From the NCBI GenBank assembly GCA_024704765.1, contig JAKMXF010000144.1, forward strand, positions 682,001-746,000: 64,000 bases of DNA, read 5' to 3'. A model generated the notes under the pieces. It made no database searches and was not told the origin of the DNA. It worked only from the letters and a program-made list of their open reading frames with translations. Positions 1-64,000 of this stretch are shown piece by piece. Position 1 is the first letter of the stretch. Each line of letters opens with the position of its first letter. The DNA is from Oopsacas minuta. Its lineage: Eukaryota; Animalia; Porifera. A program made the position numbers and the translations under genes.

Positions 1-1
1 C

Positions 2-799
2 GCGGTGCAGAAGGGACAACTGATGGTATCTGACGTCATGAATGAGGTGATACAGAAACAGGGGAAGGGTGGGCCAACTCCAAACCCACAAGGTCCAGGT
101 GTTATGACCGTATCTGTAGCTGTACCAGCTGGTAAGTGTGGATTGGTTATCGGTAAGGGTGGTGAAAAAATCCGCGAATTACAGAGGCAATCAGGTGCAC
201 ACATTGAAATAAATAAAGCAACACAGAACAACCCTCATGAACGGTTATTCAACATCCGTGGTACTCAAGCTCAAATAAACCACTCTCAAGTGTTAATCCG
301 TCAAGTTGTAGAGAATAGTACTGGCGCTCAAACTACACAGTCCTACGCTCCAGTAACCTACCCTGCTAACCCTGCTCAATCAGCTGTGTATCCGTACCAG
401 TTACAAGGAGCTGGAGCAGCTGCTAACCCGTGGGCAGCATTCAATTTTTCCTATCCAGGTCAGCAAGCTGCAGCTCCTACACCAACAAGTACTGCTAATA
501 CTGCTGCAAATGCTGCTATGTCCCAGCAGATGAAAGAACAGCAATTATTATGGACTGCATACTACCAGCAGTACTACGCAGCAATGGCAGCAGCTCAACA
601 ACAGGGTGGTACACCTGGACAAGCAGGTGTACCACAGCCCGGTGCCACCCCTGCACAACAAGCCCAATCCGGTGCTCAACCAGGTGCAACAGCTGGAATA
701 CCACAAGACTTGCAAACTCAATGGGCAGATTACTTTAGACAACTCGGTTACCAATACCCTGTCCCTGGTCAACCCCAGCCTAAGGAGGGTAAGAATTAG
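2..799 (+). CDS. FUBP1: Far upstream element-binding protein (FUBP1/KHSRP family), 3' part; 5' end outside the window
   Basis: KH domain GLVIGKGGEKIRELQRQSGAHIEI with GxxG loop, then Q/A/P-rich tail with LWTAYYQQ and QWADYFRQLG Tyr-rich motifs typical of FUBP; frame open from the window edge. Paralog identity uncertain. Confidence 0.8.
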   Translation, partial: AVQKGQLMVSDVMNEVIQKQGKGGPTPNPQGPGVMTVSVAVPAGKCGLVIGKGGEKIRELQRQSGAHIEINKATQNNPHERLFNIRGTQAQINHSQVLIRQVVENSTGAQTTQSYAPVTYPANPAQSAVYPYQLQGAGAAANPWAAFNFSYPGQQAAAPTPTSTANTAANAAMSQQMKEQQLLWTAYYQQYYAAMAAAQQQGGTPGQAGVPQPGATPAQQAQSGAQPGATAGIPQDLQTQWADYFRQLGYQYPVPGQPQPKEGKN

Positions 800-984
800 C
801 TGACTAGTCTGTAGTTGTTACATCAGTCAGTGTAATGTGTAGTCCAGAATACTCTAGCTCACTAAGGATTACCCCCTTTGATATCTTAAGACAAGTAATA
901 GTCTAATATCTGTTCTGTTAGGATTCCTATGCTATTAATATTATAATGTTAAAGCAATGATTTTCTGTTAACAATTTTAACTTG

Positions 985-1136
985 ATCAACTCCCGGTATA
1001 TCGAACACCCTGAATTGTACAAATATGGTCTCAAAAGGTAAAAGTAACATATATATTATAGCTGTTATACCGAAATCCGCTTATATCTGAGTAATCATTG
1101 CGTTCCCTTAAGCTTCGATATAACAGGAGTTGAATG
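985..1136. mobile_element. Tc1/mariner(pogo)-like MITE, degenerate
   Basis: Imperfect TIRs CAACTCCCGGTATATCGAA ... TTCGATATAACAGGAGTTG, TA at right end; same family as 46520-46699. Confidence 0.55.
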
Positions 1137-1206
1137 TAATTGACAATCATATTTAACAAAGGGGGGTGGTTACTATTCTACTACTAATATTAATGATATT
1201 TTAGTT

Positions 1207-2259
1207 ATGTCAAAGCTCTCTAGAGCAGATTTTGACAAATTCTTAAAGAATTTCTGCTTCAAATGTTTTGAATTATTCCTACAATCTCGAGACGGTAACA
1301 AACAGCACACTCACTCAGCAGCTAACCCTCATATCCCATCCTGGTTTAACCTAGCTGTTGAGGGAGTAGAATCAATTAAAGATGAGATTAAATCATTCCC
1401 TAATCTCGTACCTACCTCAGATAAAGCAATTGGCTTAGAAGTATACGCTGATATGGATGATCAGAGATTGTCAATAGAAATATGGAGTATACACTTTCTA
1501 ACGGATATTATAGACTCGTCAGCAACAAATGTATACAATCATATTTCTATTCTCCTTAGATCTGTTCTCACCGCTACGCGTACTACTCCTTCGTATTCCC
1601 TCGCTAGGCAAGGCGACCAAACTAAAATCAGACACGCCTTCATAAAAGGAGACCCTGATTATTCAAGCCTGGGTCGTGATATGGTAGAGAAAGAGGTAGC
1701 ATTCACTTGTACCCCTTATGGCAAAATCCTAGTAAAGCTAGCTTACCGTACTTCCTTAATATTAACACAAGATATCTCTACACTCGATAGTTTCATTCAA
1801 AATGGATTGACAACTTTGCCAGAACGACCTTTCGACTCTGAGAATGAGGATAACATTAAGGGTGTATTTGGATACGAAGACACACCTCTACAACGATCTC
1901 TTAGTTTACAGCTACAAGGACCGTTCGCTGCTCTTGGAGAGCTACAACCTATGACATTAAATATACCTGATATTCCATTGGAAGAATCTATACTATCTAT
2001 ATCAAGTGGATTCTCAAATACAAACCGTAGTCCTAATGAAAAAACAGATTGTATATTGAATGAGGAAATTAAGCCAATGTTTTACGAAGATCCCACCGGA
2101 AATGCTCAAATGTATAATCTCATATTCAATCCTCCTCACTTTGAGTTTCACGATGCTGTTACTGTGGAGGATGCTATTGAATTTCTTAAGTATGAATTGC
2201 CTGATTTGGATAAGAAGATTGCTGATTTTAAGCAGTTAGCATTTCCTAAAAGCGTCTAA
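1207..2259 (+). CDS. ATG13: Autophagy-related protein 13 (HORMA domain), intronless
   Basis: N-terminus DFDKFLKNFCFKCFELFLQSR...WFNLAV...IEIWS...LLRSVLTATRTTPSYSLAR matches the ATG13 HORMA domain; C-terminal KPMF...FNPP motif. Confidence 0.88.
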   Translation: MSKLSRADFDKFLKNFCFKCFELFLQSRDGNKQHTHSAANPHIPSWFNLAVEGVESIKDEIKSFPNLVPTSDKAIGLEVYADMDDQRLSIEIWSIHFLTDIIDSSATNVYNHISILLRSVLTATRTTPSYSLARQGDQTKIRHAFIKGDPDYSSLGRDMVEKEVAFTCTPYGKILVKLAYRTSLILTQDISTLDSFIQNGLTTLPERPFDSENEDNIKGVFGYEDTPLQRSLSLQLQGPFAALGELQPMTLNIPDIPLEESILSISSGFSNTNRSPNEKTDCILNEEIKPMFYEDPTGNAQMYNLIFNPPHFEFHDAVTVEDAIEFLKYELPDLDKKIADFKQLAFPKSV

Positions 2260-3034
2260 ATAAATGCTGCATTTTATTATTTCCTGTTTTTGTTGTTAAT
2301 TATTGTCTAAATATATACATATAGTTTGCTTTAACCAGTATCTGAGATCCATTAAATCATTATTCAGATTCTATATCCTATTCCAATATATGTGTTTCAG
2401 AATTCCATTGCGTTAGCTTGGATAATTTTAGTATATTCAGTTATTTCCTTATAGAAAAACATACTGTAGTAGACATTACAGGCTTAATTGAAGTGATGGA
2501 AGTTAAAATTGGTTTGATGTATTAATATAAATATTCGTATTTTTTTAGACTCCAGTTAGGAAGACTCAAACTAAACTGGTCAAGTTAGATTGAAGAGATG
2601 AATGTCTCCTGTCTTCGTTATTTTTCATAATTAATTAGTTGTTGTTAATAGGAGGGGATTGTGGCACGCCAGTAAGCTTCAAATTACTGAACTATATATT
2701 TATATCACTGCATCAGCCCTAATCTGTTTAACCATCCTTTTATTAATTTTTGTAATTTCCTCTCTGGAGTGAGATATTCGTATTCGAACATAAATATATT
2801 TACTATGCAAAATACAAAGAAAGATACAGACATGAAATCTGAAGTAAAGATTATATTCAGGTAATAGTTTCATCTTCATTTTGCATTTTTCCTAGAAATA
2901 GATTTCCCGTATACATCATTCTAACTAATTATATTACGTAATATCTTATATTTGTTTACACTGGTTAATACGTATTTGAAATTTATACTTAAGAATTAAG
3001 AAATTAACGAGAATTTAATACACAGTTTACTCAC

Positions 3035-3134
3035 CAGCTTATATGTACTTCAGTCGTTTTTAACCTTTGATCAACTTCACGTTTAATAACATTCTTCAAA
3101 TCTCTCACTTTTCCTCTCTTCAATAATTTTACAT
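3035..3134 (-). CDS. SNRNP25: SNRNP25 (U11/U12 snRNP 25 kDa) exon 2, not in the ORF track
   Basis: Minus strand TTTTAG|AT GTA AAA...ATA AGC TG|GTGAGT; encodes (N)VKLLKRGKVRDLKNVIKREVDQRLKTTEVHISW, continuing exon 1 in phase and matching the SNRNP25 ...LDLKKAIQRYV...HISW motif. Confidence 0.75.
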
Positions 3135-3813
3135 CTAAAAATAGAGTTTATTTAAATATGTAACAATAAGTGGTAGAACAATTACCGTCTCTGAATTTAA
3201 TGCTATCGTAAAATGGCAAACTTAATTGCTATACATTATGTAATTGGTTGTGTAGTATATATTTCTTCCATTATTTAACAAGTTTTTAACAATAATGGCG
3301 CTACATGATAATGAACACACATTGAATAAGTCAGATAATAATTATGATCAGGGAGCAAGCCTAGCATGTATTGGCGGCAATGTCACAACGAATTATCCAT
3401 GTAAACACATTAATAGTAGAAATGGAATGTTATTATTATGTAGAAACATGTGTATGCCTTACCAAATATCCACCTACGACTTTACTATCTGATACCAGAT
3501 ACAAGTCAACTGTAATGAGTATCATTTACAATATATGTGAAATATTTAAATGTGTAGCTTGTAGACTAAAATCTCTGAATTTTATGGAAAGTTATTTGGA
3601 GTTGTCTGTAAGAGATATTGATAGCTTAATGTAGAAATATTTAGGCTTATACATGTTACAGATAAGATATCAGGTGACATGCCAAAGTCAATCATACTAG
3701 CAATCAAAATCTTATTCCTAATACTATCACTTTTTTCAGTTTATTCAATTGTTCTTATGAAATATTATTCATCTCCTTCCTACTATTAAGGTTAGTTGTT
3801 GTTGCCTGTATTA

Positions 3814-3938
3814 CAGTGCCACACCGATAATCCGAGCATGCCCCCGGGTCCCAGTTCCCATTCCACTATGCATTAACGACCTCAATTATACTAATTGTTG
3901 ATCATCCCGGACGAGTTCGGATAATCAAGGTTGCACTG
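3814..3938. mobile_element. TA-flanked pogo-like MITE (a second partial copy follows at ~3948-4110)
   Basis: TA|CAGTGCCACACCGATAATCCGAG ... TTCGGATAATCAAGGTTGCACTG|TA imperfect TIRs. Confidence 0.55.
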
Positions 3939-5338
3939 TATACTATACAGTCAACTCTGTAATAACCGAGAACGGATGTAGATCCTAGATCCTAGGTCTC
4001 AAGAACCTCTCTAAACTATTCAGTTAATGATCTAGATAATCGCTTATAACGAACTCAGCTTATTTCGAAGTACCGGTGGACGCAAAATCGACGTAGTTGA
4101 GTTTTTGAAAATCTTTAATATAGGTATGGCTATTACCATATTTGATGTGTTTGACACTCTACCCTTTGTAGCCGTTTAGAGCAAGCCTGTATGTATATTT
4201 TGAAATTTGGATAATTTGTTTACTTTATTCATAAAAACAACAATAAATTTACATAACTCGAAAATGCCAAATTCGGATTCTGCATGTTCGATATGATTAG
4301 TGAAGTTTTATTGAATGTCTCCCATGAAATTATGATCAATAATCAAGTACGTAATACTATGTTTAAGCAAAATTTATCTTTCCTTGACAACGAACAAACA
4401 GACAGACAAGCAACAATTCCACAATTTAATAATATTGATTGTTTGGTTACTTATTGTGTAAAAGGAAACAAGTATAAATAATCTATAATGAGAAATATTT
4501 TTCTATTACAAATGTGGTTTATAATATATATATATCATCCATACATCTAATACCTGTGTAATTGAATTCATTCAATACTTCTCCATGTGACCATGCCTTC
4601 AAACAATAGTTAATGATTTACAAAAGTACTTGCATAGATCTCAATTATGTGTGAGTGAATAGTGTATCACTACATATGTACTCTACGTACTTGAGATTCG
4701 ATTTTCTATTATTATGTATAAATATGCAGCATTTGAATGTTATTAAGTTACAATTATTCCTTTGATATTTTTAAGTGTCTAAAACTGACTGATCATGATA
4801 TACAACACATATGGTAATTATTCATTTTTATTTTATTGTTGTTGTTTCCCGATTTTCACGGAGTGATAGAGTGATAATTATTAAAATTATAATTTTAATA
4901 AATAAATATTAAATTTGCTTCAAAGACAACTAGTCATCTCCGGAATCAACTTTACCATTCCTTTTACCATTTACGATAAATATAAAATTTGGGAATCTCG
5001 TACACCGTAGGAACTCATAATATGACACGTCGTCCGTAAAAATTGCCTTCCCTTGTGATATAATAACGAGGTAGTACTGTGATTAGCCTTTTTACTTCAA
5101 ATTATAAACGTTTAGTGAGCATTTATTTGCATATCATATCAGAGACTTGACTTGCTAGTATCCTAATATATTTACTAAACCACTACTCAGCATACTAACT
5201 CTGTCTCGAAAATAATTTCCGTCGTGTTTCAAGCTATATGTGTATATATATATCTACATGGAGCTAGAATTTGACCTAGTTGCGAATAAACTGATATAGT
5301 TATAATCTCAGTTTTCATCGGTACGATTTCATTTAGTT

Positions 5339-7132
5339 ATGTCTGACTCAGGGTTGCCCCAGTCTCCAGCAAGCATGGGCCTGCAACAGGAACCTGTTGA
5401 TCTTAACAGATGGAGCGAGGAGGCGGACATCCTCTTGGAGTGTACAAGTCTCACATTAAATAACTCAAAAGAACTCCTCCAAGAAATAAAAGAATCACCA
5501 TTCGAAAATACAATCTACAATATTCTAACAGAACTCTTTGACGAAAGTGAGAATGTAACTAATTTGATGGAGACAACACATGATAGTACAGGTATTACAG
5601 CTAACATGAGGAAGATGGAAGATATATTAGAACGGGAGCATATTACTGGTGGGGATGATGATACCACTATTTGTATGCAGTTTGATGAGGAAGAGATTAG
5701 TTCTACAACTCAACATGCGTATAAGGCAAAACTGTCCCAAATCAAACAAGTGAGGATATTTGTATTTAACAATTGATCTTATACTCTACTTGATTACTTT
5801 AGAAATTCTTATTTGATGCCATTTCTGACAGTAAATATATTAAATTCTTACAATTTATCTCAACAGCTGTACGACTCAGAACATCAGAAGCTAGACACTC
5901 TATGCAAAGAGTATGAGGAAGGAATGATGAGAGTATTCAGAGATCACCCCGAATGCATTCCAATTTCACAAGATAAAGTCGATACGATTATTCAGGGTTC
6001 TATGGAGCGATCTCAGTTCATTCATCTAGAACTGAAAACGAACGTAGCGGAAGCAGTACTAAGTGTAAAGAAAGGGATGTTAGAGAATAGAAACTCTAAA
6101 CGGAGAAAGAGGAATTTCAGTAAACAAGCTACAGAGATTCTTAATGAGTACTTCTACTCAAATATTGATAACCCTTACCCCTGTGATAAGATTAAGTCAG
6201 AACTCGCAGCACAGTGTAGTATCAACCTAGCACAGGTAACTACCATCATAAATAATTTGTGTATTAACTCAAATTCTAAATCCGAAATATGTGAAATATT
6301 CTAATTGTGAAATTCTCTAATATTACACTTAATTGTTAAATATTCTTTGTTAGTGGGAACTCAACTGTGTCTTACACATATTTATTTCTCATAAAATGCT
6401 ATTTCATTCAACAAATTTAAAGCTTTGCAATTATTCGGATTTGAATTTCTCATAACAAAATAATTGAATATCACAAGATTTGTGTTGTGTTAACATATTT
6501 GGTTAAGCCTTTATAACTCCCCAAGCATGTCCTACTATAAAGCAGATGTATATTGCATCTCACATCTAAGTGTTCTTGATAAAACTTGTAGCTCTTTGTT
6601 TGTAAATATGATTATACAAGCAATTTGTACAATCGTATTCCTATGAATACAAACCACTAAATTCTTTTACAACAATTTATACCAATTGAATATCGGCGAA
6701 AATTCTCATTCGCCTTTATTCAGAGCTCTTTTCAGCTCTTACACAATAATGAATATCTAATTAATAAGTTATAGAGTACACTGACCACGAAACAGATAAA
6801 TACTTGATTATTGATATTATTGCGTATATTTCACATTTATGATAGACATGTTAAAATCTAACTATCTAGTACAATCGTGCATTAAGCGTTGTAGATCGTA
6901 GGCTCAACATAAAACTGTGTATTTGGATAAATCAAAGTAATAATGTCGTATATTCCTGTAGGTCAATAACTGGTTTGGAAATAAGCGAATAAGATACAAA
7001 CGTAACATTGGTAAGGAGAACAATGGAGATTCAGAAAACAAGTCTTCAGCAACTTGTGATTCAGGTATAGGGCTTAATGAAGATGTATCATCCTCAGAAG
7101 ATGAGCTGGATTATGCAGAAGCTACAAAATAA
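5339..7132 (+). CDS. PBX: PBX-class TALE homeobox transcription factor, 3 exons (5339-5749, 5867-6235, 6962-7132)
   Basis: PBC region YKAKLSQIKQ|LYDSE, homeodomain RRKRNFSKQATEILNEYFYSNIDNPYP...LAQ|VNNWFGNKRIRYKRNIGK; GT-AG phase-0 introns keep the frame. Confidence 0.9.
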
Positions 7133-7458
7133 TTGCCCTCTCAACATTTACATGAACACATCAGCTCACCCGATGTCTCATACTATATGTATTGTATAAG
7201 TTAACTGTATTTGCTGTGTGCGTTATGTCTGTTGTATTGTTTTATTGCCCTTCAATGTGTTTTCATGTATTAGCCTCAGTTTTTTTTGTAAACTATCGCA
7301 TCTGGAACTCCCTTAGCCATTCTAGCTATGCTTTTATTAATTAATCTTATATGTTATATTAATGACAAAATACATGTAATGACTAGTCGAATTCTCAATT
7401 TCGAAGGTAACATTCCTGTATTTCATCGCAGTACACGTTTAGAAATATTTTCTCTACT

Positions 7459-10200
7459 TCATGCCCATTCGAAGAATCCACACCATCTACCATTTTTTTT
7501 CGGACATCCGTAATATTTTCTACCTTTGTTACTTCCCTCTTTACATGTCATTAACTTGCTTAATTGTCCACATTCACATAATAACAATTTTGCAGTGTCA
7601 ATTTGTGACGTAATCAAATTGTTACTTATCATAATTTGTTCTTCATGTGCCCATTTGAAAAACCTACAATCTCCTCCTATTGGTTTAGGGCAGCTATAAA
7701 AATCTTTTCCTTTATTAAAACCATCTTTCGATACAGTTCTAAGTTTAGCTAATCTCCCGCATTTGCATTTTATTCCTTTAGGGTTGTCGCTAATTGACTT
7801 ATTGTTTTTAAAATATTGTATTGAGAGAGTTGGACCATCATCCTCCCATTGAAAGAATTCACATGCATTTCCTTTCTGTTTCGTACAGTTATAGAATTGT
7901 CGTCCTTTGTTTAGATTATCTTTATCAACTGTTCTCAGCTTGGCTGGATAATTACAATGACATAAGACTAAATCTCGTCTGCTTGAAAAACTGGTAGGTA
8001 TTTTCTCCATAAAATAACCTCCTTCTTGTACTTCAAATGTTTTATCCCAAACAAAGTACTCACATGAACTTGTATTACAAGTGTAGAACTTCTTGCCAGT
8101 ATTTGGCCCTGCTTTTCTAACCGTCAATAAGATAGAAGGGATTCCACAATAGCATAATTCAAGGTTATTATCATTCTCTACTGCTGTCATAGGAATTTGT
8201 GTGGATTGTATGTATGGATGCTGATTCATTCTTGAATGTCTTATTCGTGTTGATGAACTCTTTTGTTTACTGGGAGTTGTATAGGAACATTTGTGAGGCA
8301 AATGTTTAGGCTGTGTTTTTATGCTATCCCAATAGTAATGATCTCTTTCATGAGGATATTCTATACGTAATTGTTTTGGAGGGCCAAAATAATTGGAAAG
8401 AGATTCATCAATCAAGATAGCATGTGAACTGATTTCTGTGAAAACTTGTTTGTATCGATGAACCATGAAATTTATTACTTCATTTTTTTCTTTCTTACCC
8501 ACACATATGTCTGTCAGGTCTCTCTCCAATTCAGCTCTGAGGTCTGAATTGGCCAGATTGTGTCCGATTTTAGTGTACCCCTCAACCAGACCTCTGCCTA
8601 GTTTGCTGGGCAAAAGGGTACCATCCAGTTGTACATCAACATATCCTCTCATCTTGATCCTCTCGATGTGATCTGAGTGAGTAGCATCTGTACCAATTCC
8701 ATGTTCATCCATTAGCTGTATCAGGTCTGCTTCTGTCAGGTAGGAGGGAGGAGTTGTCTCACATTCTATCATCTCGATACACCCCTCTATCTGAATACGC
8801 TCCCCTTGTGTGAAGTGAGGTATTCTACGATCACACCACTCATCATACGGATACACATCAAGATAGTTTCTAGCTGTGATTATCAAGCCAGAAGCAGAAA
8901 ATGACTCTTTATTGACTAATATCTCAACTGTTGTCTCAGAGGTTTGTGCATCTTTGTGACAACAAGCCAGGAAGTGACGTGCAATAAACTCATACACTTT
9001 CCTCTCATTTCCTTGTAGACTGGAGGTGTGTTTAATTGGGTAGATAGGAGGATGAGCTTGATCTGATTTTTGTCCCTCACTTGGAGTAGGAGAGTCTCTT
9101 AGAATGTGTCTAGCTGTATCTCCCCATTGCTCAGCTCGTGTCTGTTCCTCTACTAATGGCACCAGGTTGAAGCTGGGAGGGAAGAAGTTGGTCTCTGTTC
9201 TTGGGTAACTAATCAGTCCTTGTGTGTAGAGTTTCTCAGCTATCATCATAACTTGTTTAGCACTCATGTCTAGTTTCCTGGAAGCTTTCTTCTCCAACTC
9301 TACAGTGTTTAAGGGCAGAGGTCTTGGTTCACTCTTACTCTTGGATACAACTCTATACACAATCGCTACTGACTGTTGGTTACAACCTCTTTGAGATTGT
9401 TCTGTCTCAGTACGATCCTGAATTCCCCCACGAGACCAGAAGAAGTTCACTTGAGTGTCTCCCCTCTCCACTACTGTCCTCAGTTTGTAGAACTTTTTAG
9501 GCACGAAGTGTTCCACCTGTTTACACCTATCCACCACAAATCCTAGTGTCGGGAACTGACAGGGTCCGTAGCTAACCACGTGGTTTGTTGGGAAATGATA
9601 CGGGAATACTTTCTGTAATCGAAGAGATAGGAATCTGGTGAAAGCTGCTCCTATCCTAAGATCCAACTCTTTCCTACAGTCTACAGCTGCAACTAATCTC
9701 TCGTTTATCATTTCCATCTGATTAATAGCTGTGTGAATGGATGCATAAGTTATCTCTGAGAATCTAGCTCTGTATATCTTGATACTGGGATTAGCGATGA
9801 GGCAGATATGTCTTATTTCAGATGCTATATACTCTCCTTCTCTATCACAATCTGTCCACAGTACTAGCATTTCATTCTCCTTAGCTTCTCTCACAATCGT
9901 GTTTACAATGGGCTTAGAGTCTTCAGGACAGTAGTCTTCTATTGGAGCTGTAAATAAACTGACAGGAGGATGTTTCTCCCAACTTTTGAACTCCAGACTA
10001 AAATCAATTGTCATGATGTGACCAGACACTGACGCCATTGTTATATCTGCATCATTGTTTAGCATTTTACAGGAGAATCCATAGATTTTGTTCAGTTTTG
10101 AGAGTCCTTCTCTCCTGGTGTATTTATTATTTGACATAATACGACTAATCTCTTTTGCTGTGTCATTCTTCTCTGCCACGAATAATACTTTAAGACTCAT
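7459..10200 (-). CDS. TOP3A: DNA topoisomerase III alpha-like, copy A (913 aa, 4 C-terminal GRF zinc fingers)
   Basis: TOPRIM VAEKN and WTDCDREGE, catalytic GLISYPRTET, GIGTDAT motif; CxC...GRxFYxC...CxFFxW repeats. Confidence 0.9.
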   Translation of the reverse strand: MSLKVLFVAEKNDTAKEISRIMSNNKYTRREGLSKLNKIYGFSCKMLNNDADITMASVSGHIMTIDFSLEFKSWEKHPPVSLFTAPIEDYCPEDSKPIVNTIVREAKENEMLVLWTDCDREGEYIASEIRHICLIANPSIKIYRARFSEITYASIHTAINQMEMINERLVAAVDCRKELDLRIGAAFTRFLSLRLQKVFPYHFPTNHVVSYGPCQFPTLGFVVDRCKQVEHFVPKKFYKLRTVVERGDTQVNFFWSRGGIQDRTETEQSQRGCNQQSVAIVYRVVSKSKSEPRPLPLNTVELEKKASRKLDMSAKQVMMIAEKLYTQGLISYPRTETNFFPPSFNLVPLVEEQTRAEQWGDTARHILRDSPTPSEGQKSDQAHPPIYPIKHTSSLQGNERKVYEFIARHFLACCHKDAQTSETTVEILVNKESFSASGLIITARNYLDVYPYDEWCDRRIPHFTQGERIQIEGCIEMIECETTPPSYLTEADLIQLMDEHGIGTDATHSDHIERIKMRGYVDVQLDGTLLPSKLGRGLVEGYTKIGHNLANSDLRAELERDLTDICVGKKEKNEVINFMVHRYKQVFTEISSHAILIDESLSNYFGPPKQLRIEYPHERDHYYWDSIKTQPKHLPHKCSYTTPSKQKSSSTRIRHSRMNQHPYIQSTQIPMTAVENDNNLELCYCGIPSILLTVRKAGPNTGKKFYTCNTSSCEYFVWDKTFEVQEGGYFMEKIPTSFSSRRDLVLCHCNYPAKLRTVDKDNLNKGRQFYNCTKQKGNACEFFQWEDDGPTLSIQYFKNNKSISDNPKGIKCKCGRLAKLRTVSKDGFNKGKDFYSCPKPIGGDCRFFKWAHEEQIMISNNLITSQIDTAKLLLCECGQLSKLMTCKEGSNKGRKYYGCPKKNGRWCGFFEWA

Positions 10201-12322
10201 TTTAATTGCAAATTTGTACCTGCACAGTGTTATATTGGGTTAATTTATACATAATTATTGCACGAGTTCTATGATTCCATATAGCTCCACCCACAAGCCA
10301 TTGTTATAGCTCCAGATCAAATTTCAGTTTGGTGCAATATGTGCAGCATTACAACCTAGGTTATTGATAACACTAATAAGGTATTTCTAAACAGTTAGTC
10401 GTAGCTATCGTTAATTATTTCCCTCATAACAGTTACAAAATATTTATAGCACCGCTTAAAAAATGAGTCTTAAAGTATTATTCGTGGCAGAGAAGAATGA
10501 CACAGCAAAAGAGATTAGTCGTATTATGTCAAATAATAAATACACCAGGAGAGAAGGACTCTCAAAACTGAACAAAATCTATGGATTCTCCTGTAAAATG
10601 CTAAACAATGATGCAGATATAACAATGGCGTCAGTGTCTGGTCACATCATGACAATTGATTTTAGTCTGGAGTTCAAAAGTTGGGAGAAACATCCTCCTG
10701 TCAGTTTATTTACAGCTCCAATAGAAGACTACTGTCCTGAAGACTCTAAGCCCATTGTAAACACGATTGTGAGAGAAGCTAAGGAGAATGAAATGCTAGT
10801 ACTGTGGACAGATTGTGATAGAGAAGGAGAGTATATAGCATCTGAAATAAGACATATCTGCCTCATCGCTAATCCCAGTATCAAGATATACAGAGCTAGA
10901 TTCTCAGAGATAACTTATGCATCCATTCACACAGCTATTAATCAGATGGAAATGATAAACGAGAGATTAGTTGCAGCTGTAGACTGTAGGAAAGAGTTGG
11001 ATCTTAGGATAGGAGCAGCTTTCACCAGATTCCTATCTCTTCGATTACAGAAAGTATTCCCGTATCATTTCCCAACAAACCACGTGGTTAGCTACGGACC
11101 CTGTCAGTTCCCGACACTAGGATTTGTGGTGGATAGGTGTAAACAGGTGGAACACTTCGTGCCTAAAAAGTTCTACAAACTGAGGACAGTAGTGGAGAGG
11201 GGAGACACTCAAGTGAACTTCTTCTGGTCTCGTGGGGGAATTCAGGATCGTACTGAGACAGAACAATCTCAAAGAGGTTGTAACCAACAGTCAGTAGCGA
11301 TTGTGTATAGAGTTGTATCCAAGAGTAAGAGTGAACCAAGACCTCTGCCCTTAAACACTGTAGAGTTGGAGAAGAAAGCTTCCAGGAAACTAGACATGAG
11401 TGCTAAACAAGTTATGATGATAGCTGAGAAACTCTACACACAAGGACTGATTAGTTACCCAAGAACAGAGACCAACTTCTTCCCTCCCAGCTTCAACCTG
11501 GTGCCATTAGTAGAGGAACAGACACGAGCTGAGCAATGGGGAGATACAGCTAGACACATTCTAAGAGACTCTCCTACTCCAAGTGAGGGACAAAAATCAG
11601 ATCAAGCTCATCCTCCTATCTACCCAATTAAACACACCTCCAGTCTACAAGGAAATGAGAGGAAAGTGTATGAGTTTATTGCACGTCACTTCCTGGCTTG
11701 TTGTCACAAAGATGCACAAACCTCTGAGACAACAGTTGAGATATTAGTCAATAAAGAGTCATTTTCTGCTTCTGGCTTGATAATCACAGCTAGAAACTAT
11801 CTTGATGTGTATCCGTATGATGAGTGGTGTGATCGTAGAATACCTCACTTCACACAAGGGGAGCGTATTCAGATAGAGGGGTGTATCGAGATGATAGAAT
11901 GTGAGACAACTCCTCCCTCCTACCTGACAGAAGCAGACCTGATACAGCTAATGGATGAACATGGAATTGGTACAGATGCTACTCACTCAGATCACATCGA
12001 GAGGATCAAGATGAGAGGATATGTTGATGTACAACTGGATGGTACCCTTTTGCCCAGCAAACTAGGCAGAGGTCTGGTTGAGGGGTACACTAAAATCGGA
12101 CACAATCTGGCCAATTCAGACCTCAGAGCTGAATTGGAGAGAGACCTGACAGACATATGTGTGGGTAAGAAAGAAAAAAATGAAGTAATAAATTTCATGG
12201 TTCATCGATACAAACAAGTTTTCACAGAAATCAGTTCACATGCTATCTTGATTGATGAATCTCTTTCCAATTATTTTGGCCCTCCAAAACAATTACATAT
12301 AGAATATCCTCATGAAAGAGAT
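8341..12322. repeat. Long inverted repeat: arms 8341-10200 and 10463-12322 (1,860 bp each), 262-bp spacer
   Basis: First 620 aa of the two translations are identical except R/H at ~612; nucleotide spot checks are exact reverse complements; identity starts at the ATG and stops after GAAAGAGAT. Confidence 0.92.
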
Positions 12323-13816
12323 GGAATTCCTAATACTCCACCTCGAGATATATATTCTCCTCTCCTTCCGTATGATATACATTATTTCAATCAAGAGTTT
12401 CCTGAAGTTGAAGACTACACTAAACTACTCCCTCATTTACCTTTTGAAGATTCATATAATCCCTTCAGGAACTTGTTAACAGGAAAACGTTTCACATGCG
12501 AACCATCATCTCCCAATAAGATCTTAAGGAAGGATGCTATCATAGAGTGTCATTGTGGAGAGCCTGCTGCCTTCCTGACTGTCATGAAAGGACCTGACAC
12601 CGGGAAGAAGTTCTTCAATTGTAATTCTTCATCTTGTGGGTATTTCATTTGGGAAACTGACATAGATGCAAGTATTTACCTCTATTTGGAACCTTCTAGT
12701 CAACTATTTGATGAACTTGTCAGCAAAGTTGGACATGATTTGTTATGTCACTGTGGGGATAGAGCCAGGCTTATAACTGAACGTAAAGAGGCACCTGATA
12801 AAGGAAGGAGGTTTTATGAGTGCCCGAAATTGTATGGACAGGAATGCAATTTCTTCCAATGGATTGATGCTGATCAATCAGATGCCAATACTCTTACCTC
12901 AATCTTAGATGACCTTAAGAGTAATATGTCATTGAGGGACAGTGCTCACGGAGTAATCTGTTATTGTGGTGATTCAGCAAAGTTTCTAACTGTGAAGAAA
13001 GATAGTAAGAATAAAGGCAGGAATTTTTATACCTGTCCTAAACCTACAAATCAAGAGTGTGGGTTTTTTGAGTGGGCTGATGAACTATCACAACACAATA
13101 TTAGTAGTTCGTCGTTTAGTGATAGTTGTCAATGTCATTGTGGAATAACAGCGAAGTCATTCACTGTAAAGAAAGATAGCCCGAATAAAGGTAGAAAATT
13201 CTACACCTGTCCTAAACCAAAAGTTAAAGAGTGCGGGTTCTTCCAGTGGGCTGACGGAGATATAAATTTCAGTACAAATGTATCATCATCACATACAGCT
13301 AATAATGAGGGTATTATTTGTCAATGTGAATTATCTGCCAAGGTTTTAACAGTCACAAAGGAAAGCCCAAATAAAGGAAGAACATTTTATAAATGTCCCA
13401 AACCCCGTGGTCAAGAATGTGAGTTCTTCCAATGGGATGATGAAGATCAAATTAATGCAGCAACAAATAATATAAGTTTTTCTTATGATGGTAACTCACA
13501 AGGAATTTTATGTCTATGTGGAAGATCAGCTACACTATTCACCGTAAAAAAAGATAGCGTAAATAAAGGTAGACAATTTTATACCTGTCCTAAGCCTAAA
13601 ATTCAACGATGTGATTACTTTCAATGGGCTGATGAAGATGTAACCATTGCAGAACATATGTCATTTGACGATAATTCTCAAATTGTTTGTCAATGTGGAA
13701 ATTCAGTCAAGTTGTTTACTGTGAAGAAAGACAGTCCAAACAAGGGAAGGCAATTTTATAAATGTCAGAAATCAAAAGGCCATACATGCGATTTCTTTAA
13801 ATGGGCTGATGAATAG
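10463..13816 (+). CDS. TOP3A: DNA topoisomerase III alpha-like, copy B (1117 aa, 7 C-terminal GRF zinc fingers)
   Basis: Same catalytic core as copy A; seven GRF-type fingers (e.g. CQCHCGITAKSFTVKKDSPNKGRKFYTCPKPKVKECGFFQWAD). Confidence 0.9.
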   Translation: MSLKVLFVAEKNDTAKEISRIMSNNKYTRREGLSKLNKIYGFSCKMLNNDADITMASVSGHIMTIDFSLEFKSWEKHPPVSLFTAPIEDYCPEDSKPIVNTIVREAKENEMLVLWTDCDREGEYIASEIRHICLIANPSIKIYRARFSEITYASIHTAINQMEMINERLVAAVDCRKELDLRIGAAFTRFLSLRLQKVFPYHFPTNHVVSYGPCQFPTLGFVVDRCKQVEHFVPKKFYKLRTVVERGDTQVNFFWSRGGIQDRTETEQSQRGCNQQSVAIVYRVVSKSKSEPRPLPLNTVELEKKASRKLDMSAKQVMMIAEKLYTQGLISYPRTETNFFPPSFNLVPLVEEQTRAEQWGDTARHILRDSPTPSEGQKSDQAHPPIYPIKHTSSLQGNERKVYEFIARHFLACCHKDAQTSETTVEILVNKESFSASGLIITARNYLDVYPYDEWCDRRIPHFTQGERIQIEGCIEMIECETTPPSYLTEADLIQLMDEHGIGTDATHSDHIERIKMRGYVDVQLDGTLLPSKLGRGLVEGYTKIGHNLANSDLRAELERDLTDICVGKKEKNEVINFMVHRYKQVFTEISSHAILIDESLSNYFGPPKQLHIEYPHERDGIPNTPPRDIYSPLLPYDIHYFNQEFPEVEDYTKLLPHLPFEDSYNPFRNLLTGKRFTCEPSSPNKILRKDAIIECHCGEPAAFLTVMKGPDTGKKFFNCNSSSCGYFIWETDIDASIYLYLEPSSQLFDELVSKVGHDLLCHCGDRARLITERKEAPDKGRRFYECPKLYGQECNFFQWIDADQSDANTLTSILDDLKSNMSLRDSAHGVICYCGDSAKFLTVKKDSKNKGRNFYTCPKPTNQECGFFEWADELSQHNISSSSFSDSCQCHCGITAKSFTVKKDSPNKGRKFYTCPKPKVKECGFFQWADGDINFSTNVSSSHTANNEGIICQCELSAKVLTVTKESPNKGRTFYKCPKPRGQECEFFQWDDEDQINAATNNISFSYDGNSQGILCLCGRSATLFTVKKDSVNKGRQFYTCPKPKIQRCDYFQWADEDVTIAEHMSFDDNSQIVCQCGNSVKLFTVKKDSPNKGRQFYKCQKSKGHTCDFFKWADE

Positions 13817-13965
13817 AGGAATACTGAAAGTATTTATACCACACCCCTCTTAACTTAAAAAGTTCTCTTTGGTTTTGACAAATTTTGATTTGACGTTTTG
13901 TCTAACTGTAGTAGAGGTTATACATAATTTGTATTGAATGAATACCTGATTCCTTTGAAACTTAC

Positions 13966-14155
13966 TTATCTTGTTCCCATCAAATTTCTTGACTTTTATT
14001 TTGATACAACCTTCTTCTTCTAATCGTATTTTATACTGTAAATCTTGCAAGGTAATATTTTCATTGAGATCTGAGAGCAGAGGGTCTTGTGATAAGCTGC
14101 GGAGAATACTCTCCCTCAGATTGGTTATTGTATCTTTTTCTAGATTTTTAGTCAT
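13966..14155 (-). CDS. SNRNP25: SNRNP25 (U11/U12 snRNP 25 kDa) exon 1
   Basis: MTKN...SQDPLLSDLNENITLQDLQYKIRLEEEGCIKIKVKKFDGNKI resembles QDPLLCDLPIQVTLEEVNSQIALEYGQAMTVRVCKMDGEVM; phase-1 donor ATA A|GTAAG at 13965. Confidence 0.75.
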
Positions 14156-14456
14156 CCTTATCACGCTCTGGATATTTAGAATAATTAGCCGTGTAAGTTT
14201 TGAGGTTTTAACTATACTCCCAACAAGAACTTTTGTCCCATATTTTAAGCAATTAGACGCTATTAGGCAAATATCATATATGAATCCATTCCCATTAATA
14301 CGAACTCCGATACGATAATAATAAATATCAAATCGTTATCTACGTTATTCACGCGCTCAATTTTCTTAGAAATTATCATTTCTGTTTACTATGTGAACTA
14401 GATACATTTTCATGCATTAGCATTACATACATATTTGGATATATTGATAAGACAAC

Positions 14457-17180
14457 ATGCAAACTCCAATTGAGTCTCCTCCTCCTCCACCTACAATAAC
14501 AGATTCTCCTCAATCTATTAATAATAGTTCCAAGAATGACCTCCCTACATTATCACCCGGACTGATACTAACCCTGCCCCCTACTAACTCTGAGTATGAT
14601 ATTGCTCCTCCGGATAATCCTATAGAGTTACATGCACCTATTGACTCTATATTCACGACAGGAGACTCCTCAGGAAATGAGAGATCAGATAATAGTTCGG
14701 AGGGAGAGGAACAAAACGAACCCATAACTGAAGTGAAATTTAGCTCATTTCGAAAAGCACATGCAAAGAAAAGGTTGAATTTCAATAAAGACTCTGATAA
14801 AATAACTCGTAAGAGTGCTAAGCCTAAGAGAGAGGATCCTATATCTGTACACAGTGAGACACAGAGAATGATACGAGAATCTAAAATACATATACCTGAG
14901 TATAAACCGCCCGTTATTACTCTACAAGATGTTATGAAGAAACTTCCTAAGTTAACAAACAACACAGATGCTAAACCTGAAATATTTGTGACAACTCTTG
15001 CATCCCCTGTCTCCCTCTCTGCTCAAACAACTTCCACACCTCTCCCCAAGGCTGGACCAGCTCAAACAGATATGGACATGGAAGATCTACCTGATATTGA
15101 TTTCATATCTGAGCAACCGATTGAGAGATTAGAACTTACTGAAATAGTAGAACAGATACCTAAACCTAAACAAACTAATTCCAATCAACCAGCTCTGTCA
15201 CTACCTAACGACTTCACCAATCTAAATCTAGCTACAAATATTGATGCTCCTGTATTATCCTCACTAGAAGCTTTCAAGAGTAGATTCATTCATCATTCCC
15301 TTCCTCCCGATAAGTCACACACCTCTGTCCCTCTATCCTCTGAAACTACAGAGAATGAGGGACCCCTCTTGCCTCCTGGATTGTCTCAGAAGCCTGGAGG
15401 TCTACACGCCTTCCTGAAAGAGAAGCTACGTAGGAGTTTAATAGCTAAGCGGATACAGGAGCATGAACAGCTGGAGCTTAAACTAAAGTATGAAAATGAG
15501 GAGTTTTTTCCTTCTGAGGGATCATGTAGTGAGGCTGAGGATGTAGAGAGAGGAGAGGCTGTCAAGTTAATGGATGCCGGAGAGGGAGAGGTTAACGGGG
15601 AGTGGCAGCCTGAGGGAGGAGACGAGATAAGTCATTCTGAAGATAATAACGATACCAGTAGCAGTGAAAGTGAGAGTGACAGTGAAACAAGTGAATCAGA
15701 AGAGAGTGAGATAGACAGTTCTAATACAGATACAGAAGGAGAAGATGGTATAATAATGCCAACTCACAAAGCTAAAAGACATGTACTGAATGACTCAGAT
15801 AATGATGATGACTTTGGAGATGAATCAGCTGTTAATTTAGATATACAGATATCACAGCCTTTAATTCTTGATTCCCCACCTAATATACCCTCACTACTAC
15901 TTGTACAGAGTCCAACCCTTCAGCTGGAGAATGAGAAGGAGAGTGATCTAAATTCTTCTATAAATACATCATTTACATTTCCTAATATAGATGCACAACA
16001 AAGTTTCAATCTTCCAACTGCTTTTCAGCTGTCTACACAGAGCTACATTCCAGATGACCTTAAGCGTATCTGTGATGCTACACAAGAGGGAGAGAATGAT
16101 ATACAGTTAATATGCTCAGGGAGATTCACACAAGCTACACAGCCTGATGAGCTAAATAGAAATAATGACGTCATTCCTAACGACAGCAGCTTACAACTAG
16201 ATAATACTGTAGATACAGATCTTCCAATGTTAGCTCCACGTAAGATAAAGGTTAAGGATCAGCTGAGATTAAAAAGATACAGACAGCTGGCAGCTTTTGA
16301 GGAGAAAGAAGCAGAGCTATCAGGTTCAGATCCTGAGTTTGAAGGGTCTGATTGTGCCAGTGAATTCGGTAACGAGTTGGATGAGTACGAGAGTGAGGAT
16401 GGAGACCAGGATTTAGTGGAAAGTGAAGAGGTCGAAAGGTTAAACGCGAAATATTACAACCAAGTTATGATAGAAGATGATGAAGCTAACATGGAGCTGC
16501 TTAAAGAGAGATTTCTCCCTGAACAGGATATTGTAGAAGATGGTTTAAGATTAAAGAATGGTTTATTTCGTAAGAGAAAGTTTAATTTTGATGATGATGA
16601 TGATATTTCTAGCTCAGCTGCTTGTGATTGGGATGAAGATGGACGTGATCAGGATGTAGACCAGGTAACACAAGAGAGACGAAGGAGACGTGTAGAGAGA
16701 GAGGATTATATTGCTCGTAAATTCAAGTATTCTTTATCGGATTTAACATCCACTGATACAACCAGGACTTTACCTCTTCTAGACAAGCCCAATATTATTC
16801 GATCAGTTAGCTGTGAGCAGAAAAATACTTGTTTCAATGTTCCTTCTATTAGAAAGTCTCTTGGCAAACATAATTCTCTTCTTACACGCAATTTTGCTGC
16901 TAAACTCGATTCGAATTTTATTTCCGATTCAAATAGTGGAGGTAATCTTGTAGGAAGGAAGTCTTACGTGTTTCAGACGATCCGGTCACTTGAAGGGGGA
17001 GATAGTGGTAATTCTGTTCCTCCATTAATTAAATCTGCATCTCTCCCTCCTCCTAGTAGCTCTGTTGGAAGTAAGAAGAATAATTTTAGTAAAAATACTA
17101 AGCTACAACCTGAATTGAAGAAAGAAGATTCATTTCTTAAGCCTGGTTCTAGTGTGTTTCATTTGCTCAATGTTAATTAA
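14457..17180 (+). CDS. CLSPN: Claspin (Chk1 mediator), intronless
   Basis: HSETQRMIRESKIHIPEY motif, Chk1-binding-like IQLICSGRFTQ, FEEKEAELSGSD motif, acidic tracts. Confidence 0.85.
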   Translation: MQTPIESPPPPPTITDSPQSINNSSKNDLPTLSPGLILTLPPTNSEYDIAPPDNPIELHAPIDSIFTTGDSSGNERSDNSSEGEEQNEPITEVKFSSFRKAHAKKRLNFNKDSDKITRKSAKPKREDPISVHSETQRMIRESKIHIPEYKPPVITLQDVMKKLPKLTNNTDAKPEIFVTTLASPVSLSAQTTSTPLPKAGPAQTDMDMEDLPDIDFISEQPIERLELTEIVEQIPKPKQTNSNQPALSLPNDFTNLNLATNIDAPVLSSLEAFKSRFIHHSLPPDKSHTSVPLSSETTENEGPLLPPGLSQKPGGLHAFLKEKLRRSLIAKRIQEHEQLELKLKYENEEFFPSEGSCSEAEDVERGEAVKLMDAGEGEVNGEWQPEGGDEISHSEDNNDTSSSESESDSETSESEESEIDSSNTDTEGEDGIIMPTHKAKRHVLNDSDNDDDFGDESAVNLDIQISQPLILDSPPNIPSLLLVQSPTLQLENEKESDLNSSINTSFTFPNIDAQQSFNLPTAFQLSTQSYIPDDLKRICDATQEGENDIQLICSGRFTQATQPDELNRNNDVIPNDSSLQLDNTVDTDLPMLAPRKIKVKDQLRLKRYRQLAAFEEKEAELSGSDPEFEGSDCASEFGNELDEYESEDGDQDLVESEEVERLNAKYYNQVMIEDDEANMELLKERFLPEQDIVEDGLRLKNGLFRKRKFNFDDDDDISSSAACDWDEDGRDQDVDQVTQERRRRRVEREDYIARKFKYSLSDLTSTDTTRTLPLLDKPNIIRSVSCEQKNTCFNVPSIRKSLGKHNSLLTRNFAAKLDSNFISDSNSGGNLVGRKSYVFQTIRSLEGGDSGNSVPPLIKSASLPPPSSSVGSKKNNFSKNTKLQPELKKEDSFLKPGSSVFHLLNVN

Positions 17181-18190
17181 TTTCTGTGTATTATCACATG
17201 TAAACTTCAATTCATTATTCTTCACCGTTTATTATCTTAATTATTAAATTCAATTGTTGTATATCATACTGTTTTGCTAAAAATATTCATGAATAATGCT
17301 ATTAGTTATTTTGTATTTGCACACAAACGTCTCGCTCCGATTCTATGAACATCCCAATCCTAAAAAGATTATTTCGTGAATATTTTTGTGGATTTTCCTT
17401 GAAATTCCTTCAGCTGATTTATTTACAGTATATCATGGGCTTAGCTCATCTTCAATGGAACGATTTTCTAATATAAATCAAATAAAGTAATCACTAATGC
17501 AATTAATGCAATGTTCGAATACCAAATTACAGAAATGACAAAAGCAATTACTGTATTCTCCAGGTTGGATAACATTATAAATTCTCTAGTTAATATTAGC
17601 CACGTTTAGAATGAATTAGCCTCTGAATTGGATCAAATTTCAACCAAACACGTAAGTACAATTTATATATAGAGTTATCATTGTTGTCACCTGGTTTATA
17701 AAGTAATACAGGTATTTAGGCCCTATTTCCAAACTCAGTTGAATTTACTTTCATAAGGTAACAATTTATTACATATTTCAATTGAATACTCTCAAATCTC
17801 GATAATTCGACAATATTAACTACTGCTCTTCGTTTGTAATGGTAGGTCTCATCACTATATAAGGCAACTATTGAAACAACCATTTTGTATGCGAAAATTG
17901 TCAATGACCTTTACCAGCTTACGACGTCCCCGTTTCAAACACATGTTTGAGTATAGGATGAGATTAACTGCATTTACTTAACATTTGAATTTTGCATTTC
18001 TGATTTTGTAATTTGAAATATTGAATAAATGATATAACATTGAACTTTCCCCGTAAATAGTTTCTAAATTGATGAAAAGGAATCCTAATAGAAATTGTGA
18101 AAATTAACTGTTTGGGGTAACTCTAAACAAAATGCGGGTGGGACTCAATAATTGTACGTATACTGCCTAGATACGAGTGGTAGTACTGGG

Positions 18191-20419
18191 ATGTCTGAAA
18201 CGAGAATCAAATCAGTGATACTTACTGGTAGGGCTGGGCAAGAGACGAGGTTCCAATCCCTGAAGCCGTTAGACTTATCCACAAGCAACAAATCTCAAAT
18301 ACAAGCATATTTCGAGAATACATATGATTTTGATGAAAACTTATTTTTATGCATTAAAGACCCTTCTTCCATGCTTCTAACCCCGAATCGGCTACGACTA
18401 CCTATCATATTCTACTACGGACACACAGCTGCTGTATTCGTCAACAAGTTATTCATATCTGGATTCATCAAGGAGAGGGTTGACTTGGAATTTGAGAAGA
18501 TTTTCGAGACTGGAGTTGACGAGATGTCTTGGGATGATACAGATAGCTTCCGCATGGGTGGTGCTTTGAACTGGCCCTCTCTGGAAAGAATAATAGAATA
18601 CCGCCGTAACGTCCGTAAGTTAATTTTGGATGTAATTGATTCCACTCCTCTACAGTTGCCGATTACTTGGGACAGCACCTGGTGGTCTCTCATGCTAGCA
18701 ATTGACCATGCACGCATCCATATTGAGTTATCCTCAGTTATGCTGCGTGAACTTCCTGTTGAATTGGTAGAAAGGCCTTCTGCTTGGAGCTATGGACCAA
18801 GAGAGCCCATTGTTCCCATAGGAGAGAATAATTTCATAGAAGTGCCTGCTGGTAAAGTGACGCTGGGAAAACCTAGAGATTTCCCTGCTTACGGTTGGGA
18901 TAACGAATTCGGGAAGGAAGAGATGGAGACTTCTACTTTCAAGGCTTCACGGTATCTCGTCACGAATGCACAGTTTCTGGAGTTTGTTGAAGCTCGTGGC
19001 TATGAAAACAAAGAATACTGGACAGAGGAAGGTTGGAAATGGGTAGTCTACACTAAACCGAAACATCCACATTTCTGGGTATGTCAAGAAGAATGTGAGT
19101 CTATGTGTGGAGAAGATCTGAGTAATTATTCTCATTGTAATTCCAAAGCTGAAAATAAGAATAATGATATGAACAGGGAGGATGGATCAAGTTCTCCATC
19201 AAAAACTACTCGCTATGCCAAATCATTTCTATACAGAGCTATGTTTGATAATATTGCAATGCCATGGAGCTGGCCTGTTGAGGTTAACTTTCTAGAAGCT
19301 AAAGCTTTCTGCAAATGGACAGGAAGCAATTTCCGGCTTCCTACTGAAGCTGAGCATCATCTGATGCGAGGTAACGAATTGTCTAGCGATTTCGGAAATA
19401 AATCTGATCCTGCATTCATCGATAAACCACCATTCAACTCTAATTTACAATATTGTTCTTCTACTCCTGTCAATTTCTTCCCACCATCTGATAATGGTTT
19501 CTACGATGCCTATGGGAATGTATGGGATTGGACAGAGTGTCATTTTAATGGTTTCAAAGATTTCGAGACTCATAAAGTTTACGATGATTTCTCTACTCCA
19601 TGTTTTGCTGGTACACATAATATATTAATGGGCGGGGCCTGGGTATCCAGTGGTACTTCTGCTTCACGATACGGTCGTTTTGCATTTAGGCGCCATTTCT
19701 TTCAGCATGCAGGCTTCCGCCTAGTTGAAGCTCTGAACAGAGATAGTACTCCTGCACGTGTCTGTTCTGCAAAGGCATTTATCCCTCTTCACGGATTTAT
19801 GGAGAGTTCCATTGATGTGTTCGGCTTAAAATCGAATAATGTGCTGGAGAGTTATAACCTCCAATTTACAACTGAGTTAGATGACGCGTTCAAACAAGAA
19901 GTAGAATTCTCACTTGCAAATAGCGATATGGTAGTTAGTTATCTACATAAGCTGGACCATGGATCAGGTAGATTCATTCACTTAGGTTGTGGGCTTGGAA
20001 AGATCTGCTACGAATTATCTCGTGATTTTACTTCTATATTAGGAATAGATTATTCCGGAAGGTTTATTGACTATTGTTTAAAAGTTAAGTCCAAATCTCC
20101 CCTTGTAAATATCCCAGGATATAAAATAGCTGATGATATTAGGTATGACAAGTTGGATTTTAAACAATTCACTTGGTTATCTAATGAAATTCCTCCAAGC
20201 GATGTTGTACTCGTAACGCTATTGGATCGTGTTATGAATCCAGCTGCATGGGCTCTCAAGCTATTCGAGATAGTAAAAGTGGGAAAAACCGCAGTTATAG
20301 TTAGTACAATTGATCTTGCTAGCCTCGAGGGGATGATGATCAGGTTTCAATTGAAAGGAAGTGAAACTCCTTTCAAAAACCAAAATTTGATTCTTTCTTT
20401 TTGGGTAAGATTACATTAG
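18191..20419 (+). CDS. ovoA: Ovothiol synthase OvoA (5-histidylcysteine sulfoxide synthase: DinB-like + FGE-sulfatase + methyltransferase-like)
   Basis: IFYYGHTAAVFVNKL, iron motif HARIHIE (HxxxHxE), YGWDNEFG, VYDDFSTP, FRRHFFQHAGFR; C-terminal SAM-fold-like segment. First ATG at 18191. Confidence 0.88.
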   Translation: MSETRIKSVILTGRAGQETRFQSLKPLDLSTSNKSQIQAYFENTYDFDENLFLCIKDPSSMLLTPNRLRLPIIFYYGHTAAVFVNKLFISGFIKERVDLEFEKIFETGVDEMSWDDTDSFRMGGALNWPSLERIIEYRRNVRKLILDVIDSTPLQLPITWDSTWWSLMLAIDHARIHIELSSVMLRELPVELVERPSAWSYGPREPIVPIGENNFIEVPAGKVTLGKPRDFPAYGWDNEFGKEEMETSTFKASRYLVTNAQFLEFVEARGYENKEYWTEEGWKWVVYTKPKHPHFWVCQEECESMCGEDLSNYSHCNSKAENKNNDMNREDGSSSPSKTTRYAKSFLYRAMFDNIAMPWSWPVEVNFLEAKAFCKWTGSNFRLPTEAEHHLMRGNELSSDFGNKSDPAFIDKPPFNSNLQYCSSTPVNFFPPSDNGFYDAYGNVWDWTECHFNGFKDFETHKVYDDFSTPCFAGTHNILMGGAWVSSGTSASRYGRFAFRRHFFQHAGFRLVEALNRDSTPARVCSAKAFIPLHGFMESSIDVFGLKSNNVLESYNLQFTTELDDAFKQEVEFSLANSDMVVSYLHKLDHGSGRFIHLGCGLGKICYELSRDFTSILGIDYSGRFIDYCLKVKSKSPLVNIPGYKIADDIRYDKLDFKQFTWLSNEIPPSDVVLVTLLDRVMNPAAWALKLFEIVKVGKTAVIVSTIDLASLEGMMIRFQLKGSETPFKNQNLILSFWVRLH

Positions 20420-21673
20420 TTTGCTTCTTTCTGAAGCTTAGTATACTACGGCAAAAATTTTGCTGCTCCTTTTACTTTTATTTATTCTCCTTGTTTCCTG
20501 TGATCTATTTATTTGTTTACCATGTGTGTTTGCTTTAGTGTGTGTATCCAATAGATTTATTGTATAGAAGTGGATAGTGAACCATATCTCTAGCTCTGTG
20601 TATAATTGTGTATCTGTTTATCTCTACTTGCTTACTGCACGTATATCTTTCATGTGTTTCTTATTTATTCATATATTTCATTTTTCATACGCTAGGTACT
20701 ACAGGCGACGGATACTCGAGGAATGAACTGATGGCAAAAATTCAGCATAGCATTGTAACTAGCATTGCTGCATGTTATTTTCTAATTGGGCCAAGTCCCC
20801 AACAACTCATAATTAGAATATTTTCTGACATTTCTATAACTTAACGTCTATGCTAGGTATTTCATATTGGTGATGAATTTGATCCTAGCTCACTTGAATA
20901 TACCCGAGACAGGCCCAAAAAATGTTTTACCGAACTATGAGAGAATTCTGTTTTCTTCTAAATTCCCGTACACGATGTGCTAGCTATTGAGAAAAATTGA
21001 ATAGGATATCGAAGATAAATTCTAAAATTTTCCAGGTCGGCTAATTTTGTTTCTACCCAGCTTACTCGCAATTACTTCGTAGTGTATTCGGTGTATTATA
21101 GATATCATGTAACTATGCGTACTTTCTGTATTTAGAGTATTCAATATTCACTTTGATATTAGAAATTTCCCTGAAATAATAAATATTATCTTCCTAGTAA
21201 TTTCTCAACAAAGAGATATTATACTCGTTGGCGTGGGGCAATAGTTCGTAGACTACTCTTACGAATATGCGTAAATGCTCCGTATTTATCCATTTTTATT
21301 ATTTGTGCTGCGTCCTTTATATATTCAATACTTTGCGAAACTGTATCTTATTTTGAAATTATGATATTTGGGGAAATCATTGCATTGTAAAGAAAGGATA
21401 GGGTTGCAGACCGGTAGTTCCAGTCAGTACATGGATGTCCCATAATTAGTATTACCTAATTATCCTGATTAATCTCTGTACTATACAATTATCGTATTTT
21501 CCTGAATACGCGCCGGCGCGCTTATGGAAAATATGGCCTCTGTGACAAGATAACAACCATAATACACAGAAATATGTTTGATGGGGAACTTATATCTTAT
21601 CGTAAATATTTAGCTATTTCCATCACTGATCTTCAGCACTACATATTCTGAGTATAATCATATTTCCTTCAGT

Positions 21674-22699
21674 ATGGACTATATAGTGCAACCTTTCGTG
21701 ACATACGTCACTAACTGGAATGAAATATTCATAATGTTTATGAGCGTGTGGCGTTACCAACGTCCTGACAGTCTAGGCCCTTCAGGATGGTACCAGTTCT
21801 TCAAACAAGAGTACAAGGTGATACTTGGGTCATGTACCATGGACATGGAATTTATAATATACACACTTGCCATTGGTGCTCTAATAACTATTATTAGAAT
21901 TGGAAGTCAAAAACTGATTTTGGACAAGATCCCTATCTGGTTGGATATGAATGAAGAATCACGTGATAAATTCCCTGAATCATTATTCCGTCTAATTAGT
22001 TACATTTTCCTTTGGTCCTGTACTAGTTATGTTGTCTTATTCTCCAATTATCCCATACTGGATGGTCCCGATACCATGTGGAGTGATTTCAGTGGTGTGT
22101 CTACTATAATAGCTCCTGATATATTTTTCGTATACGTATTACAATGTGGCTACTATGTGCATTGTGCATACGCTAATATTGCCCTAGACGTACATCGAAC
22201 TGATTTCTGGGCGCTAATGCTTCACCACGTGGTTACCCTGAGTCTCATATCATTCTCTTATGCTTCCAGATACCACAATGTTGGCATAATTGTAATATTC
22301 CTGCATGACATATGTGATATATTTCTTGAAATAGCAAAGTGTTCAAGATATCTCCAGGTGTTAGGTGGTAAGTCATATTTTATATCAGACATAGTGTCAG
22401 CTATCGCGTTTGTATTATTCTCATCTTCATGGGTGTGGCTTCGTTTATATTGGTTCCAGACTAAAGTACTTATGGGTACTGCTGTAGCCTCAATGGTATT
22501 GGACATGGATGGAGAGTTCTATTTAGTATTCAATGTCTTGCTTCTGGTTCTATACGGACTTAACTTGTACTGGTTCTTCTTCATAGTGCTAGTTGTGTAT
22601 GATATTATAACAGGGGTCGGATTATCTGATAATAGAGAGACTGAATTGATGGAGAAGTCTAGAGAAGAAGTTCGTAAGAGGAAAGAGAAAACTCATTGA
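21674..22699 (+). CDS. CERS1: Ceramide synthase (TLC/Lag1, no homeodomain; CERS1-like), copy A
   Basis: Lag1 motif RTDFWALMLHHVVTLSLISFSY...HDICD; multi-pass hydrophobic protein. Confidence 0.85.
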   Translation: MDYIVQPFVTYVTNWNEIFIMFMSVWRYQRPDSLGPSGWYQFFKQEYKVILGSCTMDMEFIIYTLAIGALITIIRIGSQKLILDKIPIWLDMNEESRDKFPESLFRLISYIFLWSCTSYVVLFSNYPILDGPDTMWSDFSGVSTIIAPDIFFVYVLQCGYYVHCAYANIALDVHRTDFWALMLHHVVTLSLISFSYASRYHNVGIIVIFLHDICDIFLEIAKCSRYLQVLGGKSYFISDIVSAIAFVLFSSSWVWLRLYWFQTKVLMGTAVASMVLDMDGEFYLVFNVLLLVLYGLNLYWFFFIVLVVYDIITGVGLSDNRETELMEKSREEVRKRKEKTH

Positions 22700-23146
22700 T
22701 TGAAGAGCAATAGAATCAAGCATGTTTCGGTAGAGTTAGTTGTACAATAAAATTTAATGGAAATTATCTATCATTATTAGATGTTGCGTTTTTTCGATAT
22801 TTTAGAACTATATTTATTATTATTTGCACTTTTTCTGAACATTTCTAAACCGGACAATCTATACAACAATTGTGTGTTGTTTAAGCTCCTTTTCACATAG
22901 TTCATAATTAGCCGGAGGTTCTAATCTCTAGCATCGTTTTAGGATATCAAAGAAGGTCCGAAATGTAATATATTGGGAAAACCCGCGATTATGATAACAA
23001 ATATCCCAGAGCCCAAGTAAATATTTGATATGACTTGAATTGCGAATCGTGTAAATTTCATATTTGCATTTTTAATGTGTTTGGCAAAAATTATTCTTTT
23101 CAATCTCCACTCCACTAGCAGATTGTCTGATAATCTTTCTCTAAGT

Positions 23147-24169
23147 ATGGACTATATAGTTCAACCTTTCGTGACATACGTCACTAACTGGAATGAGATA
23201 TTCACAATGTTTATGAGCGTGTGGCGTTACCAACGTCCTGACAGTTTAGGCCCTGCAGGATGGTACCAGTTCTTCAAACAAGAGTACAAGGAGATACTTA
23301 TGTCATGTACCATGGACATGGAATTTATAATATACACACTTGCCATTGGTGCTCTAATAACTATTATTAGAATTGGAAGTCAAAAACTGATTTTGGACAA
23401 GATTCCTATCTGGTTGGATATGAATGAAGAATCACGTGATAAATTCCCTGAATCATTATTCCGTCTAATTAGTTACATTTTCATTTGGTCCTGTACTAGT
23501 TATGTTATTTTATTCTCCAATTATCCCATACTGGATGATCCAGATTACATGTGGAGTGATTTCAGTGGCGTGTCTACTATAATAGCTCCTGATATATTTT
23601 TCGTATACGTATTACAATGTGGCTACTATGTGCATTGTGCATACGCTAATATTGCCCTAGACGTACATCGAGCTGATTTCTGGGCGCTAATGCTTCACCA
23701 CGTGGTTACCCTGAGTCTCATATCATTCTCTTATGCTTCCAGATACCACAATGTTGGCATCGCTGTAGTATTCCTGCATGACATATGTGATATATTCATT
23801 GAGTTAGCAAAGTGTGGGTTATATCTACAAGTGCTAGGAGGTAAGAAATATTGGTTACCTGATAAAGTCTCTACTGTTGCGTTTATAACATTCACATCTT
23901 TGTGGGTGTGGTTACGTTTGTATTGGTTCCAGACTAAAGTGCTCATGTCTACAGCTGTAGCTTCTATGCAATTCGACATGGATGGAGAATTCTATTTGAT
24001 TTTCAATGTATTGCTTTTGATTCTATACGGACTCAATCTATACTGGTTCTTCTTCATATTATTGATAATAGTCGACATTTTAAGCGGTGGGGAATTGGCT
24101 GATAAACGAGAGGAAGAATTAGTGGCGAAGACAAGGGCAGAAATTTTGAAGAGAAAGAAGCAGACTTAA
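23147..24169 (+). CDS. CERS1: Ceramide synthase (CERS1-like), tandem copy B
   Basis: Lag1 motif RADFWALMLHHVVT...HDICD; ATG at 23147 matches the copy A start MDYIVQPF. Confidence 0.85.
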   Translation: MDYIVQPFVTYVTNWNEIFTMFMSVWRYQRPDSLGPAGWYQFFKQEYKEILMSCTMDMEFIIYTLAIGALITIIRIGSQKLILDKIPIWLDMNEESRDKFPESLFRLISYIFIWSCTSYVILFSNYPILDDPDYMWSDFSGVSTIIAPDIFFVYVLQCGYYVHCAYANIALDVHRADFWALMLHHVVTLSLISFSYASRYHNVGIAVVFLHDICDIFIELAKCGLYLQVLGGKKYWLPDKVSTVAFITFTSLWVWLRLYWFQTKVLMSTAVASMQFDMDGEFYLIFNVLLLILYGLNLYWFFFILLIIVDILSGGELADKREEELVAKTRAEILKRKKQT

Positions 24170-24596
24170 TTGTGTATTAATATGCACACCGAATTGAATG
24201 ATTGTAAATTCCTTCATAATAGTTATAGTTGTAAAGTTTGCTAATTCTTGTTTATCTGTATTTACAAGAAATGTGTTTAGGAATTGCTACGTATTTTGAA
24301 AATATATTTCTTTATTACATCTGTCCTCAATCTGATGTTTGAGTATATCAGCTGCTCAAACAGCTGATTCATAACATGCAATATTTCTAAAAGATATTAT
24401 AGATTACTTGATTGTCCCATAGAGATCATTTTGCGTCAATTTAGACGTTTACTGGAAGTTTAATCATTATTTCTTTGAGATATAGCAATATTAAGCCATT
24501 AGCTTCACATTTCCATTAATTTGTTTTCTAATGTGTACATTATATGTAGTTTAAGCATCCCTCAACCTAGTCATGCCTCAACTATTTAAAATACTA

Positions 24597-24677
24597 CAGT
24601 ACAACTCGGATAAGACGTCTTTCGGTTGATACGTACTATTTTTGTTTCTTTAGGAGGAACTTATCCGAGTTCTACTG
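24597..24677. mobile_element. 81-bp TA-flanked Tc1/mariner-type MITE
   Basis: TA|CAGTACAACTCGGATAAG ... CTTATCCGAGTTCTACTG|TA (17/18 TIR match); relatives at ~37113 and ~54748. Confidence 0.75.
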
Positions 24678-24802
24678 TATCTGTCAATGAGTTTTGAATA
24701 TTTGTTGAATTTGTATATGATGGCATTACTCCATTAACAACACTATTGCACTGAAATTTGACTCAATTATTATACTAAAATGAGTAATACAATAGCGTGA
24801 AT

Positions 24803-25525
24803 ATGTCCCGATCAGCATCTCGTATGCATAATGAAGAAGAACAGGCCATCAAGCTAGACAACCTGATCAAGGAGTACGCTACTTATGAAGACTTCCTCAG
24901 TGCTCAGATAACATCAACAGATCTATACTATCTAGAAGATGAAGAGGTAGCTAGAGACTTGGTAGAACTAGGTTATAGAGGTACCGGGGAAGTAATGAAG
25001 AGGGAGGAGTTTGAAGCTAGGAAGCATGCAGCAAGTAGCAGTAAGAACAAACGTGATCAGAAACAGGCATTAGCTGGACAAGGTTACGACCTGACTGATA
25101 CTCCGCTACTAGCTGCATTAGCTCAGAGAGAAGAAGCTAATCACACAGGCAAGATGACTACAATAATATTCATTAGAGATAGGAACCATAGAGAACAGGA
25201 AATATCTGGTTATATAGATTTTGCACATCGTATTAAAACTGAGGATTTTAGGATTATCTTCTCCAAGAAGAAACGTTTTCTCCCTAAACAATCTGACCTT
25301 AGTTTCTACAATTGGGACACGCAACAAACCAGTATGCACGACACGCCTAACTACCAAGTTATTGCTGATTTCACCTCTGGTCTTACTTTCAAAAATAAGA
25401 CAGATAGAAAAACAATTAACGTAGACCCAAAGGCTGCCAAGCCAGGAGATAACACAACTAGACTAGAGCTATCTGATAGCAATTATGAGCAGATTGTATT
25501 GTATGATCACTTTACACGTAGGTAG
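24803..25525 (+). CDS. CFAP299: Cilia- and flagella-associated protein 299 (C4orf22/DUF4464)
   Basis: TYEDFLSAQITSTDLYYLEDEEVARDLVELGYRGTGEV...EISGYIDFAHR...DLSFYNWDT...YDHFTRR. Confidence 0.88.
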   Translation: MSRSASRMHNEEEQAIKLDNLIKEYATYEDFLSAQITSTDLYYLEDEEVARDLVELGYRGTGEVMKREEFEARKHAASSSKNKRDQKQALAGQGYDLTDTPLLAALAQREEANHTGKMTTIIFIRDRNHREQEISGYIDFAHRIKTEDFRIIFSKKKRFLPKQSDLSFYNWDTQQTSMHDTPNYQVIADFTSGLTFKNKTDRKTINVDPKAAKPGDNTTRLELSDSNYEQIVLYDHFTRR

Positions 25526-27084
25526 CAGTCTACAACACTATACACTTTCTACTTATATACCATGTGAGACAACAGCTGGTTATACCATGTTATTCATTAC
25601 GATCACTTATTATTACTCATATTATATTACCTGAATATATTACTTACAATGTAATTACTAATTCAGAACAAAACAACAGGAGGTATATGATGAATAATGC
25701 AAGCTAATCCTTCCTATGTAATAATGAGGAGCATCCAGTTAAAATTTATAATTTCTTCAAAACAGACAAGGATAGACAATAATAATATTACTGATTATAT
25801 TGCTGTATTCACATGTCTGGTTAATTCAGATAGCCAACCTGACATGAACTGCGCCCACTTGTTCACCACAACTTTTGTAATTACACTGACTAATAGATGA
25901 ATAGTTCATTTGCTACGATAATAAGTGATGATAATTTAGTCTCATATAAAATGTAATCCTACAATTTTGGAAATATTATTATTATTCTGTGGTGTGGCGT
26001 AATAATTTCTAGGAAATATTACAAGATATTCTGCTCATGCTCAGTTTTGCAAACAAGCCATTTTTATTTTATCCTTTCTAATTTGTCAGTACTAGGACCG
26101 AATATAGCATTATTCTTTGTGTTTAGATTCTACAACCTGACCATTTGGCAGCTAAATTCCAGTTGCCATTATCCGTATGCATCTGCATACTCATAATGTG
26201 CAAGGCTGAAAGTCTGTAGGAAATGAATTGAATTGTTTTACAAGAATTCCTGAAAAGTATGTGAATACGTATTGATCGTAATGCTACAATTTTCAGGTGT
26301 TGAATTAGTTATTTAATCAATACATTGTTCATGTCGTGATTAATGAATTTATTCAATATCAGCATCATCCTGGTTGCAATTACAGGTTCTGATATCTGAA
26401 TGTTCTTCTATTTAATTAGTAAATGATTTGATTTAGACAAACAAAAGTGACAAGCATATTTCCGGATTGCTCGTCTGTTTATTGTTGAAATGTTGTTTGA
26501 TTCATGTTCAATATATTAATATTATACATTCCAATCCAACCTTACTCAATTAGTATGTGTGACGAGGTGAACAGCGTGCTTGCCCTTCTAACAATTCTCT
26601 GCTCAAATCAGAGGATGTAATAATATTAATCCGTCTGATTCTTACTAAGGTATAAACCTCAGACCACAAACTAGATTTGCACCAAGCACAAACGTAGGTT
26701 GTAGCCTAGATTAACTATTTCAGCTTATTTCCCTATATAATCATTCTGTAGGCATCGATTGCTCAACTTGCTGCTATACTATACTCTACATAATGCAATA
26801 TATAACTACCAAAACTCACTTCTGTTTTAATCAGCTGAATTCAATTTTTAAGCACGACTCAGCTGGAAATTTCTAAGTCATTTGTATTTGTTATTCTTGA
26901 CAAAATATAACTGATTACATGTCTCAGTTAGTATGATTTATTCAGCTTTCCCATATTATCTCAATTGATAAAATATTTTAAATTATTCAATACTTTTCAC
27001 ACGATTAAGAGAAAATGAATAAATGGAACTAACAATTAAAATTTATTCGTTTCACTGTATTATTGTAGATTTTAAGTCGCATAG

Positions 27085-28749
27085 ATGGATATGATGAGGA
27101 TAGAGCCTACAATGGTATCCACACCCCCTATACCGCATCAACACCATCCTTTCCACTCCCCACACAGTGCTTTCTCATCAATGTCTTCAAACAACATCAC
27201 ACAAAGGGGAATGTCTAGGTCCATGTCCTCCACTCCAAATTCTATGATGGGACCGCCTCTCCATCGCCAGGATATTATGCGTCAATCACCTGTTGCTTTC
27301 CATAACATGCAAACATTAAATCGCGCTTCTCCACACCCTCAGACCACACCCATTCCAGAAATACACCCAGCATCATATCCACCCCCAGAGCACCATTTTG
27401 CTCTGTCACCCACCTTATCTTGTCCCATCAGGGAGTCCCCACACAATTTAGCACACAATGGTACTATCAAAATAACTCAACAGGAGATGCCTCCCCCACA
27501 TACTCTCTGCTACTCACAACCTCGTATATACGATCCTTTTAAATCCCAACAGATATCCACACACCCTCAAACATGTAAAGTACCTTCTAACTTCAGACCT
27601 AACACCCCAGCAGAACATCTAACAGACTCATCTAACAGTTCTAATATGTATCCTCAACAGGTCTCCACTCCTATAACATATGCACACGCGGTTAATCTCC
27701 CTCAACAGTATTCTGTACCAATCAATAATATCACTGAATCAACTTCATCTCAACCGTCTCTTGAGTCAATTGAGTTTGAGAGTGAGCTAGAAACAGCTAG
27801 AACCTCCATAGACGAATCTACAGCTAATCTAGTTATATCTACCAGAGATGATCTCAGAGTATCTCCCACTACTATTCCATTCTCTGTTGTAGTCACCTCC
27901 ATAGCTACTTCCTCTCACGACAACATGTCCGATACTTCTAACTTCCCTGGATCTCCCACCTGTCTTTCTAGCCCTAATTCTTCTAAGTTCCCTCACCTTA
28001 AAGAACGTAAGGCTATGGACAAGAAGATGCGTAGAGAGATAGCAAACTGTAATGAGAGGAAACGAATGGAGAATATAAACAGTGGGTTTAGATCTCTCAA
28101 AGTATTACTCCCTCAGACTCAGAACGAGAAAACTAGCAAGGCAGCTATTCTCCAGCAAACAGCTAAATACATACACAGACTGGTTGAAGAGAAAAGACGT
28201 CTAATTGAGGAGAATGATAAGGTCAAACATGAGCTATCTAAGTACATAGCTAACTCACAATACGGGGGAGTTATTGGAAAGAATACCGGATTCGTTCAGC
28301 CTGCTCCTGCATTTCAAACTTTTAACTCATCTCCTCAAATTTCTAAACCAGAGACGGACTACTACTCACGTCTACAAGATGAAGTTACTAAGCTACAGGA
28401 GCAGCTGAAACATGAACGAAATTCTAAATGCATGTTAGAGAAGATAAACAGAGAATTGGAATCAAGAGTAGGATTCATGGAAAGTGTACATACCTACAAT
28501 CCTGATCCAGTTCTCTCTTCACGTGACACACACTGCAAGCATAACTTGGATGCTATCGCGATGTCACTGGAACAGTTAGAAGGAGAGTGCTATACCAATC
28601 TACCTCCCTCCCCTCCGTCTGCTTACGAGAGACAGACCCCCTATGTCGAGATTTTGGATCGGTCTACTACTCCGTATGCTATAGACAGGAACAGGAACAC
28701 ACCCGTTGGACACTTTCGTGCTATTAAAAGCCCTATGCCCCACCACTAA
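27085..28749 (+). CDS. TFAP4: bHLH-ZIP transcription factor AP-4
   Basis: MRREIANCNERKRMENINSGFRSLKVLLP...EKTSKAAILQQTAKYIHRLVEEKRRL matches the AP-4 bHLH-zipper; a 5' exon may exist. Confidence 0.82.
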   Translation: MDMMRIEPTMVSTPPIPHQHHPFHSPHSAFSSMSSNNITQRGMSRSMSSTPNSMMGPPLHRQDIMRQSPVAFHNMQTLNRASPHPQTTPIPEIHPASYPPPEHHFALSPTLSCPIRESPHNLAHNGTIKITQQEMPPPHTLCYSQPRIYDPFKSQQISTHPQTCKVPSNFRPNTPAEHLTDSSNSSNMYPQQVSTPITYAHAVNLPQQYSVPINNITESTSSQPSLESIEFESELETARTSIDESTANLVISTRDDLRVSPTTIPFSVVVTSIATSSHDNMSDTSNFPGSPTCLSSPNSSKFPHLKERKAMDKKMRREIANCNERKRMENINSGFRSLKVLLPQTQNEKTSKAAILQQTAKYIHRLVEEKRRLIEENDKVKHELSKYIANSQYGGVIGKNTGFVQPAPAFQTFNSSPQISKPETDYYSRLQDEVTKLQEQLKHERNSKCMLEKINRELESRVGFMESVHTYNPDPVLSSRDTHCKHNLDAIAMSLEQLEGECYTNLPPSPPSAYERQTPYVEILDRSTTPYAIDRNRNTPVGHFRAIKSPMPHH

Positions 28750-30244
28750 CACATTATCCACGGAATACACATACAGTAATAATCATGACACATATATATA
28801 AGCCTTTTAAGCTTTTCAAGCTTTTAGTTTAGTTCTTAATAACTTTTTAATGTTAAGTTGAGTTACCTTTTGATTGCATTTCTAGTTATGTAGCGAGAAT
28901 GATGCCTATCTCTTTTATATTGGAAGTTGTATTATTCCATTTCGAATCTTAATATGTTTATGTTTCTTTTATTGCTGGTATTTACTTAATTTTAGTTTCT
29001 GAAACACTGAATACGTACACATGCTTAAGTAGAAAATTATTATTTTAATATTTATGAGTATAGCGCCTGAATTTTTGCGGCAATTTTTTGAGTTGCAGTT
29101 AATTTGAATTAGTATTGGATTATATTGGATAATAATTAAGGTTTCCATCAATACTATCTCTTCTACAAAGGCAAGGCGAATGTATTCAATGATCTCATGA
29201 CATACGTAATATCAAGATAGTCAACTGACTCGACTCTACTCATAAGTATTATTCCTCCTTAGCAGGTGAAATGTTTTACAAATAATTCTCTGAATTATCC
29301 ATAATGAGTGTAAGCAGCAATTTGTACTACAAATCAACTCCTGAATTTCTCAGTGAGCGAAGCCATCATTAATGAGAACATTAAAATTATGCAATAATGA
29401 TTCAACTCTAATCAATCATTTACAGTTCAATCTTCAATTTTCTTTCCTTCTAATTAAAATTATTTGATTTTGTATCAGTGATTAATTATTTATTACAATC
29501 AATAATTCTTTACAAATATACGCACAACTCTTAAATATCTGCATTCGCTCCAAAACCAATGAATACTAAATGGTGTATATATTGTTATTTTGCTAATAGC
29601 ACTGCTTCGACAATCTAGGTTCTTATCCAAATTTGTCCCCTAATATTATCCATATTGGAATATTGTAATCTGTTTAGACTAGTGTTGGTAATTTTTATGG
29701 TCAATAACATGTGACTATTATCATCGACTCATCGTTCTATGCTACGAGTACAAAATTCTCATATCGTATATGAACTGTTAATAGATATAGAATTTGTCCT
29801 AATAATTTCAACTACTGTATCAACAACCCGAAATTTCTGATTATCCTACCGTAAAATGTTTCTTCATTTCTTGAACTATGCACTTACATATTCAATGATC
29901 ATTGGTTAATAATTGAATTTTAATGTTATTATAACGACTGAGCAAACTAACCATTTTACAATGTACACACATCATTGATTTCACAGATATAGATAGGAAT
30001 ATAGCCATTTAATAATTATTTCTTATTAACAGTATATCTATGTATTAAACTGTGAATAATTCTAGTATATTTGTGGATGAGAGAACCTCCAGAAAATACC
30101 ATACGTAGAATAGCATATGTAGCGTAGATATATAATTGTTATTTTTGTTGAAGTTATATTTCGTATTTTCTTCGTATTTCCTACCTCTTATTCCTATTTC
30201 TCCACGATAATTATTCACAAGTTGTTTACCATCAGTTAGATATT

Positions 30245-30661
30245 ATGGGAGATCTTCCTTCAATGATTTCAGATGAAGTTTTGCTTAATGCAACTAATCT
30301 ATATTTTTCCTTTTTACCTGAATGGTGTAAGACATATCTTGTCTATCTCTTACAAATGGTAATCAAAGATCCTTACGGATTCATCAAGAGTGTATTTATA
30401 TTACTTTTGCCTCTATTTCTTCTGAGTGCTATATGTTCCTACTTTCTATTGAAGGAAATGAAGAAAGATGAAGTGAAACAGAAAAACCGAGATAAGATCA
30501 AGCAACGTGCTCAAAAGGTAATGAATAAAGATAAAGATAAAACTAGCGAAAAGAAATCTCCTACTTCTAATTCTCCTCCTATCTCTACTCCTATCTCTAC
30601 TTCTCCATCTACTTCTGCTTCTCCTGGAAAGTCAAAGAAGTCCAAGAAAAAGAATAATTAA
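30245..30661 (+). CDS. SMIM15: Small integral membrane protein 15-like
   Basis: KDPYGFIKSVFILLLPLFLLSAICSYFLLKEM resembles [32 protein letters not shown]; basic and Ser/Pro-rich tail. Confidence 0.72.
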   Translation: MGDLPSMISDEVLLNATNLYFSFLPEWCKTYLVYLLQMVIKDPYGFIKSVFILLLPLFLLSAICSYFLLKEMKKDEVKQKNRDKIKQRAQKVMNKDKDKTSEKKSPTSNSPPISTPISTSPSTSASPGKSKKSKKKNN

Positions 30662-30900
30662 ATTTAGAATTATACTTTGTGTGAATGCTTTAGATTTATA
30701 GTACTTTGATCACAGAAAATAATTACCTGAACAATAAACAGTCAATTCTCGTTAAATCCAAGCCGAACTCCCAGCCTATATACTTCTATATATTTTGTAT
30801 TAATAAGGAATAGTTAGGGACGAATGGAAATAATTCAAATTATTATTTACATTTAAAAGTACAAACAAACGTCTATAGGGAGTAATGAATATAATAATGT

Positions 30901-32643
30901 TCATATTTCTTCGTGTCTTATTGCCCATTCATGGCCTCTACTCAGTCCAGTTTCAATTATGTCTTGAAACGAGCCATCTCTGTTGAAAATTGCCGCGAAT
31001 AGATAGCTCTTCTCCTCTTTCATAAACACTTCAATTGACATTCCACTTCCTGGCAATATCTGGAAAGGTTTCGCTTTACTCACAGCCTGTATTTTCTTCA
31101 GTTCAATCTTCAGTCTGTCGTTACTGCTAGCTGCCCTACTCTCAAAACATAGATAATTTGTTGTGAGGTATAGCTTCCCTGATTTGTAACCACTCAATAG
31201 ATTACCTCTGTTCATAAGATTAGCTCGTTTGCCATGGACCCAACCATCTATGATCTTCTCTTTCGTTGTTAATCCAAACTTCATCAGAACATGTCTTTCT
31301 TTCGCTTCGTTTTGAGCAGAATTGCGGTTTTCCTCACCATCAATTTCCTGAGGAAGTTGCCCAACTGGATTTGTTCCCTGAATCTGATTCAAACTTTCAT
31401 TAGTTGGTAGCATGCTCCATAGCTTTCCTATGCTGTCATATTTATCCTTTACTCTTGGATACTTCTTGTAAGCCGGCGAAATTAGAAATAACTTTACTCC
31501 AATGAGCAAACCAACTATTCGCCATAGAATGGAGGTAGGTATGAACGTGCTGGCTATCAATAGTACCCAAAGGAAGCGATATACTTTCTTAGTTACCATG
31601 GGAATTCGCCACATCATCAAGTTATTAACTTTCTCCAAACCATCAGCAATACTACCAGTTAAACTCTGTACTTTAAGTAGAATGACACGCGCCATGGCGA
31701 CCTTATCCACCCAATTTTTCTCATCCTTCCCTTTCGGTTCCTCTTCTTCTTCATCACTGAATATACTGAATCTGTTAGCTAATCCTGTCACGATAATATA
31801 GCCTACACTAAGACGCCATATCATGAATATTAGCAGTACTTGTATGGTATAGCCAGTGTATGCACTGATCATGTATAGAAGGAATATTACAAGTGTTTCT
31901 GCTCGTTTATTCCAGTATAGGACCTTGTTGATACTCTCACCAGTTCTTGTATAAGGCTTAATTGCTTTGGATAATCGTCCAATATTCTCACTCAATAGAG
32001 ACGGTGCGAATGTCTCCTCCTTCTGTTCCTCACCTAAATCTTCGTTCTCTTCAACATAGAAGTCACTCAGGAAATTCCAGAAATAATTATTCAATCTCTT
32101 TGCGTAGGTCTTGTAAACATTCTTAGCTTTACCGATCTTCCCTAATTGTATTTCTTTCTCGTATTTCTTGTTTCTATCTTGTTCACACACAATGTTTTCA
32201 AAAGAAATATCACCACTCTTTACTTCTACAGTCTGCGCTGTCATTTTAGCACCAGATTGATTGGGTAGATTGAAAGTGCTAGAAGCACGGGAACGTCCTC
32301 TTTCAGCTGCTAGCTCATCCTTTAGTTTAGTGTTCTCTATCATAGATTCTTCTAGAGCAGATTGTAGCTGATTCATTTGTAGTTCGAAGGTTTCTCTCAC
32401 ACTCTTCTCTGAACTGATAGAAGAAGTTCTCTGGGAAGATTTTGAAAATTGAAAATCAAGAGTCTCGTCATCTTTCGTTTCACGAAAAGCAGGTCTTCTC
32501 TTTGTGATATATTCAGATGTTGAATCTAGGTTTAAGTCAATCTTCTTCTCAGGTGAAGCGATAACCTGAGATAGGAGGAACTCATGTTCCGGATCATCAT
32601 TGGGCATGAATGAGTCCATATAGTACTGATCTTCTCCATACAT
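30901..32643 (-). CDS. GRAMD4: GRAM domain-containing protein 4
   Basis: Coiled coil, then LSENIGRL...W, LEKVNNLMMW...P, TM helices, KYPRVKDKYD and C-terminal GRAM (GKLYLTTNYLCFES). Start taken at MYGEDQ; the ORF track extends to 32700. Confidence 0.8.
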   Translation of the reverse strand: MYGEDQYYMDSFMPNDDPEHEFLLSQVIASPEKKIDLNLDSTSEYITKRRPAFRETKDDETLDFQFSKSSQRTSSISSEKSVRETFELQMNQLQSALEESMIENTKLKDELAAERGRSRASSTFNLPNQSGAKMTAQTVEVKSGDISFENIVCEQDRNKKYEKEIQLGKIGKAKNVYKTYAKRLNNYFWNFLSDFYVEENEDLGEEQKEETFAPSLLSENIGRLSKAIKPYTRTGESINKVLYWNKRAETLVIFLLYMISAYTGYTIQVLLIFMIWRLSVGYIIVTGLANRFSIFSDEEEEEPKGKDEKNWVDKVAMARVILLKVQSLTGSIADGLEKVNNLMMWRIPMVTKKVYRFLWVLLIASTFIPTSILWRIVGLLIGVKLFLISPAYKKYPRVKDKYDSIGKLWSMLPTNESLNQIQGTNPVGQLPQEIDGEENRNSAQNEAKERHVLMKFGLTTKEKIIDGWVHGKRANLMNRGNLLSGYKSGKLYLTTNYLCFESRAASSNDRLKIELKKIQAVSKAKPFQILPGSGMSIEVFMKEEKSYLFAAIFNRDGSFQDIIETGLSRGHEWAIRHEEI

Positions 32644-33131
32644 TTTAGCAATGAATAACACAATGTAAAGCTTATTTGACTTCTTAATTCTACTAGGCAT
32701 ACACTAATTTTAATATATTAATTGATTAGCAGGTTGGGTTTCATTCTTAGCTCATCCTAAGCATTCTGTTATCGCTCAGCTTACGTATGTCCCGATTTAC
32801 AAAATGTATTTGTAGTTGCACCGTGCTGATAGGACAAGAGCTGCACGTCTCCCCAAAATTTTCCAACCCCGCTGCACTCGCTGCAAGCACTCCAGTAATA
32901 AGGAAAGTGTGAACTTTGGCTTAATTACAAACTAAATCACTATTATTATCCAGGAATTTTGCTTCTGAACTCACCTCGGAGTCACAATTTATAACTCGTA
33001 GACTATAATTGTTACAAGAATACTAATTAGTTGGAAGAACCTCAGTTTGTATTCATATTCAGAAACTTATCTGTAATATGAATCATAGTTATGTACGTCT
33101 TTGTTAGTTTAGATTAGCCACATCACTTATA

Positions 33132-33416
33132 ATGTCAGAAGAGGGGGATAGAAAATGGTGGAGATTCGACGTCCTTCACACACCCTGTGCAAGAGATGGT
33201 CTGCTAGTTGGTATCAGTTGTGGGGTCGTTGTTGGTTTAGGTTACTTTTTGAAATATAAGATAATTACAAGGTCTGGAGATTGGGCTGTGGGTGTGTTTG
33301 CTGTATCCTCTGCTCTCTCGTTTATAGCTTGTCGCTCTAAGAGGTCTGTTAAGCAACAAGCTCTCAGAGATATAGCAGATTCAATTAACCAGCAAGGAGA
33401 AGATAAACCTCCATAG
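33132..33416 (+). CDS. COX20: Cytochrome c oxidase assembly protein COX20
   Basis: TPCARDGLLVGI..., two TM segments, second Cys in FIACR. Confidence 0.8.
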   Translation: MSEEGDRKWWRFDVLHTPCARDGLLVGISCGVVVGLGYFLKYKIITRSGDWAVGVFAVSSALSFIACRSKRSVKQQALRDIADSINQQGEDKPP

Positions 33417-33685
33417 CAATTATATTTATTGAATATTTGATATTAAAATATTTGACATTTCATCAATTAGAACTTGCAGAGCTCTAAATTATACATAATA
33501 ATTTTACTCACAAAACCCAGCTTCCAGAATTAAGTAAATTAATTCAATCTTTCTCCATTCTCCAACATTATTTATGATATCAAACTCAATATACTTACAT
33601 TAGCAGTTAACTAATACACTCATTACTGTTATTATCGACAATTATAACCTGTATAATATTCTAGAATAGCTAAAATCTGCTACTT

Positions 33686-35296
33686 ATGGCTACCAAAGAT
33701 GCTACATTACCACTTCCCTCAACAGACATCCCAATCATCTGTCAACTAGACTCTACAGTACAGTTACTATGCAGCTTAGACAAATCTAGCAAAACAATAG
33801 AAATACCCAATATCATAACACCTAAGGTAGTCAAACTATCGCCTGAAGGGAAATATCTAGCTTGTATAGATAGTACAAAACTAACTCTATTCGCTTTATC
33901 AGATCATAAAGTACTGGTATCTCTTGACTTCACAAAACAACATATGTTAATACAAGAATTCCTATTCTCACCCAAATCAACATACCTAGCTACATACGAA
34001 CAGTACGCTGCTCACCACAGAGAGAGCAAACTGCAGAACGTTAAGATATTTAGGATAGAACCTCAGTTTGAACAAGTTATCGGATTTACACACACGCAAT
34101 CCTCAGAGAGATGGGAGCCTCAGTGGACGGATAATGAGAAGTTATTCGTTAAACAGACAATAGCTGGCCTCCTGTTCAGAAAGACAGAATGCTGGCATGA
34201 ACCTTTTAAAACATTTGAAATGCCTCATTTATTCTGTTTCCAAGTTGCGAAGACTTACACTAAAGTCCCACACTTTGCTGTGTTCGTCAAAGGATTTCAG
34301 AGCTCTCCCTGTTCCACTCGCATCTACCAACACCCCTTAACAGACTCACCAATTGTAACTAAAGCATTCTTCAACGCAGATTCTGCTACTCTTCACTGGA
34401 ATTATAACGGTACTGCTCTGCTAGTGATAGCCCATCTAGAAACCTCTGTTAATTATTACGGAGGCCAATCACTGTACTATCTTAATTTAGACGGTACAAC
34501 TTTAAACATAGAGTTAGACAAGAAAGGACCTGTGTATAGTGTAGATTGGCATCCAAGTAGAGACCATTTCGCAGTTGTGTACGGACTAATGCCGAGCAGT
34601 GCTCGGATATACAACCATAAGTGTCAGCCTATCATAACACTACCAAGTGTACATAGGAATGTAGTCAAGTATAATCCACAAGGTAATCTGTTATGTTTCG
34701 CAGGATTCGGTGGTCTCAAGGGATTGATGGAGTTCTGGGACGTTCGTGAGGAACGTCCTGTGCAGATAAGCGAGGCTGAAGCTAACGATACGACATATTG
34801 TCAGTGGTGTCCTGATGGAGAGAGGTTTCTGACTGCTACTCTATCTCCTCGACTCTTTGAAGGGAACGGGTTCAAAGTTTGGAACTTTAAAGGTGAACTA
34901 GTAGCCAAGTATAGTATTCCTGACAAGGAGCATCTGTGGTTAATTTCATGGCGTCCTACCCCTAATGTACTGCCTGGACCCTCTCTCCAAGGGGTGAAGG
35001 GGTCCTTTCTTGATCAAGAACCTGAGAACTATGTTCCTCCTAATCTCAGGAAGGCAGCTGTACCCTCAAAAGGTAAACAAACAGAAGTGAAGAAAAAAGA
35101 AGAAGCTAAACCTATTTTACAGAATTCAGGAGATGATGCTAGTACTAAGAAGATTTGTAATCTTAAGAGGAAATTAAAAGATATAGATAAGTTGAAACAG
35201 AGGAAGAATGAAGGTAAGAAACTGGAAGATAATCAGCTGGTTAAAATAGAATCTGAAGCTGGGATACGAGCTGAATTAGCTGCTCTAGAATTGTAA
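33686..35296 (+). CDS. EIF2A: Eukaryotic translation initiation factor 2A
   Basis: WD/beta-propeller WEPQWTDNE, FFNADS...WNYNGT, NYYG, GNLLCFAGFG, FLTATLSPR...NGFKVW, YVPPNLR, C-terminal KKICNLKRKLKDIDKLK. Confidence 0.9.
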   Translation: MATKDATLPLPSTDIPIICQLDSTVQLLCSLDKSSKTIEIPNIITPKVVKLSPEGKYLACIDSTKLTLFALSDHKVLVSLDFTKQHMLIQEFLFSPKSTYLATYEQYAAHHRESKLQNVKIFRIEPQFEQVIGFTHTQSSERWEPQWTDNEKLFVKQTIAGLLFRKTECWHEPFKTFEMPHLFCFQVAKTYTKVPHFAVFVKGFQSSPCSTRIYQHPLTDSPIVTKAFFNADSATLHWNYNGTALLVIAHLETSVNYYGGQSLYYLNLDGTTLNIELDKKGPVYSVDWHPSRDHFAVVYGLMPSSARIYNHKCQPIITLPSVHRNVVKYNPQGNLLCFAGFGGLKGLMEFWDVREERPVQISEAEANDTTYCQWCPDGERFLTATLSPRLFEGNGFKVWNFKGELVAKYSIPDKEHLWLISWRPTPNVLPGPSLQGVKGSFLDQEPENYVPPNLRKAAVPSKGKQTEVKKKEEAKPILQNSGDDASTKKICNLKRKLKDIDKLKQRKNEGKKLEDNQLVKIESEAGIRAELAALEL

Positions 35297-35764
35297 GTGT
35301 AATGTGCCAAAAGGTGCAGGTGTTACTTTACAAACTTCAAGGCGAATCTAGAACTGAATTAGCTGGGTAGCTGCTTATACATATTTGTATAGAAAAACAA
35401 AGCAGTTTGAAATACTAGAATATGTAGTTATATTAGTTGAATATTATTCACATACAATTTTACCATATTTTATAGAACCTTACTTCGCGCTTGATTGTAT
35501 GTAGTACAGATTATATATGGTGGAGTCTCTTAATAATGGACACATTGGGTATTGCCTTTTGTCTGTTGTAGGGAGACACACGTTTCTCGGAGATTGCTTA
35601 AGCATTAAATCATTTTCATTCCACGAACTGGTCTGTTCTATAAATGTTGTCCGATTTTCGGAGTGCTCGTTCGTTTTGGGAGACTTCACTGTAATTGATA
35701 ATATCCTCTGGTTAGCAATGCCCAAATTGACTGTTGTACAGATATTCGAGTGTATTACTTATAG

Positions 35765-37016
35765 AAAGGCTATTTTGGGTTAATCACACAGGAGACTATT
35801 ATAGAATCTTTTGAAGACTTAAAGCTAATAACTCGAGATGTTATAACAAGTGTATATTGTACAGCTGCAAGTACACCATCATTTGAGTCTTGTAGTGATG
35901 TGTAAGAGTACGTAAATAGTTTAGAGAAGTCGCTTGGATTTAGTGAAATGGAATGGCAGTTAAATATAAGCAAACTGAACAAGTTTCTCAGTGCGGTCCT
36001 TAACACGGGCCAGTTTGATATACTCAAACTTGGATTTGCTAATTTAAATGAAGATTTATCCGAGTTAGCTAATGAAGAACAGTTATACATGCCTTCTATT
36101 GATTTAGATGAACTGAATGAAATGTCTGTATCGTCAGTAAGTCAAAATACAACATCGCTATTACTGATTCCCCATCTGTCCGTACACCTACAGAGACTAT
36201 TGCATACACTCCTCTAGTTAAAAGTATATACATTCCAACTACTGCCACTAATTGTAGCGAGGCAGCGCTAGACCTAATCAGATGTTATGATATTAATAAG
36301 GAAGGTTACAGAGGTATTTTGGCCAATAATTAATATATAACGTAATTACTCAATATATGATGTGAATGTTGGTGTTGAAGTGTTTGAGAATCTAAACTAC
36401 AAAGTTATAACATTTGATAATATAACAGCACATCCATTCATGACGTCATTAAACAGAATTAGAAATAAAATTGAATCAATGAACTCGGATTCGTTTATAC
36501 TTATTTTCTCCTCGCATGGTGATCCGAATAATGTAATGTTTGCAGATGGTAAGAGAATACCTCGTGAGAATATTATACTAGAATTCTTACCTACTTATTG
36601 CCCATCTCTTGTTGATAAACCCAAGCTATTCTTCTTCCAGAACTGTAGAGGGAGTAATACATTTGAGAATGAAGATATTGATGATACAGATTCGGTTATA
36701 CGTTCACATACAGTAGCTGCTGAGAATTAAGACTAGAGTACACCTACCAACTGATATTGTGCGTTTCTATGCTTCTACAGAAGGTAGTGTAGCATATAGG
36801 CTATCATCTGGTTTTATTTTCTTACAAGCTCTGTACGAGATACTAGAAGATGATACTCTTAATCGTGAATCATTGAATGAACTACAGTCAGATTTAGTTC
36901 GTAGAGTTACCAACTATTCACAAGAAATTCTTCAGAAGAGTAATAGGACAGGAGGACAGGTACCAGAGTTCAAGAGCTCTCTGGGTAAGAAGTACTATTT
37001 TAAACATCCATACTAA
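35765..37016 (+). pseudogene. Caspase-family pseudogene (or badly disrupted gene)
   Basis: Catalytic motifs FSSHG and KPKLFFFQNCRG, p10-like TDIVRFYASTEG...QVPEFKSSLGKKYYF; in-frame TAA at 35903 and 36338 plus frame changes near 36140, 36320 and 36720. Confidence 0.7.
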
Positions 37017-37112
37017 CAATGGAGAATTAGTATATTAAGCACTGATGTATGTACTGTTCTATGAACTCGATTTTACTTCTTCATCACTTGTGTTATTTGT
37101 ATTGGCCATGCT

Positions 37113-37188
37113 ATTAGAACTCGGATAAGACATTACAAACCAGTTCAGAAACAAAAATTGGTACGTACGTGCTATCCGAGCTCTACTG
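37113..37188. mobile_element. Degenerate copy of the 24597 MITE family
   Basis: TAGAACTCGGATAAGAC ... TATCCGAGCTCTACTG|TA. Confidence 0.6.
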
Positions 37189-37268
37189 TACAATATATAT
37201 ATATTTATTACGTAATACGTATGTATAATTACGTCATGAAAATGTACTTTACAGAGCAGACAGCTATT

Positions 37269-40113
37269 ATGTGTGCAGAACGTAATACAGATTATGAGAA
37301 ATTAATAAAACCAAAAGAGTTGATAAGCACGCTAGAAGGAGTACTGGGAAGTTTAGATGGTAAGATAACTCCAGATATACAACCTCTTAGACATTTTATG
37401 GAGATTACACGAGAAACTGGCCCTAGTGGTTACTTTGCATCTATGCCAGCACATATACCATCACTCAAGTGCTTTGGAGTCAAAATACTCACTCTATATC
37501 CAAGCAAGTTTATTTGTTTACCAATTACGGTAATTCCATGAATAAGCCACGCACGCCGGACAATTTATTCACGGGAATACGGTATATTATAGATTTATAT
37601 TTAATAAAATACTTACTGCATGGGGAGTGAAAGCGAACCATTTTTGCTCCCCAATGCGAGTTCGATTCAACACATTATCTGCCCTAAGTTAGACATTGAT
37701 TAGAGAAAAAGCTTAAGTTTTGAGCGTATGAAATTTGCGATGTAATACGGACCCCCAGATAATACGTAACCACAATCCACTATAATCCTATTTTTGCCAA
37801 TCTCCACTGGTCTTGTGCTAGAATCTATATTGCAATATACACATGGTAACTAAAGTAGATACAAATGAAGAATCTAGCCAGTAAGAGTAAATTCGTGGAT
37901 TGGGTACGATTATCAGTGACAGGAGGGAATGGAGGTCCAGGTGGAACTATGGTACAATGGTCAATTGACACTAAATACGGAGTCCCGTGTGGAGGAGACG
38001 GGGGACGGGGAGGTGATGTTCGTATGCTTGCTTCTCGATCTGTCAGCAATCTAGGAGAACTTAAAACCGGGTATAAAGCGCCTGACGGACGTCTAGGTAA
38101 GAAGAACAGAATACCTGGTACACATGGAGAACATATTCTCCTACCTGTTCCCCTGGGTACAGTTGTGAAGGATGGATACGGTAACATCATGGGAGACCTG
38201 TTAAAAGAGGATAGCGAGCTAGTGGTAGCCAGAGGAGGAGACGGAGGTATGGGTAATCATAATTATAGTGTGTTAGGTAAAAAGTATCGTTTTGAGAGAG
38301 GATTAGGCGATTTGGGAGAGAATAGATGGATTGAAGCTGAAATGAAAACCATTGCAGCTGTAGGATTAGTAGGGTTTCCTAACGCAGGTAAATCTACTTT
38401 ATTAAGAGCTATATCAAGAGCTAGACCTAAGGTAGCTTCCTACCCCTTCACTACATTACGGCCTTATCTGGGAGCTGTAGAATATCTCGATCAATCTCAG
38501 ATAATAGTAGCTGATATCCCCGGGTTAATACAGGGAGCACATCTAAACAAAGGACTGGGTCATTCCTTCCTGAGACATATTGAGAGATGTACTGCACTAG
38601 TGTATGTACTAGATCTGGATCAAGTAACTATGAAATGTAGTCCTGGAGAGCAGCTGATGCATCTCAGAGAGGAGCTACGTCTCTATCAACCTGAATTCAT
38701 GAATAAGATAGTAGCAGTTGTAGCTAATAAAGTAGATTTAGTTGATGAGTGGGAGTATAGCTTGGAGGGAGAGAATGTATTAGCTATATCTGCAGAGAAT
38801 GGCCTATATATAGATGAGTTTAGAATTCTACTGAAGAGTATTGTACAAAGATTACCTAATGAGTATTAATATACTGAACTGTTATATCATTTGTTAGGCG
38901 GAAATTGGCTCGGCTCGCACAAATTGGTCAGGGGGAGGAATTTCAAGATACGTATTTAATATTTGCAGAAATGCTTGCACTTAGAATAATGTAACAAATA
39001 CTTCAAAACATCCGTGAGGCTAGCTCTTCAATTTCTGAATTTTGTTCACAGAAAACTCCCATATATATCCATAAGTGATTCTTTACGTAACCTTAATAGA
39101 CCAAAGTCTCCGCTTCGTTATAACCAGAGTTTATTATGCTTAAATATCTATTACTTATTAATTAATTCCTGTTGGTTAGGCAATGAAGCTACCTCCTACC
39201 CTTCACACAGCTCTACAGTACTGCTGTATGAGAATGTTACAGGACAGCTGATCACTCAATTAGATGGTGATCCTATTACTAACAACAGAACAGCAGCAAT
39301 TAGTGCTATAGCTATGAAACATCTCACATCTAAGGAGAGTAATAATCTGGTACTAGTTGTTTTAGGATCTAGTAATCAAGCTAAAAGCCATGTCAGATAT
39401 CTGACAGCTGTCAAGTAAGTAGATTATGTACTACAGTAAAGCCTCCAGAAACGGGGCTTGTGGAAACTGAGTGAAAAATTAATAGAGTGAATTCCTAGTC
39501 CTATACAAATGAACCTACACAAACGGAGAAACGGGATAGAGTTTTCGGAGTACCTGGCACTCTGTTTGTGGACGTTACACTGTAACCTACTAGCTTGTAA
39601 TATTTTTTAATCCTTAGGGACTTCAAGGAGATCCGTATGTGGAGTAGGAATGCAGATAATGTGAATAAATGCATTTCCTATCTCCAACAGACTCACAACA
39701 TCAATACACCATTAATCCCCTATAGTAGTGCTGAAGAAGCCTGTACAGATGCTGACGTCATTGTTACTGTTACTCTATCAAAGGACCCAGTGGTGAAGGG
39801 CAGCTGGTTGAAGCAGGGAGCAGTGATAATTTGTGTTGGAGCATGTAGACCGGACTGGAGAGAGTTAGATGATGAACTAATGCTTAATTCAGCTATATAC
39901 GCTGATAGTGTTCAATCAGCTAAAGCTGAATCAGGTGATATCATACTGAGTGGGAGTACAGATCGTATTGAGTGTGATCTCTGTCATATTGTGAAGGAGG
40001 GAGAAAGGGATTGGAGAGGAGATAATAAATTTATATTATTCAAGAGTTTAGGTATGGCCATTCAAGATGTTGCTTCTGCTCACCTCATCTATTCTAACTA
40101 TATCTCTAAATAA
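37269..40113 (+). CDS. CRYM: Mu-crystallin/ketimine reductase (ornithine cyclodeaminase family), 3 exons (~37269-37503, 39180-39414, 39618-40113)
   Basis: Joined protein reads ...FASMPA...GVKILTLYPS|NEATSYPSHSSTVLL...DGDPITNNRTAAISAIA...K|DFKEIRMWSR...VGACRPDWRELDD...FKSLGMAIQD; intron 1 is GC-AG (inferred), intron 2 GT-AG; start codon approximate. Confidence 0.85.
37865..38869 (+). CDS. MTG2: Mitochondrial Obg-family GTPase (MTG2/GTPBP5), nested in CRYM intron 1
   Basis: Gly-rich Obg fold FVDWVRLSVTGGNGG, G1 GFPNAGKS, YPFTTL, DIPG, FLRHIERC, NKVD. Confidence 0.85.
   Translation: MKNLASKSKFVDWVRLSVTGGNGGPGGTMVQWSIDTKYGVPCGGDGGRGGDVRMLASRSVSNLGELKTGYKAPDGRLGKKNRIPGTHGEHILLPVPLGTVVKDGYGNIMGDLLKEDSELVVARGGDGGMGNHNYSVLGKKYRFERGLGDLGENRWIEAEMKTIAAVGLVGFPNAGKSTLLRAISRARPKVASYPFTTLRPYLGAVEYLDQSQIIVADIPGLIQGAHLNKGLGHSFLRHIERCTALVYVLDLDQVTMKCSPGEQLMHLREELRLYQPEFMNKIVAVVANKVDLVDEWEYSLEGENVLAISAENGLYIDEFRILLKSIVQRLPNEY
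39434..39582. mobile_element. TA-flanked pogo-like MITE in CRYM intron 2
   Basis: TA|CAGTAAAGCCTCCAGAAACGG ... CTGTTTGTGGACGTTACACTG|TA imperfect TIRs. Confidence 0.5.
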
Positions 40114-40286
40114 TTACAGCTATGATATAAGCTTAATACAGTATCACATTTGATAATTATTTTGCTGCTTTGTTATTACCAATTCTACTTTACTGTTTGC
40201 TTATCACCCTCCCTCCCTTGGAAGCGCTACTTGACGTTGAATTACACTTAATTTATAGAAATATTGTTGACTGGTTAAGCTTAGTT

Positions 40287-41522
40287 ATGGCAAGCATTGG
40301 AGTAGATGAGAGAGACGAGTTCCTCTCTAATCTAAATTCCGTTCGCAATGATGTAAAAACTAAATTCTCTCATGCTCATCTTCTTCTTCATGAAAGGGAA
40401 GCAATTCTTTTACGTCAGCTGGAGGAGTTAGAGGATTCTTACAAACAGCAATACCTGAGAGAGAATAAGCAGATGAAAGAGCTTTTAGCTACCAAAGAAC
40501 AATTACAATTTGCTCTAAAAGGTAATGAAAATAAAATTACTTTATCTGCTATGTTAGCCCCTCTTGAAGCTAAACTGAGGGAATTGGAAGAAGGAGGAGA
40601 TGAATTACAGAGAATTGAACTGAATTGGAGCAGAGTAGAAGAACTAGAAAATTTATTAACAGCGATAGGTACGATCAAATTGACCAAAGAAATAGACTAT
40701 ACGAGAAGGAAGATACCTGTTCTATCTGCTTGTATTTATAAAGAGAATACTACTCGGCTTGGACAGTTCGCCTACCCAGGTGTCATTGCAATACATCCTG
40801 TTACTAACAATTTATTCATAAGTGATGGATCTAATAACCGTGTACAAGTTTTCGATAAATTTTGTGAATTTTTATTCTCTTTCTCAAAGAGAATGAATTT
40901 TCCTTCTGGTATTAGTTTCCACGATAATCAGGTATATGTTACTCAGTATCTTGCTAATTCTGTTAATATTTATCTAACAAATGGGGAATACGTTCAATCA
41001 TTAGGAAGTAGCGGAGATAAAGAACTTGAATTCAAATATCCGTTAAGAATTTGTATTTCTGAATACGCGAATAATATTTATATTAGCGATTATGGAAATA
41101 GTAGAGTTCAAGTTTTGAATACTGACTTAACATTCAATTCGTTTATTCTTGGAGGAAAAAAGCCGAAAGATGTTCAGGTGACAGAAAATGAGATATTTAT
41201 TCTTGATGGAAGTGATCCCTGCCTTCATGTGTATAATTATGAACATCAGCTGATTAGAGAACTTATCTCATTTGGGAAAGGAGGCAGTGATATAATGAAT
41301 TCTCTATTCTTCTGTATTGATCGTTATTCAAACATTCTATTGACTGATTGTTTCACTTGCAGTGTACTCATATTTAGCAAGGAAGGAAAACTTATCCACA
41401 AATTTGGGAAAAGTGGAAATAACGCTGGAGAGTTTATTGATCCACATGGAATAGCTATTGATTCAAATGGTAAGATAGTTGTGGTTTCTACCAATCCTAA
41501 ACATTGTATACAATTTTTCTGA
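40287..41522 (+). CDS. Coiled-coil + NHL-repeat beta-propeller protein (RING-less, TRIM2/3/71-like), copy 1
   Basis: NHL repeats FAYPGVIAI...DGSNNRVQVF, FKYPLRICI...DYGNSRVQV, FIDPHGIAID; start MASIGVDERDEF supported by the paralog at 51968. Confidence 0.82.
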   Translation: MASIGVDERDEFLSNLNSVRNDVKTKFSHAHLLLHEREAILLRQLEELEDSYKQQYLRENKQMKELLATKEQLQFALKGNENKITLSAMLAPLEAKLRELEEGGDELQRIELNWSRVEELENLLTAIGTIKLTKEIDYTRRKIPVLSACIYKENTTRLGQFAYPGVIAIHPVTNNLFISDGSNNRVQVFDKFCEFLFSFSKRMNFPSGISFHDNQVYVTQYLANSVNIYLTNGEYVQSLGSSGDKELEFKYPLRICISEYANNIYISDYGNSRVQVLNTDLTFNSFILGGKKPKDVQVTENEIFILDGSDPCLHVYNYEHQLIRELISFGKGGSDIMNSLFFCIDRYSNILLTDCFTCSVLIFSKEGKLIHKFGKSGNNAGEFIDPHGIAIDSNGKIVVVSTNPKHCIQFF

Positions 41523-42058
41523 TACATATGTATATTTGTATATGTTGAATTATTTATAAATTTATCTGCGGAGCTTACTCTGTATTACTGTGCGATTTAT
41601 ATTGAATTAATATTAGCGATTATTATGAATGTTTATAGCATAATATAGTCGAACCTCTGAGATGCGGGCACGATATATATTGAATTGGTTGAACATTTTC
41701 TGATAAATTACAACATAATAGACATTACCATGGCCATAAGTTGGCTCTAGCCTTATTTTCACATCAAACGCGTTTATTCGCTACCACAAACTGTGAATTT
41801 CCTATTCAGTAATGAAACTCTTCGCGAATTTGGATTATAATTACTTCGGAACTACCATAGACTTAGAGTTAGTGTTATTTCTGACAACTTGGGAAATTAT
41901 AATATGAGGACTCCCTGAGAGACAACTTGCAACACTGCCCAGATCTCACTGAGGTTGGACTGTATTTCTGGGCTTATTATTTACTTGCAAGATCTCAAAC
42001 TTCCGAAATACGTACATAGCATTTGGTTATTAGAAATCACAGTTTATGTACTATCTAT

Positions 42059-43327
42059 ATGCGTCGTGTGGTAGTAACAGGATTAGGTGCTGTAACTCCA
42101 CTTGGAGATAATGTGTACAGTACTTGGAGATCTCTGCTAGCTGGAAAATGTGGTATAGTATCATTTGTAATGAAAGGATTTGAGTCTATCCCTTCAAAAG
42201 TTGCAGGGATAGTCTCTACAGGATTTGATGAGAATAGGTTTGCTAATAGTTCAGAGAAACGATATCTAACTCGAGGAGCTATCCTAGCACTAGCGGCTGC
42301 ACATGAAGCAGTCAGTGATGCATCTCTAGATCCCACAAACAGTACATGTGATCCCAGTAGAATGGGTGTATCAGTTAGTAGCTCAGTAGATTATCAAGAG
42401 ATTTATAAAACAGGGGCAGAGTTATATACAAAAGGTTATAAGCGAGTAAGTCCATTCTTTGTACCAAAGATATTAACTAACACAGTAGCAGGTGTATTAT
42501 CAGAGCGATATGGTCTGCTAGGTCCTAACCATTCCGTAGTAACAGCCTGCACAACAGGACTTCATGCTATAGGGGACGCAGCATCCATGGTGTCTAGAGG
42601 GGTATGTGACGTCATGCTAGCAGGTGCAGGTGACTCTACTCTGCATCCAATTGGGTTAGCAGGATTTAGTCAATGTAGAGCTCTGTCCAGACACTTCAAT
42701 GATTCTCCTGCTGAAGCTTCACGCCCCTTTGACTCCAAGAGAGACGGATTCGTGATGTCTGAGGGAGCGGGGATCGTTATCCTTGAGAGTTTAGATCATG
42801 CTATTAAGAGAGGGGTGGAGAAGATATATGCAGAGATTATTGGCTATGGTATGTCTTCTGATGCTTTTCATATTACGTCACCATCTCCTGAAGGGATAGG
42901 AGCTATCAATAGTATGAAAAACGCGCTTTCTAACGCCAATTTACTACCTAACCGAGTAGGATATGTAAACGCGCATGCTACATCTACTCCAATAGGAGAT
43001 AAGATTGAGAATGAAGCTATTAAGAATGTATTCGGAGAACATGCATACAAATTGAATATTTCATCAACCAAAGGAGCTACTGGACATCTAGTGACAGCTG
43101 CTGGAGTAGTAGAAGCTATTTTCTGTTGCCTAGCTGTTGTAAATGGCCTAATCCCTCCCACTATTAATCTACACGAGAAAGAGAGTGAATTCGATTTGAA
43201 TTACACTCCTCATGCATTACAGCATTGGCCAAATATTGGCTTTAAGGACAGAATTGCTATAACTAATTCGTTTGGTTTTGGAGGTACGAATGCTAGCGTT
43301 ATATTAAAATCATACCCGAGTAGTTGA
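42059..43327 (+). CDS. OXSM: 3-oxoacyl-ACP synthase (FabF-type, mitochondrial OXSM)
   Basis: [10 protein letters not shown], catalytic [32 protein letters not shown]; 5' targeting exon may be missing. Confidence 0.9.
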
Positions 43328-43761
43328 AGGTTATGTAATTTTAGTAATCAAACATTAAAACAAATATGACACTAAATGATATCTCTAATTTGTAGCCGAA
43401 TTGTACTAATACAAACTGGCTCTACCTTAGATGAGTGCAAATTTTTTCATGGTTTGTGTATTCACAAAAATGAAAAACACTTGTTCTGTAGTTCTGTAAG
43501 CCACAACTGCTCGACCCACGAAAATTTCCAGATCTACTGTAGTTTATAGCTTTATACAGCATAGCCTTCGCTATGGACACAGTTAATGGGTAGCCTCTAT
43601 CAGTTTCAGTCCCCTACAATGATTTGTATTTGCAAATGAATTCGCAAATTGTGACTCTGCACTTAATTTCGCACCTAGAAGCTAATCTGTAAATAATTGT
43701 TTGCTCATTTCGATCCGTAGTCTTTGAATACTAAAGCTTAGAATGCAATGACTAAAGCTTG

Positions 43762-44278
43762 ATGGCTCAGAGAGGTAAGCTTGATCTGTCTCATGGTTTT
43801 ATGAAAGAAATCACCAAGAATCAAGTTGATAGAAGTAGATATCATGATGAGAGGACTAAAACTCTTCAGCTGAAGAAGTTGCATTATGATTCTTATCAGT
43901 CTAAAGCGAAGAGCTTTGGAGAAGATGCAGGTATTCATTAAACTGTAAGATATATTATAATGCGAAGTTTAACAACATTTAAAAATATATATTTACCTTG
44001 CTCACTAATGTTTACATCTAATTTAGGAGAGGATCAGGAACCTCATGAAGTAGAGATTTCTATTGAGACATCACCGGGCTGTTTCTTCACTATTTCTGTA
44101 TCAAAGGTAGATATATTAATTCAATTTGTCCGTGTTAGCACCAATGTAATACTGTTGTTATGTTCAGAATAGGAATTCCCTTGACCTGGCTAATGAAATA
44201 GCAGAGAAGTCTAATTTAAAAGAGGAATTTATTCCTGCTCTTGATCTGTTGCTACAACAAAAGATGAAATGCCCCTAA
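43762..44278 (+). CDS. C2orf68: UPF0561 protein C2orf68 homolog, 3 exons (43762-43930, 44027-44106, 44168-44278)
   Basis: GKLDLSHGFMKEITKNQVDRSRY resembles GRLDMNHGFVHHIRRNQIARDDY; GT-AG introns keep the frame to TAA at 44276. Confidence 0.7.
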
Positions 44279-44563
44279 TAATCTCTACTATATCTTTTGC
44301 TTCCTGTTGATTTCTATGGGATGATATATTGTAAAATATAATGAATACAGTTACCAACTGGGTGGATGATAAGAGAGGACCCCATCGTATTCAAATTTGA
44401 TTATATTCATACATATTAAGCACTAATTGGTTGTTTTATTCTTTGACTTTATGATGACTGTAACATTCTAATTATACTAAGCATACATATTTGGCTGGCT
44501 TAGTTGCTGATTCATTAATTATCATATTCTAATAGACTTTCGTTAATTCGTACACCAGGGGGA

Positions 44564-44645
44564 CAGTGGCGGTCCCAGGGGGGAGGGCAAACGGGGCATT
44601 TGCCCCGGTTAGCCCCAGGATATGCAAAATCCTGGATCGCCCCTA
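44564..44645. mobile_element. GC-rich hAT-like MITE (82 bp)
   Basis: TIR-like CAGTGGCGGTCCCAGG ... CCTGGATCGCCCCTA, near-duplicated flanks CAGGGGGA / CAGGGGAC, internal hairpin CGGGGCA-TT-TGCCCCG. Confidence 0.5.
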
Positions 44646-44736
44646 CAGGGGACCAATCACAATTCGTACCATGCTCCATATCTGGAGGATCGGAACTCTT
44701 AACCAAAGTAAGCGGGACTGAAATTATATCTTTGCA

Positions 44737-44778
44737 GGACATTCGGGCTTTTGCCCTGTATTAAAAGCCCGAATGTCC
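44737..44778. repeat. Perfect 16-bp inverted repeat with 10-nt spacer
   Basis: GGACATTCGGGCTTTT-GCCCTGTATT-AAAAGCCCGAATGTCC. Confidence 0.85.
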
Positions 44779-44902
44779 GGCCAAGATAGAATTTCCGTAA
44801 TAGTATATTTAATTTATTAATCTGGCCAAACAATAACTAAACAATTTGCTTTGTTGCACGTTTCTATATTTCTGATATAGCATACTTTAAAACTAGGTTA
44901 TA

Positions 44903-46362
44903 ATGAGTGACTCACCTGAATCAGCTCCAGTTCAGTCTATTATTCCAACTGATATTTCTCAGGCAGTAGAATCAGCTAGTCAAGACAGGAATTTAGTATG
45001 GTTTGGTTTAGATATCGGAGGCACATTGTGTAAGAGTGTATATTTTGAGACCGAGACGTCGCAGGATAAAGTAGAATCAAATGGAGATACGATTGATATT
45101 CAAAATCTCCAGCATTACCTAATGTCAAGTGAGACATATGGCTCGTCAGGAATTAGAGATTCTAAACTAATGCTGAAATGTGTTACTATTGGAAAGTTGA
45201 AAGGTAATCTGCATTTTATGAAGTTTGAAACACACCGCATGAAGGGAGCTATGGAGCTAGCTAGTAAGTTCAATAACGTGTCTAAGATAGTGCTAGCTAC
45301 TGGAGGAGGAGCTTATAAGTATAAGGAAGACTTCAAACAGACTCTAGGTTTGTACGTAATAGTATACAGAATAGATTTGGGGCTTCATTATTGATTTTTC
45401 TCATTGCTTTACGATATTGTTAGCTAAATACCATTATTTATACCTTTGTAATTTGAATACATATTATAGACAATAGCCATTCATAAGGTATTCTATTAAT
45501 ATTTAGGTGTAGAGTTAATCCAGTATGATGAAATTCACTCTCTTGTATTTGGTATACATTTCATTCTGGACAATGTATCAAGAGAAATCTTCTATTGGGA
45601 CAATCCTAACTTCAGTGATACTCCAGAGAAGAGGTTCCTCTCCCTGGCGCCAAGTAGTGTATACCCGTATCTAGTAGTCAATATAGGATCTGGAGTTAGT
45701 ATTATATTGGTCAGGTCTCAGAAGGATATTGAGAGAGTTGGAGGTACATCAGTTGGAGGAGGTACATTCTTAGGTCTGACCTCTCTGCTGACTGGGGTAA
45801 CTTCGTTTGATGAGGCTATTGCTCTAGCTGAGCAGGGAGATCATACCAAGGTAGAGTTATATATATCTTTGTGTATTTGTAGAATATTATTATCTACAGT
45901 GGAGTTCGCCTATTAGTAAATCGGTATTAGACGAATTTCTAATAGGCGATTACCACTTGGCTTATGAATTACTTCCACGTGTTTATTTAGGTTGATAAGT
46001 TAGTGAGAGACATCTACGGAGGATCGTATGAAAAATTTGGTTTACCTGGCACCTTAGTAGCTAGCAGCTTTGGAAACATGAATCTGGATGAGAAACGAGA
46101 AAAAGCTAAGAAGGAAGATCTGGCAAAAGCATGTCTCATTACAGTCACTAATAATGTAGGTTCTATAGCACTGTTATGTGCAAGGATTAGTAAAGTTGAG
46201 AGAATTCTTTTTGTTGGGAATTATCTGAAGAATAATGTGATGTCAATGAGACAGCTAGCATATGCAGTAGAGTATTGGAGTGGTGGTAAGAATAAAGCTC
46301 TTTTCTTAGAGCACGAAGGGTACTTCGGAGCAGTTGGCACTCTCTTACAACATATGAATTGA
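44903..46362 (+). CDS. PANK: Type II pantothenate kinase (PANK1/2/3-like), 3 exons (44903-45347, 45507-45850, 45991-46362)
   Basis: [47 protein letters not shown]|[27 protein letters not shown]; GT-AG introns in phase. Confidence 0.92.
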
Positions 46363-46519
46363 TAATCACAACATAGCTACATACAATGATGCTTTTAATT
46401 TTAAGAAATCAGATTTGTATTCTACCAAAGATGTTTTATATTTATCTCATATATTTCCTTAAATTTAATTACTCATTTACTGTATCCTTCTTTAGATTCT
46501 ATTTTCTTCAATTTTGAAG

Positions 46520-46699
46520 TTGTTAACTCCCGTTATATCGAAGCTCAAAGAACCGCGATAATTACTTGGATATTATCGATGGAATTTATGTTACTTGTGA
46601 CGGTTTGGGACCATATTTGTACAATTTTGTACTTCGAGTCCTCGATTTGAATGGTCATTCTCCTTGTTCGATATAACCGAGTATAACATGAGTTTACTG
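46520..46699. mobile_element. pogo/Tigger-like MITE
   Basis: TTAACTCCCGTTATATCGAA ... TTCGATATAACCGAG...GAGTTTACTG|TA; same family as 985-1136. Confidence 0.6.
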
Positions 46700-47070
46700 T
46701 ATTTCGCTTGTGAGTTGCGACCCTATAAATGTATTACAAACTAAAGGAACTCTTATCGCTAGGAAATATCCATTTTATGATTTGACTATACTCGCTAGCT
46801 AGTAGCTACCCTGTACAGCTTCTGCCAATACATTCTCTGCCTTACTCTCTTATTACCCCTAATAGACGGTAATTACACATCCTTAGAGTTCATTGTGAGA
46901 ATTACTCACACACATGTTATGGACTTTAATGGCATCTTTTTGATCTATTTTACATAGAAACTTCCTATATTCTATCTCTTCTTCACAAGAACACAGTATG
47001 TATAAGACTAGTATATTAGATGAATTCTCTGGTGAAGTTATATATCGCGGAATTATTTCGTAGACTAGCC

Positions 47071-48378
47071 ATGGCTTACAAATCTTTTAAATCGGTTTCT
47101 AATGATCCCTACTTGGAGCAGTTGTCTGCTATTAGACAGGATGTTTTGAGTAAATTCTCTTCCTTATACCAAACTCTAAAAATGAGAGAAATTGAAATAT
47201 TCGCGGAAATTGACAGGTTAGAAGCAGAATACAAAGGATATTACAGTGAATCTGAGTCTAAACTGAAGGAATTTTATAAAATGAAGAAATATGCAGACGA
47301 AGCTATCAAAGATAACGAAACTCAATCGCGGTTTTTAGCGTATATAGACACCAATTTGTGTCGGATTAAGAACACGCAAAAAGATCTAACCTCGTGGACA
47401 CTCCTATCCGTAAAATGGGGGCCATCTGGACATGATGATATCGTCAATTTAATCAATCAAATAACCATCACTTTAACTCAAGATGAAAGATCAACAGATA
47501 CTAATACAACCATGGATAATCTGTATTCTAAAAGGTGCCCAATTTTAAGAGGAGGCAAGATTGGCTCTATTAAGAAATTTGGTGATATAGTTCATCCTAA
47601 TCATCTAGCAATAGATCAGAATACAGGTAACATATACGTAGCTGATAGTAAGAAGAATAGTGTTCACGTGTTTACTAAGGAAGCTAAGTACTTGTACGTA
47701 GTCCCTCAAGATTTCCGTGTTCCTAGAGCTATTTGTTGTAGAAATAATCTACTCTATGTTGTAGAGAATGATTTTAACGCGAAATTTGTTTGTTTTAAAG
47801 TGTTGAATTTCGATGGATTTCTTCAGAATCAGGCTGTGCTGAAGTTTGGTAAAGATTTGGGGGAATTTAAGATAGTACCTTCGTTCGATATTTCTGAGAA
47901 AGATGAATGGTATGTCTGTGACTTGAAAGCAAACAGAATTCAAATATTTTCTAACAAACTTGAGTTCTTATGTGTCTTTGGAAACGATCGTCTACATGCT
48001 CCTACCAGTGTTCGTGTGCACATGAGTGAAATATTCGTGCTAGAATCCCCTACCTATGATATAGCTCCTCTCTCAATGAAAGGAGGATGTTCTATCAAAG
48101 TATTCAATGAATATGCAAGTCTATTATATGTAATTCCTCTTAAGGATGTTAAAGAAGCTTGGTATTTTGATGTAGATGCTAGCAGGAGACTAGTAGTTAG
48201 TGATATATTCGCTAACTGTATTAGGGTGTTGAATAAGAGTGGGGATATACTACACAAGATAGGAGGTAAGGGAAATAAGGAAGTTAAGCTTAATCAGCCA
48301 AAAGGTGTTATCTATACAACTGATGGTGATATAGTGTGTGTTTGCATGAATGAATCTGGATGTTTACAGTTATTCTGA
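47071..48378 (+). CDS. Coiled-coil + NHL-repeat protein, divergent copy 2
   Basis: IVHPNHLAIDQNTGNIYVADS, DLKANRIQIF, LNQPKGVIY; N-terminal coiled coil; an alternative ATG is at 47020. Confidence 0.8.
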   Translation: MAYKSFKSVSNDPYLEQLSAIRQDVLSKFSSLYQTLKMREIEIFAEIDRLEAEYKGYYSESESKLKEFYKMKKYADEAIKDNETQSRFLAYIDTNLCRIKNTQKDLTSWTLLSVKWGPSGHDDIVNLINQITITLTQDERSTDTNTTMDNLYSKRCPILRGGKIGSIKKFGDIVHPNHLAIDQNTGNIYVADSKKNSVHVFTKEAKYLYVVPQDFRVPRAICCRNNLLYVVENDFNAKFVCFKVLNFDGFLQNQAVLKFGKDLGEFKIVPSFDISEKDEWYVCDLKANRIQIFSNKLEFLCVFGNDRLHAPTSVRVHMSEIFVLESPTYDIAPLSMKGGCSIKVFNEYASLLYVIPLKDVKEAWYFDVDASRRLVVSDIFANCIRVLNKSGDILHKIGGKGNKEVKLNQPKGVIYTTDGDIVCVCMNESGCLQLF

Positions 48379-48566
48379 ACAGATTTTGATTCATTGCATG
48401 TTCCTTTGTTTTTTCCAGTTTATTTGTATTTATTCCATGATGAGCTAAGAAATATTTCTCAAATTGTATTTATAAGAAGTTCACTTGGATTCACCTAATT
48501 TTCGAGTAGATAACAAGTTTGTATTCAGTAGGAATTCATAGGGACTTATCAGGTGGATTATCTAGA

Positions 48567-49520
48567 ATGTTCTATCCTCTCAGATCCCTAATAACTCATC
48601 AGGTCTCTCAAGTTCCTAAATTACCAATTCTTAAAATTATCCGATACAAAGCTTTCCCAAAACTTATAACTCACATCCAGGCTGTGTCAGCTCCAATAAC
48701 AGACTCATACTCTCTGATCAAATACAACACACCCCCGCTCAGCTTCTCACAGGCTGTTGCTGCTCTTCGTGCTTATTCACTAGTTGACAAGGATGAATAT
48801 ATCAACTTGAAAATGAACATAAACTTATTCGATCCAAACAAAAGAAAACAAGTCGTGCAGCTGGGGCCCTCAGTCATTCTCTTCCCTAACCAATTTACAG
48901 ATGAATCTAGTGTATTTATTCTCTGTGGAGACGAGGAAGGAGATGTCGCCAAACAATCAGGGGCTACTGGTTACTTGGAAGAACGACATTTCAGTAAACT
49001 AGAATCAACGAAGTTGGAACATGATTATTATCTAGCTACAGAAACTGTTGCTGACGTCGTACGCACTATGGGGAAGTTATTCAAACAGAAAACACCCAAC
49101 AGGAGGAGAGGTAGTATTGTACACGCAGACAAGTTGAAGGAGGCTGTTCATCAGTTCCTCGCTACTACAGACTTGAACTTAGTAAAGTCTAAAACTGAAA
49201 AATTACAAGGAATACTGAATACGAGTTTTGGAAAGGTAAATTAGATAATTTATTTAACAATGAAACCTCTACAACTGGTATACTGTAATAATAATGCTAT
49301 TTACTACTATTCTATCCTTTAGCTCTCATTCACAGATACAATGTTATTAGAGAATTTAGACAAGATATTAGATAATCTGAAGGAGTATAAAGACCCCCGG
49401 CTAGAAACATTTATATTAAATGCCTCTTTAACCACTGAATACGGTCCTAGCTTTATTCTATCAGAAGATATCTATATGCGTGTTAATAACCACACCTCTG
49501 ATACATCAGGACTAATATGA
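48567..49520 (+). CDS. MRPL1: Mitochondrial ribosomal protein L1, 2 exons (48567-49235, 49323-49520)
   Basis: AVAALRAY..., ILFPNQF, AKQSGA, KTPNRRRGSI, LNTSFGK|LSFTDTMLLENL...LTTEYGPSF; GT-AG intron. Confidence 0.72.
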
Positions 49521-49795
49521 TAAATGTATTAGCATTGTGAAAATATTAATTATATTCGAATTCACTTATTACGTAATAATAGCTCTAAATTGGATTCAAT
49601 TGTCTAGCTATTGAGTAACGTTATAATACGCAGTAAATTTACATTTTCCATTGTCATTCTGACGTTTTATGCCTAACTAATATTCTTTGTAATCTATTGC
49701 AAAAGAACTTGAACTCTTATAAGTTAATTGGACTATGGATCTAATCTGTTCTCTTAGCAATTACTTGAAAAGCATGAATACTTTATGATTATTCA

Positions 49796-49920
49796 AAGTG
49801 GCGTAACCATCTTTGGCCGACTACTGACACACATCTGGCGCTACTGGAGCACTAGCAGATGGCATAATACCTGGCGTAATATAAAAAGGTGGTGCATGCG
49901 CCACCCTGTCTACGCCACTG
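49796..49920. mobile_element. 125-bp hAT-type MITE with perfect 8-bp TSD
   Basis: ATTATTCA|AAGTGGCGTA ... TACGCCACTG|ATTATTCA (TIR 9/10; TSD at 49788-49795 and 49921-49928). Confidence 0.8.
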
Positions 49921-51042
49921 ATTATTCATAAGTACATATGTCACAACCACGTGTCTCACCTTTGTCCTTATGTTTGATACAATTCTAGTAAATGCACATT
50001 TTACAGGTTTGGTAATTACATGCAGTGGGCGTTGTCTTACCCTTGAACTATAATCTAATTTGTAACTCAATATCTGAGCTCTATTTACGCTCTGCTCCTA
50101 TTCTCAGAATTATATTTTCCAACAATATTACTAGGCACGTAATCATGCACTAAAAGAATGGTAATTGCGCCACTGTGTCTAATATCTAACCTCATCCACC
50201 TTATCTACACCACAATTAATGCGTTCACTATTTATGCCATCAAAAATGCTGAAATAGAACTGACATAGATTTGAGAATGTTTCGCAAGTCTATTTCTGGC
50301 CACCACATTGAATTAATCATGAGTTAATTTCGAATAGGCCCATCTGTTAGGTATTGACTTGGCTTCACAAACATTTGAATAAATACCCCACTCACTTTGA
50401 TACCTTGTTTGTTTTTCACAATTCATTCAACTTCCTACTTCTTCAACACCTGTAGTACCACTCCTGAGTGTATTACTCTAATTGCTTTTACCAGGAAATT
50501 CTGAGGTATTTTATAGCTACGATTATTAGTGGGACACTTTACATTCACATATCACCTTAGTTGAATTGCAAATATTGTATAATTATAATTTTATGTACAC
50601 ATCATATACGTGTTACATTATGAAATCATTATAAGATTACATAGTGAATTTTTTCTAATATATCGCACTGAGAATGTGACGTCATCACGTTTATGTATCG
50701 GTAAAGACAGATTCAGTGTATTTTCTCAATGTGATTCGAATAGAAAACCTACATAAGGGGTGTTCAAAAGCTACGTGACGCTTCATAGGGTACTACAGGT
50801 AGTTGTAGCTAAGTGATATGATAGCAATACTGCTTGAAGGGTGTTGAATTTGTAGAAATTTCCGCTACAACTTCATTAGATAAAGTGTGAATATGCCAAA
50901 ATTATCAAATTTCATAAGAATATCTACGATTCCTTGGGTATTGGGTATAAATACTAATCCTCTTAAATCTTAACAATATAACACTTTTTAATAATCTCCC
51001 AGTTTGATTGTATAGGATCAGTGAAACCAGGTACTAGTTAGC

Positions 51043-51531
51043 ATGTCCGGTATTGCACTAGGTCGCCTCAGAGAAGAGAGGAAAGCTTGGCGGAAAGACC
51101 ATCCATTCGGTTTCATCGCAAGACCAACAAAAGCACCAGATGGGGATGGATCTCTCAATTTAATGTTATGGGAGTGTGCAATTCCAGGTAAGCAAGGAAC
51201 TGACTGGGAAGATGGCTTGTTCAAAATTAAAATGACATTCAAAGACGACTACCCTTCCTCGCCCCCTAAATGCAAATTCGATCCCCCACTCTTCCATCCA
51301 AACGTCTACCCGTCCGGTACGGTATGTCTCTCGCTGCTCGACGAAGACAAAGACTGGAAGCCTGCTGTAACTATAAAACAGATTCTGCTTGGAATACAAG
51401 AGTTATTGGACTCACCCAACATTAAAGATCCCGCCCAGGCTGAAGCTTATGTTGTGTTCACACAGAACAAAGAAGATTATACCCGAAGAATAAAGGAACA
51501 AGCCAAGAAGTTCAAACCTCTGCCTTCATAA
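51043..51531 (+). CDS. UBE2I: SUMO-conjugating enzyme Ubc9, intronless
   Basis: [24 protein letters not shown]...[16 protein letters not shown]...DPAQAEAY. Confidence 0.96.
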
Positions 51532-51967
51532 GTTATTTTTAGTACTGCCTCTATGTACTTCTCTCTGTCCTTAATTGATAGTTGTAAAGTTGAAATAATG
51601 ATCACGCTCGCGTTCCACCTTTTTGCATTCGGTATATGTCTCCTAATGCTAATCCCCATTCGATTCCTTATCAAATGGAAATTTAGATATAATTGTTAGT
51701 ATAATTTAATTACTGTAAGTACAATGCTAATGTATCTAATATTAGTGTTTAATGTGTTAATCAGCTGGGAAGAGGTTCAATGTGTTAGATTTAGTAATTT
51801 ACATAAACATATACGGTATAGTGAATTATACAAAGGGCTATGTTACTATATTGTCCAATTCTAATTCATATATGTTTAATGCTGTAGTAATAGCTAAAAG
51901 TTGGTAGAATTGTCTATACTGTGATTTTGTGTATCATATACACACACACAATATATTCGTAATTAGA

Positions 51968-53202
51968 ATGGCAAACTTAAGAGTAGATGAGAGAGACGAG
52001 TTTCTCTCGCATCTAGAATCTGTTCGTTCGAAATTATAGGTAGATTCTATCGAGCTCGCAGACTTCTCCAAGAGAGAGAAGAAGTTCTGTTATTTCAGCT
52101 GGATGAGATAAAGGATTCTTACAAACAGCAACTTGTTAGAAATGAACAGAGAAGAGAGCTTTTAGCTACCAGAGAAAATTTACAATCCTTTCTTAAAGGT
52201 AATCAAAATCAAGAGACTCTACTTGCAATGCTAGCTCCTCTTGAAGATAAACTGAGAGAAATGGAAGGGGGAATAGAAGAACTACAAGTAATTAAACTGA
52301 ATTGGAGCAGGGAAGGAGAACTAGAAAGTTTATTAAAAGACATAGGTACCTTCAAATTGAGCAAAGCGATAGATAGAGATTATACTAGAAAGGGCATTCC
52401 TGTACTTACAGCTTGTAAATACAGATTAAAGACTACTCAGTTCGGAGAATTTAATTGGCCCACTGTTATTGCAATACAACCTAAAACTGACAACTTATAC
52501 ATAGCTGATACTTTTAATCACCGTGTACAAGTTTTCAATAAATCTTGTGAATTTGTCATGTCTTTTTCAACTTTAATGGATCACCCTATTGGCATTTGTT
52601 TTCACGGAAGTAAGATACTTGTTACTCAATTCGTCGGTAATATCGTCAATATGTATACAACAGATGGTGAACTAGTAATGTCAATAGGAAGTAGAGGAGA
52701 GAAAGAACTTGAATTTGAACATCCTTTGAGAATCTGTATTTCTGAATGCACGACTAAGATTTATATTTGCGATTACGGAAATGATAGAGTTCAGGTTTTA
52801 AATAGTGACTTCACGTTTAATTCTTTTATGTTTCGGACCAAGCCTAGAGACGTTAAAGCTAGAGGAGATCAGATATATATTCTCAATGAGAATAATCCCT
52901 GCCTTCATGTGTACAACTATGAACATCAGTTAATTAGAGATTTGATTTCTTTTGGCAATGAAACGAGTCAAATTTATAGTTCTGATCATTTCTGTATTGA
53001 TCACAATTCAAACATTCTGATTTCAGATAGAAAAAATTGTTGTGTGGTTGTGTTTAACAAAATCGGCAACATCATTCACAAATTCGGGAGAAGAGGAAGC
53101 AAACCTGGCGATTTGATCGATCCACGAGGGATTGTAATAGATAGAGAAGGCAGGATAATAGTAGCATCTCTAAATCCTGACAATTGTATACAGTTCTTTT
53201 GA
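51968..53202 (+). pseudogene. Coiled-coil + NHL-repeat protein, copy 3 (paralog of 40287), with one frameshift near 52029
   Basis: MANLRVDERDEFLSHLESVRS then a shift to EIIGRFYRARRLLQEREE...AMLAPLEDKL, colinear with copy 1; the NHL ORF 52228-53202 is intact. Could be a sequencing indel. Confidence 0.65.
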
Positions 53203-53587
53203 TATAGTAGTAAGTGTGTATATTACTGAACATTCAATGATAATGTACTTAGTTCATGTAATTGTACAATTCTTAATTCCTAAAATTGCACATATTTACA
53301 TTCGCATTTCACCAGGTGCACACATAGCAGAATATCATGAAACTTTTTAGTGCAGCTCCTATAGGGAAGTTGGCATGGATGACTGGCTGTAACACGTTCC
53401 TTGGATCCTGCGAAATCGAGCAATTCGATTAAAATTAAAATTGCCACAGACTAGCTTACGGACAGGGAGATTATTCGAAGTGAAAATTGTTCACTCTCGA
53501 CCCCAAATTCTATGAAATGTCTTCACTAAATTACTAAAACATAATTATTTAGTTACTATTGTAATTACTAATTTTACTTGAAGTGAG

Positions 53588-54412
53588 ATGGCTAGTATAT
53601 TACCAGGTAAGAAGATAGCACTAGTGACTGGGGGAGGAAGTGGTATAGGCAGAACTACTGCTGTCAAGTTCTCTATAAACGGATACAATGTGATAGTAGC
53701 AGACATTGATAAGAAATCAGCTGATCAGACTGTAGAATTATTGAAAACAGAAGGATTAGCTGTTGAGGTTGATGTCACAATTGAATCTCAGGTGGAGGCA
53801 ATGGTGAAAGCAGGTGTGGATAGGTTTGGTAGAATTGATGCCTGTTTTAATAATGCTGGGATTAACTGTAGCCATGCTGATATATCTAATGTATCTTATG
53901 AAGTTTTCTCAAAGGTCATGGATGTAAACGTAATAGGAACATTTCTATGCATGAAGCATGAACTAAAACAATTTCTACAACAAGAACCGTTAGAAATAGA
54001 GTTAGATAATAGTGTAGTAGATCCTAACGTTAGTGAGGCTCTACTAGCTAAATCGGCTCCTAAGCCAGTTAGAGGATATATTGTTAATATGAGTAGTATA
54101 GCTGGTGTTATGGGTGTTAGATTTATCTCTCCGTATGTAGCGTCTAAATGGGCAGTTGTGGGGTTGACAAAAGCCGCGGGACAAGAATACGCCTCTAGCG
54201 GTATTCTAATTAACTGCATTTGTCCAGCATTCACGGCCAGTAAGATGTCAGAACAGTTTAGTGATAGACTTAAAGGCAGTATAATATCTAGGATGGGTGT
54301 AGGGAGGTTCTGTACAGCTGCTGAGTTAGCAGAGATAGTCATATGGTTGTGTTCTGGGAAATGTACTTTCATGGCTGGAGAGGTTATCACCATCAGTGGG
54401 AGTTCTGTATAG
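53588..54412 (+). CDS. Classical short-chain dehydrogenase/reductase, copy A
   Basis: TGGGSGIG, NNAG, catalytic S...YVASK, INCICP. Confidence 0.9.
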   Translation: MASILPGKKIALVTGGGSGIGRTTAVKFSINGYNVIVADIDKKSADQTVELLKTEGLAVEVDVTIESQVEAMVKAGVDRFGRIDACFNNAGINCSHADISNVSYEVFSKVMDVNVIGTFLCMKHELKQFLQQEPLEIELDNSVVDPNVSEALLAKSAPKPVRGYIVNMSSIAGVMGVRFISPYVASKWAVVGLTKAAGQEYASSGILINCICPAFTASKMSEQFSDRLKGSIISRMGVGRFCTAAELAEIVIWLCSGKCTFMAGEVITISGSSV

Positions 54413-54747
54413 CTAATGGACTTTACTCGTATACATGTAGGGTAAATTTGATATTATTATTTTTAAGATTACATTTTCAGATTTGAGTATTCTGTTTACT
54501 TTATATGATTAACCATTTGCTTACAGCTGAGTACTGTTTTTTATCCTGATTATCTTTGCAACGAATCAGAAACTACGAAATACAATGTTACTTCGTTGAT
54601 ATGAACACCAACGGACAGTCAAATTTTGTTTGCCTTATCTGGAGTAATACCATTTGGATATCCATTGTAGGGACCTGATTATTTGCGAATATTTGTTCGC
54701 CTTATCTGGAAATTCGTATTAACGAGGTTCCACGGTAGCAATAAATA

Positions 54748-54820
54748 CAGTGGAACTCGGATAAGACGTATCCTTCGGCTGGAACTACCCGAGTATACGT
54801 CTTATCCGTCATATCTGAAT
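54748..54820. mobile_element. Degenerate copy of the 24597 MITE family
   Basis: TA|CAGTGGAACTCGGATAAGACGT ... ACGTCTTATCCG. Confidence 0.55.
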
Positions 54821-54911
54821 TCTACAATAATAAGATAAATATAAATTGCTCTTAAGCTAAAGGTATGATGTGATATGAAATTTTGATGATTTTATTGAGA
54901 ATTCATTAGTA

Positions 54912-57900
54912 ATGGCGTTCAGAGAAGTAGAAACAGATCCACTCCTACATCCCACTAATTACAGTGACCAATCTGATCAACCTGTAGAAGATAACGTAAT
55001 ACAGGATAAGCTGGACTCTTTAGATGTTAAGCGAGAAGAATATGAGTATCTAATTGGCCAGGGAGTAAAGCTTCTGGAAAAGCCGAATATATTAGCAAAG
55101 AAACTAAAGATAGATATAGATAAAGCCACAAAGATTATTCAAACTATCAAATCGTTTCAAAGTGATTCTCATGGTTCACAAGCTAATCTCATGTCTGATT
55201 TTAGGAAAATAGCTAAGTGTTTGAAAGAAAATCCTGATGAAGACGATCCTGAAGATTTATCGTTACTCTGTGGGGTTGAAGTAGGTATTGTTTATAGATT
55301 TTTTGAATCACAACCACTTGGCGCTAACCAAAAGGCTGCAATAAAGGAGAAATTTAATATAGGGAATTCTGTCCCTGATATTGCGAAGTTGTTAGGGCTG
55401 TCAAATCGAAAAGTTAAGAAACATGTAGAAAGCACATTTCTAACATTTACTTGTGAAGAAGGGGAGAGAAGTTTGCAAATCATACAGAAATATAAAAGTA
55501 TTGAAATTCCTAAACTACGTGAATCGGTTATTTCTAATGACCTCAAATTTCGAAATGATATTTATAAAATTCCAGAAAAGGAAAAAAAATTGTAAAAGAA
55601 TATTTTCAAAAATTTGCAGAGTCGAGATCTTTCTTTGATTGTGATATGAAACTAACCATGGATGATATTTCTCTAATTAACCAGAGTAATAACTGTGATA
55701 ACATAGAACATATCAGTAATAGAATACAAAAAGTAGAGACAGTTATAAGAGAATATCTTGAACAATACCAACCAAACCAGGTAGTTACAAATTTCTGTAC
55801 AGAATTGCAAAAAGAGAAAATTCAACAAGTTGTAACTGATTTTGGAGAAGATAAACTAACTTTTCATTCTTATAGAATGATAATTTCTAACTCATTCGAA
55901 AGCATGATAGATGATGCGAAAGAAAATGAAACTCCTAGGGATGTGTTCAGGCAGGTGTTACCGCTAGCTTTCTATTATCTTAAATGCAGTCTCCCTTTCG
56001 AAGATATCACACAAATAATAGCCAATGCTAGCAATCTCATACTCACTACTCACGATCTGTTCCATATAATATTTCAATTATCAGAACCAGTTTTAAGAGG
56101 TTTCTGCATTGAACATTACTCATTCAGTAATTCTGTTCCTTTCTATTACCCGATACTACCCAGTAAATCATTGAAACAAAAAGACACAAAATTTGCTATC
56201 TGTAAAGAGCTATGGTATTCTCTGCAGCAGTTCAATGGATTGGTTTCATTCGGACTGGGGAGAGCTGGTTGGAATCCTGTTGGAAAATCTTATTTACTCG
56301 ATTTTATCTTTGAGACAGATTTTGTTAAAGGAAATCCTCAAAACAGTACTTTTCATTTCAATTCTATTGATATTCAAATGACTAAAAATTTGTTTGGAAA
56401 AATGAAAAATACATCTGATGCTGAATCTATCAAATGGGCTTATATTGACTGTCATAGACAAACCAATCATACAATCCTTAAAATCATTTGTCAACACTTG
56501 GATATTGCGTTAGTTCATATAACAAATGATGATTTTATGAATAACAAGTCAGAATTAAATTCAGATATTAAACGTTTATTGGGATCCGTTAAACACTGTT
56601 ATTATCTTGTCAGAGATTACAAAGATACTAAAGTAAAAATAGAAAGTGTCCAGCGTGGGTCTACATATGAAAAGTATTATTTCATTCCTAATCTGACCAG
56701 ACAAGACACTAATAGCCATTCTGTTAGAAAATCTTTGAAAGAACTCGGCTACGAAATATTACATCTCAAAAATCCAAAAGTTGATCGGAAGTGGATTTCT
56801 AGACTCCGTGATGCCGAAGGATGATTATCAACTAGTAGATATTCTATCGGATAAACGTTTAATTAAACGAATCACGGATCAAGTTTGTCGTCAAGCTTTA
56901 ACTTGTAGTCAAGTTGAGGTCTCCTTTTTGAACTATTATCCACTGTTCGTTAACTTTATGCGGTTTTACTACGCAGCTCTCTACGAAACAGATCAAGGCA
57001 CTATTGATAATCTTAACATGGAAAGTGCTCAGCTTGCAAAGAAATTGCGTAATGCTAAAATCAGAAATGTTGTGCACGATTTCAAGGAGATTATCTCTAG
57101 AGAGAATTCAGCATTACTTTTGTGGAAACTGTCACAAGAACTTTCAATTCTCTCAAAGCAACACTCACAGTCTGGCAATGATACTCACGTACAAAAGAGC
57201 TCTAGATACAGTCTGGAAATATTTTGGAGAGAAGCTTTACTTTCGATTAAGTATGGAAGCTTCATTGATGAAGGAAGTAAGCGATTTAGAGAAGATTTCG
57301 CATTTAGTTATGGCAATCATGTAGAAAGAGGAGAACCATTTGAGTTGATCGATGGTGATAATCTTCGTTTTTTTAGTAAAGAAATTGACAATATGTTATT
57401 CGATTTATATCAGAAACAGATACAAGACTTAGAAAAAATAAATGAAGGCAAACATGTATTGATAAAGCAGGCCCCGATTGTGGTGAGTATATTTGGACCA
57501 CAAAGCTCTGGAAAATCAACGTTATTAAACTACTGCTTTGGCTGTAAGTTCCTAACCAGTGCTGGCAGGTGTACCAGAGGAATTTATGCTTCTCTCTCCC
57601 AATTGAGCAGAACTGTTGCCCTCACCAACCAGTTCCTTATCTTAGATACGGAGGGTTTAGATGGAATTGAGAGATCGAACGTCAGCGACAAATCTCATAT
57701 TCATTTTGACAGGACGATGGTTCTATTCTGCCTTGCTGTATCTCAAGTTGTAATTATAAATGTGAAAGGAGATATTGGTAGTGAAATGCAGAATTTGTTA
57801 CAAATATGTGCATATTCTTTGAACAAACTGAATGTTAGGAAAGTAGCAGCTCCCAAAATATTCTTTGTTTTGAATCAACAAGCTGACCCTGATCCAGACA

Positions 57901-60900
57901 AACATTTAGACTCTATCAATATTTTGATGGAGAAATTGAGTAGAGAGTCTAACTTGATTGATTTAGAGGGAGTTAAGATTTCAGATTTAATTCATGTGTC
58001 GAGAGAAAATTTGTTTATTCTCCCTTCTGCATTTAACTCAGAACAGATGAATAGGCCAGGTGCAAAGCTTTTCGATTCAGAAGTGATAAAATTATCTCCA
58101 ACTATTACTTTTGCTAATAAATGTGCGGAATTACGACTTGCGATCATTGACCAACTGGATAATATGCCAATAGATGATAGAACACCTTTCCAAACCATGA
58201 GCGAGTGGATGGATATGTCAGGGACCATTTGGGACACTATTATCAAATATCAAGATATTGTTAAGTACAGAAACGTTGAAGAAATGATATGTTGTAATCT
58301 ACTAAGGGAAATATTGTCTGAATTAATGGGGGAGCACATTTATTGTCACAAACAGGAATTTCTTGCGATTATAGAACAATTGTCAATTGAAATTCAAAAA
58401 ATAGAAATTTTAGGTGATGCTGAAAGCTTACTTTATAAATTTATGCTCAAATTCGATGAAACCTTCTTTCCACGTCAAGAGGCTTGTTTCAGAGCATTTA
58501 CCACTCGATGTCAAAATTCCAAAAAGCTAAAGAAGATGGATATTATTTGTGATGAATCTAAGTCCAATTTATCTCGACTGATTTATATGGAGAAGAAAAT
58601 CTATGAAGATAAACTCAAATTCCAAATTAAAGCGGTTTTGATTGAAATCATGTTGTCAGAGGGTATGAAGAGGTTTCAAGAAGCAATTACCATTAATGTT
58701 GATAAATATGTGGAATTAAAAGTTGAAGAACAGATCAGTGCTTTTGAAGAAACTTGGATAAAATGCTTTGGAAGAGATGACCAGAAAGAAGAAATGATTG
58801 AGCGTGATGATAGCTTCAATAATTTATATTCTCTATTTATGATGGAGTCCAAAACAATGGAGAACAAACAGGCTATCTCTGAAACGTTCAATGATTCCAA
58901 TTTCCAGATGGATACAGTTATTTCTTCTCTTAAGTCACTTATATTGGCTAGATTCATTAACGATCCTGATTCCTTTGAGGGGACTGAGCAGTTCATTTAT
59001 TCATGCAATGAAAGTAATTTTTCAATCAAAAACATGACACCATATATTGGGAAACGTAATTATGAGTATTTATCTCCAGATTCTCTATTTACGGTCGATA
59101 AACAATGGCGGTTCTCTCCACGAAAAATAACTTTGTCAAACTGGGTTCCAAAACAATGTAAATCTCTTGTAAAGTATTGTTCAGGTTATTATAGCCAACC
59201 AGATATAGTTTGGAAAGGACTGGACAGAGTGCGACAAATTCTATTGTTAGCATCTAGCTTAATTGCTCCAGGTAGTATTACTGAGGAATGTAACAGCTCA
59301 TGGCAACTATTAATAGACAACATTTCCAAAAGCATTAAAACTTTCACTGATAATGATCCAAATATTTCGCCCGGGACTGTGAAAGAGATGGTTAATTATC
59401 TCTGTTTCCTGTTTAAATTCGTTAACTATGAAATAAACTTCATTCAAGCAAAACTAACGAATGTGGCTGAGAGGACCATTACAACTTTAGTATTCGCTTT
59501 TGCGTTCGAATCTCTATGGAAAATCAAATTACAGAAACGATCAGAACAAAAAGCTAAAACTGAAGTCAAGAAAGATAATTTTCGCCAATACTTTCTGCAA
59601 AAAATCGAAAATCGCAAAATTATCCGCGAAAACTGGAATCGTGAGAAGATGAAAGAAAGTGATTGTAAAATTTCAGCAAAATTTGCTCAAGATTTTTTGG
59701 AAAGTGTTAAGAGAGGAGTATTAACCGCAGAACAGCTGGAGATTGAAAACTACTTCAATAATAAGAAAGAAATTTTCTCGCACGCAGGCTTACTCTTAAC
59801 TGCGAATTGTATGTTAATGACTGAACTCGAAAAGGACCCTGAAAGCGAAGTTTCCGATCAGGATAATTTTGTTATTAAGTATATCTGTAATCGGAATGAT
59901 GAACTCAAGAAGATATTCGCAGACAAATGGGCCAAAGTTCAAGATGAGTATTATCTATGTATACTTAGAGAGATTAGAAAGAAGTTATCAGAAAACATAG
60001 AATCATTCAAACAGGTCCTTATCGCATTACTGGATAGTCTCAAACAATCTTCCAACTCATCAAGGAATTCAGAATATCAAGCATTCGATTCTGACAGTAA
60101 CTTTGAGATTGCTGACATTGAAGCATGTAAAGAAATTGATTTTGAAAAGAAAAGAGAGACTCCATTCAAAGCAATGCTTATGTATTTGCATAAGTATCTC
60201 AACCCACAAGTTACTCCTGGACAATTTCAAGATGTTTTTAAGCAAAACAATATCTTTGAAGTAGATGGGTAAACATTAAAATTTCTGATACATACATGTT
60301 ATGCACTAAACCGATTTATCCGAAATTCATTCTTGATGAAGAAACCTTTAAAAAGTTGGAATTTACAAACATGTTCACGTCTGAGAATATTTTCAATATC
60401 TATCAGTACGTCACTGAATTTCTGTCTGTTTTAAATACCGATATTGCTGAATTGACAAGAGAAGAATTTGCAGAAATGGTTCAGCCAATAAAAGAACAAT
60501 TCGAGAAAGATTCTATTGGTTGCCCCAATCAGTGTCCTAGTTGTGGAAAGCTCTGTGAGAGAGAACTGCATCCAAATAACGGTAAATGTATGATTAAAAC
60601 TGGACACCAGATCTGTTCAATGGGTGGTAAGGTTTGGAATTACGATGAAAATAATAGTGCTGTTTTATTCATGTGTGACGATTTCAGAGATAATACCACC
60701 ATTGTTCTGCAAGGGCGTACCAGAATTTGGAAACAATTTAAACATTTTTCCGCGTTTGAATGGGATTGGCATCTGCCAAAAGATCACAAAAACTTAGCTT
60801 TACAATATACTAATCGCGAAAAAATGAAAAATATTTGGAACAAATTCGGGAGAGGAATCCTGGAATATTACTCGGTCAGAGGGACAGCTATTACATTTGT

Positions 60901-61594
60901 ACCATACACTTCATCTTATGACGTATACCAAATTCTTCAAGTTAAATATTACATTTGTTTCGTCATCGATGGGACAATGTCTATGCTCACAGAACTCAAG
61001 AGAGTTCGTAATTCTGTTGGACAGTTCATTAAGATGTATAAAGAACATGGGAGTGTACCGCATTTTAAAGTAATAATCTATCGTGATCACTGTGACAAAG
61101 TTCTATTGGAAAAGTTTCCAAATGACAATAAATTCACGTCAGATTTTGCTAGTATTCAGGAATTTCTTCTTTCAGTTGAAGCATACGGTGGGTTAGATTT
61201 CCCAGAGGCAGCATTGGATGGACTAGCAACCGCAGCAACTGAATGCGAATGGAAGACTACAATTGGTGTTAAGAACATCATTATTCACATTTTTGACGCA
61301 CCCCCACACGGGGATTTTCCAAACCCTACTGTACATGATCTTAGGAGTAATAAAGCGCATTGTTGCTGTTGTAATCATGGTACAATTTGTCCGTTTGATT
61401 GGCAAACTCATGTCTGGGATAATATTGAAATAAATCAAATTGAATATCATGGAATAAATACAGGCAAAAGAAATCCTTCTTTCGAAGCTACGATGAAGGA
61501 GAAATTGGGAGATCTGTGTGGTGAATTCCAGACGGTAGGAAAGGAAGTGGTTAACGATGCGATATTAAAATTTTTTATTGATCATCAAAATTAA
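54912..61594 (+). CDS. Giant VLIG/GVIN-like GTPase with N-terminal HTH-like motifs and C-terminal Cys-rich + vWA domains; split into 4 ORFs by 3 frameshifts
   Basis: G1 GPQSSGKS, G2 GRCTRG, G3 LDTEG, DRTMVLF; CPNQCPSCGKLC; vWA FVIDGTMSM...RDHCD...EAALDGL...FDAPPHG; ORFs 54912-55595, 55646-56824, 56781-60272, 60296-61594 join by single-base shifts. Confidence 0.75.
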
Positions 61595-61989
61595 TTATAA
61601 TTTTCTTATTTTATAATTCTTTTAGGATTTAGGCTATTTATTATTTGGTTTTTCAAAGATTTCCAGAGGTACTTACCTTGTGGGTGAACTACCAAATCTG
61701 TATATTTCCCTGTAAATATTATATATTGATATTTTGTATATTGAAGTTAATGAGTGTAATTACGTATTAATCAATAAGATAATTTGCATGAATATCTGCT
61801 GAATAGAATTATTGATATATTATAGCAGGGGCAGCCTGAGTGTTGGGTTAGGTAGGGCCTGTGCCCCGTCTGAAATTGAGCGGAGTAGACTGTATCTGAT
61901 AGAATTGAGATATACAATAATCTAATACAGTCTTACTTGTTATTTAAGTAAGTATTACACAAAACTTTATTATCATTGTCTCACAATGC

Positions 61990-62395
61990 CTAACACGTGT
62001 GTATTGGATCTATGATTGTGAATAACATTCTTGCAGGTGTAGACAGGCGAGTACTGCATATTACTATTCTATGATTCTTCTTGTTCAAAGCTCCACAAAT
62101 GTCTGTTAGACTTTTAATTTCCTTCCCTGTAACTCCACCCATCATAAACACTATCACAACATTGTTAGAGGAAGGTTTTCTTTCGAAGCTTTGAGCTTTT
62201 CCCATATAATATCCCAAACTTGACATGAGACCCTCTCCAAAGCTAATCGGGTGATATTCTAGTTCTTCTATTTTAGCATTAGACAGCAGTAGAGTAGATA
62301 GGATGTCTCTTATCAAAGGTTCTCTGACTGCCAAAGATCTGCTGGTACTTTGTGAAGAGAATTTCAGTGGTGGCCATTGTAACTGACAAAGATCT
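61990..62395 (-). CDS. SCFD2: Sec1/Munc18-family SCFD2-like C-terminal exon
   Basis: EPLIRDIL...VVIVFMMGGVTGKEIKSL...IVICSTRLSTP resembles the SCFD2 C-terminus LILFVVGGVTVSEV...VIVLSTRLLKP; minus-strand acceptor TATATTTAG at ~62396; no start codon. Confidence 0.62.
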
Positions 62396-62631
62396 CTAAA
62401 TATACGATTGTGAGAAATATCTAAATACGTACTTATTTAAAAAATTTTTATCTTTCTATTTACGTATGGTACGTATTTATGAATACATGCAGCCGTGCAT
62501 GATATTATATCCGCAAGTATGTATTGTCTCAACTAGAGAAATATACGTATAGTAATTGTGTATACAGAATTTTTCTTTATTATTCTAAACATTGTAAAAG
62601 TCATACGTTATCAATTGACCTTTATAGTGAG

Positions 62632-63456
62632 ATGGCTAGTATATTACCAGGTAAGAAGATAGCACTAGTGACTGGGGGAGGAAGTGGTATAGGCAGAACT
62701 ACTGCTGTCAAGTTCTCTATAAACGGATACAATGTGATAGTAGCAGACATTGATAAGAAATCAGCTGATCAGACTGTAGAATTATTGAAAACAGAAGGAT
62801 TAGCTGTTGAGGTTGATGTCACAATTGAATCTCAGGTGGAGGCAATGGTGAAAGCAGGTGTGGATAGGTTTGGTAGAATTGATGCCTGTTATAATAATGC
62901 AGGAATAGCTAGCCCAAGAACTAGGGTTCCTAATGTAAAGAGCGAAGATTTCTCCAGAGTAATGGATGTGAATGTGAAAGGAGTATTTCTATGCATGAAG
63001 TATGAAATACAACAATTTCTACAACAAGAACCGTTAGAAATAGAGTTAGATAATAGTGTAGTAGATCCTAACGTTAGTGAGGCTTTACTAGCTAAATCAG
63101 CTCCTAAGCCAGTTAGAGGATATATTGTTAATATGAGTAGTATCTTAGGTGAAATTCCACTACCGGGATCTTCCCCTTATGTAGCATCTAAATGGGCAGT
63201 TATAGGTTTAAGCAAGACAGCAGCTAGTGAGTATGCAAATGATGGTATTCTGATAAACTGCATTTGTCCTAGTTTTTCTGCTAGTATACTGGTTGATAAA
63301 CTTAGTGAGAATATGAAGGAGAAACTAATTGCCCGAACTAGTTCGGGTAGGTTTGGAACTCAAGCTGAGATAGCAGAGACAGTTCTCTGGTTGTGTTCTG
63401 GTAAATGTACGTATATGGTTGGAGAGGCCATTACTATTAGTGGAGGTTTTGTTTAA
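62632..63456 (+). CDS. Classical short-chain dehydrogenase/reductase, copy B
   Basis: Same 825-nt length and motifs as copy A (TGGGSGIG, NNAG, YVASK); ATG at 62632. Confidence 0.9.
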   Translation: MASILPGKKIALVTGGGSGIGRTTAVKFSINGYNVIVADIDKKSADQTVELLKTEGLAVEVDVTIESQVEAMVKAGVDRFGRIDACYNNAGIASPRTRVPNVKSEDFSRVMDVNVKGVFLCMKYEIQQFLQQEPLEIELDNSVVDPNVSEALLAKSAPKPVRGYIVNMSSILGEIPLPGSSPYVASKWAVIGLSKTAASEYANDGILINCICPSFSASILVDKLSENMKEKLIARTSSGRFGTQAEIAETVLWLCSGKCTYMVGEAITISGGFV

Positions 63457-64000
63457 TATATATTATGAATTATTTTAATTGATAATTCTTAGTATACTAG
63501 TGAGTACCTTGTATTTATGTTCCATAACTTGTATTATACTAAACCATATACAATGGTGTCCGCCTATTATTACTATTCGCCTAATAGGAAGGTTTTTCAG
63601 GGATTAAGAGTCCATTTTGTATTGGTAATAATTCCTCTAATAGCAAGGAAAATTCGTGTAGATACGATTAGCTAATTGGTAAAGTCCCCTGTATGTGTGA
63701 GTGTAAACACATATTTATCATATGATAAAAATATTTTCACACCTTTGAGTCAATTAATTTGCAAATTTTCCAGAGATTATAATTCAGCTGCTAATTACCT
63801 TAAAAGTAACACTCTATGAAATTACCGGATGTTTTGAAAATAGCGTTAATCTCCTATAAAGTGGTAGTGAACAACTAATAGGGATGTATATTTGGATTCA
63901 GACACTTTCAACTCTATAAATCTCTAACACAATTATTTCTATACATTTACAATCCTTTGGTGAAATTGATTATTTATTATTAGTCAAATACTATTGTCTC

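What the first reader, a model, noticed from the sequence alone, without database searches (positions are those of the whole stretch)
7459..13816. Palindromic TOP3A gene pair: identical catalytic core, different zinc-finger tails
Two intronless TOP3A ORFs diverge head-to-head from a 262-bp spacer. The first 1,860 nt (620 codons: TOPRIM plus the whole type IA core) are near-perfect reverse complements; I see one difference, CAT/CGT near codon 612. Identity starts at the ATG and stops abruptly where the tails begin. The tails are clearly diverged and both open, and the spacer is not self-complementary. Old divergent tails on a homogenised core suggest ongoing arm-to-arm gene conversion, giving one enzyme with two alternative ssDNA/partner-binding modules. 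Animals normally have a single TOP3A. A decatenase gene sitting in a cruciform-prone palindrome is unusual, and I know of no description of this arrangement.
Basis: partly seen in the sequence, partly recalled or inferred. Interest (0 to 1): 0.82.

Follow-up and report, generated by a model that had tools for sequence, protein, structure and literature searches.

The report
Gene-converted inverted TOP3A-like gene pair
A glass sponge carries an extra, mirror-image copy of a sponge-specific topoisomerase III-alpha-like gene; the catalytic halves of the two copies have been overwritten to identity by gene conversion while their zinc-finger tails diverged, which is a clear but not new kind of event.

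Summary
Arms 8341-10203 and 10460-12322 are 1863-nt reverse complements with one mismatch (codon 612, CGT in A, CAT in B). They run from 3 nt before each ATG to codon 620. Two open genes result: A (913 aa, 4 GRF fingers) and B (1117 aa, 7 GRF fingers).

The assembly statistics fit Oopsacas minuta. These are not the canonical TOP3A, which lies on another contig (991 aa), as does TOP3B. A and B belong to a glass-sponge-only TOP3A offshoot with seven GRF fingers.

Six other glass-sponge assemblies have one such gene at the same syntenic place. B keeps the ancestral tail, so A is a copy added in the O. minuta line.

Synonymous divergence is 0 in the core and about 1.1 in the tails. A's tail evolves 3-6 times faster than B's but stays open with all zinc ligands.

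Best reading: an old inverted duplicate whose core was recently homogenised by gene conversion, bounded by loss of homology. That conversion is still ongoing is inferred.

The hybrid SPAdes assembly may hide sparse differences between the arms.

The mechanism is well known (Siglec-11/16, Hsp70, Y palindromes). Unchecked notes of this scan list similar inverted pairs elsewhere in this genome. Interest is moderate to low.

The parts
7459..10200 (-). Gene A: TOP3A-like type IA topoisomerase, 913 aa, Toprim + Topoisom_bac core and 4 GRF zinc fingers. It is the derived, added copy.
   Evidence: absent from the syntenic locus of six relatives
10463..13816 (+). Gene B: TOP3A-like type IA topoisomerase, 1117 aa, same core and 7 GRF zinc fingers. 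It is the positional and structural orthologue of the single gene in relatives.
   Evidence: synteny
8341..10203 (-). Left arm of the inverted repeat: codons 1-620 of A plus 3 nt upstream
10460..12322 (+). Right arm of the inverted repeat: 3 nt upstream plus codons 1-620 of B
10204..10459 (.). Unique, non-palindromic 256-nt spacer between the arms. It is inferred to be a shared divergent promoter region.
   Evidence: promoter role is inference only
8366..8366 (-). The only arm difference, A side (codon 612, CGT Arg), 26 nt inside the outer arm edge
12297..12297 (+). The only arm difference, B side (codon 612, CAT His)
7459..8340 (-). Tail of A: a linker that has lost the conserved motifs, plus 4 GRF fingers with all 16 zinc ligands kept. 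It is unique in the genome and fast-evolving.
12323..13816 (+). Tail of B: the ancestral linker (PPRDIY and NPF..L.GKRF..SSP.K motifs) plus 7 GRF fingers
6948..7120 (.). Conserved element that lies 315-720 nt upstream of the ATG of the single gene in relatives. Here it lies beyond A's stop codon, so A sits inside B's former upstream intergenic region.
13850..14164 (-). Conserved minus-strand exon just downstream of B. It is the candidate first exon of a host gene whose intron holds PBX and the TOP3A-like genes.
   Evidence: no Pfam hit; idea from note s1-304991

Best explanation
Glass sponges have, besides canonical TOP3A and TOP3B, a third type IA topoisomerase. It is a TOP3A-derived gene whose C-terminus is a run of seven GRF zinc fingers. 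In the O. minuta lineage this gene (B) was duplicated in inverted orientation into its own upstream intergenic region, giving copy A, head-to-head with B. The duplication is old: tail dS is about 1.1. A's tail then evolved 3-6 times faster than B's. It lost three fingers and the conserved linker motifs, yet stayed open and kept its zinc ligands. The catalytic cores were recently, and probably repeatedly, homogenised by intrachromosomal gene conversion between the inverted arms. The converted block covers the whole stretch where the two genes are still alignable. It stops where homology ends: at the ATG on one side and at the indel-rich linker after codon 620 on the other. The result is two enzymes with one catalytic core and different DNA- or partner-binding tails. 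Shown: the anatomy, the family placement, the single-copy state in relatives, the dS contrast and the rate asymmetry. Inferred: conversion as the mechanism, its recurrence, use of the spacer as a promoter, and any functional division of labour.
For: Arms 1863 nt with 1 mismatch. Core dS 0 against tail pS 0.58 / dS 1.1 for A-B. The same tail columns give pS 0.74 for B against P0003, and core dS is 1.08 for B against P0003. The tails are collinear homologues, finger 1 with finger 1 and so on. A's tail best matches B's tail in the whole genome. The syntenic locus KH-ATG13-PBX-[one gene]-small minus exon is seen in five ENA assemblies and one Logan contig, with no second TOP3- or GRF-like sequence within 10 kb of the gene in the five ENA loci or on the 5-kb Logan contig. 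In the core tree the multi-GRF clade has 100/100 support and A+B 100/100. Relative-rate counts for A-unique versus B-unique changes are 60:12, 67:10, 51:18 and 47:24. A's tail has 0 stops in 293 codons against 14-38 in the other frames; P(no stop) is about 2e-11 from base composition. The core aligns end to end with human TOP3A 4CGY (E 2e-204) and the SYPRTET catalytic-tyrosine motif and DCDREGE are kept. The window contains no N, and A's tail DNA is single-copy in the assembly.
Against: No reads, population data or RNA-seq could be consulted. The assembly is hybrid SPAdes + SSPACE + Pilon + GapFiller (PMC10280926). From my knowledge of SPAdes, sparse differences between long repeats can be merged. 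The only surviving difference lies 26 nt from the unique flank, which is shorter than the largest k-mer of 99, so true arm identity may be lower than 99.95%. The tail tree cannot place A firmly: its branch is 1.46 and the A+B clade is neither recovered nor rejected (AU p 0.19). An older duplication with loss in relatives is therefore not excluded. No independent sequence of A's tail or its junction was found in the protein collection. GC3 gives no signal of biased conversion: core exceeds tail in single-copy relatives too.
Confidence: 0.75

Rival explanations
1. A single recent event rather than ongoing concerted evolution. One long conversion, or a second partial inverted re-duplication by template switching, replaced A's old core with B's (or the reverse). 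The arms will now diverge.
For: One snapshot with 1 difference in 1863 nt cannot separate one event from many. There is no gBGC signal.
Against: A single tract would be expected to end somewhere inside the alignable core and leave a zone of intermediate divergence. Instead identity fills the whole homologous block, from the ATG to the start of the unalignable linker. That fits repeated events limited by homology. Unchecked scan notes list several other inverted pairs with identical tracts in this genome.
Confidence: 0.25
2. Assembly-inflated identity. Both genes are real, but their cores differ by up to a few per cent, and the graph assembler and polishing collapsed them to one consensus written twice.
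For: The assembly method is SPAdes hybrid with Pilon. The sole difference lies within k-mer reach of the unique flank.
Against: Even a few per cent of divergence would leave the contrast with the tails (about 40% nucleotide difference, dS 1.1) intact, so the conclusion of conversion stands. A pure fold-back artefact cannot create a diverged, open, homologous tail or a unique 256-nt spacer. No alternative contig exists.
Confidence: 0.25
3. Ancient pair. The inverted duplication predates the split from the P0003-P0005 clade or is older, A was lost in the other lineages, and only O. minuta kept it.
For: The tail tree leaves A unresolved. A's tail is 34-40% identical to the orthologues against 44% to B. 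A's finger 1 keeps some residues shared with the canonical TOP3A and the P0006 clade.
Against: It requires one to three independent losses. Synonymous difference A-B (pS 0.58) is lower than A or B against P0003 (0.74-0.75) in the same columns. The long A branch is explained by a significant rate acceleration.
Confidence: 0.15
4. Copy A is a decaying or redundant duplicate, with its tail drifting, whose core looks healthy only because B keeps repairing it by conversion.
For: A's tail has lost three fingers and the conserved linker motifs. Its dN/dS against B is 0.47, compared with 0.11-0.20 among orthologues. No transcript evidence was found.
Against: There are 293 codons with no stop or frameshift at dS of about 1.1, all 16 zinc ligands and the G-[RK]-x-[FY] motifs are kept in four fingers, and dN/dS is still below 1.
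Confidence: 0.1

Closest known systems
Canonical animal TOP3A (human TOP3A, PDB 4CGY; BLM-TOP3A-RMI1-RMI2 dissolvasome and mitochondrial decatenase)
   Same: Toprim + type IA core aligned end to end (53-54% identity to animal TOP3A; E 2e-204 to 4CGY), with the catalytic SYPRTET tyrosine and acidic Toprim residues present. The C-terminus carries GRF zinc fingers.
   Different: Not the orthologue: O. minuta has its own canonical TOP3A on C255 with two GRF fingers, a CCHC knuckle and a C4-like motif in the alignment (no Pfam zf-C4 hit). A and B lack the Zn-C4 and CCHC elements described for TOP3A (PMC9178014, PMC9369019) and carry 4 or 7 GRF fingers instead. They form a separate, faster-evolving clade.
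SIGLEC11/SIGLEC16 paired receptors (PMC5701461)
   Same: Two paralogues are kept nearly identical in one functional domain by gene conversion, while the rest of each protein differs and gives different outputs.
   Different: These are immune receptors, not enzymes, and the genes are not a tight head-to-head palindrome. The comparison rests on the paper's abstract.
Inverted duplicate genes under concerted evolution: stress-inducible Hsp70 pairs (PMC5865164), Caenorhabditis paralogues (PMC3966223), annelid Dlx (PMC3199776), Y-chromosome palindromes (PMC3403216)
   Same: Arm-to-arm intrachromosomal gene conversion keeps coding sequence identical while flanks diverge, and the identity block is bounded by loss of homology.
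   Different: In those cases whole genes are usually homogenised. Here only the N-terminal two thirds are, giving a chimeric pair with different C-termini. The arms are short (1.9 kb) with a 256-nt spacer.
TOP3A with expanded GRF tails in other animals (Magallana gigas, Solemya velum, Lingula anatina)
   Same: The best non-sponge matches to B's tail are TOP3A proteins with extra GRF fingers.
   Different: Those keep the zf-C4_Topoisom domain (PF01396) and are named TOP3A by their sources. Identity to B's tail is only 33-43% over part of its length.

Membership tests
Type IA DNA topoisomerase, TOP3A branch | Toprim domain followed by the type IA (Topoisom_bac) core | tested here: met
   Pfam PF01751 and PF01131 hit both proteins, at E 1e-109 for the core.
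Type IA DNA topoisomerase, TOP3A branch | Catalytic tyrosine motif and acidic Toprim residues present | tested here: met
   GLISYPRTET aligns with GYISYPRTET of human TOP3A 4CGY, and DCDREGE and the AEK glutamate are kept.
Type IA DNA topoisomerase, TOP3A branch | Closer to TOP3A than to TOP3B | tested here: met
   684 bits to TOP3A against 353 bits to TOP3B structures. Identity is 66% to the sponge's canonical TOP3A and 36% to its TOP3B, which carries Zn_ribbon_TOP3B.
Canonical animal TOP3A orthologue | C-terminal architecture of Zn-C4, then two GRF fingers, then CCHC (PMC9178014, PMC9369019) | tested here: not met
   There is no PF01396 or CCHC hit; A has 4 and B has 7 GRF fingers only. The gene on C255 has two GRF fingers, a CCHC knuckle and a C4-like motif.
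Canonical animal TOP3A orthologue | Groups with the one-per-genome TOP3A lineage in a tree | tested here: not met
   A and B fall in a separate 100/100 clade with six multi-GRF proteins. O. minuta's NCBI-named TOP3A (P0008) groups with the canonical glass-sponge sequences.
Canonical animal TOP3A orthologue | Binding to RMI1/BLM and topoisomerase activity | not testable with these tools
   This needs biochemistry.
Gene-converted inverted paralogue pair (concerted evolution) | The converted tract is far less diverged at synonymous sites than homologous flanking sequence of the same genes | tested here: met
   Core dS is 0 and tail dS about 1.1, with a sharp step at codon 620.
Gene-converted inverted paralogue pair (concerted evolution) | The duplication is older than the identity of the tract implies | tested here: met
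   Tail pS of 0.58 is comparable to the divergence between species P0006 and P0007 (0.58). A has lost three fingers and the linker motifs.
Gene-converted inverted paralogue pair (concerted evolution) | Repeated or ongoing exchange: shared polymorphism between arms, or independent homogenisation in sister taxa | not testable with these tools
   No population or read data were available, and the relatives lack the pair.
Assembly fold-back artefact | A perfect palindrome with no or adapter-like spacer, no independent sequence beyond the arms, and gaps or a contig end nearby | tested here: not met
   The spacer is a unique 256 nt, the two flanks are distinct, open and homologous but diverged, the window contains no N, and the locus lies inside a 796-kb contig.

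The most novel reading that the evidence does not exclude
The pair is a selected 'one core, two tails' system. Conversion keeps a single catalytic module co-evolving with shared partners, while tail A (4 fingers, new linker) and tail B (7 fingers, ancestral linker) direct it to different DNA structures or partners. Crossovers between the arms would flip the 256-nt spacer and swap promoter halves between the two genes, so both spacer orientations could coexist. Because the pair appears to lie in an intron of a minus-strand host gene, the host pre-mRNA would also carry a 1.86-kb perfect hairpin. The underlying seven-GRF TOP3A offshoot would be an undescribed third type IA topoisomerase of glass sponges.
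Probability: 0.15. Interest if true: 0.55.

Novelty: new member of a known kind. Interest (0 to 1): 0.35.

Why it matters
For evolutionary genomics, this is a clean, datable example of domain-limited concerted evolution. One enzyme core is held identical in two genes while the substrate- or partner-binding tails diverge asymmetrically.

For topoisomerase biology, the more useful by-product is that glass sponges carry a conserved, syntenic, TOP3A-derived third type IA topoisomerase. It has seven GRF fingers and no Zn-C4 or CCHC elements. No paper held in the library pairs TOP3A with the phrase 'GRF zinc finger' for sponges. If the two O. minuta tails bind different DNA structures, they would be a natural experiment on what the poorly understood TOP3A C-terminal fingers do.

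For users of this genome, it is a warning: identical inverted tracts in this hybrid assembly should be checked against reads before they are dated.

Tried and rejected
- **Fold-back or chimeric assembly artefact.** Rejected as the whole explanation. The spacer is unique, both tails are diverged but homologous and open, the window has no N, and there are no alternative contigs. It is kept only as a caveat on the exact arm identity.
- **Chimeric origin of A's tail from another GRF gene.** Rejected. A whole-genome search finds B's tail as the best match and it is collinear (46%, E 2e-53); the canonical TOP3A comes next.
- **Remnant homology of the 3' flanks of A and B, and self-complementarity of the spacer.** None found. 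The outer limit of the original duplication therefore cannot be mapped.
- **Homology of the spacer to the upstream regions of the orthologues.** Only faint matches (best E 0.015), so this is inconclusive.
- **GC-biased conversion signal (GC3 of core versus tail).** Uninformative, because core exceeds tail in single-copy relatives too.
- **Independent sequence or transcripts of A's tail and junction.** The word search over 205-654 aa proteins returned nothing. This says nothing about expression.
- **Whether Logan contig L011 is RNA or DNA.** It could not be decided. The contig is collinear with the genomic loci, and the run accession appears in no held paper.
- **Pfam naming of the minus-strand exon after B as SNRNP25.** No hit.
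- **Not run.** The large representative-protein search and structure prediction, because the family assignment was already unambiguous.
Full report
**Observation.** The region holds two long divergent ORFs: A at 7459-10200(-), 913 aa, and B at 10463-13816(+), 1117 aa.
- The repeat finder reports a single large inverted repeat in the whole 64-kb window. Its arms are 8341-10203 and 10460-12322, 1863 nt, 256 nt apart.
- A base-by-base comparison from the two ATGs gives one mismatch at CDS nt 1835. That is window 8366 (A) and 12297 (B), codon 612, CGT Arg in A and CAT His in B. From nt 1861 on, nearly every position differs in an ungapped comparison.
- Identity also covers the 3 nt (AAA) before each ATG.
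- A gapped nucleotide alignment shows a step from 100% identity to a gap-rich, poor alignment exactly after codon 620.
- The 262-nt inter-ATG spacer is not self-complementary apart from a 10-nt palindrome.
- Both proteins have Toprim, the type IA core and GRF zinc fingers, four in A and seven in B.

**Which genome, and how it was assembled.** The window is C144:682001-746000 of a 61.46-Mb, 365-contig assembly.
- Those figures, and a G+C near 36%, match the published Oopsacas minuta (Hexactinellida) genome. That genome was assembled with SPAdes from Illumina plus Canu-corrected PacBio reads, scaffolded with SSPACE, polished with Pilon and gap-filled (PMC10280926).
- An earlier scan note named the species. 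The best-scoring named relative in the protein search is also 'DNA topoisomerase 3-alpha [Oopsacas minuta]'.
- The rest of the window is ordinary compact eukaryotic gene content: KH, ATG13, PBX, TLC, bHLH, eIF2A, OBG, NHL, SDR and GTPases.

**What the genes are.** The core aligns end to end with human TOP3A (PDB 4CGY, E 2e-204). The catalytic SYPRTET tyrosine motif and the DCDREGE Toprim motif are intact. TOP3B structures score half as much.
- The genome contains four TOP3 genes: A, B, a 991-aa gene on C255 (66% identical in the core) and an 885-aa gene on C222 (36%).
- The C222 gene has the TOP3B zinc ribbon and an RG-rich end, so it is TOP3B.
- The C255 gene has two GRF fingers, a terminal CCHC knuckle and a C4-like motif after the core. 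This is close to the architecture described for TOP3A (PMC9178014, PMC9369019). NCBI names it TOP3A (P0008).
- A and B lack the C4 and CCHC elements.
- In a core tree, A and B fall with six unnamed proteins (P0003-P0007, P0012) in a 100/100 clade on a long stem. That clade sits among the canonical glass-sponge TOP3A sequences.
- The six unnamed proteins are 1115-1182 aa long. Seven fingers are counted in P0003, P0005 and P0006 by motif search and in P0003 and P0006 by Pfam; the motif search finds 5-6 in the other three.
- A search with B's tail finds only these six as close relatives. The next hits are oyster, Solemya and Lingula TOP3A, which have extra GRF fingers but keep the C4 domain.
- So the pair belongs to a glass-sponge-specific, TOP3A-derived third type IA topoisomerase, not to the TOP3A orthologue.

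**Relatives have one gene, not a pair.** Five ENA assemblies (L005-L009) show the same neighbourhood: KH, ATG13, a PBX homeobox gene, then one multi-GRF TOP3A-like gene on the plus strand, then a small conserved minus-strand exon.
- tblastn with protein A and with B's tail finds nothing else within 10 kb on either side.
- A sixth species, known from a 5-kb Logan contig, is collinear and also single-copy over 950 nt upstream.
- A conserved element of about 170 nt lies 315-720 nt upstream of the ATG in the relatives. In O. minuta it lies at 6948-7120, beyond A's stop codon. A therefore sits inside what used to be B's upstream intergenic region.
- B keeps the seven fingers and the conserved linker motifs (PPRDIY, NPF..L.GKRF..SSP.K). 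A has four fingers and a linker that no longer aligns.
- B is therefore the positional orthologue and A is the added copy.

**Age of the duplication and state of the two halves.** The tails are collinear homologues. A's finger 1 matches B's finger 1 best, including the unusual short 'SSC' spacing. In the whole genome A's tail matches B's tail best (46%, E 2e-53).

| Comparison (226 tail codons filled in all species; 620 core codons; Nei-Gojobori) | Tail pS | Tail dS | Tail dN/dS | Core dS |
|---|---|---|---|---|
| A vs B | 0.58 | about 1.1 | 0.47 | 0 |
| B vs P0003 | 0.74 | 3.06 (saturated) | 0.11 | 1.08 |
| A vs P0003 | 0.75 | 3.98 (saturated) | 0.17 | 1.08 |
| P0006 vs P0007 | 0.58 | 1.10 | 0.18 | 0.62 |

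- The A-B core has one non-synonymous difference and no synonymous one.
- The duplication is therefore old, of the order of an inter-species split within this group. It is probably younger than the split from the P0003-P0005 clade. Without exchange, the cores should differ at a large share of their synonymous sites.
- The tail tree puts A on a 1.46 substitutions/site branch against 0.29 for B. It can neither recover nor reject an A+B clade (AU p 0.19).
- Relative-rate counts show that A's tail changed 3-6 times more often than B's: 60:12, 67:10, 51:18 and 47:24 with four outgroups.
- A's tail still has no stop in 293 codons, while the other five frames have 14-38. P(no stop) is about 2e-11 from base composition. 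All 16 zinc ligands and the GRF motifs are kept. It has been under constraint, though a relaxed or altered one.

**Mechanism.** The dS contrast within one pair of genes is the standard signature of non-allelic gene conversion. Inverted orientation at short distance is the geometry in which conversion can occur without deleting the interval.
- The identical block covers the whole stretch where the two genes remain alignable. It ends at the ATG, where the upstream sequences are unrelated, and at the indel-rich linker after codon 620.
- A single tract would be expected to end at arbitrary points inside the core and leave intermediate-divergence shoulders. None is present.
- I therefore favour repeated conversion limited by homology, but this is an inference from one snapshot.
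- The single difference, 26 nt from the outer edge, fits the lower conversion frequency expected at tract margins. It also fits the assembly caveat below.
- A crossover between the arms would invert the spacer and swap promoter halves between A and B. This is a testable by-product.

**Caveats.**
- Assembly: from my knowledge of SPAdes (not tested here), sparse differences inside long near-identical repeats can be merged into one graph edge and written twice. The one surviving difference lies within reach of the largest k-mer (99) of unique sequence. True arm identity could thus be somewhat lower than 99.95%.
- That does not change the conclusion, since the tails differ by roughly 40% at the nucleotide level.
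- A pure fold-back artefact is excluded by the unique spacer, the two different open homologous tails, the absence of N, and the absence of alternative contigs.
- 'Cruciform-prone' is doubtful with a 256-nt spacer (my knowledge, not tested).
- Expression could not be checked. A search for fragments of A's tail and junction found nothing, which is uninformative.
- GC3 shows no conversion bias, because core exceeds tail in single-copy relatives too.

**Comparison with what is known.** Partial gene conversion that keeps one domain identical between paralogues with different remainders is well described.
- Examples are SIGLEC11/16 (PMC5701461), inducible Hsp70 pairs (PMC5865164), Caenorhabditis paralogues (PMC3966223), annelid Dlx (PMC3199776) and Y-chromosome palindromes (PMC3403216), all listed.
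- Unchecked notes of this scan list further inverted pairs with identical tracts in the same genome: an ABCG NBD tract, a Maf-gene palindrome and a HEN1 pair. I did not test them, and they are not independent support.
- The case is therefore a new member of a known kind.
- What appears undescribed is its occurrence in a type IA topoisomerase, and the existence of the seven-GRF TOP3A offshoot in glass sponges. Only two held papers contain both 'TOP3A' and 'GRF zinc finger', and neither concerns sponges.

**Function (inferred).**
- GRF fingers are ssDNA-binding modules.
[quoted passage not shown] The zinc-finger domain is considered dispensable for catalysis (PMC9178014).
- B probably carries on the ancestral role of the multi-GRF enzyme.
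- A has the same catalytic core and a shortened, remodelled tail. It is either a sub- or neo-functionalised variant with altered DNA or partner preference (my preferred reading) or a relaxed duplicate whose core is kept intact by conversion from B.

**Verdict.** Novelty is 'new member of a known kind' and interest is 0.35.

Noticed in passing
window 53582-54411 and 62626-63455: Two direct SDR (adh_short) paralogues 9 kb apart show graded identity: 99% over 281 nt, then 90%, then 75%. This looks like another partial conversion tract in the same window.
   Followed up: no
window 21674-22699 and 23075-24169: A tandem pair of TLC-domain (ceramide-synthase-like) genes, 95% identical over at least 300 nt.
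   Followed up: no
window 13850-14164 (-); L005 13474-13692 and 5246-5368 (-): A minus-strand exon (..SQDPLLSDL..KVKKFDG..) is conserved right after the multi-GRF TOP3A-like gene in all six relatives. A second minus-strand exon lies upstream of PBX in L005 and L006. Pfam gave no hit, so the name is unconfirmed. If the idea is right, the host pre-mRNA in O. minuta would contain a 1.86-kb perfect hairpin.
   Followed up: partly
window 6948-7120: An element of about 170 nt is conserved at 69-77% with L005, L006, L007 and L009, upstream of the TOP3A-like gene. Its nature is unknown; it could be a regulatory element or the last PBX exon.
   Followed up: partly
G000 C255:31798-33627 (L003 355-3330, -): The canonical O. 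minuta TOP3A and the canonical glass-sponge TOP3A proteins carry no Pfam zf-C4_Topoisom hit, although a CxxC...C....C motif follows the core. Neither this gene nor A/B has an N-terminal extension before the Toprim domain in its ORF, so how a mitochondrial TOP3A isoform would be made here is open.
   Followed up: no
window 14457-17180 (+); L005 14078-16822: A 907-aa ORF with no Pfam family lies downstream of the pair. It is conserved as a 914-aa ORF in L005. In L007-L009 a gene of more than 3200 aa with faint or weak AAA-family Pfam hits occupies that place.
   Followed up: no
L008 6324-9113 (-): In one relative, three consecutive minus-strand ORFs (568, 173 and 209 aa, no Pfam) lie between PBX and the TOP3A-like gene. 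They are not TOP3- or GRF-like by tblastn. They may be an insertion or a frameshifted gene.
   Followed up: partly
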